Below are positions 1-64,000 of a stretch of 64,000 bases of DNA, one piece after another. Source of the stretch: Nitrospirota bacterium (GTDB lineage Bacteria; Nitrospirota; UBA9217); NCBI GenBank assembly GCA_035623825.1, contig DASPSR010000048.1, forward strand, positions 18,369 through 82,368. The letters run 5' to 3'. The first letter of the stretch is position 1, and the number at the start of each line of letters is the position of its first letter. Below the pieces are notes generated by a model. It saw nothing but the letters and a program-made list of their open reading frames with translations, made no database searches and was not told the origin of the DNA. The translations under genes and the position numbers were made by a program.

Positions 1-853
1 CCGCGGTGATGGTGACCGTCCCTTCGAGGATGGTCGCCGGGCCTGCCGGCTGGGCGCCCGAGGGGGCTGGACCCGGCAGTCTGGCGACGAGTGCCGATAT
101 CACCTTGGCGAAATCCTCGGCGTTCGCGTTCTTGAGGTAGTAGACATTGATCTTCCCCTTGCCTTCAGGCGCCGGGACGTCGAGCAACCGCAGCAGAGAT
201 TCGATTTTTTTGATATTGCTCACCGAGTCGGTGATGATGACGGAATTTGTGGCCGGATATGCGATGACGTTGCCGTCCTTGCTGACGAGGGGAGTTAGCG
301 TGCGCACGACGTCATTGGGGCTCATATGCGACAGGCGGATGAGTTTGGTCACAAACCCCTCGCCCCTGAAATCATCATCCCTGAACACCTTAAGCCCGCT
401 CTGCCGCGCACTCGCGGTGGGAATGATTCGGATGATCTTGCCGTCCTCCACTGCGGTGAAGCCCTTGATCTCCAGTGCGGACAGGAACACCTGGTACGCT
501 TCGTCCGGCGATATACGCGTGGGGGTCATGAGTGTCACCTTTCCGGTCACACGCTCGTCGAGGATGAAGTTCTTGCGCAACAGCTCGCTCATCACCTTGA
601 CGAGGGCGGTGATGTCGATGTTCGTGAAGTTCAGGGTCACATAATCTCCCCCGGATCTTATCTTCTGAACATCAATCGGCGGTTCGGAAGGTGAAGGCGG
701 AGCCGTAGAAGGCAAAGGTGGAGCGGCAGGTGGCAATGGCGGGGCGGCAGGTGGCAATGGCGGGGCGGCAGGAGGAAGCGGGGGCTTCTCCTGGGCTATC
801 GCAACACTGACAAGAACAAGCCCTGCAATAAGCAGGGCCGCCATTTTATGCAC
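1..853 (-). CDS. gspD: Type II secretion secretin GspD, N-terminal part (runs off the window start)
   Basis: Translated by hand from GTG at 853 (GGAGG 6 nt upstream; in-frame ATG at 844). Gives a signal peptide, a Pro-rich linker, then VTLNFTNIDITALVKVMSELLRKNFILDERVTGKVTLMTP, typical of the GspD N0 domain. Lies directly downstream of gspC. Confidence 0.9.
   Translation of the reverse strand, partial: MHKMAALLIAGLVLVSVAIAQEKPPLPPAAPPLPPAAPPLPPAAPPLPSTAPPSPSEPPIDVQKIRSGGDYVTLNFTNIDITALVKVMSELLRKNFILDERVTGKVTLMTPTRISPDEAYQVFLSALEIKGFTAVEDGKIIRIIPTASARQSGLKVFRDDDFRGEGFVTKLIRLSHMSPNDVVRTLTPLVSKDGNVIAYPATNSVIITDSVSNIKKIESLLRLLDVPAPEGKGKINVYYLKNANAEDFAKVISALVARLPGPAPSGAQPAGPATILEGTVTITA
723..772. 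repeat. 21-bp tandem repeat (about 2.4 copies) encoding PPAAPPL repeats in the GspD linker
   Basis: gcggcaggtggcaatggcggg occurs at 723 and 744, with a partial copy at 765. Confidence 0.9.
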
Positions 854-997
854 TCTGAGCCTCCAGATTATGAATCACCAAAATTCAAATGACAAACAGA
901 CTGCGACGAAAAACTGCATGAAACCTTCGTTCAGGATTTGACTGCTATTTTGCATTTTGGTTATTGATTGTCCGTAGCGCTTGCCTTCGAGGTCCAA

Positions 998-1846
998 TCA
1001 CCGTATCTCATAGTTCAAGCTCTGCCGCTGGCCGCCCCGGATGAGGTCGATGGTGATGTTCCGCTCCTCTTTCAGGCTCTGGTACATCTGGAAGAACTTG
1101 GCTGGGTCATCCACGTCCTGTGAGTTGATCTTTTGGATTACGTCTCCGTTCTGGAGCCCAATCTGTTCGTAGAGACTGCCAGGCACGATCTCGCTGATGC
1201 GGAAGCCGATGGTTTTTCCTTGCTCCATATAAGGAAGCGCTCGCGCTTGGGTCAAAAGTTGATTGATGTTCTCGGTGCTTGCCGTCACCTCCCGCTGGTC
1301 GACCGCAAATTTGCCTTCGGCAAGCTTCCTTACGCCGGCTGCGTTCACAGCCGGTCTCGCTACGTTGACGATCTTCGTGTCATCGACAACTTGAATCTCG
1401 GTCGTGCTGCCGTCCGCCCTTTTGAGGGTTACCTTGTCCCGCTGGACCTTGACAATCTGGGACCCATCGGGCAACTTCTGGTCGATGCGGTAGAATGCCT
1501 GCCCGCTCGCATCCTCGAGCACCGCTCCCGAGAAAATGTCTCCTTCGATAGTGCCAATCAGGCGATAGACGGACACAGGTGCCGGACTGCCTGACTGCCC
1601 ACTGCTGGACGGCTTCTTGCCCTCGCCGAACAGTCCGCGTTCAAGAATAGACGAATAATCGCTCAGCTCACGCCGCGGCTCAACGGTGACCCGGTCTCGC
1701 TCAATCGGCATGGTAAAGCGGGGAGCCGCGTCCAGGCTGCGCCCTATCATCGCATCCACCGTGTCGGCGAGGAAATACGCAGAAACAGTCAGAAGACCGA
1801 CGAGGGCCAGGGTATATAACGTCTTATTTTCTTTCATGTTATGCAT
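998..1846 (-). CDS. gspC: Type II secretion protein GspC (TM, HR domain, PDZ)
   Basis: N-terminal TM helix, LIGTIEG HR region, C-terminal PDZ (GFRISEIVPGSLYEQIGLQNGDVI). The start is likely 1846 or 1837 because the promoter lies inside the longer ORF call. Confidence 0.9.
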   Translation of the reverse strand: MHNMKENKTLYTLALVGLLTVSAYFLADTVDAMIGRSLDAAPRFTMPIERDRVTVEPRRELSDYSSILERGLFGEGKKPSSSGQSGSPAPVSVYRLIGTIEGDIFSGAVLEDASGQAFYRIDQKLPDGSQIVKVQRDKVTLKRADGSTTEIQVVDDTKIVNVARPAVNAAGVRKLAEGKFAVDQREVTASTENINQLLTQARALPYMEQGKTIGFRISEIVPGSLYEQIGLQNGDVIQKINSQDVDDPAKFFQMYQSLKEERNITIDLIRGGQRQSLNYEIR

Positions 1847-1877
1847 CGAATTTCCTGCTCGTCCCCTTGTGTGAAAA

Positions 1878-1906
1878 ATTATACTCTTAACGATTTCAGT
1901 TGTCAA
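1878..1906 (-). promoter_or_regulatory. Consensus sigma70 promoter for gspC-gspD
   Basis: Minus strand reads TTGACA-17 nt-TATAAT, an exact consensus match. Confidence 0.8.
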
Positions 1907-1996
1907 TTGTCAACTGCATGACATCAAAACGATTTTTAAACTATCATGACGTCAAAAAGTCGAGAACGAGAGGGCCGCAATCGTTTATGCGCGCGC

Positions 1997-2680
1997 TTAC
2001 GGTCCGAAAAAACGCCGGTAAAAGTTCATTGCCCTTACGCGATAAGGATGATATATCCTGTTCGATTCTGCGTTCATGCTGTTCACGTCAATTCCTTTTT
2101 CGTCCTTCAGCCATTTGAAAACGATCGACGGCGTAACCTCGACATGGAACTGAAGGGCATACACTCGATTGGAGTACCGGAAGGCTTGGTTCGGATAAAT
2201 GTCCGACGACGCCATACGCACGGCTCCCGCCGGCAGGTCGAAAGTATCCCCGTGCCACTGGAACACCCATGCGGCATGCCTGCCGCCATGAGCGATCTGC
2301 GACATGCAGGGGTCCTGCATCCCTTCCTCCGTCAACGCCACTTCGTACCAGCCGATCTCCTTCTTACCGCCCGGATAGACCCGTGCTCCGAGAGTATGCG
2401 CCACCATCTGTGCGCCGAGACAAACGCCGAGTACGTGTTTGTTCGCCTTGATCGCACTCTCGATAAGAGATGCCTCATCCTTCAGAAAGGGGTACTGTTC
2501 CATCTCATAGACCGCCATAGGCCCACCCATGATCACCAGATGTGTAAAGGTACTCAAATGCGGTGCGGCCTCGCCCCTTTCCAGATGGACTAAGGAATAG
2601 GGCAGTTTCTCTGCGCGGAGATGCTCTTCAATCGTCCCCGGGCCCTCGCCGTCGATGTTCTTTACGATAAGTACGTTCAT
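1997..2680 (-). CDS. Class I glutamine amidotransferase (GMP synthase GATase-like)
   Basis: IMGGPMAVYE, GVCLGAQ nucleophile elbow, QWHGDTF and QFHVE catalytic motifs. Confidence 0.9.
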   Translation of the reverse strand: MNVLIVKNIDGEGPGTIEEHLRAEKLPYSLVHLERGEAAPHLSTFTHLVIMGGPMAVYEMEQYPFLKDEASLIESAIKANKHVLGVCLGAQMVAHTLGARVYPGGKKEIGWYEVALTEEGMQDPCMSQIAHGGRHAAWVFQWHGDTFDLPAGAVRMASSDIYPNQAFRYSNRVYALQFHVEVTPSIVFKWLKDEKGIDVNSMNAESNRIYHPYRVRAMNFYRRFFGP

Positions 2681-2797
2681 ACGATTATGTTATAAAGCCC
2701 ATAGAATCACAAATAGGCAGAAAAGCACCTGCTGATGGATCAAGGGCGTACGACGCTTAACGTTGCGTCTCCCTGCCCCAGTGACATGACAACGTAT

Positions 2798-2971
2798 TTA
2801 CTTGGCATCTTTCCTCGTGAAGAACACAAATGCCATTTTCGGCCGCCGGGACGACTCGGTGGTGACAAAATGAACGCTCTCGAACAAATACCCATGCGCG
2901 GTCCAGTCGTTCAGGATCTTTTCGATCTCTTCATCGGTCACCGTGCTCGTCTCTACGACCTTGTATTCCAT
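2798..2971 (-). CDS. Small DUF4177-like protein
   Basis: MEYKVVE...EIEKILNDWTAHGY...FVFFTR pattern. The start at 2971 is supported by an upstream promoter. Confidence 0.7.
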   Translation of the reverse strand: MEYKVVETSTVTDEEIEKILNDWTAHGYLFESVHFVTTESSRRPKMAFVFFTRKDAK

Positions 2972-2977
2972 GCTGGT

Positions 2978-3068
2978 ATTATAATTGAGTTTAATTTTTT
3001 TTTCAATCCGCAAAACGCCATCGGTCGTCCAACTTGCTGTTGCTATTTGATTCCATTCTTACTATAAT
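2978..3068. promoter_or_regulatory. Divergent sigma70 promoters, each about 6 nt from its ATG (probably leaderless)
   Basis: Minus: TTGAAA(3006-3001)-17-TATAAT(2983-2978), then 6 nt to ATG 2971. Plus: TTGCTA(3040-3045)-17-TATAAT(3063-3068), then 6 nt to ATG 3075. Confidence 0.65.
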
Positions 3069-3074
3069 CTCCGC

Positions 3075-4262
3075 ATGGCAGTGAATGCCCGAGGCACTTT
3101 CACCGGACTCGACCTGATTGAAAAGCACTGGCCCAAAGACCTGCGAGGCGCCCGCGCAGGACTCGTAGTGCACCCAGCATCGGTCAACCGCAGGCTTGTG
3201 CATGCTGTCTCACTTTGCATCAAATCGAAAAAGTTCGGGCTTACTGCGCTATTCGGTCCGCAGCATGGGATCATGGGCCAGACTCAGGACAACATGATCG
3301 AGTGGGAAGGGTTCCGCGATTCCGCGACAGGTCTGCCCGTTTACAGCCTCTACGGCAAGACACGCAATCCCCACCCCGGCATGCTCGAGAAGGTCGACGT
3401 ACTCATCATTGACCTGCAGGATGTCGGCAGCCGTTACTACACATTCATTTGGACGCTGGGACTCTGCATGCCGACCTGCCAGGAGGCAGGGAAATCCGTT
3501 GTGGTACTCGATCGTCCGAACCCCATCGGTGGCCACATGACCGAGGGGCCCGTGCTCCATCCTGAGTATGCCTCATTCGTAGGCCTCAGGCCGCTGCCCG
3601 TGCGTCATGGAATGACAATTGGCGAAATCGGCGGGTACCTGAGGGATACTTTTAATCCCGGGCTTGACTATCGCGTCATCCACATGCAAGGATGGAAGCG
3701 TCGGATGTGGTTCGATGAAGCAGGGCTGCCATGGGTCCTTCCGTCACCTAACATGCCAACCCTGGACACAGCCCTGGTCTATCCCGGTACGTGCCTGCTC
3801 GAAGGCACAAATATTTCAGAAGGTCGGGGGACGACAAGGCCCTTTGAAATTTTCGGCGCGCCCTTTGTTGATGCCGAAACGATTGTGAAAGTGCTGAAGG
3901 GATATAAGCTGCCGGGTGTCGTGTTCCGGCCGCTGTCGTTCCAGCCCACATTCCAGAAACACTCGAATACGCTCTGCGGCGGTGCGCAGATCCATGTTAC
4001 GGACAGAGAGAGATTCAAGCCTTTCAAGACGGGCGTCGCAATTTTGAAGGCCATCCACAACACCTATCCACGCGACTTCGCATGGAAACAACCTCCCTAC
4101 GAATACGAGGAGGTCAAACTTCCAATCGATATCCTTGTTGGCTCGGACCGGCTGCGGAAGGACATCGAGTCCTGGGTCGAGCTCGATTCCATGGAGAAAT
4201 GGTGGCAGGAAGAGACGAAGGCGTTTGAGAACACAAGGAGAAGATTTTTGCTCTACAAGTAG
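3075..4262 (+). CDS. namZ: Exo-beta-N-acetylmuramidase NamZ (DUF1343)
   Basis: LFGPQHGI, PVYSLYG, DLQDVGSRYYTFI, LDRPNPIGG, HGMTIGE, WVLPSPNMPT, SEGRGTTRPFE motifs. Confidence 0.9.
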   Translation: MAVNARGTFTGLDLIEKHWPKDLRGARAGLVVHPASVNRRLVHAVSLCIKSKKFGLTALFGPQHGIMGQTQDNMIEWEGFRDSATGLPVYSLYGKTRNPHPGMLEKVDVLIIDLQDVGSRYYTFIWTLGLCMPTCQEAGKSVVVLDRPNPIGGHMTEGPVLHPEYASFVGLRPLPVRHGMTIGEIGGYLRDTFNPGLDYRVIHMQGWKRRMWFDEAGLPWVLPSPNMPTLDTALVYPGTCLLEGTNISEGRGTTRPFEIFGAPFVDAETIVKVLKGYKLPGVVFRPLSFQPTFQKHSNTLCGGAQIHVTDRERFKPFKTGVAILKAIHNTYPRDFAWKQPPYEYEEVKLPIDILVGSDRLRKDIESWVELDSMEKWWQEETKAFENTRRRFLLYK

Positions 4263-4291
4263 CGCGAGCGGACTGCTAATAACAATCGCCT

Positions 4292-6259
4292 ATGGTAAAG
4301 TACAATATAGCCATATTCCTCCCCTCCGCCGGTCTCGGCGAGCGGCTCAGGCCGATCACGAACCACCTCCCCAAGCCCTTGCTCCCGATCCTGGGAAAAC
4401 CTATTATCGAGGGGATCCTCGAGAAGCTCACTGCCGTCTGTACGGGCAGAATCGGCGTCAACTTGCACTACAAACCTGAAATGATCCGTGACTGGATTGA
4501 GAGGTCTCCGTATGCGGATCGGGTCACCTACTTTCCCGAAGACCCCATCCTCGGCACCGGCGGCGCCCTCAAGAATGCGGAGGAATTTCTTGCGAACGGC
4601 CACTTCGTCGTGCACAACTCGGATATTCTTTTGGACATCGATTTCGCACGACTTGTCGAAACCCATCTCTCCTCGGGAAACATCGCCTCTCTTGTCACGC
4701 ACAAACATCCAAAACTCAGCAACGTCGTTGTCGACGAGAGCGGGTATGTCCTGGATGTGGAGAACCCCGGCGATTCCAGACCGAACCCGGACAGGATTGC
4801 GAGAAAGGTCGCCTATACCGGCATTGCCCTTTACTCACCGGAAATCCTGAAATTCCTGCCGCCGGGCGTATCGCATGCGACCGTCGCCTGGATGGGTGCG
4901 GCGAAAGCCGGACAAAAAGTCCAAGCGCTCGATTTCACCGGCAGTTACTGGCTTGACATCGGCAATCCGGCAACCTATGCATCAGGAATCCTCGATTCGC
5001 TGGGGAAAAACGGTGAAACAGTCTTTTTGTCTCCGACGGCGAAATGCGGCAGCATCGAAATAAACGGCTATGTGGTAGTGGAGGGGAAAGCGAACATCCA
5101 TGACGGCACAAGGCTCAGGAACTGCATCGTCATGCCCGGCGCCCAGGTATCAGGCGAGCACGAGAATAGGATCCTCGGTCCGGATTATACCATCGACCTC
5201 GATGAAGCCGAGATGCAGCCCGGTTTCCACGCAATAGAACAGAAACGGGTTACTCTGTCCGATCCATTGTTTGCGTGCCACTTCGACATGAACGGGCAGC
5301 CTGTTACCCCTGATAAGAACGATCAGGCCGAGGCAATACTGATTGGCCTCGGCGGTTCGGATCGGCGTTACTTCCGCGTGCGGAATGACGGCAGGACCGC
5401 CGTGCTCCTGGAATGCAAACCTGACGACCAGGACTACGAACGCCATCTCGTCTATACCCGATTTTTCGCGGCCCATTCCGTGCCGGTTCCCGGACTCATC
5501 GCAACAGACATCGCACGCAAGAAGGCCCTGTTCCATGATCTGGGGGATACAAGCCTCTACTCATACCTGAAGATCCCGCACAGCGGCGCGCACGTTTACG
5601 ATGTCTACTGCAGCGTGCTCGACATCCTGGTCAAATTCCATACCCGGGTAACCGAACATGTTCATGAATGTCCCCTCCTCCAAGCGCGGATATTCGATTA
5701 CGATTATCTCCTGTGGGAGACAGGATACTTCCTCGAGAGATTCGTCGTCGGCTTGAAGAAGCTCCCGCTGGACCACAAGCAGGCCTTGGAGGAAGAATTC
5801 CATCGGCTCGCGATGACGGTGGACGCCTATCCCAAAAGTGTAATCCACCGTGATTTTCAATGCCAGAATATCATGATCACCAAGGGAGGCATCCCGCACG
5901 TCATAGACTACCAGGGAGCGCGCATGGCCCCCGTCGCATACGATATCGCCTCAGTCCTTTGGGACCCTTACCATCGGCTCGACAACGGCGTTCGTGAGAG
6001 GTTAATAGAATACTACATCAGCGAAATGAAAAGGCATTTAGCCGGGTTCAACGAATCGCTGTTTAAAGAGGGTCTCGTCCCCTGCCGTCTCCAGCGCCAC
6101 ATGCAGGCTCTTGGAGCTTACGGATTTCTGTCCGTCGTCAAAGGGAAGAAATATTTTCTGAAACACATCCCCGAAGCGCTTAGACTACTGAAGGAAGATG
6201 CTGCCGCTGTGAAAAAGGAATTCCCGGAACTGCACAAGCTGATGAACAGGTTAGAATGA
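4292..6259 (+). CDS. Fusion of a MurU-like nucleotidyltransferase and an AmgK-like anomeric sugar kinase (APH fold)
   Basis: N-terminal SAGLGERLRPITNHLPKPLLPI, EDPILGTGGAL and WLDIG; C-terminal GGSDRRYFRV, HRDFQCQNIM, IDYQGAR, YDIASVLWDPY and LQRHMQALGAYGFL. Confidence 0.85.
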   Translation: MVKYNIAIFLPSAGLGERLRPITNHLPKPLLPILGKPIIEGILEKLTAVCTGRIGVNLHYKPEMIRDWIERSPYADRVTYFPEDPILGTGGALKNAEEFLANGHFVVHNSDILLDIDFARLVETHLSSGNIASLVTHKHPKLSNVVVDESGYVLDVENPGDSRPNPDRIARKVAYTGIALYSPEILKFLPPGVSHATVAWMGAAKAGQKVQALDFTGSYWLDIGNPATYASGILDSLGKNGETVFLSPTAKCGSIEINGYVVVEGKANIHDGTRLRNCIVMPGAQVSGEHENRILGPDYTIDLDEAEMQPGFHAIEQKRVTLSDPLFACHFDMNGQPVTPDKNDQAEAILIGLGGSDRRYFRVRNDGRTAVLLECKPDDQDYERHLVYTRFFAAHSVPVPGLIATDIARKKALFHDLGDTSLYSYLKIPHSGAHVYDVYCSVLDILVKFHTRVTEHVHECPLLQARIFDYDYLLWETGYFLERFVVGLKKLPLDHKQALEEEFHRLAMTVDAYPKSVIHRDFQCQNIMITKGGIPHVIDYQGARMAPVAYDIASVLWDPYHRLDNGVRERLIEYYISEMKRHLAGFNESLFKEGLVPCRLQRHMQALGAYGFLSVVKGKKYFLKHIPEALRLLKEDAAAVKKEFPELHKLMNRLE

Positions 6260-6458
6260 TTTACAGCCCAGGAGCGTTTGCCCGCAGCAAACTGAACGAA
6301 GGAGAAGATTTCGCATGGGGATTGCGGGCTCATTTTTGATCGGATCAAGAAATCCTCAGACGTTTTGAGAGCACGAGAGAAAATAACGGGCAAGATAAGA
6401 AGAGTTGGATCTGATCATGAACAAATTCGAAGATGTGAATTAACTCGTGGGGGTTTAT

Positions 6459-6587
6459 ATGGATCGGCGATCGGGCCAGGATCGGAGAAAGTCAATCAGT
6501 CCCAGTTACAAAGGTCGAGAGCGGAGAAGCGGGAAAGAGAGAAGGTCTGAGAGTGACCGCAGAAAATCCAATTTCTATGGCGTTTGA
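6459..6587 (+). CDS. Unannotated 42-aa Arg-rich peptide with five [D/E]RR motifs
   Basis: MDRRSGQDRRKSISPSYKGRERRSGKERRSESDRRKSNFYGV, with a GGGGG SD-like run 5 nt upstream. The peptide repeat is kept while the codons vary. Confidence 0.65.
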   Translation: MDRRSGQDRRKSISPSYKGRERRSGKERRSESDRRKSNFYGV

Positions 6588-6733
6588 AAACGCTATCGGG
6601 GTCTGACCGTTCTTATGCGAATCGCAAAAAAAAGCAACGAATTCGAATGCACGTGGTAGCAAAGCAACTAAAGAAGCCGCTGTCGATCATGCTGGCAACG
6701 CCTGAAACACTCACAGAGGACATTTTTTAAAAC

Positions 6734-7267
6734 TTAATCCCCCTCGAACTCCGTCAACGCAAAGACCTTATACCCCTTTTCGAGCAATTTCTTTTTCCCT
6801 CCCACATCGGGCAAGTCCACGATGAAGGCAATCTCGACCACTTTTGCGCCCAGCTTTTCGACGAGAGCCGCAGCGGCCAAGGCCGTACCACCGGTAGCCA
6901 GAAGATCATCAACGAGGATCACACGTTCGCCCTTCTTCAGCGCATCCTTATGGATCTCGATACTGTCCGTGCCGTACTCGAGAGCGTATTCCTGGGATTC
7001 GACATCAGCCGGAAGCTTTCCCTTCTTCCGAATGGGAATGAAACCTTTCCCGAGCGTGTAAGCCAATGCTGATCCGATAATAAAGCCGCGCGATTCGATC
7101 CCCACGATCGTGTCGAAATCAAAGTCTCCATGAATATACCGCTGGGTCAGGCTGTCGATGACCAGCCGAAACCCGACAGGGTCCTTGATGAGCGTTGTAA
7201 TGTCGCGGAACATGATCCCCTTCTTTGGATAATCCGGTATGGTCCTTATTCTTGATTTGATCGTCAT
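6734..7267 (-). CDS. apt: Adenine phosphoribosyltransferase
   Basis: IPDYPKKGIMFRDITTL, GIESRGFI, RKKGKLP, YALEYG, LVDDLLATGGT; GGAGG-type RBS before ATG 7267. Confidence 0.96.
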   Translation of the reverse strand: MTIKSRIRTIPDYPKKGIMFRDITTLIKDPVGFRLVIDSLTQRYIHGDFDFDTIVGIESRGFIIGSALAYTLGKGFIPIRKKGKLPADVESQEYALEYGTDSIEIHKDALKKGERVILVDDLLATGGTALAAAALVEKLGAKVVEIAFIVDLPDVGGKKKLLEKGYKVFALTEFEGD

Positions 7268-7371
7268 CGATCCTCCTTCTTTGTCCCCGCACACGCGCGC
7301 AGACCATGGAGAATTTGAGTTTCGGATCGTAAATGATTTCCTGCCGTTCTTTGCATCTGTGCGTGATATGG

Positions 7372-7953
7372 TCAGCAGGATTCATCCTCGACGCCAACAG
7401 CCTCGTTATATTGCTCCACGCCGATCCGGTACAGATCCTCGCCGTACACATCGTTTACCACCACGGCTGGAAAGTCCTCAACCTCGAGTTTCATGATGGC
7501 CTCGGTCCCGAGATCGGGATAGGCGATGACATCGGCCTTCCTGATCGTTTTTGAAATAAGCGCGCCCGCCCCGCCGATTGCCGCGAAATACACAGCCTTG
7601 TGCTTTTTGATTGCATCCTTCACCTCTTGACCGCGCGGCCCTTTACCGATCATGCCCTTAAGCCCGAGTTCGATGAGATAGGGAGTGTACTTATCTAAAC
7701 GATAGCTCGTGGTCGGTCCCGCTGACCCGATGGGCTTACCCGGAGGGGCGGGGGTGGGCCCGGTATAGTAGAGTATCTGCCCTTTGACATCGAACGGCAG
7801 GGGCTCACCCTTTTTATGGCCTTCCACCATGTATTTGTGCGCCATATCCCTCGCAGTGTAAATCACGCCGCTAATAACCACGCGGTCACCGGCCTTGAGC
7901 TTTTCGATAATGTCATCCGTCAGCGGAGGTTGTATCTTAACGGGGTCATCCAC
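7372..7953 (-). CDS. Fe-S hydro-lyase (class I fumarate hydratase) beta subunit
   Basis: LKAGDRVVISGVIYTARD.AH, GPTTSYRLD, MIGKG, DLGTEAI. Confidence 0.92.
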   Translation of the reverse strand: MDDPVKIQPPLTDDIIEKLKAGDRVVISGVIYTARDMAHKYMVEGHKKGEPLPFDVKGQILYYTGPTPAPPGKPIGSAGPTTSYRLDKYTPYLIELGLKGMIGKGPRGQEVKDAIKKHKAVYFAAIGGAGALISKTIRKADVIAYPDLGTEAIMKLEVEDFPAVVVNDVYGEDLYRIGVEQYNEAVGVEDESC

Positions 7954-8052
7954 GCTTTACCTCCAGTGGCACAGCGCACAGAACGGGGCATGAGGTGTGC
8001 ACCCAGCCTCCTTGCGTCTTACACCAAAGACTCCCTGCTCAAAGCCCCCGCT

Positions 8053-8892
8053 CTACAAAACTATCGTCTTATGCCTCGCAGCGTGGCAGTTGATGTTCAC
8101 CGCTACGGGAAGACTTGCAATGTGGCACGGGAAGCTCTCAACGTGCACGGCCATGGCCGTCACTTTGCCTCCGAGCCCTTCGGGGCCGATGCCTGTCTTG
8201 TTCACGGCCTTGAGCAGCGTCTCTTCGAAAGATGCGAGTTCCAGCCTTGGGTTCGGACTGCCGACGGGCCGAAGGAGCGCCTTCTTCGCGATGACCGCGG
8301 CCTTCTCGAAATCGCCGCCGATGCCTACGCCGATCACGACCGGCGGACACGGATTCGCCCCCGCCTTTCGCACGCACTCGAGCACGAAGTTCTTGATGCC
8401 CTCGACGCCCTCGGTCGGCCGGAGCATCCGTATCACGCTCATATTCTCGCTTCCCGCACCTTTTGGCATGAACGATATCTTGAGTTTGTCGCCGGGCACG
8501 AGTTCGGTATAGATGATGGCCGGTGTATTGTCGCCGGTGTTCTTCCTCGTGATTGGGTCCACTACGGACTTCCTGAGGTAGCCTTCTCGATACCCCTTGC
8601 GAACCCCTTCGTTGATGGCATCGACGATAAAGCCGTTCTTGATCCGGAGGTCCTGGCCGATCTCCACAAAAAAGATGGCAATGCCCGTGTCCTGGCAGAG
8701 CGGGATGCGGTCTTCTCTCGCGATACGGGCATTCTCCTTCAGAAGCTCGATGATCTCTTTCGCCCCCGGAGCGGTCTCGGTTTCTATTGCGCGATCGAAT
8801 GCCATGAGCACATCGTCGCTCAGGTTGTAAGCGGCATCGATGCAGATCTGGGCAATACTGTCTCTGATTTCTTCTATATGAATTTCGCGCAT
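8053..8892 (-). CDS. Fe-S hydro-lyase (class I fumarate hydratase) alpha subunit
   Basis: [47 protein letters not shown]. Confidence 0.93.
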
Positions 8893-9797
8893 CCCGCCCT
8901 CACCGCATCAACAGACTTCATGAATGCCGCGTTCTCGTCAGCGTTCAGCGTGATCTCAATCACCTGCTCCACCCCCTTTGCGCCGACTTTCACCGGTACG
9001 CCTGCAAACATGCCTTTCACCCCGTATTCCCCCTCGAGGTAGGTGGAACAGGGGAGGATCTTCTTCTTGTCCAGAAGCACGCACTCGACCATCTCGAGCG
9101 TAGCTGCCGAGGGCGCATAATAGGCGCTCCCCGTCTTGAGCAGCGCCACGATCTCAGCGCCACCGTTCCGCGTACGCTGCACAAGCCGGTTGATCTGGTC
9201 CTCGTGCATGAGCTCCGTGATCGGGATCCCTGCTACCGTCGAATAGCGCGGAAGCGGGACCATGGTATCGCCATGTCCACCAAGCACGAAGGCATGCGTA
9301 TTTTCCACGGACACGCCGAGCTCAAGGGCGATGAAAGTCCGGAACCGGGCGGAGTCCAGCACTCCACCCATGCCGATGACTCGCTCCCTGGGGAAGCCGC
9401 TCGCCCTCATGGCCACAAAGGCCATGACGTCCATAGGATTCGTCACCACGATCATGATGGCATTCGAGGAACGGAGTGAAGTCTCCTGGGCGACCTTTCT
9501 CACGATGTCTCCGTTCGCCGCGAGCAGGTCGTCACGGCTCATACCCGGCTTCCTCGCCAGCCCTGCCGTAATCACTATTATATCAGAATCGCCCGTCTCA
9601 TCATACCCGTTCGAGCCGGTGACTTTCGAGTCGTACCCGAGCACCGGACCCGCCTCCAGAAGATCAAGCCCCTTCCCTTGCGGCACGCCTTCCACGACGT
9701 CCATGAGCACCACATCAGCGAGCCCTGTCTCCGCGATCCTCTGCGCAAGGGTCGATCCCACGTGTCCCGCCCCAGCAATCGTCACTTTTTTCCGCAC
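8874..9797 (-). CDS. mdh: Malate dehydrogenase (LDH-like)
   Basis: [49 protein letters not shown]; GTG start with GGAGG. Confidence 0.95.
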
Positions 9798-9875
9798 GCG
9801 AACACCTCCGAAAAGCGGGCAGAGGACAAAGAGCAGAGTGTAAAAATGTACGCCATGCTCCATGCGCCCGGCACG

Positions 9876-11165
9876 TCACAGTTTCGTAATTTTTATCTTG
9901 CTTATCTTCCTGCCGTCGAGCTCGAGGACCTCGAACTTAAGATTCTTATATTTGAGCTGCTCTCCCACTTTGGGCATCCTGCCGAAAAGTCCGAACACGA
10001 TCCCGCCGAGAGTGTTGAAGTCCTTGGACTGCAGGTTGGTTTCGAGCAGTTCGTTCACCTCGTCTATCGCTGACTGACCCGACACTACGAAGTTTTTTTC
10101 GTCGACGATCTGCACTTCCTTCTCTGCGGTCTCGAGCTCATCGTGGATACTGCCTACTATTTCCTCGATCAGGTCTTCAAGAGTGACAAGTCCCGCCGTA
10201 CCGCCGAATTCGTCGATGACGATGGCAAGTTGAAACCTCTCCTGCTGCATTTCGGAAAGGAGTTCGCTCACGCGTTTGTTCTCGGGGATGAAGTACGCCG
10301 GCCTGATGAACCGTTGGATATCGTCCTCGCGCTTTACCTCGCCGGCCGACATGGCAACAAGAATGTCTTTGATGTAGAGGATGCCGATGACCGTATCGAT
10401 GGTGTTTTCGATCACCGGGTAGCGCGAGTAACCGAATTCGGACACAAGGCTCAACACTTCCTTGAGCGTGGCATACGACGGCACACTGACGATCTCTGTA
10501 CGCGGCCGCATGGCTTCCGAAGCCAAAGTATCGCCGAACTCGAATACCTTATGGAGCAGTTCCTTTTCCTCCTCCTTGAGCGAACCGCCCTCTTCCCCGA
10601 GGTTGATCATAGCCTTGATGTCCTCTTCCGTGACCACCGCGGTGCAGGACATGCCCTGCGGCCCGGGCCCGGCAAAGGAGTCGGCGACCATCGCCAGCAG
10701 GCGCGCCACCGGCGAGACAATCCTCATGACGAAGAGCATAGGATAAGCAACGATGAGCGCAAGACGATCGGGATTCCGAGCAGCCAGTCCCTTCGGCGCG
10801 AGCTTGGACACCAGGACGACAATCATACTGGTGGCGATCGCAGAAGCCGACACGGCCAAAGTAGTCCCGGCGAAAAGATGCATGGCGATAACCGTACCCA
10901 GGGCTGCGGCAAGGACAATGAAGAAATTCTCCGCAAGCAAGAGTGTGCTGTGCAGGCGATTTCTTTCCTCAAGAAGTCGGACGACAGCGGTCGCGCGCGC
11001 ATTTCCTGTTTCAGACAGCTGTCTGATGTGCGCTTTGTTCGCAAACACAATGGCTGTCTCCGAAGCCGCAAAAAAGGCAGCGAGAAGAACGCTGGCACCA
11101 GCCAGTGCGGCAAGCAGCCAGTGATAGGCTAAAAATTCAAAGAAAGCACCCATGGAATTGACCAT
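9876..11165 (-). CDS. CNNM/CBS/CorC-HlyC membrane protein (hemolysin family, Mg/Co transport related)
   Basis: AFFAASETA DUF21 TM region, paired CBS domains (YSRYPV; IVIDEFGGTAGLVTLEDLIEEIVG), C-terminal CorC domain. Confidence 0.92.
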   Translation of the reverse strand: MVNSMGAFFEFLAYHWLLAALAGASVLLAAFFAASETAIVFANKAHIRQLSETGNARATAVVRLLEERNRLHSTLLLAENFFIVLAAALGTVIAMHLFAGTTLAVSASAIATSMIVVLVSKLAPKGLAARNPDRLALIVAYPMLFVMRIVSPVARLLAMVADSFAGPGPQGMSCTAVVTEEDIKAMINLGEEGGSLKEEEKELLHKVFEFGDTLASEAMRPRTEIVSVPSYATLKEVLSLVSEFGYSRYPVIENTIDTVIGILYIKDILVAMSAGEVKREDDIQRFIRPAYFIPENKRVSELLSEMQQERFQLAIVIDEFGGTAGLVTLEDLIEEIVGSIHDELETAEKEVQIVDEKNFVVSGQSAIDEVNELLETNLQSKDFNTLGGIVFGLFGRMPKVGEQLKYKNLKFEVLELDGRKISKIKITKL

Positions 11166-11474
11166 CCTGCATGGCCCAGGAGAAGGTGTCGTCTTCGGTT
11201 TCTCGTCTCAATGCTTCCCCCAGATGCCTGAAGTATTATTTTTCCCCTCGATCTGAACACCCCATCGAAGGTAGTTTCGCCGTTCTTAGTTTTCCGGGCC
11301 GCTGTTTTGTTCAGCATGCTCCATACGCCCGGCCTGCTTCTTGATAGGCTCGGCACCGCTCGGTGCGGCCTGTGGCCGTCATCCGCCGCTGAGCATTCGT
11401 CCGACAGCGACTACAAGTATCATTATACACGCAAATTAACATTAATCGCACTCTGAGAAATACTTGTTAAATAT

Positions 11475-11498
11475 AAAAGGCCCCCTCAGAGGGGGGCC
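11475..11498 (-). terminator. Intrinsic terminator after the small lipoprotein gene
   Basis: Minus strand GGCCCCCCT-CTG-AGGGGGCC followed by TTTT. Confidence 0.7.
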
Positions 11499-11534
11499 GT
11501 GCTTGCCGCAATACCTGTAACGCGAACATGACAC

Positions 11535-11732
11535 TTACTTTTTAGCAGGCTTTTCCGGAGCCGGAGCTGGCATAGGCGCCGGAGCTGGAGCCGGCGCAGG
11601 CGCCGGGGCTGGAGGGACAACAACAGGCTGCTGCTCAGCCGGTTTTGGTGCCTCAGCCTTTTTCTCGCATCCAACGAGAGCAAACGTAAAAACGAATACC
11701 AGGGCCAATATGAAAGCAATGTATTTTTTCAT
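11535..11732 (-). CDS. Small Pro/Ala-rich lipoprotein
   Basis: Signal peptide with LVGC lipobox, then (PA)n. Strong AGGAGG RBS and its own terminator. Confidence 0.75.
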   Translation of the reverse strand: MKKYIAFILALVFVFTFALVGCEKKAEAPKPAEQQPVVVPPAPAPAPAPAPAPMPAPAPEKPAKK

Positions 11733-11824
11733 CGACCGTCACCTCCTTTCGCGTAGGGAATAACAGAGAATAACCATACGGATGGAATCGTATATTTATT
11801 AAAGAAGGAATACTTGCACCACTT

Positions 11825-12052
11825 TTAAAGAATCCTCGTTGCAATGGATCGAGTAACGGTAAGTTCCTTTACCTTCTGGCCGAGCTGTTCTTCCATGACC
11901 TGCTGCTGCTCTTCACTGAGACGGAGACGGAAGACCCTGAGTTTATTCAATGACCGCTTCGTGAGATAGATTTCGCGAAGCTCAAAACCGATCTGCTTCT
12001 TGATATCTGCAGTCTGCTGCGGAGTGAGCGTTAGTTTAACGTTCTCATCCAT
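11825..12052 (-). CDS. Hypothetical 75-aa protein with an internal duplication
   Basis: GGAGGG RBS; two similar halves, LTLTPQQTADIKKQIGFELREI and LRLSEEQQQVMEEQLGQKVKEL. Confidence 0.65.
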   Translation of the reverse strand: MDENVKLTLTPQQTADIKKQIGFELREIYLTKRSLNKLRVFRLRLSEEQQQVMEEQLGQKVKELTVTRSIATRIL

Positions 12053-12134
12053 TGAACGGACCCTCCATAAATTTTTATTATAGGCCCTTTCTTATGGAAA
12101 TTCAAGATATTTCTACAAAGAGAAATCAGAGAAA

Positions 12135-12380
12135 TCATTGTTCCGTTCTGATTACTATGACTTTTTCCACCCAGGGGAATTCTCCGGTTAATTTCTCCTC
12201 CAGGCCCTGAACCAGGGCTATCCGAGTTACATGTCAGCGCCAGCAGAATCCGGTAGGTGCAATCTTGACGGTTCCTCCGTCAACTCCCGCGAACTGGATA
12301 TCGCCGCCCCGGCCTTGGTATTGCCGCGACAGGATACCAACCATCGCTTTAATCTGTTCGATATCGTTTTCTTTACTCAA
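12135..12380 (-). CDS. NifU/Nfu C-terminal-domain protein with an in-frame UGA (CxxU), predicted 81-aa selenoprotein
   Basis: TTG start after GAGGAGG. Translation: MSKENDIEQIKAMVGILSRQYQGRGGDIQFAGVDGGTVKIAPTGFCWR-UGA(12236-12234)-HVTRIALVQGLEEKLTGEFPWVEKVIVIRTEQ. This fits the Nfu pattern GGDI...V...G.CxxC....L..G.E..L...P.V..V on both sides of the UGA. Confidence 0.8.
12204..12218 (-). promoter_or_regulatory. SECIS-like hairpin downstream of the NifU UGA
   Basis: GCCCUG-GUU-CAGGGC starts 15 nt after the UGA, with G first in the apical loop. Confidence 0.65.
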
Positions 12381-12437
12381 ACGATCCTCCTCGAGATTGT
12401 ACGACGTTGAGAGTGAAACGCTCAGATTGAATTGTCT

Positions 12438-14126
12438 TCACTCTTCCATTACCAGTTTCTTCGCCATTCTCTCGACCGCCTCTTCAATCTTCACCTTTTC
12501 CACCAGTCCGGTCTTCCGCTCTTTCAATTCAACAAACCCTTCTTTAAGGTTCTTCTCACCGATAATTATGCGGTGCGGGATGCCGATGAGATCGGCGTCT
12601 TTGAACTTTACTCCTGCCCGTTCATCACGATCGTCCATCAGGACCTCGAACCCTTTTTCCTCCAGTGACGTGTACATATCCTCGGCAATGTCCATGGACT
12701 TAACGTCCTTGATGTTTACTGGCACGATCAGAATCTGATATGGAGCGATCGACCGGGGCCAGATGATTCCATTCTCGTCGTTCCCTTGTTCGATGGCCGC
12801 GGCCGCTATCCTGGCGGGCCCGATTCCGTAACTTCCCATGATAATCGGCTTTTCCAGGCCGTTCTCGTCGAGATAGTTCGCCCTGAGCGGAACCGAATAC
12901 TTGGTCCCCAGTTTGAAGATGTTCCCGATCTCGATCACCCGTTCGATGCGGATCGGCTTTCCGCACTGAACGCAGGAGTCGCCAGCAGCGGCAGTGTGAA
13001 TGTCAGTGAACTCCGCCTCAAAGTCCCTTCCCGGCTGCACGCCCTTGACGTGGTATCCCTCTTTGTTTGAGCCGGCGACGTACAGTCCTTGTGTAAGCGA
13101 TGAATCAGCGATCTTTCTGATCTTGTGAACCATAGGGCCGATAAAACCAGCCGGTACGCCAAGGATATCCTTCACTTCTTCCTTTTGCGCAGGCCGGTGC
13201 GACCCGATGATCTTCGCAAGCTTCTTTTCGTGCAGGGTCTGGTCCCCGCGCACCAGAGCGAGAACCGGCCCCTTTTCGCCCATCATGAGGATGGATTTTA
13301 TGAGGAGGTCAGGCGTCAGTTTCAGGAAGCGGGAGACCTCTTCGATCGTCCGCTTTTCCGGTGTGGCGACTTCCTCATACTTCCAAATGGGGAATTTCGG
13401 TGTCTTCGGCACGGACACTGCAAGCTCCACGTTCGCCGCATATCCGCAGGCGTCGCAGAGCGCAACCTCGTCCTCGCCAGCCGGCGAAGGCGCCATATAC
13501 TCGTGCGCCATTGAGCCTCCCATCATGCCCGTGTCGCTCTGGACCACATAGAACTTGATGCCGCACCGGCTGTAGATCTTGTTATACGCCTCGAGGTGGA
13601 GCTGATAGGACCTGTCGAGCCCTCCTTCGTCGCGGTCAAAGCTGTAGGAATCCTCCATGATGAATTCGCGAGTCCGCAGCACACCACTCTTGGGCCGCGC
13701 CTCATCCCTGAGCTTTGTCTGGATCTGGTACCAAATCTGCGGCAGGTCTCTGTATGAGCGGATATCGTGGGCAGCAAGCCACGTCATAGTCTCCTCATGC
13801 GTCATGGCCAGACACATATCGCGGCCGCTGCGGTCTTTCATGCGGAACATCTCGTCTCCAATGGCGTCCCAACGCCCGGTCTGCTGCCAGACCTCTGCCG
13901 GGTTCAGGACGGGCATGGCCACTTCCTGGCCGCCAATGGCGTTCATCTCTTCCCGGATTATCTGATTGATCTTCGCCATCACGCGTTGACCGAGCGGCAG
14001 ATAAATGTAGAGGCCCGCTGCGAGCTGACGAACATAGCCGGCGCGCACCATGAGCTTGTGCGAAACTGCCTCGGCATCAGCGGGCGCTTCCTTCAGCGTC
14101 GGGATGAAAAGATGGGAATAACGCAT
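12438..14126 (-). CDS. proS: Proline--tRNA ligase (with editing insertion domain)
   Basis: SHKLMVRAGY, THEE, QIQTKLRDEARP, REFIMEDSYSF, IEIGNIFKLGTKYS, MGSYGIG, DADLIGIP. Confidence 0.97.
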   Translation of the reverse strand: MRYSHLFIPTLKEAPADAEAVSHKLMVRAGYVRQLAAGLYIYLPLGQRVMAKINQIIREEMNAIGGQEVAMPVLNPAEVWQQTGRWDAIGDEMFRMKDRSGRDMCLAMTHEETMTWLAAHDIRSYRDLPQIWYQIQTKLRDEARPKSGVLRTREFIMEDSYSFDRDEGGLDRSYQLHLEAYNKIYSRCGIKFYVVQSDTGMMGGSMAHEYMAPSPAGEDEVALCDACGYAANVELAVSVPKTPKFPIWKYEEVATPEKRTIEEVSRFLKLTPDLLIKSILMMGEKGPVLALVRGDQTLHEKKLAKIIGSHRPAQKEEVKDILGVPAGFIGPMVHKIRKIADSSLTQGLYVAGSNKEGYHVKGVQPGRDFEAEFTDIHTAAAGDSCVQCGKPIRIERVIEIGNIFKLGTKYSVPLRANYLDENGLEKPIIMGSYGIGPARIAAAAIEQGNDENGIIWPRSIAPYQILIVPVNIKDVKSMDIAEDMYTSLEEKGFEVLMDDRDERAGVKFKDADLIGIPHRIIIGEKNLKEGFVELKERKTGLVEKVKIEEAVERMAKKLVMEE

Positions 14127-14195
14127 TAAAAACCTCCGATGAATTCAGAACGCAGGGACGGACAGTCTCTCAGGTCTGATTTTCCCTGCATGGCA

Positions 14196-15281
14196 CTATT
14201 TCCCGTCTTCGGATGACTGCTTCCTTACCATTTCTTCCACTTCGTTCACCAGCGCATCAGCGAGTTCGGCTTCGGTCAGTTTCTTGACGATACCACCGTG
14301 CTTGAACAGCAGGCCGACGCCTCTGCCGCCGGCGATGCCGGCATCGGCCTCACGCGCCTCTCCAGGGCCGTTCACCACGCAGCCCATGACCGCGACCGTG
14401 AGCGGCTCCTTGATGTGAGCCAGTCTCTTCTCAACTTCCTGGGCCAGACCGATGATGTCGATCTCTGTCCTGCCGCAGGTGGGACAGGAGATGATGGTCA
14501 CGCCGCGCTGGCGGATCCTGAGCGCCTTCAGGATTTCATAGGCGACCCGTACTTCCTCAACGGGGTCGGCGGTGAGCGAGACGCGCATGGTATCTCCGAT
14601 GCCCTCGGCGAGCAGGAGGCCTAGGCCTACGCTCGACTTGATCGTACCGGAAAATATGGTTCCCGCTTCAGAGATGCCGATGTGGAGCGGATAGTCGGAT
14701 TTTTCCGAGAACAGCCGATAAGATGCGACCGTCGTGAGAACATCCGAGGCTTTGAGCGAAACTTTGAGGTCTGTGAAATTCAAATCTTCCAGAATGTGGA
14801 TGTGCCCGAAGGCGCTCTCGACGAGCGCCTCGGCCGTAGGATGCTGGTACTTTTCGAGCAGAGGCTTTTCGAGAGAGCCCGCGTTGACGCCGATGCGAAT
14901 CGGAATGCTACGATCTTTGCATGCACGGACGACCTCGGCAACTTTTCTCTTTCCCCCGATGTTACCGGGATTGATCCGAAGGCCATCCACACCCTGTTTC
15001 ACTGCCTCGAGCGCGAGACGGTAATCGAAATGGATATCTGCAATGAGAGGAACCCGCGTCCCCCTTCTGATTTCACCCAGCATTTTCGCCGCGTCCATAT
15101 CAGGCACAGCGAGCCTCACCACCTCGCACCCCGCCTGTTCAAGATGGCCGATCTGGTCGAGCGTCTTCACGACATCGCGGGTGTCTGTATTGCACATGGA
15201 CTGGATTACGATGGGCGCTCCACCGCCGATTTTCACTGTGCCGATGGTAATCTGCCTGGTTGTTTTACGGATAATACTCAT
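14196..15281 (-). CDS. ispG: 4-hydroxy-3-methylbut-2-enyl diphosphate synthase
   Basis: QSMCNTDT, IADIHFDY, RINPGNIG, IGVNAGSL, CPTCGR, MGCVVNGPGEA. Confidence 0.97.
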   Translation of the reverse strand: MSIIRKTTRQITIGTVKIGGGAPIVIQSMCNTDTRDVVKTLDQIGHLEQAGCEVVRLAVPDMDAAKMLGEIRRGTRVPLIADIHFDYRLALEAVKQGVDGLRINPGNIGGKRKVAEVVRACKDRSIPIRIGVNAGSLEKPLLEKYQHPTAEALVESAFGHIHILEDLNFTDLKVSLKASDVLTTVASYRLFSEKSDYPLHIGISEAGTIFSGTIKSSVGLGLLLAEGIGDTMRVSLTADPVEEVRVAYEILKALRIRQRGVTIISCPTCGRTEIDIIGLAQEVEKRLAHIKEPLTVAVMGCVVNGPGEAREADAGIAGGRGVGLLFKHGGIVKKLTEAELADALVNEVEEMVRKQSSEDGK

Positions 15282-15298
15282 ATGATTTGAATTGCCGG

Positions 15299-15375
15299 CA
15301 TTGCGAGCACACGGAAGGAGCGCGACAACGTCGCACTGAAAAAAGGTTGCTTCGCCGCTTAAGCTTTTCGCAATG
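15299..15375. repeat. Degenerate intergenic palindromic (MITE/REP-like) element
   Basis: Terminal inverted repeat CATTGCGA...TCGCAATG with an internal TTGCTTCGCCGCTT. Confidence 0.5.
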
Positions 15376-15400
15376 AACTAACCGGTACGTTTTGGTCGCA

Positions 15401-16684
15401 TTACTTACTAAAAAACATCCTCATGATATCGTTATAGGAAACCACGGCAATAAGTGTGATCAACACCGCAGCCCCGATACTTTGGGCTATTTCCATGGTC
15501 CTGCGGCTAAGGGGCTTCCTCCGCACCGCCTCGATCACAAGGAACAGGATCAGTCCGCCGTCCAGTACCGGTATCGGCAGCAGGTTCAGGATGCCAAGCG
15601 AGATGCTGATCATGGCGAGCAGCGACAGGAAGGTCGATAGGCCGGCGGCAGCAGCTTGCCCCGACATCTGGGCTATCATCACCGGCCCGCCGAGCGTTTT
15701 GATCGAAAGGTTGAATGTCAACAGCTTTCTCAGGGTGATGACTGTCAAATCGATGGCCTCGATGGTTTTGTCGAAACCCATTCGAATGGACTTGAAGAAC
15801 CCGTATTTCTTGAACACCAGGTTGATAACAGGCTCAACGCCGATCACGAACCTTCCTCCGTCCTCGACCGGAGTCACGGACTTCTCCATGCGCACGCCAC
15901 CGCGCTCAATGGTAAGCGTGAGCGTCTTCCCCCCGCTCTCTTTCACCAAGCTGGAGAACTGGTTCCAGTGGTAGATGGTTTTGCCGTCCACAGCGATGAT
16001 CTTATCGTGTATTTTAAAACCAGCCTGCTCCGCCGGAAGTCCTGGACGCAGCCTGCCGATCTCAGCCGGCATGTCCGGGACCAGACCGGAGGTGCCGATC
16101 TTGAGCTCTGCGGCCGTGGCAGGCCTGAGCGTGAGCGTCTTCTTCTCGCCTTGACGATCGACCGTGACTGTCACATCCGTATCGGGATTCACGGCGATAA
16201 GGGACAATGCTTTCACCCAGTCGTTGATGTGTCTTCCGTTGATCTCCTCGATCACGTCACCCGCCATGAATCCCGCTTGCTCCGCCGGAGATCCCTTCTC
16301 GACATATCCCACCGTGGCGGGGCCCTCGGAATAGGTTCCGATCATGAAAACGAAGGGCATCACGACAAAGGCAAGCACGATGTTCGTGAGCGGCCCCGTT
16401 GCCGCGATCTTCGCACGCTGCCACACGGTCTTGGACTGGAACTCATCAGGCGATCCCGTGGGCTCTTCGTCCGGATTCTCCCCTGCCATCTTCACGTAGC
16501 CCCCGAGCGGAAGCGCGGAGATGACATATTCCGTATCTCCCTTCTTGTACCCGATGAGCTTGGGCCCCATGCCGAGAGAAAACTTCTCGATGCGTACGCC
16601 AGCCCGCTTTGCCATAATAAAGTGACCGAACTCGTGCACGAACACGAGGATTCCGATCACGATGAGAAAATAAATCAGCGTCAT
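15401..16684 (-). CDS. rseP: RIP metalloprotease RseP (two PDZ domains)
   Basis: HEFGH, PLGGYVKM, two PDZ domains, NLLPIPVLDGG; ATG 16684 after GGAGGAG. Confidence 0.96.
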   Translation of the reverse strand: MTLIYFLIVIGILVFVHEFGHFIMAKRAGVRIEKFSLGMGPKLIGYKKGDTEYVISALPLGGYVKMAGENPDEEPTGSPDEFQSKTVWQRAKIAATGPLTNIVLAFVVMPFVFMIGTYSEGPATVGYVEKGSPAEQAGFMAGDVIEEINGRHINDWVKALSLIAVNPDTDVTVTVDRQGEKKTLTLRPATAAELKIGTSGLVPDMPAEIGRLRPGLPAEQAGFKIHDKIIAVDGKTIYHWNQFSSLVKESGGKTLTLTIERGGVRMEKSVTPVEDGGRFVIGVEPVINLVFKKYGFFKSIRMGFDKTIEAIDLTVITLRKLLTFNLSIKTLGGPVMIAQMSGQAAAAGLSTFLSLLAMISISLGILNLLPIPVLDGGLILFLVIEAVRRKPLSRRTMEIAQSIGAAVLITLIAVVSYNDIMRMFFSK

Positions 16685-16807
16685 TACTCCTCCGGATGAC
16701 CCATTGAGAATGCCGATCTGGTCGGGTCGATCCCTCCATTGCACTGCGAAACGAGAAAATCAATAGTATGGTACGAGATAGCGATTTGGCCTACGCCCGC
16801 ACCGGCT

Positions 16808-18040
16808 TTAGCCCTTAATTGTGCTTTTCCCGTTTTTATCCTTTGCCTTCTCGAATGCCACCACACGCCTTTTCCCTTGCCCCATCCCCCCGGAACCTAT
16901 CACCTTCTCAGCTTTCTGCCGCGCCCAGAGATCTGCCTTGAGGGCGTCCTCAACGGTCTTGATCGGGTACGGAGTATGAGCATCCATGGTCGTTTTAATA
17001 ACGCGAGCGACGTCGGCGTACGAGATCTTCTCGTCAAGAAAGAACTTGACCGCCACCTCGTTCGAGGCCGAGAGCACGGCGGGCATACTGCCTCCCGCTT
17101 CGAGGGACTTGTACGCGTAGGCCAAACAAGGAAACCTGTCAGTGTCCGGTTCCTCGAAGGTAAGCGTGCCTACGGAGGCGAGATCGAGCGCCGGCGACAC
17201 GCCTTCGAGCCGTTCTGGGTATGAAAGTGCATACGCGATCGGGCCCTTCATGTCCGGCATGCCGAGCTGCGCAACAATCGCGCCGTCTTGATATTCGACC
17301 ATGGAATGGATGATACTCTGCGGATGAACAAGCACCCTGATCCTTGCAGGCGTCATATCGAAGAGCCACCGCGCCTCAATCACTTCAAGTCCCTTGTTCA
17401 TGAGCGTGGCGGAATCGATCGTGATCTTCCTGCCCATGTTCCAATTCGGGTGCTTGAGCGCTTGCGCCAGCGTCACTCTTGCCAGATCCCTTTTCGAATG
17501 GCTCCTGAAGGGGCCGCCGGAGGCGGTCAGGATCACCCTTCTGATATCTCTATCCGCCCCCGCGTGCAGGCACTGAAAAATGGCGCTGTGCTCGCTGTCA
17601 ACGGGGAGAATCTTGACGCCCCGCCTGCGACACTCCGCCATCACGAGTTCACCCGCAGTGACAAGCACCTCCTTATTGGCGAGTGCGATGTCCTTGCCGG
17701 CACTAATCGCCGCCATAGTAGGCACGAGTCCGGCCGTCCCCACGATGGCCGAGACGGTGATCCGTGCTTCTTCCGCGGCCGCTACCTGGATCATCCCCTC
17801 GACACCCGAGAGGATCCTAACGTCGAGGCCTGCGCACCGCCGCTTGAGCTTTTCGGCTGAAGAGGGGCTTACGACGGAGACCATCTGGGGTTCGAACTGC
17901 AGTACCTGTTTCTCCAGGAGATCAATGTTGTTTCCGGCCGCAAGCGCAACTACCCGAAACCGGTCGGGAAATTTCTCGACCACCGAAAGCGTGGATTGCC
18001 CGATCGATCCCGTGGACCCCAATATCGCTATATTCTTCAA
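16808..18040 (-). CDS. dxr: 1-deoxy-D-xylulose-5-phosphate reductoisomerase
   Basis: LGSTGSIG, ALANKE, PVDSEHSA, TASGGPF, HPNWNMGRKITIDSATLMNKGLE. Confidence 0.97.
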   Translation of the reverse strand: MKNIAILGSTGSIGQSTLSVVEKFPDRFRVVALAAGNNIDLLEKQVLQFEPQMVSVVSPSSAEKLKRRCAGLDVRILSGVEGMIQVAAAEEARITVSAIVGTAGLVPTMAAISAGKDIALANKEVLVTAGELVMAECRRRGVKILPVDSEHSAIFQCLHAGADRDIRRVILTASGGPFRSHSKRDLARVTLAQALKHPNWNMGRKITIDSATLMNKGLEVIEARWLFDMTPARIRVLVHPQSIIHSMVEYQDGAIVAQLGMPDMKGPIAYALSYPERLEGVSPALDLASVGTLTFEEPDTDRFPCLAYAYKSLEAGGSMPAVLSASNEVAVKFFLDEKISYADVARVIKTTMDAHTPYPIKTVEDALKADLWARQKAEKVIGSGGMGQGKRRVVAFEKAKDKNGKSTIKG

Positions 18041-18140
18041 CCCAGCTTAGCTCCACATACCCCGCAACCAGGGTGACAGGGTATCACTGCCCTGTGCAGA
18101 TCTCGAACGTTCAAGACATCCGTGCTATTCGTTCGTGCTC

Positions 18141-18947
18141 TTATCTTATCCTGAGATAATAATACAGCACCGGCGCCGCAAACATCATGCTGTCCATACG
18201 GTCGAGTATGCCTCCGTGTCCGGGGATGATGCCTCCTGAATCCTTGACGCCTGCTGCGCGCTTGAACAGGGATTCCGTAAGGTCTCCAAGCGTGCCGACC
18301 ACCGCAAGGAGAAGTCCCAGCATAATCGTTTCAACGGCCCCCGGACCCCCGGGAGGCATGAACCAGAGGCGGCACAGGAGCGCCATGCCTGCTGATGCCG
18401 CGAGCGCTCCGACAAGGCCCTCTATGCTCTTCTTTGGGCTGATCTTCTCGTACAGTCGGTGCCTGCCGAAAGGGATGCCGATGGCATACGCGCCGATATC
18501 GGATGCCCAGATGACAAAGTAGAGAAACAGGATCCAGCGCCGACCCTCGGCTCCCGTTATGATCCACACCTGGAACGCAAACAGCAAGGATACGTAGAAC
18601 ACCCCCAGAAAGGTCGACGCGATGTCCTCGATTGCGCCATCCGCCGATCTGCGCGAAAAAAGCCGGATCAGCATGATGAGGAGCATGCACCCGGTAACGA
18701 AGAGAACCTTTCCTTCGCCTGTGAGAACGGGGCGATAGAATTCGAGCACGATCAGCGCGCCCAGCACGCTCCCGAGAACGGCGTTGGGATTGATGCCGCG
18801 GGCCCGTGCCATTCTGTAGAACTCAAATTGGCCCACGGCGACGGCGATCACCACCAGCGCCGTGAAATACACCAAAGAAAGCCTCCAGGTCACCAGGTAG
18901 AATATGGGGAGGAACAGGAGACTTGAGATCACTCTCTTATAGAGCAT
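18141..18947 (-). CDS. cdsA: Phosphatidate cytidylyltransferase
   Basis: SDIGAY, ISPKKSIEG, GDLTESLFKRAAGVKDSG, PGHGGILDRMDS. Confidence 0.96.
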   Translation of the reverse strand: MLYKRVISSLLFLPIFYLVTWRLSLVYFTALVVIAVAVGQFEFYRMARARGINPNAVLGSVLGALIVLEFYRPVLTGEGKVLFVTGCMLLIMLIRLFSRRSADGAIEDIASTFLGVFYVSLLFAFQVWIITGAEGRRWILFLYFVIWASDIGAYAIGIPFGRHRLYEKISPKKSIEGLVGALAASAGMALLCRLWFMPPGGPGAVETIMLGLLLAVVGTLGDLTESLFKRAAGVKDSGGIIPGHGGILDRMDSMMFAAPVLYYYLRIR

Positions 18948-19013
18948 TATTGTTTCTCCGTATAGTCTTCGTCACCTACCGCGGAAATCACAAAAAGAAC
19001 TTCTCTTTTGTCA

Positions 19014-19790
19014 TTATTTCCGTACGAGCTGTTCTTGAGTGAGTCCGAACCTTCGCTGGCGCCCCTGGTAGTCAAGGATCGCAGTCAAGAGGTCCTTTTC
19101 ATCGAAGTCGGGCCACAGGGTATCGGTAAAATAGAGCTCGGCGTACGCCGCCTGCCACAAGAGGAAGTTGCTGATTCGTTTCTCGCCGCTCGTGCGAATG
19201 ATGAGATCCGGATCCGGTAAGCCGGCGGTGTCGAGATGAGAGGAAAAAACCTCTTCGGTAAGACCGTCCGCCGAGACGTTCTCGGAACGAATCCGCTTGA
19301 CCGCTTCAAGGATCTCCCCCCTGCCGCCGTAAGACAGGGCAAGGTTAAGTACCATGCCCGCGTTGCCGGCAGTCTCGGAAACGGCCTTCTCGATCCATTC
19401 CTGCGCCGATGCTGGAAGGCGCTCGGTCCTGCCGATCGCACGGAATCTAATGTCGTTCGCTTTCATAGTCGCTATTTCGGCCTTGAGAAAGGTCCCGAGC
19501 ATGTTCATGAGAAAACCGACCTCTTGCTTGGGCCTACGCCAGTTTTCGTCAGAGAATGCGTAGAGGGTCAGGACCGATATCCCCAGTCGCCTGCACTGTT
19601 CCGTCACCCGGCGAACGGTATCCACACCCTTCTTGTGCCCAGCGACCCTCGGCAATCCCCTGCGTAGCGCCCATCTGCCGTTGCCGTCCATGATGATTGC
19701 TACGTGCTTCGGCAGGCTGTTCATGTCGACTCTTGCGCTCAGTTCTTCAAGCGCCGGAACTTTACTCTTCATGCCCTTTTGATTCTCCAT
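19014..19790 (-). CDS. uppS: Undecaprenyl diphosphate synthase
   Basis: HVAIIMDGNGRWA, YAFSDENW, ALSYGGR, IRTSGEKRISNFLLWQ. Confidence 0.96.
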   Translation of the reverse strand: MENQKGMKSKVPALEELSARVDMNSLPKHVAIIMDGNGRWALRRGLPRVAGHKKGVDTVRRVTEQCRRLGISVLTLYAFSDENWRRPKQEVGFLMNMLGTFLKAEIATMKANDIRFRAIGRTERLPASAQEWIEKAVSETAGNAGMVLNLALSYGGRGEILEAVKRIRSENVSADGLTEEVFSSHLDTAGLPDPDLIIRTSGEKRISNFLLWQAAYAELYFTDTLWPDFDEKDLLTAILDYQGRQRRFGLTQEQLVRK

Positions 19791-19829
19791 TCCGCAGCGG
19801 CACGGCCTTAGGCCGCTACCGCACTGTTG

Positions 19830-21722
19830 TCACTTCATCGAAAAGGTCATCACCTGCTCGCGGTCTTTGGTGAAGAGCCCCCCTTTTGTCTTTACGAGGG
19901 CAACTATCTGCGCTTCAGTCGCCTTCTTGATCAGTTGAATATCGAGTACAGGGCCTGGCAGGTCCTTGACGCCCCACACCTGATCGAGCCTCGCGCCGGT
20001 CCACCTCAGTCCATAAAGATCAGCACTCGAATAATCGCCGAAATATGAGCCTAGCATGCCCGCGGTGTTCTTCGACACGAGGATCTCGTCCCTGCCGTCA
20101 CCGTTGATGTCTAGGGCTAGGATCCTGCCCCTCAGTTGCACTTTCTGACTCTTTTCTAATTCCACCGCGGACTTTGAGAGAACCGCTGATATCCCCGTTA
20201 CCGGTTTGTACACGAACGTTTTTATCACATCGAACTTCTCCTCGCTCCTCCACAGGGGGTTGCCCTTGGAATAGACAATGAGACGGTCCTCGTCATCAAA
20301 GGCCACAAGAAACGGGTCCTGTTCCCCGAATTCGGCAAACGTAAACCCATACAGCCCCAGTCCTTTGGGAAGCGGCAACTCCGGGCCGGCTACATACTGC
20401 CCGCCGGACCATATATACTGTTTAGGCGTTCCGGCAAAAAACGTCTTCGGATCGTAATCCTGGCCGATCAGGATCGTGCCACGGCCGGGATACGTTATCA
20501 CGCGAAGGAAGCCAGGAATAGTCGCAACGCGGCGGAAGGCGCCGTCCTGAAACTTTACGACGTGCGAGAAGACCTTTCCCTTGAACATGGCGGTCACAAA
20601 CAGTTCAGGCCTGCCATCGCCGTCTATGTCTCCAGCGTCGAGGTTGATATACTGGATATTGTCTGCTGGGTTCGATGTAAACGTTTGCTCATTCCATTCC
20701 ATGTCAACCTGTTGATATGCGGCGGGAGTATTCTCAGTCCAGACCTCGCGCCACCCCGTGGGCTCAAAGCGGTAGATATGGAGCCGAACAGCGTCGAGGA
20801 ACGCATATTCGAGCTTGCCGTCTCCTTCAAAATCGCCGGTCACAAAATACCTTGCAATGAATGGCAGTTCTGGCGTAGTGCTCTTTTCTTCCTTGACAGG
20901 AACGAAGAACGGTTTGATCTCGACGATCGCCTGCTTGCCTGCCTTGAGGTCGAGCATGGCGACGATTGTGTCGAGCTGGCTGGCATCTTCGGTATAGAAG
21001 ATCCTGGCAGTCACCATAAGCTTGCCTTCGGAGGAAGGGTAGATCCCAAGCGATATCACGGCATCGAGGCCGAACACGGTTCCCATTTCTTTGACCAATG
21101 CGCTGTCGCGCTGCTTTCTGTCCTTGATGAATGCTGCTACCTTCCCGGTCTCGAGAACCGAGAACCTGCCCAATTCGTTGAGCCGCTCCGCGAGCCCCTG
21201 GATGACCTCGGGATGATCGGCTCTGAGCGGCAGGAGCGCGATATTGATCCTCCTCGGCGTGATCCTCGCCTTGTCTCCCGGTTGCGGATCCTTGAGCCTT
21301 TTCTTGATCGATGCGGTCGAGGAGTCGTCACCGACGCTGGTCACCTCAATAGTACCAACCTCCTCTTCCACACGGCCGATAACCGCGCCGGTCACGGGGT
21401 GCAGAATCTCTTTGCCGTCCCTCCAGAGCGTCAGCACCATTCCGGGCATGAGCCCGTCCTTTTTGCCAAGGGAGAGCGTAAGACGGTCATCCTGCACGGC
21501 CTTGACTTCGCCTTGGACCTTGGGAAAGTACGACGAGATCTCAACCGCGAGCTCTTCCACGGAAGTGAGTTCCTCAACACCGAGTGGCTTCCCAGCAGCA
21601 ATCGCGGTCGCACCGAGCGACAGCATGGACAAGAGAAGAATGAATAATCTTATCAAGCTGATGCCAACCTCTTTCCTCTCACTGCCATTTTGAAATTTCC
21701 AGATTGCAACCATAGATTCCAA
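19830..21722 (-). CDS. Exported protein with a FlgT-like N-terminal region and FG-GAP/VCBS-type repeats
   Basis: Signal peptide; LSLGKKDGL...EILHPVTGAVIG motif; GDFEGDGKLE, GDIDGDGRPEL and DINGDGRDEI Ca-binding repeats. Confidence 0.7.
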   Translation of the reverse strand: MESMVAIWKFQNGSERKEVGISLIRLFILLLSMLSLGATAIAAGKPLGVEELTSVEELAVEISSYFPKVQGEVKAVQDDRLTLSLGKKDGLMPGMVLTLWRDGKEILHPVTGAVIGRVEEEVGTIEVTSVGDDSSTASIKKRLKDPQPGDKARITPRRINIALLPLRADHPEVIQGLAERLNELGRFSVLETGKVAAFIKDRKQRDSALVKEMGTVFGLDAVISLGIYPSSEGKLMVTARIFYTEDASQLDTIVAMLDLKAGKQAIVEIKPFFVPVKEEKSTTPELPFIARYFVTGDFEGDGKLEYAFLDAVRLHIYRFEPTGWREVWTENTPAAYQQVDMEWNEQTFTSNPADNIQYINLDAGDIDGDGRPELFVTAMFKGKVFSHVVKFQDGAFRRVATIPGFLRVITYPGRGTILIGQDYDPKTFFAGTPKQYIWSGGQYVAGPELPLPKGLGLYGFTFAEFGEQDPFLVAFDDEDRLIVYSKGNPLWRSEEKFDVIKTFVYKPVTGISAVLSKSAVELEKSQKVQLRGRILALDINGDGRDEILVSKNTAGMLGSYFGDYSSADLYGLRWTGARLDQVWGVKDLPGPVLDIQLIKKATEAQIVALVKTKGGLFTKDREQVMTFSMK

Positions 21723-21726
21723 TGAA

Positions 21727-23916
21727 CTATTCGATTCTTACCGTTATTGCCGTTTCCCAGGATGCGCCCGGCCCTAGCGATAACCGCCAGATGGGCATTA
21801 CCAGAGAGCTTTGATACACCCGTTCGAACCCGGATTCAGACTGCGAGACCGTTTCGACGGGTGCACGCCAGAGCACCGCCGGCTGGCTGAAGACGAGAGT
21901 GAGTCTCAGCCTCAGCCAGTCATCGACAAGATCAACCCGGTTCACGTTGTTCGTCTCTCCGCTCGATGCAAGGTTCCGCTTGTCCAGGGTATGACCCGGG
22001 ATGTCATAGTACCGGTCGTCGGAGTTCCCTGCGAGGAGGGAAAAATTGAATTCGGTCCCGAAGGACGTGTTCAACTCATCGTTGCTCAGGTTTGTGATCG
22101 AGTACTTGACGACAAATTCCGAGGCACCGGTACGGAGGGACAAGTCCTTCCTGAGCCGCACGCTGAGACCAGCCACATTCCCTTCCCGCTCCATTAGAAG
22201 TGTCGCACTTCCGTTCGATTTCTTTGTCTTAATTCTGTAAGCGCCGAGCACGAAATCACCAGCCTCGTAGTACTCGGATTTCATGAAGCTCGGCAGGTCT
22301 ACACCCGAACCCAGAAAGTGGTCCAGCAGGGAGCCACGGGTGTACCAATCATAGAGAAGATGATACTGCAGGCCCTCCTCTTTCACGGACACTCGTTCGT
22401 GAATGGTCTTCGCACCGCCGTGTTGAGAACCGACTGACCTGTCCTTTACCATCTGGAGAATTTTTTCGTGGTAGCCTTCTTTCCGGCGCGTTAGCGTGTT
22501 TGTAAGGTTAAAGGAGCCCGGTTTCCAATCCAGTTCTGTCAGCCTTCCACCTTCGGCAGGATCGACGAACAGGTTCAGCAACTCGGAGTTTATCATAACC
22601 TCATCGTTTCCATCCCTGTCGAAATCCCCTCTTTCGACCTCGAGCCATGAGACCGGGATATTTTTCCCGTGTTTTCCCTCCCCGTTGCCACTTGCGCCTT
22701 GCGACATCTTGTCCGCCAGATATTCTGCCCGGATCAGCTGCTCATAGACCGCGGAGCGCAGGTGCGGCAAATACAGCCCACCAAAGACCCCATGCCAGTA
22801 CGAGTCGTTGCACTGCGACTGATAGAGGTGGTCGATCATGCGCCCTGTCTCGGCATTCATCCGGGGGCCCCGCGTATCAAGTCCGTTGAGGACATCATGC
22901 ACTTTGCCACTCACCATCATCATGCGCTTGTGCATGTGGTTGCTCTCGGAGTACTTGGCAAAAAAGTTTCTCCAGAACCCCCCCTTGACGAATGGCCGCA
23001 AGCTAGCGAACTCCGGCGAATTCTTCACCGTGGCCAGAGCATCATCATACTCCTTCATAGCGCGAGTCGGGAGTGACCATTCGCCCATTTCCATATAGGA
23101 GGCTGTGGGAAGATAAATCCTGCCGCGTGCCGGTTCTTTCGCAATATACTCCGAGAATGTGGTGGGTTCAAGCCACTCTGTGTTCTGTTCGATCAGGGTA
23201 AAGAATCGCTCGAGCCAGCCTTCTTCATACACGGTGTGGTATGTCTCGGGCCAGACGCCGAACTTCTCCCCGTCGTCCGCCATGACCGCAAGCCGATTCC
23301 GCTCAGTCGAGCGGAGGCCGGACAGGAAGGCTATCGTTTCCTCGGGCGGATGGAACGGGATCAGATACCGGAGCTTCTCGCTTCCCGGAAAGATCCGCAC
23401 GACACCGTCCTGCTCTTCGGTGAGGTAGTATCCGTCCAGGTCGTCATCGCGAAGACCAGCCATTTTGAAATGGAAATCATCAACCACCACATGGCCAATG
23501 CCCGCCGCGGCAATGGACTTCGGCAGATGCGGTTCCCAAACCCGCTCGGCGAGCCACATGCCCTTTGCTTCATGGCCCAGCGTATGGCGGATATAGTCTG
23601 ATAGCGCGCGGACCTGGCCGATCTTGTCGTCGTCGGGCAGGACCGCAAGGATCGGCTCGTAGAACCCGCCCGAGAGGACCTCGACCCTGCCCTCGGCCGC
23701 GAGCTTCTTTAGCATGTCGATGAACTCAGGATGGTGTTTCTCAAAATAATGATAGAGGATGCCGGTGTAGTGCAGTGTTATCTTGATTGACCGGTGCTGC
23801 TCCAAGGCCTTGAGAAACGGCAAGTAAGCCTTCTGATACGCCTCTTCCGCAACAAAATCAAAATTCCCTACGGGCTGATGGTTATGGATCGCGAAGATAA
23901 ACTGTACTTTGGGCAT
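21727..23916 (-). CDS. GH57 alpha-amylase/4-alpha-glucanotransferase
   Basis: HNHQPVGN, GGFYEPIL, WLAERVW, DDGEKFGVWP, SYMEMGEW, QCNDSYWHGVFGG, SQSESGFERVYQ. Confidence 0.93.
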   Translation of the reverse strand: MPKVQFIFAIHNHQPVGNFDFVAEEAYQKAYLPFLKALEQHRSIKITLHYTGILYHYFEKHHPEFIDMLKKLAAEGRVEVLSGGFYEPILAVLPDDDKIGQVRALSDYIRHTLGHEAKGMWLAERVWEPHLPKSIAAAGIGHVVVDDFHFKMAGLRDDDLDGYYLTEEQDGVVRIFPGSEKLRYLIPFHPPEETIAFLSGLRSTERNRLAVMADDGEKFGVWPETYHTVYEEGWLERFFTLIEQNTEWLEPTTFSEYIAKEPARGRIYLPTASYMEMGEWSLPTRAMKEYDDALATVKNSPEFASLRPFVKGGFWRNFFAKYSESNHMHKRMMMVSGKVHDVLNGLDTRGPRMNAETGRMIDHLYQSQCNDSYWHGVFGGLYLPHLRSAVYEQLIRAEYLADKMSQGASGNGEGKHGKNIPVSWLEVERGDFDRDGNDEVMINSELLNLFVDPAEGGRLTELDWKPGSFNLTNTLTRRKEGYHEKILQMVKDRSVGSQHGGAKTIHERVSVKEEGLQYHLLYDWYTRGSLLDHFLGSGVDLPSFMKSEYYEAGDFVLGAYRIKTKKSNGSATLLMEREGNVAGLSVRLRKDLSLRTGASEFVVKYSITNLSNDELNTSFGTEFNFSLLAGNSDDRYYDIPGHTLDKRNLASSGETNNVNRVDLVDDWLRLRLTLVFSQPAVLWRAPVETVSQSESGFERVYQSSLVMPIWRLSLGPGASWETAITVRIE

Positions 23917-23971
23917 CTGTCTGTTTTGAATCCCGTGATTCCGGATCTTCTTGATGATAATACAGACTGAA

Positions 23972-24000
23972 ATATTAGCCTCATAGGGACGAAAAGTCAA
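23972..24000 (-). promoter_or_regulatory. Putative sigma70 promoter of the GH57 gene
   Basis: TTGACT-17-TAATAT on the minus strand. Confidence 0.5.
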
Positions 24001-24459
24001 TCAAAAACAGGGGCGTAGGGTATTCGATGCCACAAGGGATCCCTATATTCCGTGCAGGAACAGGATGTTAACCATGCGGCAGTAATTGTTTCCTTCTGCG
24101 GTACATGCTCAGTACAGCGCAATACGACCTGACCGGCCCCCACAACCGGATGTCTCCGGCGGGGGGCCCCGATCAGCTGCAGCATTTGTGAGATCTTCAT
24201 AGGAGAGGCGCATATCGATCTTCGCGGCATGGAATGCCGGGCATCCACAGGGGCGAATGAAGAAGCCCGCACCCATGCCTTTATCGTTCGTGGGGTCGCG
24301 AATCAATGCAAGGCTGCTACGAGAAAAAGAATGCGAGCGCTCCGCAGCGCCTGCCACTCGTGGCACGTACCGGAAGCGGGGGGGCGGACGTGAAATTATC
24401 GTTAAAACCGGGCACTGGCTAAAGGCTCCATGCCCCACGCCCTCTGTTCTGCACGCACA

Positions 24460-25191
24460 TTATTCTTTTCTTTCGACCAGTTTTCCAGCGAGGTAGAAAA
24501 ACATGACCGTGTACACAGAAAGAACAAGCACTGACACCGTGGGCGGATTGCCGCCCATGGCGAGCGTGCGGAGCAACAGGCTTGCGTGCGTGAGCGGATA
24601 GACTAAGATCATGCTCATGAATGGTTCGGGAAGTTTATCAGGCGAAAAGAATGTGCCTGCCAGAAACGACATGGGGACGATGAAGAAGCTGTTAAAGTTC
24701 GCCATATCCTCGTGCGAATGTGCAATCATGGCCGCCGCGACGCCCATGGCACCGAAACAGAACGCGGTGAGTGCAAGTACAACGAAAAACCCCGCGGAGA
24801 GATGCATATGTACGCCCGAGACGAGACCGACGAGCATCAGCATGAGTGCCGAGAAAACCCCGCGGATCAGACCGATGAACGCCCTGCCCAGGGCAATATC
24901 CCAGTGACTGACGGGTGAAACCAGCACCTCTTCTATCGTCTTCGTATACAATTTGCTGATGTTGAGTGACGTTGAAACCGGACCGAAACTGTTGTTCATT
25001 GCAGAAAGAGCAAGGATGCCGGGGAGAACGAACTCGAGGTAGGTTCCGCCTCCCACGTTCATCCCTCTGCCGAGCCCCCAGCCGAAGGTTACCAGATAGA
25101 GGACCGGCATAACCATGCTCGAGGCCAGGAATCGCCACGGTTTCTTGCTGATGAGCATCATCTCTTTCCAGATTATGGGGTAGAAGTTCAT
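24460..25191 (-). CDS. ABC-2 type transporter permease
   Basis: Six TM helices, YLEFVLPGI, EEVLVSPV, PMSFLAGTFF, PLTH. Confidence 0.9.
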   Translation of the reverse strand: MNFYPIIWKEMMLISKKPWRFLASSMVMPVLYLVTFGWGLGRGMNVGGGTYLEFVLPGILALSAMNNSFGPVSTSLNISKLYTKTIEEVLVSPVSHWDIALGRAFIGLIRGVFSALMLMLVGLVSGVHMHLSAGFFVVLALTAFCFGAMGVAAAMIAHSHEDMANFNSFFIVPMSFLAGTFFSPDKLPEPFMSMILVYPLTHASLLLRTLAMGGNPPTVSVLVLSVYTVMFFYLAGKLVERKE

Positions 25192-25365
25192 ACAATCGTT
25201 CACTGATCCACGGAGAGATACGAACGCTCTGATAGTCATTCCCAGAAGTTCCGATGACCGGTCATGGCGAGGTTGCCCGTTTGACCACTGCTCCGCTGCT
25301 CGTGCCCTAAATCGTTGCCGTGGAATTACGGCACGGACTTCGTTATCGTCGAGCGGTTTCGCTTT

Positions 25366-26205
25366 TCACGCCTCAATCCGCTCGCCGGTAAGGCTGATGA
25401 ACACGTCTTCAAGCGTAACATCCCGTACGATGATGTCCGAGCACATGCTACGGCCAGCATCAATCGCTTCCTCACGGGTCTGGAAGAACTTGCGCGGAAA
25501 ATCATGCCTCCCGATACACTCGAGCGAGAATGCGCCAACTCCTGCTTTGAGCACAGCGGGTCTGTTGAGCGCTATGATCTTGCCGGCGCGCATGATGGCG
25601 ACACGGTCGCAGAGCGCGTCTGCTTCTTCGATATAGTGTGTGGTCATCAGAATAGTGACCCCGCCGCGCTTGAGCGATTCGATGAGTCCCCAGATCATCC
25701 GGCGCGCCTGTGGATCAAGGCCCACGGTGGGTTCGTCCATGAAGATGACCGCAGGACGGTGCATGAGCCCGCGCGCGATGAGCAGCCTCCTGCGCATCCC
25801 GCCGGACAGGTGATCAACGGGCATATCCTTCTTGTCCCAAAGGCCCACGAAGCGCAAAAGCTCCTCAATCCGGGCCTGCCGATCGGCAGGCAGCATTCTG
25901 TGGAGCCTGCCATGGTACTCGAGGTTCTCCGCGCACGTGAGATCGATGTCGAGGTTCAGCATCTGCGGCACCACACCGATGGAACGTTTGACTCCGAGCG
26001 GGTCAGCGGTCACATCGAATCCTGCGACCGAAGCCGCGCCCGATGTCGGTGACAGCAGTGTGGTCAGCATGCGGATCGTCGTGGTCTTTCCCGCTCCGTT
26101 CGGGCCGAGAAGCCCGAAGACCTCACCCCTGAAAACGGTGAAACTGATGGACTGCACTGCGCCGAGCGTCCCGAAATATTTCGTGAGGTTATTCGTCTCG
26201 ATCAT
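25366..26205 (-). CDS. ABC exporter ATP-binding subunit (DrrA/NodI-like)
   Basis: GPNGAGKTT, LSGGMRRR, MDEPTVGLD, TTHY. Confidence 0.93.
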   Translation of the reverse strand: MIETNNLTKYFGTLGAVQSISFTVFRGEVFGLLGPNGAGKTTTIRMLTTLLSPTSGAASVAGFDVTADPLGVKRSIGVVPQMLNLDIDLTCAENLEYHGRLHRMLPADRQARIEELLRFVGLWDKKDMPVDHLSGGMRRRLLIARGLMHRPAVIFMDEPTVGLDPQARRMIWGLIESLKRGGVTILMTTHYIEEADALCDRVAIMRAGKIIALNRPAVLKAGVGAFSLECIGRHDFPRKFFQTREEAIDAGRSMCSDIIVRDVTLEDVFISLTGERIEA

Positions 26206-26306
26206 GGGTGAGTGGTCTGTCCCCGGATTAACACTGACGTGCATGATTGGTGAGCCTGCTCATAGTTCAGTTCTGAGGAGCAGCGATCAAAGGGTTTGCC
26301 TCAGTC

Positions 26307-27686
26307 CTAGAGTTCGATCGCAAGCGCCTTGATCTTCCGGTGCAGATTGCTGCGTTCCACGCCGATGGCATCGGCTGTCCTGCTGACATTACCATCGTTC
26401 TCTCTCAGCTTCCGCGATATGAATTCCCGTTCAAAGGCAGCTCGGGCATCCCGGAGCATGGCGTGGTTCCGCCCCGCTCGACCTTCGCCGAATAGGGCTG
26501 GCGCCGGTTTTTCCTGCAGCCACGAACTTATCGGCGGAGGCACATCCTGGACCCTAATCGCCGGGCCAGGTGCCATAATGACCAGTCGCTCGATTATGTT
26601 CCGCAGCTCACGCACGTTACCCGGCCACCGATACCGGACAAAGAGGTCAAGGGCGTCATCATCGATGGTCTTTGTCTTCTGGCCGTATTCAGTCGAGAAC
26701 TCATGCAGAAAGTGGCGCACAAGCCGCGGAATGTCGTCGGTCCGCTCGCGCAGCGGCGGCACCGTGAGGGGGATCACGTTCAGGCGATAGTAGAGGTCCT
26801 CGCGAAAAGCTCCTTTTCTGATCTCGTCGGGAAGGTCCTTGTTCGATGCGGCAATGACCCGCACGTCGGCCTTGAGCGTTTTCAATCCGCCCACGCGCTG
26901 GAACTCCTGTCCCTCAAGCACGCGGAGCACTTTGGCCTGCGTCGCCAAACTCATGTCTGCGACCTCATCGAGAAATATCGTCCCGGCCTGGGCAAGCTCG
27001 AACTTGCCGCGTTTCATGCCCGTTGCTCCGGTGAAGGAGCCCTTTTCATGGCCGAAGAGCTCGCTTTCGATGAGTTCCTGCGGTATCGCGGCGCAGTTCA
27101 CCTCTACGAAGGGGCCGGATGACCTCCTGCTCCCGCGGTGAATTGCGCGTGCAACAAGCTCCTTGCCACTGCCACTCTCGCCATGGACGAGTACCCATCC
27201 GTTTGTGGGCCCCGCGATCGCGATTTGCTCTTTGAGCGTTTTAATCTTCTCACTCTCACCCAGAAGCTCGTGGCGGCGGTCAATGCTCAGCCTGAGCGAC
27301 TTGTTCTCCTCGCGCAAGCGGAACTCTTCAAGCCCGTGCTTGACAATCAGGGCCAGGTGCTGCAGCTCCGGCGGCTTCACGATGAAATCGTAAGCGCCCA
27401 TCTTCGTGGTCTTGACCGCCGTCTCTATCGTTCCATGGCCGGTGACCATAATGACCGGCATGTCCGGCCTGATCTCCTTGAAGAGGCGTAGCGTCTCTAT
27501 GCCGTCCATCGCGGGCATGGCGATGTCGAGCAGCGCCAGCGACGGCTGCACCTCGTGGAGGAGATCGACGCCCTCCCTGCCTGATACCGCTGACACGACA
27601 TCATAGCCTTCGTCTTTCATCGCCCCTGCAAGGCTGTTCCGAACGCTCTCTTCGTCGTCAACGATGAGTATGATTTCATTAGTCAT
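26307..27686 (-). CDS. Sigma54-dependent response regulator (NtrC/NtrX family)
   Basis: REC domain (VDDE, LLDIAMP), AAA+ GESGSGKE, GSFTGA, LDEVADM, C-terminal Fis HTH. Confidence 0.94.
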   Translation of the reverse strand: MTNEIILIVDDEESVRNSLAGAMKDEGYDVVSAVSGREGVDLLHEVQPSLALLDIAMPAMDGIETLRLFKEIRPDMPVIMVTGHGTIETAVKTTKMGAYDFIVKPPELQHLALIVKHGLEEFRLREENKSLRLSIDRRHELLGESEKIKTLKEQIAIAGPTNGWVLVHGESGSGKELVARAIHRGSRRSSGPFVEVNCAAIPQELIESELFGHEKGSFTGATGMKRGKFELAQAGTIFLDEVADMSLATQAKVLRVLEGQEFQRVGGLKTLKADVRVIAASNKDLPDEIRKGAFREDLYYRLNVIPLTVPPLRERTDDIPRLVRHFLHEFSTEYGQKTKTIDDDALDLFVRYRWPGNVRELRNIIERLVIMAPGPAIRVQDVPPPISSWLQEKPAPALFGEGRAGRNHAMLRDARAAFEREFISRKLRENDGNVSRTADAIGVERSNLHRKIKALAIEL

Positions 27687-27801
27687 AGGACTCGTGAAGT
27701 TCAAATTTCAGGTCAACGTTTCAAAATGGATCAATGGTTTGTTCTTCCGACACAGACCGACTTGAACTTGATATTGCTTACGGACTGTAACCTTTGGGGT
27801 T

Positions 27802-28920
27802 CTATTTCAGTCCTTCCTTCAATTTCTGCACCACGGCGTCGATCTCTGCCTCTGTCGTCCTTCTACCAAAGCTGAAGCGTATTGCGCCTCGAGCGAGCAC
27901 AGGGTCCACGCCCATGGCGGCAAGGACATGCGACGGCTCGACCAGTTCACCATGACACGCAGCTCCGGGAGACACTGCCACGCCAGGAAGGGCCTCCATG
28001 ACCGTAACGGCGTCGAATCCTTCGAAGCTTATGTTCCATGTGTTCGGTAGTTTCTTCTCGGGATGGCCGTTGAGATGAACGCTGAGCCCTGACCGCCTGA
28101 GCCCCTCATATAACCTGCGGCCGAGCCGCATTTGGCGAGGCCCTTCGGTCTCAAGAATCGGCGCTGCGACCTCACACGCCACGCCCAGTCCGACAATATA
28201 CGCCGCGTTCTCCGTGCCCGGTCGCAAGCCCCGCTCATGGCCAGCACCGTGCATCAAGGGCTCGATCTTTCGACCGCCCTTGATAAACAGCGCTCCGATG
28301 CCTTTCGGTGCATAGAACTTGTGCCCGGCTATGGTCAGGAAATCAACGTCAAGCTCATGCATCTGCACGCGCACCTTGCCGACAGTCTGGGCAGCATCGG
28401 TGTGAAACAGCGCCCCGCGGGATGACGCTATGCGCGCGAGCTCTGCAATCGGCTGGATGGTGCCGACCTCGTTGTTCGAGTGCATAATCGTAACGAGCAC
28501 GGTCTTCGGCGTCATGGCTGTGGCGAGATCGTCGGGATCGACCATCCCGTTCTGGTCCACCGGCAGATACGTGACAGCATATCCCTGTCTCTCAAGATAG
28601 CGGCATGGTTCAAGCACCGCGGGGTGTTCGATCCGGGAAGTTATGATATGGCTTCCCTTGGGTGATGCGGCAGCAACGCCCTTGATCACCATGTTGTTTG
28701 ATTCCGTTGCCCCGCTCGTGAAAACGACTTCCGAGGCCTCACATCCGAGCAGGCCCGCGACCCGCAACCGCGACTGCTCAATGCCTGTCCTGCAGGCGAT
28801 ACCGAAGCTATGGCTGCTCGATGGGTTGCCGTATTTATCTTTAAGGTAAGGCAGCATCTCATCGAGCACCCGGGGATCAACCGGGGTACTTGCGTTGTAA
28901 TCGAGATATATATGCTCCAT
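27802..28920 (-). CDS. Group I cysteine desulfurase (NifS/IscS-like, class V PLP enzyme)
   Basis: YLDYNASTP, YGNPSS, FTSGATESNN, HTDAAQ, GHKFYAPKG, catalytic loop SPGAACHG. Confidence 0.9.
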   Translation of the reverse strand: MEHIYLDYNASTPVDPRVLDEMLPYLKDKYGNPSSSHSFGIACRTGIEQSRLRVAGLLGCEASEVVFTSGATESNNMVIKGVAAASPKGSHIITSRIEHPAVLEPCRYLERQGYAVTYLPVDQNGMVDPDDLATAMTPKTVLVTIMHSNNEVGTIQPIAELARIASSRGALFHTDAAQTVGKVRVQMHELDVDFLTIAGHKFYAPKGIGALFIKGGRKIEPLMHGAGHERGLRPGTENAAYIVGLGVACEVAAPILETEGPRQMRLGRRLYEGLRRSGLSVHLNGHPEKKLPNTWNISFEGFDAVTVMEALPGVAVSPGAACHGELVEPSHVLAAMGVDPVLARGAIRFSFGRRTTEAEIDAVVQKLKEGLK

Positions 28921-29006
28921 ACGTGTCACAATCGGTCCGGGGAATTCAACTCTTCCGGTTACCGACACTTTTCGAAGAGTTTCGCCTCGAACGTTGATCT
29001 TTGGAT

Positions 29007-29939
29007 TTATTTCGTTGTAGCCTTTTCAAACATCCCCGTCGTCAGATACCGCTCGCCGACATCAGGGAATACGGTAACGACCCTCTTATGCTTCCCGAGG
29101 CGTTCTGCGATCTGGAGCGCAGCCCAGCACGCTGCCCCGGATGAGATGCCTACGAGCAGTCCTTCCTCCTGCGCGAGCCGTCTTGCGGTCTCGGCTGCCT
29201 CGTCGTTCGTGACCTTAATGACCTCGTTGTAGACCTCGGTATTCAAGATTGCCGGCACGAAACCCGCGCCTATCCCTTGAATGGCGTGACGGCCTGGCTG
29301 GCCTCCCGAAAGCACCGGCGATGATGCCGGCTCAACTGCACACACGAGTATGTTCTTATATTTCTTTCGCAGCACCTCGCCCACGCCCGTGATCGTGCCG
29401 CCAGTGCCGACGCCGGCAACGAAGGCATCGATCTTTTTCATGCCCATGGCCGCTATGATCTCCTTCGCCGTGGTCCTGCGGTGGACCCGTGGGTTCGCAG
29501 GATTGCCGAACTGGTCGGGTTTGAAGTATTCTTTGCCCGATGCGAGGATCTCGTCGGCTCTTTCGATGGCGCCCTTCATTCCCTTGTCAGCAGGCGTAAG
29601 CACCAACTCGGCGCCATAGGCCTCAAGCAGCCTGCGGCGCTCGACACTCATGGACTCGGGCATGGTAAGAATGACGGCGTAGCCCTTTACTGCGGCGACC
29701 ATGGCGAGACCGATGCCGGTATTGCCACTTGTGGGCTCCACGATCTTCATCCCCTTTTTGAGCTTCCCCTTCTTTTCTGCGTCCTCAATCATGGCCAGGG
29801 CGGGGCGGTCCTTCACGCTCCCGCCGGGATTGAACCCCTCCAGCTTTGCCCAGATCTCGGCACCGACAGCGCTCATGCGGGAAAGCCTCACCATCGGCGT
29901 GTTCCCGATCAGTTCGACGACGCTTTTCACTTTTGACAT
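29007..29939 (-). CDS. cysK: Cysteine synthase A
   Basis: [44 protein letters not shown]. Confidence 0.95.
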
Positions 29940-29992
29940 CGAGCCCTCCCTCGTCTCTCGTTCCGCCTTCCCCGCTGCAACTCACTTCTCTC

Positions 29993-31075
29993 TCATGGTT
30001 TCATCGGATGAACCGTCCCTGCAGGAACGGCATTGTGTATTGCCTGAACAATATCCTCAACGGAGAGGAGAGCTCCGCCCGGCCTGCCAAAGAACGAGAC
30101 CACAGCTTTTCCGTTCACCGCGAGCCTCACGTCCTCGACCATCTGCCCCATGTTCATCTCGACCACGAGGAACCGCTCTATGGTCTCCGCAGCCTTCGCG
30201 ATAGCCTTATCGGGGAAGGGGAAGAGCGTGATCGGCCTGATCAGGCCGGCCTTGATCCCTTCCTGCCGCGCGAGATTCAAGGCAGTCTTGGCGATGCGGG
30301 CCGAAGTGCCGAAGGCGACCACCACAATCTCCGCATCGTCCGTCAGCACGGTCTCATACATGACATCGTGCTCTGCCATGCGTTCGTACTTGGCCTTCAG
30401 TTTATAGTTATGCCGCTCAAGCATGCCGTCCTCACCTGGCAGCATGAAGAGCGATCTGATGACCCTGCCAGGCCTGCCCTTCGCTCCCGTCAGAGCCCAC
30501 GGTTTGTCCACCCGCTTCGGCTTGATGTCCGGAAGTTCTACCGGCTCCATCATCTGGCCGAGCACGCCATCGCCAAGGATCATGACGGGGTTGCGGTACT
30601 CATCAGCCTTATCAAAAGCGCGGACCGTGAGATCCACGACCTCTTGAAGACTTGACGGCGCGTAAACGAGCAGTTTGTAGTCCCCGTGGCCACCGCCCTT
30701 CACGGCCTGGAAGTAATCGGCCTGGGACGGCGAAATGTTGCCCAGACCCGGCCCGCCGCGCTGCATGTTCACGATGACCGCGGGAAGCTCTGATGCCGCC
30801 ATAAACGAAAGGGCCTCCTGCATGAGACTGATCCCGGGGCTCGATGACGAAGTCATGGCGCGCTCACCAACAGCCGCAGCGCCGTAGACCATGTTGATCG
30901 CCGCGATCTCGCTCTCGGCCTGGACAAAGGTACCGCCCACTTCAGGCAGCCGGCGCGACAGGTATTCCGGAATCTCGTTCTGCGGCGTTATGGGGTAGCC
31001 GAAATAGCGCCTGCAACCTGCACGTACTGCTGCTTCGGCCAATGCTTCATTTCCAGTTATGAGAACTCTTGGCAT
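29993..31075 (-). CDS. vorB: 2-oxoacid:ferredoxin oxidoreductase alpha subunit (VorB type)
   Basis: GNEALAEAA, FGYPITPQ, QAESEIAAINMVYGA, TSSSSPGISL, RGGPGLG, GGGHGDY, VEMNMGQM. Confidence 0.88.
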   Translation of the reverse strand: MPRVLITGNEALAEAAVRAGCRRYFGYPITPQNEIPEYLSRRLPEVGGTFVQAESEIAAINMVYGAAAVGERAMTSSSSPGISLMQEALSFMAASELPAVIVNMQRGGPGLGNISPSQADYFQAVKGGGHGDYKLLVYAPSSLQEVVDLTVRAFDKADEYRNPVMILGDGVLGQMMEPVELPDIKPKRVDKPWALTGAKGRPGRVIRSLFMLPGEDGMLERHNYKLKAKYERMAEHDVMYETVLTDDAEIVVVAFGTSARIAKTALNLARQEGIKAGLIRPITLFPFPDKAIAKAAETIERFLVVEMNMGQMVEDVRLAVNGKAVVSFFGRPGGALLSVEDIVQAIHNAVPAGTVHPMKP

Positions 31076-31243
31076 GGAATCGCCACCTCGATCTTCTTCG
31101 TTTTCTAGGCAGGCTGTTTATCACAGCCACGTCGGGCCCGCAGCTTGCGCTGAATGTCAAGAAATTCCAAATCACGCATATGAAACCGTTTCGTCGTTGG
31201 CATGCACTGTGTTCAAACCTGCAGGGATATTCGCATTGCCATC

Positions 31244-31450
31244 CTACTTCCAGACTTCTATCGCCACATCAGGGCACATCTCCGCACAGAGTGCGCAGCC
31301 AGTGCACATGCCCTCCTCGCCACAGAACTCCACGACATAGTATCCACTCTTGTTGAAGCTCTCCCCTTTTTTCAAGAGCTTCTTTGCGCACGCCGTCGTG
31401 CAAAGCTCGCATCCCTTGCAGAATTCCCTGGTTATAACAACCTTTGCCAC
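31244..31450 (-). CDS. 2x[4Fe-4S] ferredoxin (oxidoreductase delta subunit)
   Basis: CKGCELCTTAC and CTGCALCAEMCPD. Confidence 0.92.
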   Translation of the reverse strand: MAKVVITREFCKGCELCTTACAKKLLKKGESFNKSGYYVVEFCGEEGMCTGCALCAEMCPDVAIEVWK

Positions 31451-33150
31451 TAGGTGCCCCCCCTCTCGATCATCTCTTCAGCGTGCCTGATGGTCGCCTC
31501 GGTCATTGACTTGCCGCCGAGCATACGTGCGATCTCGTCGACGCGCTCTTTCGTATCGAGCAACCTGACCTCGGCGGTTGTACGGTCCTTCTTCACGAAC
31601 TTGTAAACGCCGTAGTGGCTCGTCGCCATGCTCGCGATCTGCGGCAGGTGGGTAATGCAGAAAACCTGGCGCTTCACCGCCACGCGTTTCAGTTTTTTCC
31701 CAACCTCTTCCGCTATTCCGCCTCCGATGCCTGCGTCAACTTCGTCGAAGACGAGCGTTGGGATATCGTCACCCTCCACGAGAACGGCTTTGAGCGCCAG
31801 CATGATGCGCGATAGTTCGCCGCCCGAAGCGATCTTCGCCAGGGGCTTCGGCTCCTCGCCCGGGTTCGGGGAGATGAGGAATTCCACGTGGTCTACACCC
31901 CACGTTCCGAGCTTATGGCCGTCAAGCGTGTCCTCCCCCGGCTCCTGCGTGACTCTCACGGTAAAGGTCGTTCTCTTCATGCCGAGGTGCGACAGCTCGG
32001 CCTCGATCCTCTTTTCAAGTTCCCGCGCAGCCGAAGCCCGCTTCTTCGTCAATTCCCGCGCCGCCGATGTAAGATCGGACTTGACTGCTTGGATCTCTTT
32101 TTTCAGCCGCTCGATCTCCTCAGCGCTTCGTTCCATGCGTTCGAGTTCGCCCGCGGCCTTGCTGCCGAATTCGATGATTTCCTCGATGGTGCTTCCGTAT
32201 TTCCGTTTGAGTTTCTGTATCAGCTCGAGCCTGTCGCCAATCCGTTCGAGCCGCTCAGGATCGAACTCCACAGTGTCGGCATAGGCCGAAACCTCGCGGG
32301 CCGTCTCCTCAATCTGTGCCCTGCCTGCTTCGCAGAGCTCGAGCACCGGCACCAGCCGGCTGTCGATGGCCGCGATCTCGCGGAGGCTGGTCATGGCCTT
32401 CTTGAGCCCCGACAGGACCGAGTAGTCCGACGCATAAAGCGCCTCGTCTGCTGCACGGGAAAGACCGGCGATCTTCTCCGCATTTGCCAAGAGTTTCTGC
32501 TCGCCCGCTAGATCAACGTCCTCGCCCGCCCTGAGCATCGAGGCCTCGATCTCGTTCGTCTGGAACCGAAGCAAGTCCTCTCGCTGCGCACGGTCGCGCT
32601 CTCCCCCTTCGAGGTCAGCCAGCTCCTTCCGTAAACCCTGCAGCCGTCGATAATCGTCCGACAGGGCGCTGCGGAGTTCGGACATCCCGCCGAATGAATC
32701 GAGAAGCTCCATCTGGTGCTCTTGTGATAGGAGCGACTGGTGCTCGTGCTGCCCATGGATGTCAGCGAGACTCGCGCCGAGCGCCGAGAGCGTCGCCAAA
32801 TTCGCCAGGCTCCCGTTGATATATACCTTGTTCTTGCCTGATGATGAGAGCACCCGGCGCACAATCAGGTCTTCACCGGAGTTCATCGCAATCCCTTGCT
32901 CGGACAGGAACGCTGCGGCTTCCGCGGTGCCTCGGCCGTTCAGCTCAAAGGCAGCTTCCACCACAGCCTCCTGGCAGCCGGTGCGGATAAGGTCAACGCT
33001 TGCACGCTCTCCTAAAGCGAGGCTGAGCGCGTCGACAACAATGGATTTGCCTGCTCCAGTCTCGCCGGTGAACACGTTCAGCCCCGGCGCAAACTCCACA
33101 TGGAGATGGTCGATGATGGCGAAATTTTTTATGTCCAGTTCTTTCAGCAT
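31450..33150 (-). CDS. recN: DNA repair protein RecN
   Basis: MLKELDIKNFAII, TGETGAGKS, IHGQHEHQ, ASGGELSR, FDEVDAGIGG, ITHLPQIA. Confidence 0.96.
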   Translation of the reverse strand: MLKELDIKNFAIIDHLHVEFAPGLNVFTGETGAGKSIVVDALSLALGERASVDLIRTGCQEAVVEAAFELNGRGTAEAAAFLSEQGIAMNSGEDLIVRRVLSSSGKNKVYINGSLANLATLSALGASLADIHGQHEHQSLLSQEHQMELLDSFGGMSELRSALSDDYRRLQGLRKELADLEGGERDRAQREDLLRFQTNEIEASMLRAGEDVDLAGEQKLLANAEKIAGLSRAADEALYASDYSVLSGLKKAMTSLREIAAIDSRLVPVLELCEAGRAQIEETAREVSAYADTVEFDPERLERIGDRLELIQKLKRKYGSTIEEIIEFGSKAAGELERMERSAEEIERLKKEIQAVKSDLTSAARELTKKRASAARELEKRIEAELSHLGMKRTTFTVRVTQEPGEDTLDGHKLGTWGVDHVEFLISPNPGEEPKPLAKIASGGELSRIMLALKAVLVEGDDIPTLVFDEVDAGIGGGIAEEVGKKLKRVAVKRQVFCITHLPQIASMATSHYGVYKFVKKDRTTAEVRLLDTKERVDEIARMLGGKSMTEATIRHAEEMIERGGT

Positions 33151-33220
33151 GGCAATCTCATGGTACGGCCGCCGGGGTCCAAAAACGTTCGATTCCCGAT
33201 CACTGGGCACAGCCCCAGAT

Positions 33221-33784
33221 TTATTGCTTTTTAATCGCTTCCGCTTTCCTGAGCGCAAACAGCCCTTGGGTTGAGCGGCCGTTCCCTCCGGCCTTCCGGT
33301 AGTACTCTGCTGCGTCCTCAATCCTACCCCTGCGCTCGGAAGCCCTTCCGGCCCAGTAGTATGCCGTACCAACCCACATGCCAGAGGAGGGATAGCGTTC
33401 AGGAATCCTCAGAAATTCGGCCGCTGCTTCAGCATCATTGCCCATGAGAAAGTAGCAAAATGCGATCCAGTACTGCGTCGACGGCCGTTCGGCATCTTTC
33501 TGGCTCTCGAGTGCCGAACGGTACGCAGGGAGCGCGTTCTTATACTCGCCAAGTCGGAAGTAACTATCACCGATCCGGGTGTAAACATCGCCCAGGGGAA
33601 CCTGTTCGGGATGAGAGGCAAGGACCAGCCGATACAAAGGAATTGCGTCTCTATAACGCCCCGCGGCGAAAAGCTTGTTTGCGTCACGGTACTCCCGTAC
33701 GGGGGACCGCATATCGGACGCATAAGACGGGCCATACGGCAGAAGCAGTATAATGAAGACCGAAACCCAGAGGCTTTTCCCCAA
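33221..33784 (-). CDS. Exported TPR-repeat protein (CpoB/BamD-like repeats)
   Basis: Signal peptide and TPR helices (IGDSYFRLGEYKNA, YWIAFCYF, YYWAGRA). Confidence 0.75.
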   Translation of the reverse strand: MGKSLWVSVFIILLLPYGPSYASDMRSPVREYRDANKLFAAGRYRDAIPLYRLVLASHPEQVPLGDVYTRIGDSYFRLGEYKNALPAYRSALESQKDAERPSTQYWIAFCYFLMGNDAEAAAEFLRIPERYPSSGMWVGTAYYWAGRASERRGRIEDAAEYYRKAGGNGRSTQGLFALRKAEAIKKQ

Positions 33785-34056
33785 ATCACGCTCCTGTGGA
33801 CAGGAAGTGTAGCAAATTTACCACAAACCGCGGGAATGATTCAAGGATTATCTTTGAGGGGTAATTGGGATTTCACCCGATCAACAACGTATTCAATGTA
33901 CACGAGCTGTTCGACGCTGCCCAAGGGGGCAAGCCATTCATCCATGGAAAGAAAGAACCCTCACAAGCGGTTCTTTGTTCCGCCCGGACCCTGTCCTTCC
34001 TTCTACTGCCGCCTCCTTACAATCCCGTGTACGACGTTCTTGCCCCCCCGGCAGTT

Positions 34057-34998
34057 CTACGGCCACCATAGATAGGAGAACCGAATCCCTGGTCCGCCTA
34101 GGTCGCTCAAGTTGATGTTGATCAAATTCATTGAATAGATATTGGACCGGTATTCGCCCGGCCTCAGATAGGTAACTATTTTGGCACGCTCAAGGTTCGC
34201 CAGCGTCCTCGCCTGCGTAAAGGCATCTTCGAGGTAGCCGATATCGTCAATGAGACCTTCGTCCCTTGCCTCCTTGCTCGTGTAAATACGGCCATCGGCA
34301 AGATGGCGCACACGCTCGGGATCCATCTTCCGCTCAGCGGCCACCACACTTACGAACTTTCCGTAGAGATCGTCGATCATTGATTGGAATATCTTCTTCT
34401 CTTCGGCGGAAATGGGGCGGAACGGTGAACCCATGCCCTTGTGCTCACCGGAGGATATTTCGAGCGTTTGCACCCCGATCTTCTGCATTAGACCGGTGGC
34501 GTCTATGCGGAGCATGATAACCCCGATGCTCCCGGTTATGCTCGTGGGTTGCGCTGTTATCCTATCCGCTGCGAGCGCCGCGTAGTAGGCGCCGGACGTG
34601 CCCGTGTCGAGGAAGTGGGCGACGACCTTCGCCCCGGTTTCATTCTTAAACTTTTTAATCTCGTGGTAGAGCGTGTCCGAGGCTGTCACCCAGCCGCCGG
34701 GACTGTTGATCCTAAGCACGACGGCCTTGACGTTTGGGTCCCTGCGTGCGCGATCGAGCGCCTCCCTCACCTCGGCGAGCATGCCTGGCTCCTTACTGCC
34801 TCCGAAGGCCGACCTGCTTGTCTCGCTTGTGATTACGCCTGTGATATCCATAAGCACGATTTTATCTTTACCCTCGCCCGAAAGCACTTTTTCCTCTAGT
34901 GGTTGAACCTCCGGCATCAGCGAGACTTTGAGGAAGGTACAGCCTGAGAGGGCGGGAAGCAGACTGGATAAGAGCACAGCAATGATAGTTTTTTTCAT
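34057..34998 (-). CDS. sppA: Signal peptide peptidase SppA (S49), lipoprotein
   Basis: LSGC lipobox, LRINSPGG, SGAYY, ITGSIGVI, HKGMGSP, ADGRIY. Confidence 0.92.
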   Translation of the reverse strand: MKKTIIAVLLSSLLPALSGCTFLKVSLMPEVQPLEEKVLSGEGKDKIVLMDITGVITSETSRSAFGGSKEPGMLAEVREALDRARRDPNVKAVVLRINSPGGWVTASDTLYHEIKKFKNETGAKVVAHFLDTGTSGAYYAALAADRITAQPTSITGSIGVIMLRIDATGLMQKIGVQTLEISSGEHKGMGSPFRPISAEEKKIFQSMIDDLYGKFVSVVAAERKMDPERVRHLADGRIYTSKEARDEGLIDDIGYLEDAFTQARTLANLERAKIVTYLRPGEYRSNIYSMNLININLSDLGGPGIRFSYLWWP

Positions 34999-35088
34999 GA
35001 CGACGCTCCTTCAAAGAATATAAAAGACTATATTTGATACATTATGGCCGTACGCGACGCACACGAAAAAGTCCACATTCAACTCTCC

Positions 35089-35775
35089 TCAAGGGTTCAT
35101 TCGCACTTCAGCCTTGCTGCGGAGTTCGGCGAGGTACTCATCCTCCTGCCGGCCGAGCTTTTCGTCGTACAGCAGGGCCATGACCTGCCTCTGGACGTCC
35201 AGGAACCGCTTTCCCGGGAACTCCGAGGGATGGGAATCATAATAGCTCTGTGCTTCGTCGCGGCTTACTCGAACGAAGAGCCCGATCTTTTTCTCAACGA
35301 AACGCTCCACCAAGAGCCGCTCTGTGAGCATGTGGTCCAACTGTTCCTTCGTGATGCCGAGACCGGCGAGAAAATCCGAGAACTCTTTATCAGATCCGAA
35401 CCGTTTCCGGAGCTTTTCGATCTCTGCGCTTACATCCTGTGCTGACACTTCCACAAACCGGAGTCTACGTGCCTCCTGGATGAACAGACTCCTGTTAATT
35501 AACCCCTCAAGGGTCTCGGTCCGGAGCCGGACCATGTCAGGGCTGCCGCCGGAGAGCGCGGCATTGAAACGGACAGCCTGCTCAAGATCGCTCCAGGTGA
35601 TCACATCATAATTTACGGCAGCGACGATGCGGTCGATGAGCTCACCCCGTACAACGCATGGGAACACGAGCAGGAGAGCGGCCACCGAAGTTATCAATAC
35701 ACTGCGCACCCATGCTGTGCGGGTAAGCGTGAGCCGAGGATTGATATTTTTCATGATGAGATCCGCAATATGCAT
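35089..35775 (-). CDS. SurA N-terminal-domain chaperone (no recognisable PPIase domain)
   Basis: ELIDRIVAAVNYDVIT, LEGLINRSL, YLAELRSKAEV; same gene string as bamA. Confidence 0.8.
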   Translation of the reverse strand: MHIADLIMKNINPRLTLTRTAWVRSVLITSVAALLLVFPCVVRGELIDRIVAAVNYDVITWSDLEQAVRFNAALSGGSPDMVRLRTETLEGLINRSLFIQEARRLRFVEVSAQDVSAEIEKLRKRFGSDKEFSDFLAGLGITKEQLDHMLTERLLVERFVEKKIGLFVRVSRDEAQSYYDSHPSEFPGKRFLDVQRQVMALLYDEKLGRQEDEYLAELRSKAEVRMNP

Positions 35776-35783
35776 CTCTCCCT

Positions 35784-37715
35784 CTACCCCTCTTTCAGGT
35801 CCGTCATCTTGACGCCTTTGAGATAATCCACGACCTTGTCCCGTTTGATGTCCTCGAGCCGCTTCACGATCTCCGAGATCCGGAGCGCGTTGCTCAGGAT
35901 CATTTCGAGACGTGCCTTGAGATCTTCATCCGCATTCTCATAGCGCTCGATTAGCAGTTCCGCGTTGCCGATAATCGTAGTGAGCGGATTGTTGACCTCG
36001 TGCCGGACCGCGATCCCCACCTGTCCTATGGCGCCGAGGCGTTCGGCCTTGACAAGCAATTCGCGTAGGTTTTTCTGTTCCGTCACGTCTCTCGCCGATA
36101 CCTGGTATCCCGCAGCTTGCCAACCCTTGAACAGCTTCCTCGCGCTCACCTCGATGAACGCGCGGCTGCCATCCTTTTTCATGACCTCAAACTCGATCAT
36201 CCGGCTTGCGCTCACTCCCTCTCCGGCGAGCGCCCGCTTGGCGGTCTCGGCGCCTTCGGGTGTTAGGAAGTCGAGCACGCTCTTGCCGACGAGTTCAACC
36301 TTTGAAAAACCGGAAAAGTTCTCGGTTGCCTTGTTCACCGCCGTGAGCCTTCCTTCCGCGTCGATGGTGAAGAGAATGTCCCGGGAGTTCTCGAACAGGT
36401 CCCAGTACTTTTCGCTCGATTCCTTCACTTCTGCATAAAACCGGAAGTTCTCGACGGCCATGCCGAGCTGCACTCCGATGGCATCGAGCATCTGGACATC
36501 CGCAGGTCTCAGCGCGAACGGCTTCTGCGGATACAGAAAAATGACTCCCAGCACGATGCCCCGCGATTTGATGGGGATAATGATGTGCGAATGCCCTTTA
36601 TCACCTGCGAGACGAGAGTGGTGCGGGTCTTCGCAGCCCTGCTCCGTGTACAGCATCTCTCCAGTCTGCGCCACTCTGCCGCAGAGGCAATCTCCTATCT
36701 TGATCGTTTCCTCGCGCTGCACGAACTCCGGGGCAAGCCCATTCTGGGCCGTGAGGCGCATGATGTCAGAACCCGGCTCGCACAGGAAGATCCCTCCTTT
36801 CGGCTCAATATTAGACATGCTTTCCAGAATCTTCAGCAATGATTTATTGAGCACATCCCTGAGCGTTCCCGATTGGCTAAGGGTGAGGGCAACCGAATCG
36901 AGCGCCGCAAGCTCGCGCGTTCGGTCAAGCAATTTCCGTTCAAGGTCAGCGTGTGACGCTTTAAGCTTCTGGGCCATTTCATTGAAGCGTTCTCCCAGCA
37001 TGGCTATATCGTACTCGCCACGCAATTGGATCCGATAATCGAGATTGCCCCGGCTAATCTCCTCGGTTCCCGCCCACAGGTCGCTCAGAGGGGTGGACAC
37101 CTGCCGGTGGATATATGCTCCGAACGCAAGGAGAAACCCCACGGACGTACACAGGATCAAAATGAACAGGATGTTGGTCCTGACCTCATTATCCCGTATA
37201 CCCTTCATGATCATGCCCATCTCGGCAGCATGCTCATTCTGGTACTTTACAATGTCTTTCTCCAACCGCATGGACAGCCTGTCGAGCTTGGCCAAGAGAG
37301 TCTGCGCTAATGCGCGATCCTTCGTTGCCGGAGCCCGAAGGGAGAGGATGCGTTCGGCTTCGCTCTTCATATCCTGAAGATCTGCGGTCAGGGAAGCAAT
37401 GATCGCTACTTCTTTATGGTTGAGATTTATATCGGCTATGTCGCTCCTGGTCTCGCGTGCATGAGCAACCGCAGCTGCATAGGCCGCCCGGTAAGCCTCC
37501 TTGCCGGTCTCGACGAAGTTGTGCAGGGCAAGGGACATGTCGGAGATCTCCTTTTCAAAGTCCCATATCTTTTCGTACTCGAGGGAGCTCAGCGCGAGTC
37601 CCTTCGTCGTGCGGGAAAAAGCTCCGCTGATGACCTGGAGCGACAGGATCGTGATTGACAGTATCAGCAGCATTCCCAGCCCAACCAGTACAATAAGCCT
37701 TCTGTGTATTTTCAT
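35784..37715 (-). CDS. Membrane sensor: periplasmic domain-HAMP-GAF-PAS-HisKA, with no HATPase domain
   Basis: Two TM helices, HAMP (ISRGNLDYRI...FNEMA), GAF (CLCGRVA), PAS (ARDVTEQK), H-box HEVNNPL, then a stop about 60 aa later. Confidence 0.8.
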   Translation of the reverse strand: MKIHRRLIVLVGLGMLLILSITILSLQVISGAFSRTTKGLALSSLEYEKIWDFEKEISDMSLALHNFVETGKEAYRAAYAAAVAHARETRSDIADINLNHKEVAIIASLTADLQDMKSEAERILSLRAPATKDRALAQTLLAKLDRLSMRLEKDIVKYQNEHAAEMGMIMKGIRDNEVRTNILFILILCTSVGFLLAFGAYIHRQVSTPLSDLWAGTEEISRGNLDYRIQLRGEYDIAMLGERFNEMAQKLKASHADLERKLLDRTRELAALDSVALTLSQSGTLRDVLNKSLLKILESMSNIEPKGGIFLCEPGSDIMRLTAQNGLAPEFVQREETIKIGDCLCGRVAQTGEMLYTEQGCEDPHHSRLAGDKGHSHIIIPIKSRGIVLGVIFLYPQKPFALRPADVQMLDAIGVQLGMAVENFRFYAEVKESSEKYWDLFENSRDILFTIDAEGRLTAVNKATENFSGFSKVELVGKSVLDFLTPEGAETAKRALAGEGVSASRMIEFEVMKKDGSRAFIEVSARKLFKGWQAAGYQVSARDVTEQKNLRELLVKAERLGAIGQVGIAVRHEVNNPLTTIIGNAELLIERYENADEDLKARLEMILSNALRISEIVKRLEDIKRDKVVDYLKGVKMTDLKEG

Positions 37716-37864
37716 GGGCAACTTCTTTCTTCGCCTACCCGGGTTACAGCGACTGCAAAACCGTATAATTGACGCGCATTCCGGGAAGACTGCAGCGGCG
37801 TTCATTAAATGATACCACCGACTGGCCGTTCCGTCCAGAGACTCGGGCGAAATCACTCATATTT

Positions 37865-40606
37865 TCAAAATGTATGTCCGATATTGAAATGGAGCTCCCC
37901 CGGGCTCTCCCCTTGCCTGCGATCTATCTTCTGTCCATAGTCGACACGAAGCGGGCCGACTGGAGTCCCGTAGCGGATTCCCGCGCCGTAGGAGGCGCGG
38001 AGGTCAAGTTGAAATTCTGAGTCAATCCAGACATTGCCGGCGTCGGAGAACAGGACCAGACCGAACCCCTTGGTCACGTTCCAACGGTACTCCACATTGA
38101 ACAGCAGCATGCCGTCGCCGCCGGTCGGGGTCCCATCGGGAGCAGTCGGCCCGACCGAATCCTGCGTATAACCCCGTATCGTCGTGCTGCCTCCGAGATA
38201 GAACCGTTCATGGATCGGCACCTCGCTCGTGTCGCGATATGGCCAAGCAATCCCTGCACGCGCTGATAATGCCAATACGGAGTCTGCTCCCACAGGGAAA
38301 TACCAGCTGCTCTGAAGTGAAATCTTGGTGAAAGCGGCCTCCGAACCTAATGGCTTTAAAGCTTCCTTAATGACAATACCGTGCACCGCGCCGGTACGAG
38401 GATTGAAGATGTCGTCCCGCAGGTCCCAGACCAGCGATGGGCTGAGGCTGCTGACGCGCACGTAGCCCGTGTCCTCGGGCGAAAGGACGGCCCCCGGTTG
38501 GACGTTGTAGTTATCCACATCTTCGTATGCATAGGTGAGCGATGCCTTGAGACGGCCCAGGTTCTTTTCCACGCCGTAGGACGCCGATTTTCTCCGGGTC
38601 TGGTAGTAGACCACCCGCGATTCCGAGGTGATATGTTCTTCATCAGAATAGACCAGTGCAAATTTCCCCTGCAGGTCATACCCGAAGGCCCAGGGCTGTA
38701 TATAATTCAAGATCACCCGTGATAGTATCGAGCTCTTCTCCAGCCTGATGCCCGCGTAGTGTCCGATGTTCCAGAGGTTCCGGTACGATACTTCTATTGA
38801 GCCCCTTAAGTGGTCCAGGTCACCGTATCCCAGGCCGAGCTCCACGGAACCGGCAGGCCGCTCCTCAACAGCAAAGACCAGGTCCTTGACATACTCTTTT
38901 TCTTCCTCCGGATGGAGCGGTTCGAACCGCGCCAGGCTGAAATAGCCGTACTTGTAGATCCGCTGCTGGCTTTTAAGCATGGCCCCGTAGTCATAGGGGC
39001 CTCCCGGTTTAACGAGAAGTTCGCGCATGATCACATAGTCCTTGGTATTCTCGTTCCCCCGGAGGATGATCCTGCCGATCCTCACCTGATAGTCTTCGGA
39101 TATTCTATACTTGATATCAACAGTGAGGTCTCCCTGTATTTTCTCCACTTCCACCTTGGCGTAGAGATAGCCCTTGTTCGAATAGGCGGAGAGGATACGG
39201 TAGCGGTCCTCATCCACGAGCCGTTCGTTGTATGGCGCACCGGGCTTGAGACTCACCGTGCCGAGAAGGGCAGCCGCGGTTAATACTTTATTCCCCTCGA
39301 AGGTGACGGTCCCAACCTTCGTCTGCGGCCCTTCGTCGATATCGATCACGACCGTGACCTCCCTGCCGTCAGCGCTCAGCGACACTTTTTTCGTGACGTT
39401 CGTAGACAGGTACCCGGAGTCGAGATACTGCTCATGGATATATTCCACGTCCTTGTTCAGGAGGTCTTCACGATAAGGGCCCGATGTGAACCAGCCGGAT
39501 TCGCGGAGGGACATCTCCCCTTTGATCCGTTTCGTGGGGAAATAGGTGTTGCCGCGGATCTCGATCTTCTTGACCGTCTCCCGCAGACCCTCCTGGATTG
39601 AGAACTCGAGATCGAGCAAACCGGGGGACTCGGTTTTTTTCACATCCACCGCGACGTTCACGTATCCGTCCTCTAGATAAAGGTTCTTAATCCTGTCCAC
39701 GCTGCTCTCGATGATGGCTTCGGATACGTCGTGCTCGGACCAGATGAGGAGGGCGTCTCCAAGTTTTCTTGAGCTGAACGCATGGTTTCCTGTGAAATTC
39801 ACCTTCACGTTCGGGCCTTCAATCACCTCGATGGTGACGTATGCATTCCTTTCCCGGTAGCTCACGTTCACCGGGCCGACCTTGGCTGCCGGGTAGCCAG
39901 CTTTGGCATATTTTTGACGGATGGCCTCGACATCTCTGTCCAGGAGCAGGTCGGTTTTGAGGCGGTCTCCCGCTTTGCTCTTCATGGCTTTCAGCAGGTC
40001 TTTCTCCTTGAAGACCGTGTTCCCGACGAAACCGATCTCCTTGATGATGGTCGGTGTTCCCTCCCGGATATCGATATGGAGAGCCACGCGATGGGGATCT
40101 TTAAGCGGCCTGACCTGAAAATTGACGGAGGAGCCGTAAAAGCCCTCGGACTGATAAAGCCCAATGATATTGGTTTTGTAATCAGCCAGTTTGCCTTCGC
40201 GCAGTTCCTTGCCTTGGATCCCGGTAAGGACGTCCATGATCCTGCTCTTGGACAGAGCATCATTACCGTCGATCACGATATTATCTACCACGGTGATTGG
40301 ATACAGGGTGTACTCCAGCCTCACGCCATCTCCATCGGGAAACCCGTCGACGCGGATGTCCCTGAACAGGCCCTTAAGGTATATGTAACCGATGCCTTCC
40401 CTGATGGCTTCGGAGGAGAAAAGGTCGCCTGGTTTTACGTTGGTCAACGGAAGAACATGCTCGGGGTGAGGCCATGGGTTGCCGCGGTCGTCCTTGATCA
40501 CGATGGCGGTGACAGGGCGGCCGGCAAAATCGGAAGGGGCGGAAAATGCAGTCGATGTCAATATCTGCAGACAAAGCAGCGCCACCATTGATTTTAAGAG
40601 TTGCAT
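37865..40606 (-). CDS. bamA: Omp85-family outer membrane protein assembly factor (BamA-like)
   Basis: Multiple POTRA domains, ERFYLGGSTTIRGY, TPVGPLRVDYG, C-terminal FNIGHTF. Confidence 0.85.
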   Translation of the reverse strand: MQLLKSMVALLCLQILTSTAFSAPSDFAGRPVTAIVIKDDRGNPWPHPEHVLPLTNVKPGDLFSSEAIREGIGYIYLKGLFRDIRVDGFPDGDGVRLEYTLYPITVVDNIVIDGNDALSKSRIMDVLTGIQGKELREGKLADYKTNIIGLYQSEGFYGSSVNFQVRPLKDPHRVALHIDIREGTPTIIKEIGFVGNTVFKEKDLLKAMKSKAGDRLKTDLLLDRDVEAIRQKYAKAGYPAAKVGPVNVSYRERNAYVTIEVIEGPNVKVNFTGNHAFSSRKLGDALLIWSEHDVSEAIIESSVDRIKNLYLEDGYVNVAVDVKKTESPGLLDLEFSIQEGLRETVKKIEIRGNTYFPTKRIKGEMSLRESGWFTSGPYREDLLNKDVEYIHEQYLDSGYLSTNVTKKVSLSADGREVTVVIDIDEGPQTKVGTVTFEGNKVLTAAALLGTVSLKPGAPYNERLVDEDRYRILSAYSNKGYLYAKVEVEKIQGDLTVDIKYRISEDYQVRIGRIILRGNENTKDYVIMRELLVKPGGPYDYGAMLKSQQRIYKYGYFSLARFEPLHPEEEKEYVKDLVFAVEERPAGSVELGLGYGDLDHLRGSIEVSYRNLWNIGHYAGIRLEKSSILSRVILNYIQPWAFGYDLQGKFALVYSDEEHITSESRVVYYQTRRKSASYGVEKNLGRLKASLTYAYEDVDNYNVQPGAVLSPEDTGYVRVSSLSPSLVWDLRDDIFNPRTGAVHGIVIKEALKPLGSEAAFTKISLQSSWYFPVGADSVLALSARAGIAWPYRDTSEVPIHERFYLGGSTTIRGYTQDSVGPTAPDGTPTGGDGMLLFNVEYRWNVTKGFGLVLFSDAGNVWIDSEFQLDLRASYGAGIRYGTPVGPLRVDYGQKIDRRQGESPGELHFNIGHTF

Positions 40607-40695
40607 GTCGATTTTTTATCACATCATAAGGAGAATGTAAAGGAAAGATAGGCTGCCCATGTGGTTTGCCGCCTGCCTTGTGCTATACTTTTTCC

Positions 40696-41529
40696 ATGGC
40701 TATCCCAAAAAGGACACTCGGCAAAACCGGCACTGACGTCTCGATCCTCGGCCTCGGCGGCGAAGGTGTCCTGAGGACCTACGGCCATGAGAAGGAGGCA
40801 TATGAACTCATCAACCGCGCGCTGGATCTCGGAATCGATTACTTCGAATCAGCACGGGCGTACTCTGGGAGCGAATCGTATTACGGGAAGGCGTTGAAGG
40901 AGCGGCGAAAGGGAATATTTCTGACAAGCAAATCGCACGCGCGGGACAGAAGAGGTGCGCTCGATCAACTGGCGAAAACCCTAAGGAACATGGGGACCGA
41001 TCACCTGGACCTCTGGCAGGCGCACGACGTGAGGACAAAGGAGGATGTCGAGGAGATCTTCGGCACCGGCGGCGCCATCGAGGCATTTGTGCAGGCGAAG
41101 GAGAAGGGCATGACGAGATTCATCGGTGTGACCGGCCATCATGACCCCTTGATCATCAGACAGTGCATTGATCTTTTTGACTTTGACACCGTGCTCCTTC
41201 CCGTCAATCCGGGGGAGCCGAAACACAAGAGCTTTCTTGAGCACGTGGTCCCTCTCGCCCGGCAGAAGGGCATGGGGATCGTCGGGATGAAGGTCTATTT
41301 CCGCGGCCTTGCGGAGCAGCTGCCCTGGTATACGGGCATGGAGCCCTTCCTGCGCTTCGCTCTCTCCCAGCCCATTTCAAACATCGTTATCGGCTGCGAT
41401 GACACCGTGCAGCTAGAAGAGAACGTGAAGTTCGCCGGTGCGTTCAAAACGATGACGGACGAGGAGCAGGGCAAGCTTATCCGCGACATCGCCCCCTTTG
41501 CAAGGCAGCTCATGTATTACAAGCCGTGA
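40696..41529 (+). CDS. Aldo/keto reductase family oxidoreductase
   Basis: RTLGKTG, GIDYFESARAY, LTSKS, DHLDLWQAH, RFIGVTGH. Confidence 0.9.
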   Translation: MAIPKRTLGKTGTDVSILGLGGEGVLRTYGHEKEAYELINRALDLGIDYFESARAYSGSESYYGKALKERRKGIFLTSKSHARDRRGALDQLAKTLRNMGTDHLDLWQAHDVRTKEDVEEIFGTGGAIEAFVQAKEKGMTRFIGVTGHHDPLIIRQCIDLFDFDTVLLPVNPGEPKHKSFLEHVVPLARQKGMGIVGMKVYFRGLAEQLPWYTGMEPFLRFALSQPISNIVIGCDDTVQLEENVKFAGAFKTMTDEEQGKLIRDIAPFARQLMYYKP

Positions 41530-41565
41530 TATCCCAAGGCGACCGAGGGAAACGAGAACTTGTAT

Positions 41566-42465
41566 TCAGTGGCCATGCCGATCCTCGAGTTCGTCGATGG
41601 TCCGCGGCCAGTCCTCCTTCAATAACCGGGACAACGCGCGATCGGCCAGGAATCTTCCACTGGTTTGACATCTCGCGCAGTAGTTGGCTTCGTTCGTCGC
41701 ATACCGTATCCTCTGCACCGGGGTCCCGCATGTCGGACATGGTTGGCGAAAACGGCCATGGACCGCCATCCCTTTGCGAAAAGCGGTGACCTTTTCCGGG
41801 AATCCATCCCCCGTTTCGCGCCGCAGCCTGTCGATCCATTCAGTCAATGTTTCCCGCGCTGCACGATGCAGTCTCTCGATCTCACCTGGCGCGAGGCGCT
41901 GGGTCAGCACCACAGGCGACAGTCTCGCTCGGAACAGGATCTCGTCTGAATATGCATTGCCGATGCCGCTGAACAGATGGGGATCGGTCAAAGCACGTTT
42001 CACGGTGTGGTTCGTCCTCGTGAGCGCTGCGGCGAATGTTTCACGGCCGGCTCGAAGGACATCGATTCCGCCCTGGTCAAATGCGAGGAGATTTGCCTGA
42101 CCGTGCACGATATGAAGCGAAGCCCGCTTCTTCGTTCCGGCTTCATTGAGCACCAGACTACCCCCCGTGAAGTCAAAGGACGCGAGGTCCCCCTTGCCGC
42201 GCAGAACGACGCCGGGCTCGCGCCAGTGCAGACGTCCTGAGATCATCAGGTGAACGAGGAGCCAGAGATCGTCCTCAAGGCCGATGGCGATGCGCCTGCC
42301 GATGCGCCGGAGTTCAAGCACCTGCTTGCCCTCTACCGCCGAAACAGGGGGCTCCGCGGTACGGAGCAAAAAGGGATGCACAATGCGCAGCCCCTTGAGC
42401 AACCGGTTCATGATGCGCTTCTCGAGTGCTTCGATATAGACAACGATGTCTGGCAATTCCGGCAT
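41566..42465 (-). CDS. Fpg/Nei family DNA glycosylase
   Basis: N-terminal MPELPD, HLMISG, H2TH SGIGNAYSDEIL, zinc finger CPTC...CARCQ. Confidence 0.93.
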   Translation of the reverse strand: MPELPDIVVYIEALEKRIMNRLLKGLRIVHPFLLRTAEPPVSAVEGKQVLELRRIGRRIAIGLEDDLWLLVHLMISGRLHWREPGVVLRGKGDLASFDFTGGSLVLNEAGTKKRASLHIVHGQANLLAFDQGGIDVLRAGRETFAAALTRTNHTVKRALTDPHLFSGIGNAYSDEILFRARLSPVVLTQRLAPGEIERLHRAARETLTEWIDRLRRETGDGFPEKVTAFRKGMAVHGRFRQPCPTCGTPVQRIRYATNEANYCARCQTSGRFLADRALSRLLKEDWPRTIDELEDRHGH

Positions 42466-42720
42466 ATCAATCTCTCAATTGCAAGATGCGGAGAAATCTT
42501 CTCCGCTCATCAGTATACCAGTAAAAGCACGTGAGGGGCAACTCTGCCTTGGCCGACATTGTTCAGATTGCACCGCGAAGGGCAACATTACCGAAAGATA
42601 AGATGTGGGGATTTTTCTCTGCAATGGGGGGTTGACATTGTGATGCTCGGTGCTACCTTTTAAACAGAGACTAAACACAATGGAACAGGGCCTAAGTATA
42701 CCTGTAAGTGAGATGCAAAG

Positions 42721-43704
42721 ATGGATAGACACCACCTTGTCGTGACCTACACCATTGGAGAGGCGAAGCGCGCGCTGCTCAAAGATATCTTTGACGAGGA
42801 GGTGAGGCTTACCTTTCTCGCCGACATGCCTTCCGGGCTGCGGGAACAGACGCTTGTCGAGGCAAGCGTGCTCTTGTCATGGAATCTGCCAAAGGAGCTG
42901 GGACCGGGCGAGTTCGGATTGCTTAAAAAAGTGCGCATGATTCAGCTCCTGTCCGCTGGCGTTGACCATGTGCCTTTTGTCCGACTGCCCCCGGGTATTG
43001 TCATCGCAAGCAATGCAGGGGCGTACGCGGAGCCCATGGCCGAGCATGTCCTCGCCATGACGCTGGCTCTGGCAAAAAACCTTTTTCGAGAACACCAAAA
43101 TCTCGGACGGGGTGAGTTCAACCAGTCCAGACTCAACCGTAGCCTGCGAGGCTGCGTCTGCGGGATCCTCGGGTTCGGAGGCATCGGCCGGGCCACGGCC
43201 CGTTTGATGCACGCCCTGGGAGCCCGGATCTATGCGGTGAACACCAGCGGCAAGACCGACATCCCCCTGGAATTCATCGGCACGCTGAACGATCTTCAGC
43301 GGGTGCTCTCCGCGTCTGATGTAGTAGTCATTTCTCTGCCGCTTACAAAGACGACGCGCGGCCTGATCGGGAACCGCGAGCTCGGATGGATGAGACCAAA
43401 TGCAATTCTTATAAATGTGGCGCGTGGCGACATTATCGATGAAGGGGCGCTCTACGCCCATCTCACCACCCATCCTGATTTCAGGGCTGGAATAGACACC
43501 TGGTGGGTCGAGCCGTTCCGCTCCGATGAGTTCCGCACACATTATCCCTTTTTCACCCTGCCGAATGTCCTGGGTTCACCGCATAATTCAGCGATGGTCC
43601 CCGGCGTGACTGAAGAAGGCACTCGGCGGGCTGCCGATAATGTGAGGCGCTTTCTAAAAGGAGAACGCCTCGTCGGTGTGGTACGGCGGGAAGACTATGT
43701 ATAG
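42721..43704 (+). CDS. D-isomer-specific 2-hydroxyacid dehydrogenase
   Basis: SAGVDH, AEHV, GFGGIG, LINVARG, IDTWWVEP, SPHNS. Confidence 0.92.
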   Translation: MDRHHLVVTYTIGEAKRALLKDIFDEEVRLTFLADMPSGLREQTLVEASVLLSWNLPKELGPGEFGLLKKVRMIQLLSAGVDHVPFVRLPPGIVIASNAGAYAEPMAEHVLAMTLALAKNLFREHQNLGRGEFNQSRLNRSLRGCVCGILGFGGIGRATARLMHALGARIYAVNTSGKTDIPLEFIGTLNDLQRVLSASDVVVISLPLTKTTRGLIGNRELGWMRPNAILINVARGDIIDEGALYAHLTTHPDFRAGIDTWWVEPFRSDEFRTHYPFFTLPNVLGSPHNSAMVPGVTEEGTRRAADNVRRFLKGERLVGVVRREDYV

Positions 43705-43740
43705 GCCCCGCAAGAGGTCATTTCGCAGGGTTATTCTCCT

Positions 43741-46125
43741 CTAAACTTTTCCTGAAGCCGGTGGAATTGTTCCGTTCCATGTCCACTCTCTAATCTCCGG
43801 CATATCTTGACCATACCTTCTTATGTACTCGCGGTGTTCGACGAGCTTATCGCGAATGGCCTGCTTGGTATAGGCGGCGATGCGCCCGAGTTTCGGCACG
43901 CGGTCAATCACGTCCGCCACCAAGTGGAAGCGGTCTAGGTCGTTGCGTACGACCATATCAAAGGGAGTGGTGGTCGTCCCCTCTTCTTTATACCCGCGGA
44001 CGTGGAGATTTTTATGGTTCGTGCGCCTGTAGGTCAGACGATGGATCAGCCACGGGTAACCGTGATAGGCGAAGATGATCGGCTTATCGATCGTAAAGAG
44101 CGTGTCAAAATCCTTTGAGGATAGACCGTGGGGATGCTCTTCCCGAGGCTGCAGTGTCATCAGGTCAACAACGTTTACCACACGCATTTTCAGGTCAGGT
44201 GCATAGCGGCGGAGCAACTCGACAGCGGCAAGTGTTTCGACCGTAGGCACGTCCCCTGCGCATGCCATGACCACATCCGGCTCGCTCCCATCATCATTGC
44301 TCGCCCATTCCCAGATGCCTATCCCCGCGGAGCAGTGCTTGACGGCTGCCTCCATATCGAGCCACTGCGGTTGGGGCTGCTTGCCGGCCACGATCACATT
44401 TATATAGTTGCGGCTTCGAAGTCAGTGGTCCGTCACGGAGAGCAGCGAGTTTGCATCGGGCGGGAAGTAGACCCGGACTATATCAGCTTTTTTATTGACC
44501 ACAATATCGATGAAACCCGGATCTTGGTGGCTGAATCCGTTGTGGTCCTGCCGCCAGACATGGGATGTCAACAGGTAATTGAGCGAGGCAATCGGCCTCC
44601 GCCAGGGAATTTCTCTGCTCGTTACCTTAAGCCATTTGGCGTGTTGATTGAACATTGAGTCGACGATGTGAATAAATGCTTCGTAACATGAGAAAAACCC
44701 ATGCCTCCCCGTGAGGAGATATCCTTCAAGCCAGCCCTGGCAAGTATGCTCACTCAGAATCTCCATTACCCGGCCTGCGGGAGAGAGGTGCTCATCCTCG
44801 GGGATGGTCTCTGCCATCCATGCCCTATCCGTCACTTCAAATAGGGCATCGAGCCTATTTGAAGAGGTTTCATCAGCTCCCATCACCCGGAAATTTCTGT
44901 TGTTGAGCTTCATGATATCGCGTAAAAAAGAGCCCAGGATTCTGGTAGCCTCGGCCAAAACCCGGCCTGGCTGGGGCACGTCAACCTTATAATCCCGAAA
45001 GTCGGGCATCGTCAGTTCTTTCAGCAGGAGGCCACCGTTGGCATGGAGATTCGCGCTCATTCGGCGATTGCCCTGGGGAGCAAGGTCCGCAAGCTCCGGG
45101 AGCAGCTTCCCCCCCTCGTCAAAAAGTTCTTCCGGCTTATAGCTTTTCATCCACTCTTCGAGCAGTCTCATGTGTTCCGGCTTCGTTTCCATCTCGGCAA
45201 AAGGCACTTGGTGCGACCGCCAGAAGCCCTCTGTCTTCTTCCCATCTACTACCTTCGGCCCTGTCCAACCTTTGGGAGTTCGCAGGATGATCATGGGCCA
45301 TTGGGGACGCGTCAAGATACCGCTCCCGCGGGCTTTTTTCTGGATCGACTGTATCTCGTCAATGGCCCTGTCCAGGGTTTCGGCCATGTTCCGGTGCATC
45401 GTCTCCGGGTCCGATCCCTCGACGAAGAAGGGCCGGTACCCGTAGCCGACGAACAGATCTTCCAATTCCTCATGGCTAATCCGCGCCAGGATAGTCGGAT
45501 TCGCTATTTTGTAGCCGTTGAGGTGCAGGATGGGAAGCACGGCCCCGTCGTTTACCGGATTTAGAAATTTGTTCGAATGCCAAGCCGTGGCAAGGGGGCC
45601 GGTCTCAGCCTCGCCGTCACCGACTACGCAGGCAGCGATGAGGTCAGGGTTGTCCAAGACAGCTCCAAAAGCATGAGAGAGCGAATATCCGAGTTCCCCC
45701 CCTTCGTTGATGGACCCGGGCGTTTCGGGAGCGACATGGCTCGGAATGCCGCCGGGGAACGAGAACTGCTTGAAGAGCTTCTTCATGCCTTCAGCATCTT
45801 GTGACACGTGGGGATAGAATTCGCTGTACGTGCCCTCCAGATAGGTGTTGGCGACCACGCCTGGGCCACCATGGCCGGGGCCTGTGATGAATATGACGTT
45901 GAGGTCCCGTGACTTAATTACCCGGTTGAGGTGCACATAGATAAAGTTGAGCCCGGGCGTAGTACCCCAGTGCCCTAGCAGCCGGGGTTTTATGTGCACA
46001 GGCTTCAGTGGCTCTTTAAGCAGCGGATTGTCGTAGAGATAGATTTGTCCGACCGAAAGGTAGTTTGCCGCACGCCAGTAAGCGTTCATGGCTTCCAGCT
46101 GTTTCGAGGAGAGAGCATCAGGCAT
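43741..46125 (-). CDS. xfp: Phosphoketolase (Xfp/Xpk) with one in-frame TGA at 44424-44422 (recoded gene or nonsense allele)
   Basis: The two ORF-track pieces are in the same frame: ...[31 protein letters not shown]..., about 794 aa in total. [36 protein letters not shown] and [14 protein letters not shown] motifs are intact. Confidence 0.9.
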
Positions 46126-46573
46126 GTAGACCTCCTATCACAAGACCCCCTTGTTGAAACCCATTAGAGCGCCTGTCCTGCCTTTGAGTCATCGGCCAAG
46201 CGGAGGGCATCTTTTATACATCATACCGCAAATTTTGGGAAAGATTTAATGATTAGGCGGGAGCATCGGGAAAAAGTATTAATTCCTTCTGGTCTTTCCT
46301 TGGAAGTAAAAAAATACTTCCGTTTTGTTTTGGGGAACGATTTTGGAACTCCATTTAACCGCCCGCTTCTTCCGATGTGAATAGTGCCTTGATTTGATTA
46401 TGCACGCATGTCATCATATTTTGAAACGAACGTTCATCATCTTGTCCTCAAGGACATAGCCAATTTTCGGGTTCAACAAAATTCCATCACAGGTGTCAAA
46501 ATATCAGAAGATCTGATCGGGTTTGAATGCGTAATCAAGAAAAAATGATTGTTTAAATTAGGGAGGTGGCGTA

Positions 46574-47101
46574 ATGAAGAAACGGATATTCATTGCAATA
46601 GGTGTCAGTAGCATGCTTTTGGTGTTCAATCTTTTATCTCCATTGAAAAGCAATGCAGGGGTGAATGTAAACGTAATCATCCCTCTGCCCGGACTGGTAT
46701 TTTCGGCAGCGCCCGCCATGGTTGTTGTACCTGGCACGTATGTCTATTATCCGCCTGAGGTGAGCGTGGATATATTCTTTTATCGCGGATACTGGTACCG
46801 CCCGTACGGAGGAGCGTGGTACATCGCGAATGGCTATAACGGCCCGTGGCGCACGATTGGCGTCGGCTATGTGCCTCGTGCCGTGATCGGCGTGCCGCCT
46901 CACTTCCGGCGCGTCTCTTCCGGTTACGAACGCATGCCTTATGGAACGGTCAAGGGAAACTGGCACGCTTGGGAGCGTGAACGGTACTGGGAAAAACATG
47001 ATCGTGCCCGGGGCTACCACGAAGATCACGACAGGAGAGCGCATGGAGGACCAGGATATGGCCACGAGGGCGGCATAATGGCCAGGCACGGAAACGACTA
47101 G
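46574..47101 (+). CDS. Secreted Gly/Tyr/Pro/Arg-rich hypothetical protein
   Basis: GGAGG RBS, signal peptide, VNVNVIIP, VVPGTYVYY, FYRGYWY...YNGPW, His/Gly/Arg-rich tail. Confidence 0.75.
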   Translation: MKKRIFIAIGVSSMLLVFNLLSPLKSNAGVNVNVIIPLPGLVFSAAPAMVVVPGTYVYYPPEVSVDIFFYRGYWYRPYGGAWYIANGYNGPWRTIGVGYVPRAVIGVPPHFRRVSSGYERMPYGTVKGNWHAWERERYWEKHDRARGYHEDHDRRAHGGPGYGHEGGIMARHGND

Positions 47102-47131
47102 AGACGGATTCTTCCGCTGACGAGTTACAGT

Positions 47132-47164
47132 ATAGGCCGCCCGCCTCAAAGGGGGGCGGCCTAT
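47132..47164. terminator. Strong hairpin between convergent genes
   Basis: ATAGGCCGCCC...GGGCGGCCTAT, an 11-bp inverted repeat. Confidence 0.7.
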
Positions 47165-47328
47165 CGTGGATTAATGAGCAAGTTCCAACTGATTGCATAA
47201 CTCAATTTCATCTAGTTTTGGTCACTGAAGTTTCAGCTGCCTCGATACAGTTTCAGATTTTATTCGGGAGGCTTGGAATTTATTTCTGCACTCCGCATGC
47301 AGCCATTCATATTCAGCAGCGACAGCTC

Positions 47329-47928
47329 TTAAATTCCCCACCGTGTCGTCAGATCGTTCTCAATCCCCATGCTGTCCAGCACTCTGCCCACAATGAAGTC
47401 CACCATGTCCGATACGAGCTTGGGATGATGGTAGAAAGCTGGCATGGCCGGGAGCACATGGCACCCCAGCTCCGCCAGAGTGAGCATGTTTCTTAGATGT
47501 ATGGCAGAGAGCGGTGTTTCGCGCGGCACGATGATGAGTTTCCTCTTTTCTTTCAGCATCACGTCGGCGGCCCGCTCGGCCAGGTTCGAAGCGTAGCCGT
47601 TTGCTATGGATGCGAGCGTCTTCATGGAGCAGGGGATTACGACCATGGCGTCTACCATGACCGAACCGCTCGCGATGGGCGCGTACATGTAGTCCTCGCC
47701 GAAGTACGCGATCTGTCCTCCCTTGGCTTCAAAGTGCTTCTCGAGGGCATTTTGAATATCGGTGTCCGAACCCTTGAGCAGCAGGTCCGCCTCATCGTTC
47801 AAGATCGAGAGCCCTTCACCCGAGATCGTGACATAAATAGAGTGCCCTCCCTTAATCAGCACCTGAAGGAGCCGACGGGCGTAGGGCGCGCCGCTCGCAC
47901 CGGTGATCGCTACGGTATAAGTTGCCAT
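47329..47928 (-). CDS. ubiX: Flavin prenyltransferase UbiX
   Basis: ITGASGAPY, APIASGS, PCSMKTLASIANG, RAADVMLKE, PRETP, PAFYH. Confidence 0.94.
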   Translation of the reverse strand: MATYTVAITGASGAPYARRLLQVLIKGGHSIYVTISGEGLSILNDEADLLLKGSDTDIQNALEKHFEAKGGQIAYFGEDYMYAPIASGSVMVDAMVVIPCSMKTLASIANGYASNLAERAADVMLKEKRKLIIVPRETPLSAIHLRNMLTLAELGCHVLPAMPAFYHHPKLVSDMVDFIVGRVLDSMGIENDLTTRWGI

Positions 47929-48002
47929 GGATTATTCCCTTTCTTTTGAGCCATGCATAGCCCCATCTGTGTCAAGGTTTGTCTTGCACCCATTTCTGGC
48001 TG

Positions 48003-49226
48003 TCAGTTATTATTCACTTCCGGTTTTTTTACCGCAAGGATTGATAGCATTACGCTTGCCAGCAGCGCGAGGCCGGCGCCCATAGCGAAGGCTAATGCTG
48101 AGCCGAGCTTCTGCCAGACCGCTCCGAAGAGCAGCGATGCCGGAAAAGCTCCTATCCCCACGACGAGGTTGTATAGCCCGAATGCCGAGCCGCGCAGATG
48201 CGCAGGGGCAAAGTCTGCCACAAGGGCCTTTTCCACCCCCTCTGTCAGGCCAAAGTAGATTCCGTAAACCGCGAAGAGCGCCCATGCGTGCCAGTGTCGG
48301 CTCGCCGCACCGAAACCAGCGTACACAAAAGCGTATACAATCCACCCGGTGACGATCACCTTTTTCCTGCCGATGCTGTCAGAAATTATCCCCCCTGGAA
48401 CTGAGAAACCCATCTTAACGATGTGAAGTACGACCCAGATGGCGGGCAGGAGCCGTACAGGCACACCAAGCTGCTGCGCGCGAAGAAGCAGGAATGCGTC
48501 TGTTGAGTTCCCGAGCGCGAAAACAAGGATGATCCCAAGGTATTTGCGGAAGCCAGTCGACATCTCTGCCCAAGCGGACCTGAAGCTGAACGTAGCCTGC
48601 CGAGCAGCGCCAGGTCCTTCAGCCTCCTTTTCTGTCAGACCGAGGAGGAGCATGAGCACCGCGAGCAGACCGGGGACAAAGGAGAGCAGGAAAATGGTCT
48701 TGATGTTGTCGTGATATACAAGCAAGAGTGCGGTCGCAGCGAGCGGGCCTATGATGGCGCCGGCGTGGTCCATGGCACGGTGAAACCCGTAGGCCTTGCC
48801 CCGGAACTCGGCAGGAGTCGAGTCTGCGATGATTGCGTCGCGAGGCGACGTCCTAAGTCCCTTACCCACGCGGTCGGCGAAGCGGAGCGCGAGCACATGA
48901 ACCCAGGATGTCGAAAAGGAGATGACCGGACGGATAACGTTCGAGATAGAATAACCCGCAACGACCCAAGCCTTGCGCTGTTTCACCCTGTCAGAGAGAT
49001 AGCCCGAATAGAGCTTAAGCAGCGAAGCCGTGGATTCAGCAACACCTTCGATCACGCCGAGGGCCTGCGGACCCGCACTGAGCACGGTGGTAAGAAACGC
49101 CGGGAGGAGCGGATAGATCATCTCAGATGCTCCGTCGTTTAAAAGGCTGACAAATCCGAGGATAACAACGTTTTTTGTGAGGCCTCTGCGCCAGCCTGGA
49201 GCCGCTGTTTTCGTTTCGGTCGCCAT
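48003..49226 (-). CDS. MFS transporter
   Basis: About 12 TM helices, GYLSDRVKQRK, DRVGKGLRTSPRDA, SDSIGRKK. Confidence 0.92.
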   Translation of the reverse strand: MATETKTAAPGWRRGLTKNVVILGFVSLLNDGASEMIYPLLPAFLTTVLSAGPQALGVIEGVAESTASLLKLYSGYLSDRVKQRKAWVVAGYSISNVIRPVISFSTSWVHVLALRFADRVGKGLRTSPRDAIIADSTPAEFRGKAYGFHRAMDHAGAIIGPLAATALLLVYHDNIKTIFLLSFVPGLLAVLMLLLGLTEKEAEGPGAARQATFSFRSAWAEMSTGFRKYLGIILVFALGNSTDAFLLLRAQQLGVPVRLLPAIWVVLHIVKMGFSVPGGIISDSIGRKKVIVTGWIVYAFVYAGFGAASRHWHAWALFAVYGIYFGLTEGVEKALVADFAPAHLRGSAFGLYNLVVGIGAFPASLLFGAVWQKLGSALAFAMGAGLALLASVMLSILAVKKPEVNNN

Positions 49227-49280
49227 GAAAACAGACTTTACCTTATTTGATTCTTTTTTTCAAGCGGACAAAACGATAGG

Positions 49281-50132
49281 TCACCGGAGGACATCAAGAA
49301 GTGTAAATACAAAGATTGTTACGCTGATATAGCCGTTCATATTAAAGAACGCAAGGTCCAGTTTCGAAAGGTCGTCCTCCTTGATGAGGCTGTGTTCGTA
49401 GATGATGAGGCACAGAGCGATGAAGATGCCGGCGAGATAGTACCATCCCAGGGAGAGCAAATAAGACAACCAGAAGAGCGCCCCCATGGTAATCGCATGC
49501 GCGGTGCGGGATATCAAGAGCGCGCGTCTTATGCCGAATCGCTCAGGGATGGAATGCAGCCCGGCCCTTTTGTCGAATTCGATGTCCTGAAGTGCATAGA
49601 GGATGTCGAATCCAAGGAGCCAGGACAAGACCGCACCTCCCAGCACCAGCGCTGGAGATGCAATCTTTCCCGAAACTGCTATCCATGAACCGATGGGTGC
49701 CAGACAGATGGCGAGGCCCAGGAACGCATGCGACAGGAACGTGAAACGCTTGGTATAGGAATAGAAGAACACCGTTGCGAGCGCTACAGGCGAAAGATAG
49801 AAAGAAAGAGGATTCAGCATATAGGCAGCGAAGATGAGGACCGCCGAAGAGAACGCAGTGAAGACGACAACCTGGAATGGTGTTACCAGCCCTCTTGGAA
49901 GTGCTCGCTCCTTGGTCCGCGGGTTCTCCGAATCGAATTTTCTGTCAGCCCATCTATTAAACCCCATGGCTGCCGAACGGGCTCCAACCATGGCGACGGT
50001 AATCCAGAGGATCGTCCTCCACGATGGCAGCCCGTTCGCCGCAAGCACCGCGCCGGTGAAGGCGAAGGGCAGGGCGAAGATGGTATGTTCGAATTTGATC
50101 ATTTCAAGGATGATCTTTATTTTATTCAGCAT
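49281..50132 (-). CDS. UbiA-family polyprenyltransferase (MqnP-like)
   Basis: IKFEHTIFALPFA, ARSAAMGFNRWADRKFD..NPRT, YSYTKRF, FDILYALQD. Confidence 0.9.
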   Translation of the reverse strand: MLNKIKIILEMIKFEHTIFALPFAFTGAVLAANGLPSWRTILWITVAMVGARSAAMGFNRWADRKFDSENPRTKERALPRGLVTPFQVVVFTAFSSAVLIFAAYMLNPLSFYLSPVALATVFFYSYTKRFTFLSHAFLGLAICLAPIGSWIAVSGKIASPALVLGGAVLSWLLGFDILYALQDIEFDKRAGLHSIPERFGIRRALLISRTAHAITMGALFWLSYLLSLGWYYLAGIFIALCLIIYEHSLIKEDDLSKLDLAFFNMNGYISVTIFVFTLLDVLR

Positions 50133-50244
50133 GGTCGCTCCCGCCACTGAAAAAATATGAGCGAGGACTTTAAGAAGTCGTCGCACATAAGATACTGGAG
50201 CACGCCTTGGGCACTCTCTCTAGCGCCTTTGCGCGTTCAAAAAA

Positions 50245-51138
50245 TTATTTACTCACTGTCATCTTGTTCCACGCTTCAATCTTTTTTTTGATCTCCGGCA
50301 CGGCCTTTTGTGCAGCCTCGATCCCCGCCTGCATGCAATACTTCTTTTGGGTGAAGTCGAACGTCCCTACATTCCCAACGGCTGGAGCAATGAGCACATC
50401 AGCGGCCTTCTTTTTATACTTCGCATTCTCGCTCGTTATGATCGTAACGGCCTGGAGCATTACGTCAACGACATTCGTGATATTGAAATTAATCACATTC
50501 TCGCTTATATCGACAGCGATCACGATATCTGCGCCCTTCTCCCTGGCAACGTCAATGGGAATGTTGTCCACGACGCCACCGTCAACGAGGAGCCTTCCCT
50601 GATGCTCCACAGGGTTGAACACCCCGGGTATGGCGCTGCTCGCCCGCACTGCCTTAGCTACGGGACCGTGGTCGATGACGACTCGCGTGCCCCTGTTCAG
50701 ATCCGTTGCGACCGCGGCGAATGGCAACTTGAGGTTTTCTATGTTCGCAACCGGAACCTTGCTCTTCATAAACTCTTCGAGTTTATCGCCCTTAACGGGC
50801 CCCATTCCCGTTATCGTGGATAAGAGCGTATAATCCAGGATGTTGTCCCTCTCCAACGAGAAAGCGGTCCATTCTAGCTCAAAGCTGTTCATGTTATAGG
50901 CGTAGATCGCACCGATGAGGCTTCCCACGCTCGTACCGACGATCATATCGACTGGGATCTTCTCCTGCTCAAGCACGCGAATTACTCCGACGTGGGCAAA
51001 CCCCCGGGCCGCACCCCCTCCGAGCACGAGCGCTATCTTCGGCCGTATCGTCCCCGATACCGGGGGGCCCTGCACCGAGGAACATGAGGCCAGCACTCCC
51101 ACCAGAAACATTGCGAACACCACTTTTGCGGATTTCAT
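50245..51138 (-). CDS. Patatin-like phospholipase, lipoprotein
   Basis: LASC lipobox, GGGAARG, GTSVG nucleophile, DGG. Confidence 0.92.
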   Translation of the reverse strand: MKSAKVVFAMFLVGVLASCSSVQGPPVSGTIRPKIALVLGGGAARGFAHVGVIRVLEQEKIPVDMIVGTSVGSLIGAIYAYNMNSFELEWTAFSLERDNILDYTLLSTITGMGPVKGDKLEEFMKSKVPVANIENLKLPFAAVATDLNRGTRVVIDHGPVAKAVRASSAIPGVFNPVEHQGRLLVDGGVVDNIPIDVAREKGADIVIAVDISENVINFNITNVVDVMLQAVTIITSENAKYKKKAADVLIAPAVGNVGTFDFTQKKYCMQAGIEAAQKAVPEIKKKIEAWNKMTVSK

Positions 51139-51208
51139 GGCTTCTTCTCCAAAGTCAAAGGATACACGAGGTTATGAAGGAAAGGATGGCGGCTCTGCAT
51201 CCATTCCT

Positions 51209-53815
51209 TTAACCCGCCTTCAGTAATTTCACTATTTCTTCGTGCAGACTCCTTACGATCTCACCGTAATCTTTTTCGCCGGGATAGACCGGCTTTCCGA
51301 AGGACACGGAGACCTTGGCCGGCCTCGGGAATACTTTGCCGCTGGCCAGCATCTGATAGGTACCGTTGATCGCTACGGGGACCAGCGGCACACGCAGTTC
51401 CTTCGCGATTATCCCCACGCCCTTTTTGAACTCCTTTATTTTGCCATCGCGCGACCGGCCTCCCTCGGGAAAGATGCAAAGTATCTTCCGCTGCCTCAGC
51501 ACGTATGATGACAGTTGCAGCGCACGATACAGCCTCGTTTCCATGTCCACGGGTATCACCTGGATGACCTTCGCTATCTTGGACATGACGGGACTTCCGA
51601 AGAAATCGGTTGTGCCAAGGAAGAAAGTCTGCAAACCAACACGCAGCGGGAGCGCCGCCACAATCGACGGCGCATCGACGAAGCTCAGGTGGTTCGATGC
51701 GATGATATAGGGGCCTTTCTCCGGCAGGTTCTCGAGGCCAGTCGCCGAAATACGGCCATAGAGCTTGAACATGACATTGAGCAGGAGTTTGATCGCGTAC
51801 CTGCCTATATCGCAGATCGGGCCAGATTCGAGCTTAAGCGACTGCTTGGTCTCGTCCGATGGATCCTGTGCGAGGATCTCCGACCACGACAGCCTGACCT
51901 GCGCGACTGCCGGCACCGGTCCGGCTGACAGCAGCTCCTGCATCTTGAGCACGGCATCCTTGACCGTAAATATTTCAGAACCGAAGGACTCCGGCAGAGT
52001 GATACCGAACGACTTCTCGATGCTCACCACCAGTTCCAATCTCGCGAGCGAGTCAAGCCCCAGGTCAAGTTCCAGGTTGTCGTCGGGCACGATCTTCCTC
52101 TTGGCAGAGAATGGCTGCAGGCACGCCAGCAGTTTTTTTGCAGCAGCGCTCGACAGCATATCGCTGTCGATCTCCTGCACTGCCTTGTCCAGGCGTTCTC
52201 CTCCCTTCCGGTAGAGGTCAGAAATCAGGCCCCGACGGAGCTTGCCGAGGCGAGTGACCGGGAAAGGTTCTTTGAAAATCTTGAGGCCTGTGACTCGTTT
52301 ATAAGGAGGGATGTCTTTGGCAAGGTCCTCGATCTGGAATGCAATGGTCTCGCGCGAGTTGGACAAGTTCCTCTTCCTGAGATAATCGAAATCCGGCACC
52401 ACTGCGGCCTCGAGCCCCCGCTCTCCCTGGATTAAGCATATTTCCTTGATGGAGGGTATCTGTTTGTAGAATTTCTCAAGCTCGTCTGGGAATATTTTCT
52501 TCCCCGTCGCAAGCACGATCATCTCCTTGGATCTGCCTGTGATGAAGAAATAGCCGTCCTTATCTTGGTAACCAAGGTCCCCGGTAGAGAACCAGCCATC
52601 CCGCATGACCTCTGCGGTTTCCTGCGGTTTCTGATAGTATCCGAGCATGACATTTGGACCTCGCACGACGATTTCGCCCTGGCCGAGCTTGTCCGGGTCG
52701 GCGATCCGGACCTCCACATCCGGAATAGGGATGCCGATGGACCCCGGTTTCTGCTTGGTAAGCGGATTGAATGTGCAGACCGGCGATGTTTCAGTAAGGC
52801 CGTAACCCTCGATGACCGTGAATCCGAGATTGCTCATGTCGGTGAACACGTCCGGCTCGAGCCTCGCGCCGCCGCTCGCGAAGAGCCGAAATTTTGAACC
52901 GAATCTGGCGTGAATCTTCCCGAAGAGCGCCTTGCCGATATTGATGTTTGCGGCCCTCCTGATCAGACCGTTCAGTCCCAAAAACAATCTCACGATCAGC
53001 CGCACCGGCGCTGGCCTCTTGTCGATCTCATCAAAGATGGCCCTTCGAAGGCCCGCGAAGAGCTGCGGCACCCCTACCACAACACTGACCCCTGTCTCAA
53101 CGATGCATGCGAGGATGTCCGGCCCCTTCAGGCTGTTCAGGATAGTCACCGTGGCTCCGATACCGAAGGCCAACAGTATGCACGCAAGGGAGGGATAGGT
53201 GTGATGCAGGGGGAGGATGCAGAGGAGATTATCGGTATGATCAACCAGGTTCAGTTTGATCACGCTGTCCCGGTTCGACGCGATGTTCCCATGAGAAAGC
53301 ATCACGCCCTTGGGATCGCCGGTGGTACCGGAAGTGTACAGGAGCGCTGCGAGATCACTGGCAGCGGGAGGGGGCGGAAGCTCGGCATCAGGATGGGCCG
53401 ATAGCATTTCGCTGAATGACAGGCCTTCACCTGGATCAAATGAAATCAGCAAAAACGATCCTCCGTGGGGGAGCTTGGACATGCAAGCTCCGGACACACA
53501 GACGGCCTTTGCCCCGGAATCCGCGAGAAGCAGAGAGACCTCTTTCTGCGTAAGTTGAGCATCCAGCGGAACGATGACCGCGCCGCTGCCGACAACGGCT
53601 AGGTACGCGATCATCCACTCCGGACGGTTCTCGGATAGGATGGCCACGCGGTCCTCCCGCCCAATCCCCTGCTCAGAAAGCGACCGGGCAACGGAAGCAA
53701 TGCCCGCAAGAAGATCGCGATACGCGTACTTGCGGTACTCTGTCCCCGTCTTCATTTGGACGGCAATTCTATCTGGATAGCGGGACGCAGAATCCCGAAT
53801 CCTCGACAGTATCAT
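51209..53815 (-). CDS. Long-chain acyl-CoA/ACP ligase - acyl carrier domain - PlsC acyltransferase fusion
   Basis: YTSGTTGDPKG, GYGLTETSP, TGDLG; carrier motif DLGLDSL; NHLSFVD (HX4D) and FPEGGRS. Confidence 0.9.
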   Translation of the reverse strand: MILSRIRDSASRYPDRIAVQMKTGTEYRKYAYRDLLAGIASVARSLSEQGIGREDRVAILSENRPEWMIAYLAVVGSGAVIVPLDAQLTQKEVSLLLADSGAKAVCVSGACMSKLPHGGSFLLISFDPGEGLSFSEMLSAHPDAELPPPPAASDLAALLYTSGTTGDPKGVMLSHGNIASNRDSVIKLNLVDHTDNLLCILPLHHTYPSLACILLAFGIGATVTILNSLKGPDILACIVETGVSVVVGVPQLFAGLRRAIFDEIDKRPAPVRLIVRLFLGLNGLIRRAANINIGKALFGKIHARFGSKFRLFASGGARLEPDVFTDMSNLGFTVIEGYGLTETSPVCTFNPLTKQKPGSIGIPIPDVEVRIADPDKLGQGEIVVRGPNVMLGYYQKPQETAEVMRDGWFSTGDLGYQDKDGYFFITGRSKEMIVLATGKKIFPDELEKFYKQIPSIKEICLIQGERGLEAAVVPDFDYLRKRNLSNSRETIAFQIEDLAKDIPPYKRVTGLKIFKEPFPVTRLGKLRRGLISDLYRKGGERLDKAVQEIDSDMLSSAAAKKLLACLQPFSAKRKIVPDDNLELDLGLDSLARLELVVSIEKSFGITLPESFGSEIFTVKDAVLKMQELLSAGPVPAVAQVRLSWSEILAQDPSDETKQSLKLESGPICDIGRYAIKLLLNVMFKLYGRISATGLENLPEKGPYIIASNHLSFVDAPSIVAALPLRVGLQTFFLGTTDFFGSPVMSKIAKVIQVIPVDMETRLYRALQLSSYVLRQRKILCIFPEGGRSRDGKIKEFKKGVGIIAKELRVPLVPVAINGTYQMLASGKVFPRPAKVSVSFGKPVYPGEKDYGEIVRSLHEEIVKLLKAG

Positions 53816-54315
53816 ACGTGCCTCGCTTTCAGTTTTCAGGAACAGTCGAGTAACAGAATATGGCGACCTCTCCGTCGGCTAAAGCAGACGGCTTCTCGGG
53901 ACACGGCGCCGCCCGATTCAGGACCGTTACGTCCCATCTGCCAGTTCCTGGGGAAATGGGCGCGATATAATACACTTATCGCACCGTTCTCATCTCTATG
54001 CGGAGGCGAGCAGGTGAAACTGCAGTCAGGCCGCCGGGGGCTGATCTGGCGCTCTTCCTTGTCCCTTGACGAGTGGGAAGCGTACGCTGCATTGCATCTA
54101 TCCGCCTTGTAGCCGATTTCCGCTTTTCGAGGTACGAGTTATGCAAGCGCGACGGGTCTCCGGCATTATGCCGGATGACGGACTGGTAGCTGGTCGCACG
54201 GAGGCGGGACTCGCATGCGCAAAGCATATGTCTGCGTGTCGCCGGTTTACACGGTGATATCAGGGATATAATCACAGATCAATAATCGTAGAATCAGTTT
54301 ACAGGAAACAGACAT

Positions 54316-54343
54316 AAAAATCAATCTGACGGGACCGCTCAGA
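54316..54343 (-). terminator. Possible terminator after the M28 peptidase gene
   Basis: Minus strand TCTGAGCGG-TC-CCGTCAGA followed by TTGATTTTT. Confidence 0.4.
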
Positions 54344-54446
54344 CGGGAGAGAGACGATTTCTCTGCATGAAGGGTAAGCCCCCTTGTCGGTGTGCGTCGG
54401 CATCCTCAGGTCGCTGCGGCAATTTTAATATCACGCACGGGCAATA

Positions 54447-55361
54447 TCAATCCTGCTCACTTGATAATATATAATCGACCTCATCACTGTCACTCCTTTC
54501 CCCCCATTCCTTTACCACTGCCGTCAGTCCCTTTACCACTTTGGCCATCCTGTTATAATCAAGCGTCTCTGGAAGGTCTGTAGACGCATGGTAGTTCGGA
54601 TTGCGGTAGAATGCTGTGTCGGTGACCATAAGCGCCGTGTATCCGAACTTCCCGAAGGACCAGTGGTCGGAGAAATCGATGCCGATTACGATCGGAGGGG
54701 CGTTAAGGGTAACGACCGGAAGATCGACGGCCTCTTTGAAGATTGCCGCGATCGTCTTCGTAAAACGTTTCGACCTCATATTTCCGACCATGGCGATATA
54801 ATTACCCTTGGTAGGAAACTTCCGGCGAAAGAGCGGGAAGGGATATTGCTGTGAACCCTCACGGTCGTTGAAAAATCCAATCATCTCGAGGCAAATCATG
54901 CCTTCCACTTTTTCACGGTTCTTCTTCAAACTGCGTGCGTAGTGGTAGCTCCCCATGTCCCGTGTTCGGTAGAACGGGGGCTCTTCAAGGGCAAAAGCGA
55001 CAAACCTCACGGTCTTTGCCATCCTCACCCCCGCGAGCGCTCTCGACAGCGCCAGCAGCCCCGCTACTCCGCTTGCGTTGTCATCGGCACCCGGTGTCGT
55101 ACGCACCGTGTCGTAGTGGGCACCGACGACCAGGATCTTTTCAGGGGAAGTGTTCCCGACGAGTTCGGCGATGACATTCTGATAGGTTTTTCCGCTGATC
55201 GGAACAGGCTGTCTCGAGGTCTTCAAACCGAAGGAGTTGAATTCGCTGGCTATAGCGTTCCCACAACGTTCGAGCCTGTCGGCATCAAGGTAGGTCCGGA
55301 CGCCGATCTCTTGCGCTAGTTCGGTCACGACCTTGCGAAGATAAGCCGCGGTATCCAGCAT
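54447..55361 (-). CDS. M28 family peptidase
   Basis: GAHYD, PGADDNASG, LEEPP, CLEMIG, SDHWSF, NPNYH; TTGACA-18-TACCTT just upstream of ATG 55361. Confidence 0.88.
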   Translation of the reverse strand: MLDTAAYLRKVVTELAQEIGVRTYLDADRLERCGNAIASEFNSFGLKTSRQPVPISGKTYQNVIAELVGNTSPEKILVVGAHYDTVRTTPGADDNASGVAGLLALSRALAGVRMAKTVRFVAFALEEPPFYRTRDMGSYHYARSLKKNREKVEGMICLEMIGFFNDREGSQQYPFPLFRRKFPTKGNYIAMVGNMRSKRFTKTIAAIFKEAVDLPVVTLNAPPIVIGIDFSDHWSFGKFGYTALMVTDTAFYRNPNYHASTDLPETLDYNRMAKVVKGLTAVVKEWGERSDSDEVDYILSSEQD

Positions 55362-55470
55362 AAAAAAAGGTACCATACCGAATAGCGCGGTGTCAACACG
55401 CAATCCATCACCGATCATTTATTTGGTTTTATGAAGGCTCGGTCTTGTTTGTCGAGTCTAAACGGTCATT

Positions 55471-57417
55471 TCATGTGTCCCACGTGAAGATTTTTTTAAC
55501 GACCCTCTTTCGAAATTCCGCTATTTGCTCATACGGAACGACACGTATGAGCTCTTCTAGGGTCGTCTCTCCCCTCTTAACTCGCGCGAGACCGTCCTCG
55601 ATCATAGTCTGCCGCTTACCTTGCGTGAACACAATCTCGCGCAGCGTATGGTTGTCAAGTTTCCTGTTAAGCTCAAGGACCTCTTCACGGGTCGGCACCC
55701 ACAGTTCCACGATAGGGCGTCTTCCCGAATATCCGGTGTAATTGCACTGTGAGCAGCCCTTCCCGTATACGAACTCCAGTGGCGTGTCCGGCGTTATGAG
55801 GAACTCCTTGACAATATGTTCGGGAGGGGCCAGCTTAACCTTGCAGTGCGTGCAGATCGTGCGGACAAGCCGCTGGGCGATGACGCAGCGAATGGTCGAT
55901 GATATGAGGGTCGGTTCAACCCCTATATCCTGCAACCTGATAATTGAGCTGGTTGCGTCATTCGTATGGAGCGTGCTCAGGACCGTATGGCCCGTCAGTG
56001 CGGCCCGGGCGCAGATCGATGCGGTTTCGGCATCTCGGATCTCTCCGACCATGATGTTATCGGGGTCCTGGCGCAGAAAGGATCGGAGCAGACGAGCAAA
56101 GGTGTTCCCTACCACATCGTTCACTTCCGACTGACTTATCCCGTCAAGCGAATATTCAATCGGGTCCTCGGCGGTAAGCGTTTTTACGCCTGGCTTGTTC
56201 AGCTTCGTGAGAATCGCATAGAGCGTCGTTGATTTGCCGGAACCGGTCGGGCCGGTAACGAGAAAGATCCCCGTGGGCCGTTCAAGCTCTTTGGTCAGCA
56301 CATCCGCCTGGGACGCCGACAGCCCGAGGCTCTCGAGCGATGTCGGCAGGCCCTTATTGTCCAGTATCCTGATCACGACGTTTTCACCGTACTGTGTCGG
56401 GACCGTGGACACGCGGAAATCCACTCTCCGGATGGTACCGTCCTTCTTGACTTTCATTCTGAAGCTGCTGTCCTGCGGACGCCTCTTTTCTGCGATATCC
56501 ATATCGCAGAGGATCTTGATCCGGGAAACAATCGGTTTTGCCTGGTTGCTGATCGCGATACCTTCCTTGCCGAGGCCGAGCGTCTGGAGCACCCCGTCGA
56601 CCCGGAAGCGGGCCATCATGCCGTTGGCCGCGCTTTCAAGATGGATGTCGCTTGCGCCGAACTTGATGCCTGTGGAAAGGATCTTACTGACCAGTTGATC
56701 CGTATCAGGCCCAAAAAACTGGTCGGCGTACTTAGATTCGGTCGCTTCACGCTCAACATCCTCGGAGAGCTCGAACTCGATCGGCTCGCTCGTCAGGTGC
56801 GAGGCGATACTGAACTGCGCCTTGTATATCCTCTGCTGCGCAATCATGATATCGTGCTCCGTGGCAATGACGGGGTTTATTTTCATGTCGGTGGCGACCT
56901 CGACCGACCTCATCTCTTCGTTGTTGAGGGGGAAAGCCATGGCAATTGTGAGTGCCCTGCCGACCTTGCAAACCGGCACGATTCTGTGAAGTTGCGCGTA
57001 ATTAAAATTGATGAAGCGGGACAGTTCCTGGTCGAGAGAGAACCTCTCCAGCGTGAAGTACGGCAGGTCGTACTGGGTGGCGATACACCGGGCGAGCTGG
57101 TCTTCTTCGATATAATGCAGTTTCACCAGTGCACGGCCGAGAGGCATGTTCTCCTCTTTGCTGACGGCAAGGGCGTTGCTCAGCTTCACCTCGTCGACGC
57201 GCTTCTGTTTAAGAAGAATCTCTCCCAGCTTCTGGCGCTTTCCCTTGTAATCAAGGAACTCCCTGAGAACGATGTCCTGCAGAAAACCTAGCTGGATCAA
57301 CAATTGGCCTATCGGTTGGTCAGGATACTTTTTTTGCAGCTCAAGGGCCTTCGAGAACTGATCTTCGGATATAAGGCGGTTCTTTATGAGCAATTCCCCA
57401 AGCTTATTTCCTGCCAT
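55471..57417 (-). CDS. GspE/PilB-family secretion ATPase with a duplicated MshEN-like N-terminus
   Basis: Four (K/P)[LI]GxxL repeats, ASDIHLE, RRPQD, GPTGSGKS, EDPIE, LRQDPD, VGEIRD, TGHTVLSTLHTN, CxxC pairs. Confidence 0.92.
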   Translation of the reverse strand: MAGNKLGELLIKNRLISEDQFSKALELQKKYPDQPIGQLLIQLGFLQDIVLREFLDYKGKRQKLGEILLKQKRVDEVKLSNALAVSKEENMPLGRALVKLHYIEEDQLARCIATQYDLPYFTLERFSLDQELSRFINFNYAQLHRIVPVCKVGRALTIAMAFPLNNEEMRSVEVATDMKINPVIATEHDIMIAQQRIYKAQFSIASHLTSEPIEFELSEDVEREATESKYADQFFGPDTDQLVSKILSTGIKFGASDIHLESAANGMMARFRVDGVLQTLGLGKEGIAISNQAKPIVSRIKILCDMDIAEKRRPQDSSFRMKVKKDGTIRRVDFRVSTVPTQYGENVVIRILDNKGLPTSLESLGLSASQADVLTKELERPTGIFLVTGPTGSGKSTTLYAILTKLNKPGVKTLTAEDPIEYSLDGISQSEVNDVVGNTFARLLRSFLRQDPDNIMVGEIRDAETASICARAALTGHTVLSTLHTNDATSSIIRLQDIGVEPTLISSTIRCVIAQRLVRTICTHCKVKLAPPEHIVKEFLITPDTPLEFVYGKGCSQCNYTGYSGRRPIVELWVPTREEVLELNRKLDNHTLREIVFTQGKRQTMIEDGLARVKRGETTLEELIRVVPYEQIAEFRKRVVKKIFTWDT

Positions 57418-57444
57418 ATTTTCTAGCCCCTTTCCATACTATAT

Positions 57445-57521
57445 AAGATACCATGACAAAATGAATTTGTCAAACCCAAAAAACAATGTTTCTTGACTCT
57501 TTTGGCGATTTTCCTTAGACT
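57445..57521. promoter_or_regulatory. Divergent sigma70 promoters (ATPase leftward; CMD-ferredoxin-selenoprotein cluster rightward)
   Basis: Minus: TTGACA(57473-57468)-17-TATCTT(57450-57445). Plus: TTGACT(57493-57498)-17-TAGACT(57516-57521). Confidence 0.6.
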
Positions 57522-57627
57522 AAAATTATACATTTGCGCAGTATCCTTTGCGATTGATCCGCTCAGAGAATAAACAGGAAATCGTGTGTTCGCGCGGACG
57601 GGAGCCCTGAAGAGGAGGAGGCGTCTT

Positions 57628-57951
57628 ATGCCAAAATTACCGAATCAATACACGAGCATTCGAAAGCGATACAAAAGCCTGGCCAGAGCCGTGGAGAATG
57701 TAGGGAAGTCTGCAAAAGCCGCGGGTCCGCTGAACAAGAAGATTGCCGAATTGGTCCAGCTCGCTGCGGCGACGGCCATACGGTCCGAAGGATCCGTGCA
57801 TTCTCACGTGCGTAGAGCGCTGGCTGCCGGGGCCAAGCCCGAGGAGGTCCGGCATACGGTCATTCTCCTCACAAGTACCATCGGTTTCCCCACGGTGTCG
57901 GCTGCCCTCACGTGGCTCGACGACGTGCTTGAAAAGAAGAACAAGATATAA
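57628..57951 (+). CDS. Carboxymuconolactone decarboxylase/AhpD-like protein
   Basis: GPLNKKIAELVQLAAA...HSHVRRALAAGAKPEEV...TIGFP; GAGGAGG RBS. Confidence 0.88.
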   Translation: MPKLPNQYTSIRKRYKSLARAVENVGKSAKAAGPLNKKIAELVQLAAATAIRSEGSVHSHVRRALAAGAKPEEVRHTVILLTSTIGFPTVSAALTWLDDVLEKKNKI

Positions 57952-58023
57952 GGCCAGCATGGCTTCGAACGATAATTATCCCGAATCGACACGCGAACTC
58001 GATAGATTGAAAGGAGAACCGTC

Positions 58024-58257
58024 ATGTCCACAAAACAGAAAGTAACGATAGCCCGCGAAGAATGCACCAGTTGCGAAACATGCTGGATTACCTGCCCGGA
58101 ATTCTTCGAGCAAAACCCGACCGACGGCTGGAGTCAGATCGTCGAGAAATACAGGGTGAGCGGCAACACTGCAGAAGGGATTTCTCCTGCAGAACTGGAG
58201 GGCAAGGTGCGGGAAGCGGCGGATTCTTGTCCGGTCCAGATCATCCATGTGGGATGA
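58024..58257 (+). CDS. Monocluster ferredoxin
   Basis: CTSCETCWITCP...AADSCPVQII. Confidence 0.9.
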   Translation: MSTKQKVTIAREECTSCETCWITCPEFFEQNPTDGWSQIVEKYRVSGNTAEGISPAELEGKVREAADSCPVQIIHVG

Positions 58258-58293
58258 TAGCGCGTCAGCCTTCCTTATGAACGCGATCGAGCC

Positions 58294-58608
58294 ATGGCAT
58301 TAAGAATCGACATTTACATGTCTGAGATCTGCGGGTCCTATCATCAACTTCGCGAACATATGGACCGTGCCCTCGCTGAATTAGGCATGAGGGCCGAAAT
58401 AACCTATCATACAGTGTATTACGACGAAGCGATCAGCCGAGGGATCAAAGGCTCGCCATCCATATGGATAAACGGGAGTGATGCTTTTGGCGGCGGTAGC
58501 GCCGCCGGCATTGCCTGAAGGACCTATATCGACGAGTCCGGGAGACTCAAAAACATTCCGTCAATCAGAATGCTGAAACAGGCGCTCCAGCGGGAGACTA
58601 AAGCATAG
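58294..58608 (+). CDS. Thioredoxin-fold DF-family protein with an in-frame UGA, predicted 104-aa selenoprotein
   Basis: EICGS...GIKGSPSIWINGSDAF...GIA-UGA(58516-58518)-RTYIDESGRLKNIPSIRMLKQALQRETKA. The UGA sits at the Cys of the family CRxY motif and similarity continues past it. Confidence 0.8.
58534..58548 (+). promoter_or_regulatory. SECIS-like hairpin
   Basis: GAGUC-CGGGA-GACUC starts 15 nt after the UGA, with G at loop position 2. Confidence 0.6.
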
Positions 58609-58707
58609 TACCGGTGACGCTATCGAGACGGATATGCTTGAAAAACACCGATCGTACCCTTCATGACGTTTCGGAGGATATCCGCGTCAAGGATTCCATC
58701 GATTGAC

Positions 58708-59232
58708 ATGAAGAACTTGGTCTTCATAGGCGATTCCTTGACAGAGTGGTTCGACTGGCAGAGACGGCTTCCAGAGCAACATGTTACCAACCTCGGCATA
58801 TCAGGTGAACAAGTTGAAGAGCTGCTGGACCGCAGAGACAGGATACGGATGCAGATCGACAATCCGGACTGCATATTCCTCATGACCGGCATAAACAACA
58901 TCGTTTTGGAACAGTACGATATAATTGGCCCATACGGCGATATCGTGCGGGACCTGACGACGTGGTACAAAAAAGCGATCATCGTGGTCCAGAGCATCCT
59001 GCCTGTAGCCCTGGGATGGATCAGCAATAATACAATAAAGGAAACCAATGACCATTTGAAACAGATAGCACATGAATATGGGGCAGAATATCTTGATATC
59101 TACAGTCTTTTTGTCGATTCGAAGGGGAACCCCAAAAGCGAGTATCTTCAGGATGACGGGGTGCATCTGAGCAGTAAGGGATATGGCATGTGGGCAAAGG
59201 AATTGGAGAGGTTCCTAAAAAAAATTTCTTAA
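58708..59232 (+). CDS. SGNH/GDSL hydrolase
   Basis: FIGDSLTE, NLGISG, MTGINN, DGVHL blocks. Confidence 0.92.
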   Translation: MKNLVFIGDSLTEWFDWQRRLPEQHVTNLGISGEQVEELLDRRDRIRMQIDNPDCIFLMTGINNIVLEQYDIIGPYGDIVRDLTTWYKKAIIVVQSILPVALGWISNNTIKETNDHLKQIAHEYGAEYLDIYSLFVDSKGNPKSEYLQDDGVHLSSKGYGMWAKELERFLKKIS

Positions 59233-59409
59233 ATATATTCTGGCATTATATCTTCAAATCATCAAAGCATACCCTAAAAATACCCTTCTTTAATCCTTTA
59301 CTAATCTGACAAGAGAGATATACTTTAATTAGGCCTTAAGTATTATATTCTGCGTTATAAATACTTGTGCAACTCTTTGAATCATAGTGTTTATTCGAAA
59401 GGAGGCAGG

Positions 59410-59667
59410 ATGGGAATCCTTCAAGGCATGAACGCAGAACATCTTGTTCTCATGTTTTTAGACCGAGGCATCACTGAGGACATGATAGATCGAGCGATGA
59501 AAACACTGGTCGGCAATGACTGGAGAGATACCAAGGCGTCCGTGTGGTTTAACAGACTTCAGAATGACGGTTTTATCGTGCACGATAACGCGGATATTTT
59601 CATCGACGACCTGGAAGCTCTCGTTAAAGGCAGAATCACGCTCGATGAGCTGTACAGAAGGGGTTGA
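59410..59667 (+). CDS. Hypothetical protein
   Basis: AGGAGG RBS before ATG 59410; 85 aa; no family recognised. Confidence 0.55.
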   Translation: MGILQGMNAEHLVLMFLDRGITEDMIDRAMKTLVGNDWRDTKASVWFNRLQNDGFIVHDNADIFIDDLEALVKGRITLDELYRRG

Positions 59668-59723
59668 CGGACGGGTTAAGAGGCGTCCAGAACACATTAG
59701 CTGGACGGATTTAATGAAAAGCA

Positions 59724-60242
59724 TCACTTTTTTTTGAAATCTGTACCCGTTTTCGTTTGAGCCTCCCGTTTCTCATCGCCGTGCAGGACCTGAGGCACAA
59801 TCATCCACCCAACCGCCCATCGGCCGTCATCGAAACGTCTTAGACAGACCATCCCTCCCATTTTAAAGTCTATAAGCATTTTCTCTTTGTCCCCGCTGAG
59901 GAGCAGGCCAGCGAGCCGCGCCAGGTGCGGGAGATGCCCTACAAGCATGATATCATCGTTCATTCCAGCGACGCGCCTGGCCCAAATCGAGGGATCATCC
60001 GTCGGCGCCAGGCCATCGGTCTCAGACAGACCCTTCTCCAGATTAAGGTGGTCGGCAAGTATCTGCGCCGTCTGCATGGCTCGCGCCTTGCCGCTGTGAT
60101 ATACCCTGCCGGACTTCACATTTATCATCTTCGCAGAGGCCGAGACGTCGCGCACATCTTGAACTCCCTTCTCGGTCAGCCCACGAGCCGGGTCTTCTTC
60201 TTCGCTCTTGGCTTCAGCGTGCTGCACAAGATAGAGTAACAT
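59724..60242 (-). CDS. sixA: Phosphohistidine phosphatase SixA
   Basis: LYLVQHAEA, RGLTEKG, HSGKARAMQTA, LVGHLPHL. Confidence 0.9.
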   Translation of the reverse strand: MLLYLVQHAEAKSEEEDPARGLTEKGVQDVRDVSASAKMINVKSGRVYHSGKARAMQTAQILADHLNLEKGLSETDGLAPTDDPSIWARRVAGMNDDIMLVGHLPHLARLAGLLLSGDKEKMLIDFKMGGMVCLRRFDDGRWAVGWMIVPQVLHGDEKREAQTKTGTDFKKK

Positions 60243-60474
60243 TGGTCCTCCCTCCATGTATGCTAGTGCAGAGTCATTGCAAGCCCGTGGAGACGATCCC
60301 GATTCATCGCCGAGATGTAAGTCGCCATTGCCCGCAAAACCTGTACCGCCTCAAAACAGTTCTCCTCGCTACGACAAAAGGTGAGAATTTTTGATTCACA
60401 CGCATATAGATCCCGTGTTCTTCCAAGACCAAAGCGTGTTATAATTATATCGCAATTGACAGGAGACAGCGCCC

Positions 60475-61128
60475 ATGAAATGGCCGAAGACATTGACCAT
60501 CGAGGACGCGCGGAAAGCGCAGAATTTTCTCTCCAGGAAAGTTCAACTCTCTCCTCTCAAGAAAGAGCCGAGATACATCGCCGGAGTCGATGCGGCCTTT
60601 TCGGATGACCAGGTGTTTGCCGCCGCTTGCCTGTATCTCTTTCCGGAGCTTGCCCTCATCGAGCGGCAATTTGCAGTTCAAAAACTCTTGTTCCCCTACG
60701 TCCCGGGATTTCTCTCGTTCCGTGAGGGCCCTGCGATCATGACGGCTCTCGAAAAATTAGCACAGAAACCCGACCTTCTCCTTGTTGATGGTCAGGGCAT
60801 CGCACATCCCAGGGGTGTCGGGATTGCCTCACACCTCGGCGTGCTATTGAATCTCCCGGCAATCGGCTGTGCAAAGTCAAGGCTGGTCGGTGAGCACAAC
60901 GATCCCGGCATCAAGAGAGGGAGATGGTCTCGGCTTATTTACGGGGGGAGAGCGGTTGGTGCTGTCGTAAGGACGAAGGACGGTGTCAGACCGCTGTTCG
61001 TGTCGCCCGGCCACAGAGTAAACACGGACGACGCGATACGCCTCACCATCGCCTGTAGCGGCAAACACAGGATACCGGAACCACTCAGATGCGCGGACAT
61101 GCTTTCGAGAAAAATGAAAAAGATTTGA
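60475..61128 (+). CDS. nfi: Endonuclease V
   Basis: AGVDAAF, FPYVPGFLSFRE, VDGQGIAHPRGVGIASHLG, IGCAKS, VSPGH, IPEP. Confidence 0.95.
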   Translation: MKWPKTLTIEDARKAQNFLSRKVQLSPLKKEPRYIAGVDAAFSDDQVFAAACLYLFPELALIERQFAVQKLLFPYVPGFLSFREGPAIMTALEKLAQKPDLLLVDGQGIAHPRGVGIASHLGVLLNLPAIGCAKSRLVGEHNDPGIKRGRWSRLIYGGRAVGAVVRTKDGVRPLFVSPGHRVNTDDAIRLTIACSGKHRIPEPLRCADMLSRKMKKI

Positions 61129-61224
61129 CTTCACACCGTTCTAGACGTCATCTACGTCCGTCTGCTCTCTTCCGGGGGACAGGGTCTAAGAATGATTGTC
61201 TCCGTCCGTAATCGGTATCCCAGT

Positions 61225-61770
61225 TCAAACCCTTTTCAGGATGAGAGGCAGGTGCACCTTGAGATCCAGTGCCTCGAGCGCGGCTTCCCGCAGTTTCTCT
61301 TTTCCGAGGTCTTCCTTCCCTGTCATTTCTTCGATATCGATCCTGACCACGCCTGTTATCTTGAGTTTTTCCTCTGAGAAATCGCCGTAGCCTCCCTCAG
61401 GCTGATACTTCTCCATAAGAGACTTCAATGCACGCCTTCTTTCCGATTCATCCTCAATTATGCGGGCTCGTCCCCGTATGATCACGCTGCGGTAGAGATA
61501 CTCGGCCTTACAAGGGCTTCCATCGGTCCTAACCAGTGCTATGGGCAGATCGACCTCGAAACAAACCCGGCTATCGCGCCTGATGTCATCGATCTTTTCT
61601 CCTTCCTGCGCAGTGTGAAAATAGATTGTATTATCGCAATACGCGAAGTTGAGCGGCTTTACCATGGGGTATCCGTCTTTGCCGACGGTCCCCAGTCTGC
61701 CGATATGGCAAGTATTCAACAAGTCAACGAGCAGGTTCTTATCCTTGATCTCCTTCTTCGATTGACGCAT
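61225..61770 (-). CDS. Pyridoxamine 5'-phosphate oxidase-like flavin-binding protein (NimA family)
   Basis: GRLGT...YPMVKPLNF, YFHTAQEGEK, VCFEVD, YRSVIIRG, MTGK. Confidence 0.88.
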   Translation of the reverse strand: MRQSKKEIKDKNLLVDLLNTCHIGRLGTVGKDGYPMVKPLNFAYCDNTIYFHTAQEGEKIDDIRRDSRVCFEVDLPIALVRTDGSPCKAEYLYRSVIIRGRARIIEDESERRRALKSLMEKYQPEGGYGDFSEEKLKITGVVRIDIEEMTGKEDLGKEKLREAALEALDLKVHLPLILKRV

Positions 61771-61969
61771 GGGGGCCTCCTCCCCTGCATGACCACACAT
61801 GACTGGCGGTCTCAGCATCTCTTACCACAATTCCATTGGAGAGCCCGGCATATAAAGATAAACCCAAATCCTGGATCTCAAATCAAAAGAAGTGCTTTAA
61901 AAGGCGAGCAATTCTGAGTTTCTGCCATTCGTTACTAATTGAGACATCGCAGCTCTCCAGTCGATCCTC

Positions 61970-62503
61970 CTATTCGGCAAGGTCCGCCTCTACCTCGAGA
62001 AAGATCTGGATCTCTTTTCCCGCCACCAGTCCGCCCCCTTCCATCAGCTCACTTCCCCACATGATACTGAAATCCTCGCGGTTCACTGTCGTCGAACCCG
62101 AGAAGCCTATCGTGGTTTCATCGCCATAGGGGTTCTTTCTCGGTCCGGAGTACTCGCCTTCGAACGTGACGGGGCGGGTCATGCCGTGCATCGTCAAATT
62201 GCCGATCACCCGGCAGCGCATACTATTGATAAATCGGACCTCAGTGCTCTTGAAGGTGATCGTGGGATACTTGACCCCATCAAAGAAATCTTCTGTCAGA
62301 AGGTGCTCGTCTCGTTTTTTGATTCCCGTATTCACACTGGTGACATCGATATCAACCACCACAGATGTCCGTGACGTGTCGGAAGGATCGAAGTGAATCG
62401 TTCCCCTCATCCCGTTGAACTGTCCCCGTACGTGCGCGAGCATCATGTGCCTGATGGCGAAAGCAACACAGGAGTGATCTGAATCAATAATCCATTTAGC
62501 CAT
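61970..62503 (-). CDS. YceI-family protein
   Basis: WIIDSDHS, HMMLAHVRGQF, RDEHL...FFD...YPTITF, GNLTMHG. Confidence 0.93.
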   Translation of the reverse strand: MAKWIIDSDHSCVAFAIRHMMLAHVRGQFNGMRGTIHFDPSDTSRTSVVVDIDVTSVNTGIKKRDEHLLTEDFFDGVKYPTITFKSTEVRFINSMRCRVIGNLTMHGMTRPVTFEGEYSGPRKNPYGDETTIGFSGSTTVNREDFSIMWGSELMEGGGLVAGKEIQIFLEVEADLAE

Positions 62504-62664
62504 ATCCGCCCCCCTCTCCTTTATTTACCTGTAACTATTTTATACAATTTTTCAACAATCTGTGCAACTTAATAAAATCTTACTGGGCTCTCTTCTCTCT
62601 TGCTAAAAGCTCACCCGGAGATTTATAATACGGCGTCGATTATGAGTGACGAAGGGGAGAGTTT

Positions 62665-63660
62665 GTGAGCAAGAAGGCAGTTGCACTTATATCGGGTGGT
62701 CTCGATAGTGTATTGGCCGCGAGAGTGATCATGGAGCAGGATTTCGACGTGATCGGGCTCTACTTCACATCGGCTTTTTCAAAGAGCTATGGCCACGAAC
62801 GCGATACCCACGCCGCACTGGTCTCGAAGGCTATTGGCATCGATCTCCGCGTCATAGACATGGGAGAGGACTATATCGATGTCGTCCGGAACCCAGCGCA
62901 TGGCTACGGCAAGCACACCAACCCCTGTATAGACTGCAAGATATTTATGTTGAGAAGGGCAAAATCCGTAATGCAGGAAGTGAACGCCCCCTTCGTTGTA
63001 ACCGGCGAAGTCTTAGGGCAACGACCCATGTCACAGCGACGCGACGCGCTGCGGGTGATCGAGCGTGACGGGGATGTGAAAGGCATGGTACTCCGTCCCC
63101 TTTCGGCGAAGCTGCTTCCCCCTACCAAAGCTGAACAGGACGGACTGATCGACCGTGAAAAGCTCCTTGGCATTAGCGGCCGGTCGAGGAATGTCCAACT
63201 CAGGCTGGCCGAACGTTATGGTATCCGAGGATACTCCACCCCCGCCGGCGGCTGTTTGCTCACGGATAAAAACTTTTCCGATAAGCTCCGCGACCTGTTT
63301 GAGGATAAGAAGGCCGTAACTCTCAGTGACATCAGGCTGCTCACGGTGGGTCGCCACTATCGGATCGGCGCGGGCGTCAAGATCGTTCTCGGCCGCGACA
63401 ACGGGGAGAACCAGTTGCTCATACAGTTGGCTTCAAGCGGTTATCATTTGTTCATGCCTCACAATTTTCCCGGCCCTGTGGCCCTCCTGAGTGTAACCCC
63501 TTCGCAGGAAATCAAACAGACCATCGGCCGCCTTATCATTACATACAGCAAGCAGGTGCCCGGCCGGGTCCGACGCATACGGTATAATGATGAGATATTT
63601 GATCCCGGGGAACCGCTACCCATCGACAGCCCCCGGCTGAGGCGCGTGGGAGCGGATTGA
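62665..63660 (+). CDS. ThiI-like PP-loop tRNA thiolase family protein (DUF814-associated)
   Basis: SGGLDS PP-loop, NPCIDC, TGEVLGQRPMSQ, PAGGCLLTD, GRH, GRD. Confidence 0.8.
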   Translation: MSKKAVALISGGLDSVLAARVIMEQDFDVIGLYFTSAFSKSYGHERDTHAALVSKAIGIDLRVIDMGEDYIDVVRNPAHGYGKHTNPCIDCKIFMLRRAKSVMQEVNAPFVVTGEVLGQRPMSQRRDALRVIERDGDVKGMVLRPLSAKLLPPTKAEQDGLIDREKLLGISGRSRNVQLRLAERYGIRGYSTPAGGCLLTDKNFSDKLRDLFEDKKAVTLSDIRLLTVGRHYRIGAGVKIVLGRDNGENQLLIQLASSGYHLFMPHNFPGPVALLSVTPSQEIKQTIGRLIITYSKQVPGRVRRIRYNDEIFDPGEPLPIDSPRLRRVGAD

Positions 63661-63852
63661 CTGAAAAAATCTATCCAGCATTCGCGAAACGTGGCGCCTA
63701 CAATTCCCCTCTCCACCCCAATCCCTCTGCCTCCCATAAGATGTATCGTGTCGTATTCCCCGACAACTGTTTCTCCACTCTCCCCGAAAAAAAATGATAC
63801 AATAATTATGAACGATTTTCGTCCTGCCTGCTCCGACTTGAGAAAGGGAACT

Positions 63853-64000
63853 GTGCCCGAGATAACCTTACAGGCTGTCACCGAATATCTCACGGCGCTC
63901 CATGCCCGTCCGGTGCGCGTGATTTCCATGACGGAGGCGGGAAAGCTGGAGCCGGGTGAAGACCTCAAGGCCTTCGGGTATGGTTCTCCTCTGTTCTTGG
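63853..64000 (+). CDS. 5' end of a probable APH-like phosphotransferase (runs off the window end)
   Basis: Open frame MPEITLQAVTEYL...EDLKAFGYGSPLFL; alternative in-frame ATG at 63808. The family call rests on one short remembered motif. Confidence 0.4.
   Translation, partial: MPEITLQAVTEYLTALHARPVRVISMTEAGKLEPGEDLKAFGYGSPLFL

Follow-up and report, generated by a model that had tools for sequence, protein, structure and literature searches.

The window, which is the whole stretch of DNA analysed (64,000 nt), lies on contig C43 of a 3.24-Mb genome in 67 contigs that is 89.65% complete, and near-identical DNA is present in peat metagenome runs, with no RNA run among the sequencing runs listed as containing it. 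Downstream of proS, the table-11 ORF list holds only a 48-codon stub (nt 12234-12380) for the Nfu-like gene that is the subject of this study. A preliminary description of this DNA had placed here an 81-codon minus-strand frame, opened by a TTG after GAGGAGG, and all elements of that frame are present in the sequence. The features of the region are as follows.

12438..14126, minus strand: proS, upstream of the Nfu-like gene on the same strand and 57 nt from it (ORF list)
12386..12392, minus strand: Shine-Dalgarno-like site GAGGAGG, 5 nt before the start codon (read from the sequence itself)
12138..12380, minus strand: CDS of a predicted Sec-containing Nfu-like protein, 81 residues, TTG start at 12380-12378, Sec as residue 49 (translated with TGA=U)
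12243..12245, minus strand: TGC codon of Cys46, which opens the CxxU motif and is invariant in 30/30 rows of alignment A6
12234..12236, minus strand: in-frame TGA, read as Sec49, aligned with the second Cys of the Nfu CxxC
12204..12218, minus strand: SECIS-like hairpin GCCCUG-GUU-CAGGGC, starting 15 nt after the UGA (alternatively a 5-bp stem with loop GGUUC)
12135..12137, minus strand: true stop codon, also TGA (translated with TGA=U)
12077..12105, minus strand: promoter-like TTGAAT-17-TATAAT after the Nfu-like stop, 10/12 consensus matches
11825-12052: next small gene, a 75-aa ORF preceded by the promoter-like sequence

The frame runs for 48 codons to the TGA, continues through 32 sense codons and closes at the second TGA. 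After the TGC of Cys46 come TGG, CGC and then the in-frame TGA, which gives the context G-F-C-W-R-TGA-H-V-T-R in the window and a translation around the motif of ...APTGFCWR-U-HVTRIALVQGLEEKLTGEFPWVEKVIVIRTEQ. The hairpin is made up of GCCCTG (nt 12218-12213), GTT (12212-12210) and CAGGGC (12209-12204). Sites of the GGAG type also precede the aligned start in orthologues. Beyond the TGA, the first in-frame ATG, GTG or TTG in the window lies 22 codons downstream, so the conserved stretch that follows the TGA cannot be explained by re-initiation. No promoter- or terminator-like site was seen between proS and the Nfu-like gene, and the two are probably co-transcribed; the promoter-like sequence that separates the Nfu-like stop from the 75-aa ORF would mark the 3' boundary of their transcription unit.

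Translated through the TGA, the 81-residue product scores 41.2 bits with Pfam NifU (PF01106), above the cut-off of 27, in agreement with the earlier claim that an Nfu-domain gene is hidden at this site, and a six-frame search of the genome recovered a 33.5-bit NifU match that spans the TGA (cut-off again 27). No Pfam family besides NifU was matched by the read-through product at E <= 1. Among NCBIfam models none claims the product, the NfuA and NifU equivalogs scoring far under their cut-offs, and release 20 (June 2026) has no specific model for the Sec-containing Nfu-like family. In alignment A6 (30 rows, 25 from the Sec clade and 5 of Cys-type Nfu), the TGA column is that of the second Cys of CxxC in 5/5 Cys-type rows, which is where the UGA had been said to fall. 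An AlphaFold2 model, for which the same 30-row alignment with its five Cys-type Nfu rows served as input, has a pLDDT of 86.6 and consists of a helix, two strands, a short turn, a long helix and a strand. The short turn comprises residues 45-48 (FCWR), with U49 between it and the long helix, so that the CxxU of the model sits in a short helical turn with strand 2 on one side and the long helix on the other. The significant Foldseek matches of the model are Nfu domains (2z51, 2m5o with a TMq of 0.87, and 1veh), with no thioredoxin-fold entry among them, and profile matches to solved Nfu structures concur. To judge from its sequence and predicted fold, the product is a single-domain, 81-residue paralogue of the Fe-S carrier Nfu (the NifU C-terminal domain).

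The cluster-binding loop is altered in the whole clade. Canonical Nfu has the motif G-x-C-[AS]-[GSTC]-C-[PG], whereas the Sec clade has G-x-C-[WY]-x-U-H-x-T-R in 25/25 rows: the first Cys is retained, Sec/UGA takes the second position, and the flanking residues are changed, the small residues and Pro of the loop being replaced by an aromatic residue, a variable and often basic residue, and an invariant His-x-Thr-Arg. A maximum-likelihood tree was built from 25 Sec-type and 22 Cys-type sequences, the latter including the canonical Nfu paralogues of carriers, and in it one long branch (support 100/99) separates all Sec forms from the Cys-type sequences. Since Sec was scored as Cys, the Sec column is not the source of this split. 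A canonical CxxC Nfu paralogue occurs alongside the Sec form in 9/9 of the carrier genomes looked at.

When 31 related genomes were searched with the protein, nine matches scored at least 99 bits, one in the source genome and one in each of eight others. All nine contain exactly one in-frame TGA, always in the context G[FY]CWR-TGA-H[VI]TR, while the matches at or below 38 bits in this search are ordinary Nfu genes. The close orthologues have TGA at the aligned site in 8/8 cases at identities of 55-70%. A wider scan of genome_contigs, with one genome per species for 185,579 species, returned 24 loci, of which 21 belong to uncultured Nitrospirota and have TGA at the same site (21/21). One of these, L072, has a frameshift upstream of the TGA. 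The loci from outside the Nitrospirota come from two Psychrobacter and one Prevotella; two of them were translated, and both proved to be fortuitous hits to the motif, in frames interrupted by many stops.

Uncultured anaerobic Nitrospirota often carry the family. Of the 401 genomes sampled from this phylum, 49 match the profile at E <= 1e-8, and 35 of the 401 match at 62 bits or more; all 35 have the in-frame TGA (one copy is split by a frameshift), and the remaining 14 have only canonical Nfu matches of at most 44 bits. The carriers belong to three families: 24/64 genomes of f1 with the source genome counted, 3/5 of f13 and 8/14 of f24. An alternative tally of 24/63 for f1 leaves out G000 and includes G011, whose only match is a canonical Nfu. 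The preliminary description had proposed looking for TGA/TGY pairs among orthologues, and this comparison returned TGA in 35/35 carriers, with no TGC or TGT at the site in any carrier among the 401 sampled genomes. Nor was a Cys-form orthologue found in 1.84 billion protein representatives, in the 185,579-species scan or in the 401 Nitrospirota genomes. Contigs of four further peat runs, possibly all from one sampling campaign, span nt 12234-12236 with no listed difference. Over the 28 codons past the TGA, the sequences differ pairwise by a mean of 0.30 at first, 0.18 at second and 0.49 at third codon positions, and the median dN/dS is 0.23 (380 pairs, 31 distinct sequences); on these values the 28 codons are under purifying selection.

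In the bSECIS model, which also has numerical criteria, a hairpin lies just 3' of the UGA with a G early in its apical loop. The hairpin that had been noted 15 nt downstream of the UGA is present and is conserved with covariation. Across the family, a stem of 6 bp begins 14-15 nt after the UGA and the loop begins 20-21 nt after it with GGU. In the family-f1 set (23 sequences), 97.1% of cells pair, and the stem-closing pair is A-U in 11 sequences and G-C in 8, at synonymous positions. With the eight f13/f24 sequences added, a set of 31, 92.5% of cells pair and both-sided (compensatory) changes occur in 3/6 pairs; in the added sequences the peptide over the hairpin shifts from A-L-V-x-G to D-L-V-x-V/A or S-L-V-E-A. 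None of 500 shuffles reached the observed paired fraction or covariation score, a statistic that is inflated by the relatedness of the sequences. If the partner strand is shifted by one column, only 57.5% (slide -1) or 75.3% (slide +1) of cells pair. The GGU on the 5' side of the loop is invariant or nearly so, and G34 and U35 are invariant. RNAalifold gives a longer consensus structure with 22 pairs, and the covariation analysis concerns the 6-bp apical hairpin only. Folded as a single sequence, the 72 nt that follow the UGA do not outperform shuffled versions (z = +1.05), so that the case for the hairpin rests on comparative data, and as the stem overlaps the conserved codons for A-L-V-x-G, its conservation is partly coding-driven. 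Two FdhA-like genes of the source genome have a comparable element, with a 6-bp GC-rich stem and the loop GGUCU, similarly spaced from their TGA, and the main FdhA gene and selD of this genome have hairpins after their TGA as well. The loop of the E. coli fdhF SECIS element is reportedly GGUC.

The preliminary description had made its reading depend on selABCD being encoded in the genome, and this was borne out in part. The source genome has selD, which itself contains an in-frame TGA (LSHGAG-TGA-ACKLGP), and an FdhA gene (1394 bits) with one in-frame TGA, together with two more FdhA-like genes with TGA. In contrast, selA, selB and tRNA-Sec were not found in the 89.65%-complete source assembly. 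In G002, a 99%-complete genome of the same genus, a 12-kb stretch contains RNase R, selA and selB as well as two transporter genes and tRNA-Sec. The six proteins of this region have no orthologue in the source assembly, RNase R finding only a 30%-identical paralogue there; around proS the DNA of the two genomes is 72-84% identical. The simplest reading is that the whole region was left unassembled or unbinned, and the missing genes are outweighed by selD and the three FdhA-like TGA genes of the same genome. In the 401 sampled Nitrospirota genomes, selA is present in 33/35 carriers compared with 160/366 non-carriers, the two carriers without it being the source genome and G009 (96% complete). 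A tRNA-Sec scores above threshold in 5/5 carriers checked, with a single match in G002, G008 and G178, two in G012 and three in G047. TGA is also the commonest terminator of long frames in the source genome (709/1561), which indicates that it is not generally reassigned.

Because the TGA is conserved, the codons beyond it have a dN/dS of 0.23, the hairpin covaries and Sec is used in the genome and its lineage, this is very probably a real selenoprotein gene missed by annotation, with UGA-49 recoded. If the TGA were instead a plain stop, ending a 48-residue peptide or arising from a pseudogene or an assembly error, the Nfu likeness downstream would be a relic. Standard gene calling does yield a 48-codon ORF, and the absence of selA, selB and tRNA-Sec from the source assembly speaks for such a reading. 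A relic, however, would hardly hold 32 codons open at this dN/dS in three families, nor would it preserve a covarying hairpin at constant spacing, and the TGA recurs in the contigs of the four further runs and in all 35 carrier genomes; the 48-residue stub would moreover break off within the domain, at the short turn that precedes the long helix of the model. A lack of recoding is accordingly extremely improbable. It is also improbable, if slightly less so, that the UGA is recoded through SECIS and SelB with Cys being inserted by a SelC*-type tRNA(Cys), as known from Thermodesulfovibrio and other anaerobes, either partly or in some lineages. Mukai et al. (PMC5389517) describe selC* tRNA(Cys) genes in Nitrospirae and Thermodesulfovibrio, which lends this idea some substance, as do the extra tRNA-Sec-like matches of G012 and G047 (2/5 carriers checked). 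Against it, the same-genus G002, along with G008 and G178, has only a single tRNA-Sec match, the lineage has selA as well as a selD that is Sec-dependent in its own right, and if Cys were acceptable at this position some TGY codons should be seen among the 35 genomes, where there are none.

Public protein sets record the family in pieces, which amounts to a systematic annotation error: they carry only N- or C-terminal fragments of the Nfu-like selenoprotein. The profile search of the 1.84 billion representatives gave 98 matches at E <= 0.001, of which 24 were inspected. Twelve of these are N-terminal pieces that end exactly at the C-x-x before the TGA (CWR, CWQ, CYR, CRR, CHR), and one more N-terminal piece, P0076, ends a few residues short of the Cys; 5 are C-terminal pieces that start past the TGA, and 1 runs into unrelated residues. 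The other five inspected (P0016, P0017, P0019, P0020, P0022) are full-length Cys-type Nfu, the top one of which, P0016 (GACAGC), scores 46 bits compared with 65-82 bits for the best nine half-length Sec-clade fragments. In a second search all 13 matches have 46-55 residues, covering 56-59% of the query, and are unnamed or called 'hypothetical protein'; they are N-terminal halves, as expected from the earlier remark that gene callers would miss or truncate the gene.

No NifU, Nfu or PF01106 entry appears in Table 1 (119 selenoprotein families and subfamilies) of a May 2026 review (PMC13188914). Full-text literature searches, a 2022 review, the deep-Sep text with 3 supplements, and Peng et al. 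2016 likewise gave no NifU/Nfu selenoprotein, in a comparison that leaves aside Haft & Tolstoy 2025 and Deng et al. 2026, both of which that table of the 2026 review cites. It is thus well supported, within the catalogues compared, that the predicted Sec-type Nfu is a selenoprotein family missing from them, and it would be a well-supported addition to the prokaryotic selenoproteome.

The surroundings of the gene differ between families. In f1, the order proS, Nfu-like gene, 75-residue ORF is found in 20/21 loci (in L058, the exception, the upstream flank is only 36 nt long), and in 18 of these 20 ispG lies upstream. In f13 and f24, 8/8 loci have, on the same strand and upstream of the Nfu-like gene, a TIGR01212 gene for an MnmL/YtqA tRNA-modification radical-SAM enzyme, directly upstream in f13 and with an antisense nitroreductase gene interposed in 5/6 f24 loci. 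The source genome has both of its Radical_SAM_C (MnmL-type) genes on other contigs. The downstream 75-aa ORF was considered as a possible partner; it is absent from the f13/f24 loci and so is not tied to the Nfu-like gene. IspG and radical-SAM enzymes are [4Fe-4S] proteins, and neighbours of this kind would suit a carrier; as the loci are related, however, the synteny may reflect no more than inheritance.

Nfu proteins hold their cluster between two subunits, at the turn that in this protein contains the CxxU. A scheme that takes the predicted selenoprotein to retain this role would run as follows. An mRNA probably made jointly with proS would bring the ribosome to UGA-49, where the GC-rich hairpin 14-15 nt past the UGA, with its loop starting GGU, would recruit SelB with Sec-tRNA(Sec); Sec would be inserted and 32 further codons translated. 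Cys46 and Sec49 would then hold a [4Fe-4S] (or [2Fe-2S]) cluster by mixed S/Se ligation at the between-subunit site of Nfu. The protein could act as a specialised carrier for [4Fe-4S] enzymes encoded next to it, such as MnmL/YtqA or IspG, while the canonical CxxC Nfu of the same genome would serve general needs. What speaks for the carrier part of this scheme is the homology, the fold, the genes nearby and the fact that both ligand positions are retained. The account as a whole, a recoded Sec-containing Nfu paralogue that is also a specialised Fe-S carrier with mixed S/Se ligation, has in our judgement slightly less than an even chance of being right. In a fuller and decidedly tentative form, the protein would be dedicated to Fe-S trafficking, with Se ligating a transferable cluster and the Cys/Sec pair tuning its lability or resistance to oxidation; it would supply the tRNA U34-modifying enzyme MnmL/YtqA in two families and IspG in f1, and would be the first Sec-containing Nfu carrier. 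If Sec does ligate the cluster, the family would offer a natural system for the effects of selenium on Fe-S stability and transfer. A bolder variant has the protein deliver selenium or persulfide to the tRNA-U34 modification pathway.

The same data can be read as a selenoprotein built on an Nfu scaffold that binds no cluster. Here Cys46-x-x-Sec49 would form a selenenylsulfide couple, as in a persulfide, disulfide or peroxide reductase, with His50 and Arg53 being catalytic or anion-binding, and the Nfu scaffold would have been re-used for selenium catalysis. The remodelled C-[WY]-x-U-H-x-T-R, found in all 25 Sec-clade rows with His and Arg invariant, is about as compatible with a redox or catalytic centre as with a cluster site, and the changed loop could hinder a subunit-bridging cluster. 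The position of the CxxU in the model, in a short helical turn that leads from a strand to the long helix, suits a redox couple. The long branch that sets the Sec forms apart from the 22 Cys-type Nfu sequences suggests that the function may have changed, and the canonical CxxC Nfu that coexists in the 9/9 carriers looked at also speaks for such a change. Many uncharacterised selenoproteins have redox-related motifs, UxxC and CxxU among them, and most of these are probably redox proteins, according to PMC13188914. Other observations count against a redox centre: both cluster-ligand positions are strictly retained, the neighbours are [4Fe-4S] enzymes, the flanks examined contain no redox partner gene such as thioredoxin reductase, and the protein shows no similarity to the thioredoxin fold or to Rdx, its only Pfam match being NifU and its structural matches Nfu. 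A redox function without a cluster is a serious alternative, although we consider it rather less than probable.

Among known systems, the Sec-containing protein is most readily compared with the Nfu/NifU C-terminal domain (2m5o, human NFU1; 2z51, Arabidopsis CnfU; 1xhj; 1veh), which it resembles in profile, predicted fold and single-domain size, and with which its two ligand positions align. It differs in having UGA/Sec at the second of these positions, in the W/Y, x, H, x, T, R that replace small residues and Pro, and in belonging to a clade on its own long branch that coexists with canonical Nfu. The residue order Cys-x-x-Sec is shared with the SelW-like/Rdx family (PF10262), in which the CxxU motif sits at a strand-to-helix junction; the Nfu-like protein, in contrast, has neither the thioredoxin-like fold nor a sequence match to that family. 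Proteins of the HesB/IscA type are A-type Fe-S carriers. The HesB-like selenoprotein (TIGR01911), listed as experimentally verified in Table 1 of PMC13188914, is likewise a small Sec-containing member of an Fe-S biogenesis family, although its fold and family are unrelated and its motif is UxGP rather than CxxU. The same table has several predicted Sec-containing Fe-S proteins; these are similar in that Sec is at or beside a predicted cluster-ligand Cys position, and differ in being cluster-containing enzymes or ferredoxin-like proteins outside the Nfu carrier family. With the HesB-like protein and these predicted proteins on record, the general idea of Sec in an Fe-S protein has precedent.

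The minus strand of the window carries two short ORFs besides the Sec-Nfu gene, the selenocysteine-containing Nfu-like gene, and a hairpin lies 3' of the second:

11825–12052, minus strand: 75-residue ORF, directly 3' of the Sec-Nfu gene
11535–11732, minus strand: 65-residue ORF, from the ORF list
11498–11479: strong terminator-like hairpin, 3' of the 65-residue ORF

The 75-residue ORF was seen in all 21 loci of the public-genome set with the Sec-Nfu gene (in two of them interrupted by a contig end or frameshift), and its amino-acid identity (71–97%) is higher than that of the Sec-Nfu gene across the same loci (51–68%). It is not present in the loci of families f13 and f24, and searches of Pfam and NCBIfam returned no match. 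A promoter-like site of its own lies in front of it. The 65-residue ORF, which had no match in Pfam, has a signal-peptide-like N-terminal start, with a Cys as the last residue of that start, and a Pro-Ala repeat (PAPAPAPAPAP).

In f24, an antisense nitroreductase-family gene lies between mnmL and the Sec-Nfu gene in loci L095, L096, L098, L099 and L101 (about 930–1440, or the mirrored place), and in L100 it is reduced to a 42-residue remnant (1885–2010).

The Sec-Nfu gene is broken by a frameshift in locus L072 (around 4100) and in genome G227 (C3:377418–377647), as is selA in genome G001 (C10:284212–285600). Since the affected assemblies consist of few, long contigs, these frameshifts are probably sequencing errors rather than gene decay.

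Four more genes of known selenoprotein families in G000, the genome holding the window, have an in-frame TGA, namely one FdhA, two FdhA-like and selD (C39:37092–40241, C22:13498–14232, C60:4807–5547, C48:65582–66493), and both FdhA-like genes share a hairpin, GUGGCC-GGUCU-GGCCAC, 3' of the TGA. The same-genus genome G002 has a region with RNase R, selA, selB, MFS, KefC and tRNA-Sec (L104, C81:7000–19000), for which no counterpart was found in the G000 assembly. The genes do not seem to have been lost; more likely the segment was left out during assembly or binning. Besides the main tRNA-Sec, further tRNA-Sec-like matches above the Rfam threshold occur in genomes G012 (C9:389439–389529) and G047 (C2:51094–51184 and C2:28292–28378), possibly representing unusual tRNAs, of the SelC* type or another.

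Among the matches to the profile, drawn from 1.84 billion representative proteins, P0012 (1184 aa) and P0028 (733 aa) match its strand region (positions about 26–62) in 12 and 6 separate stretches, respectively; the multiple matches within each are taken to be a repeat.
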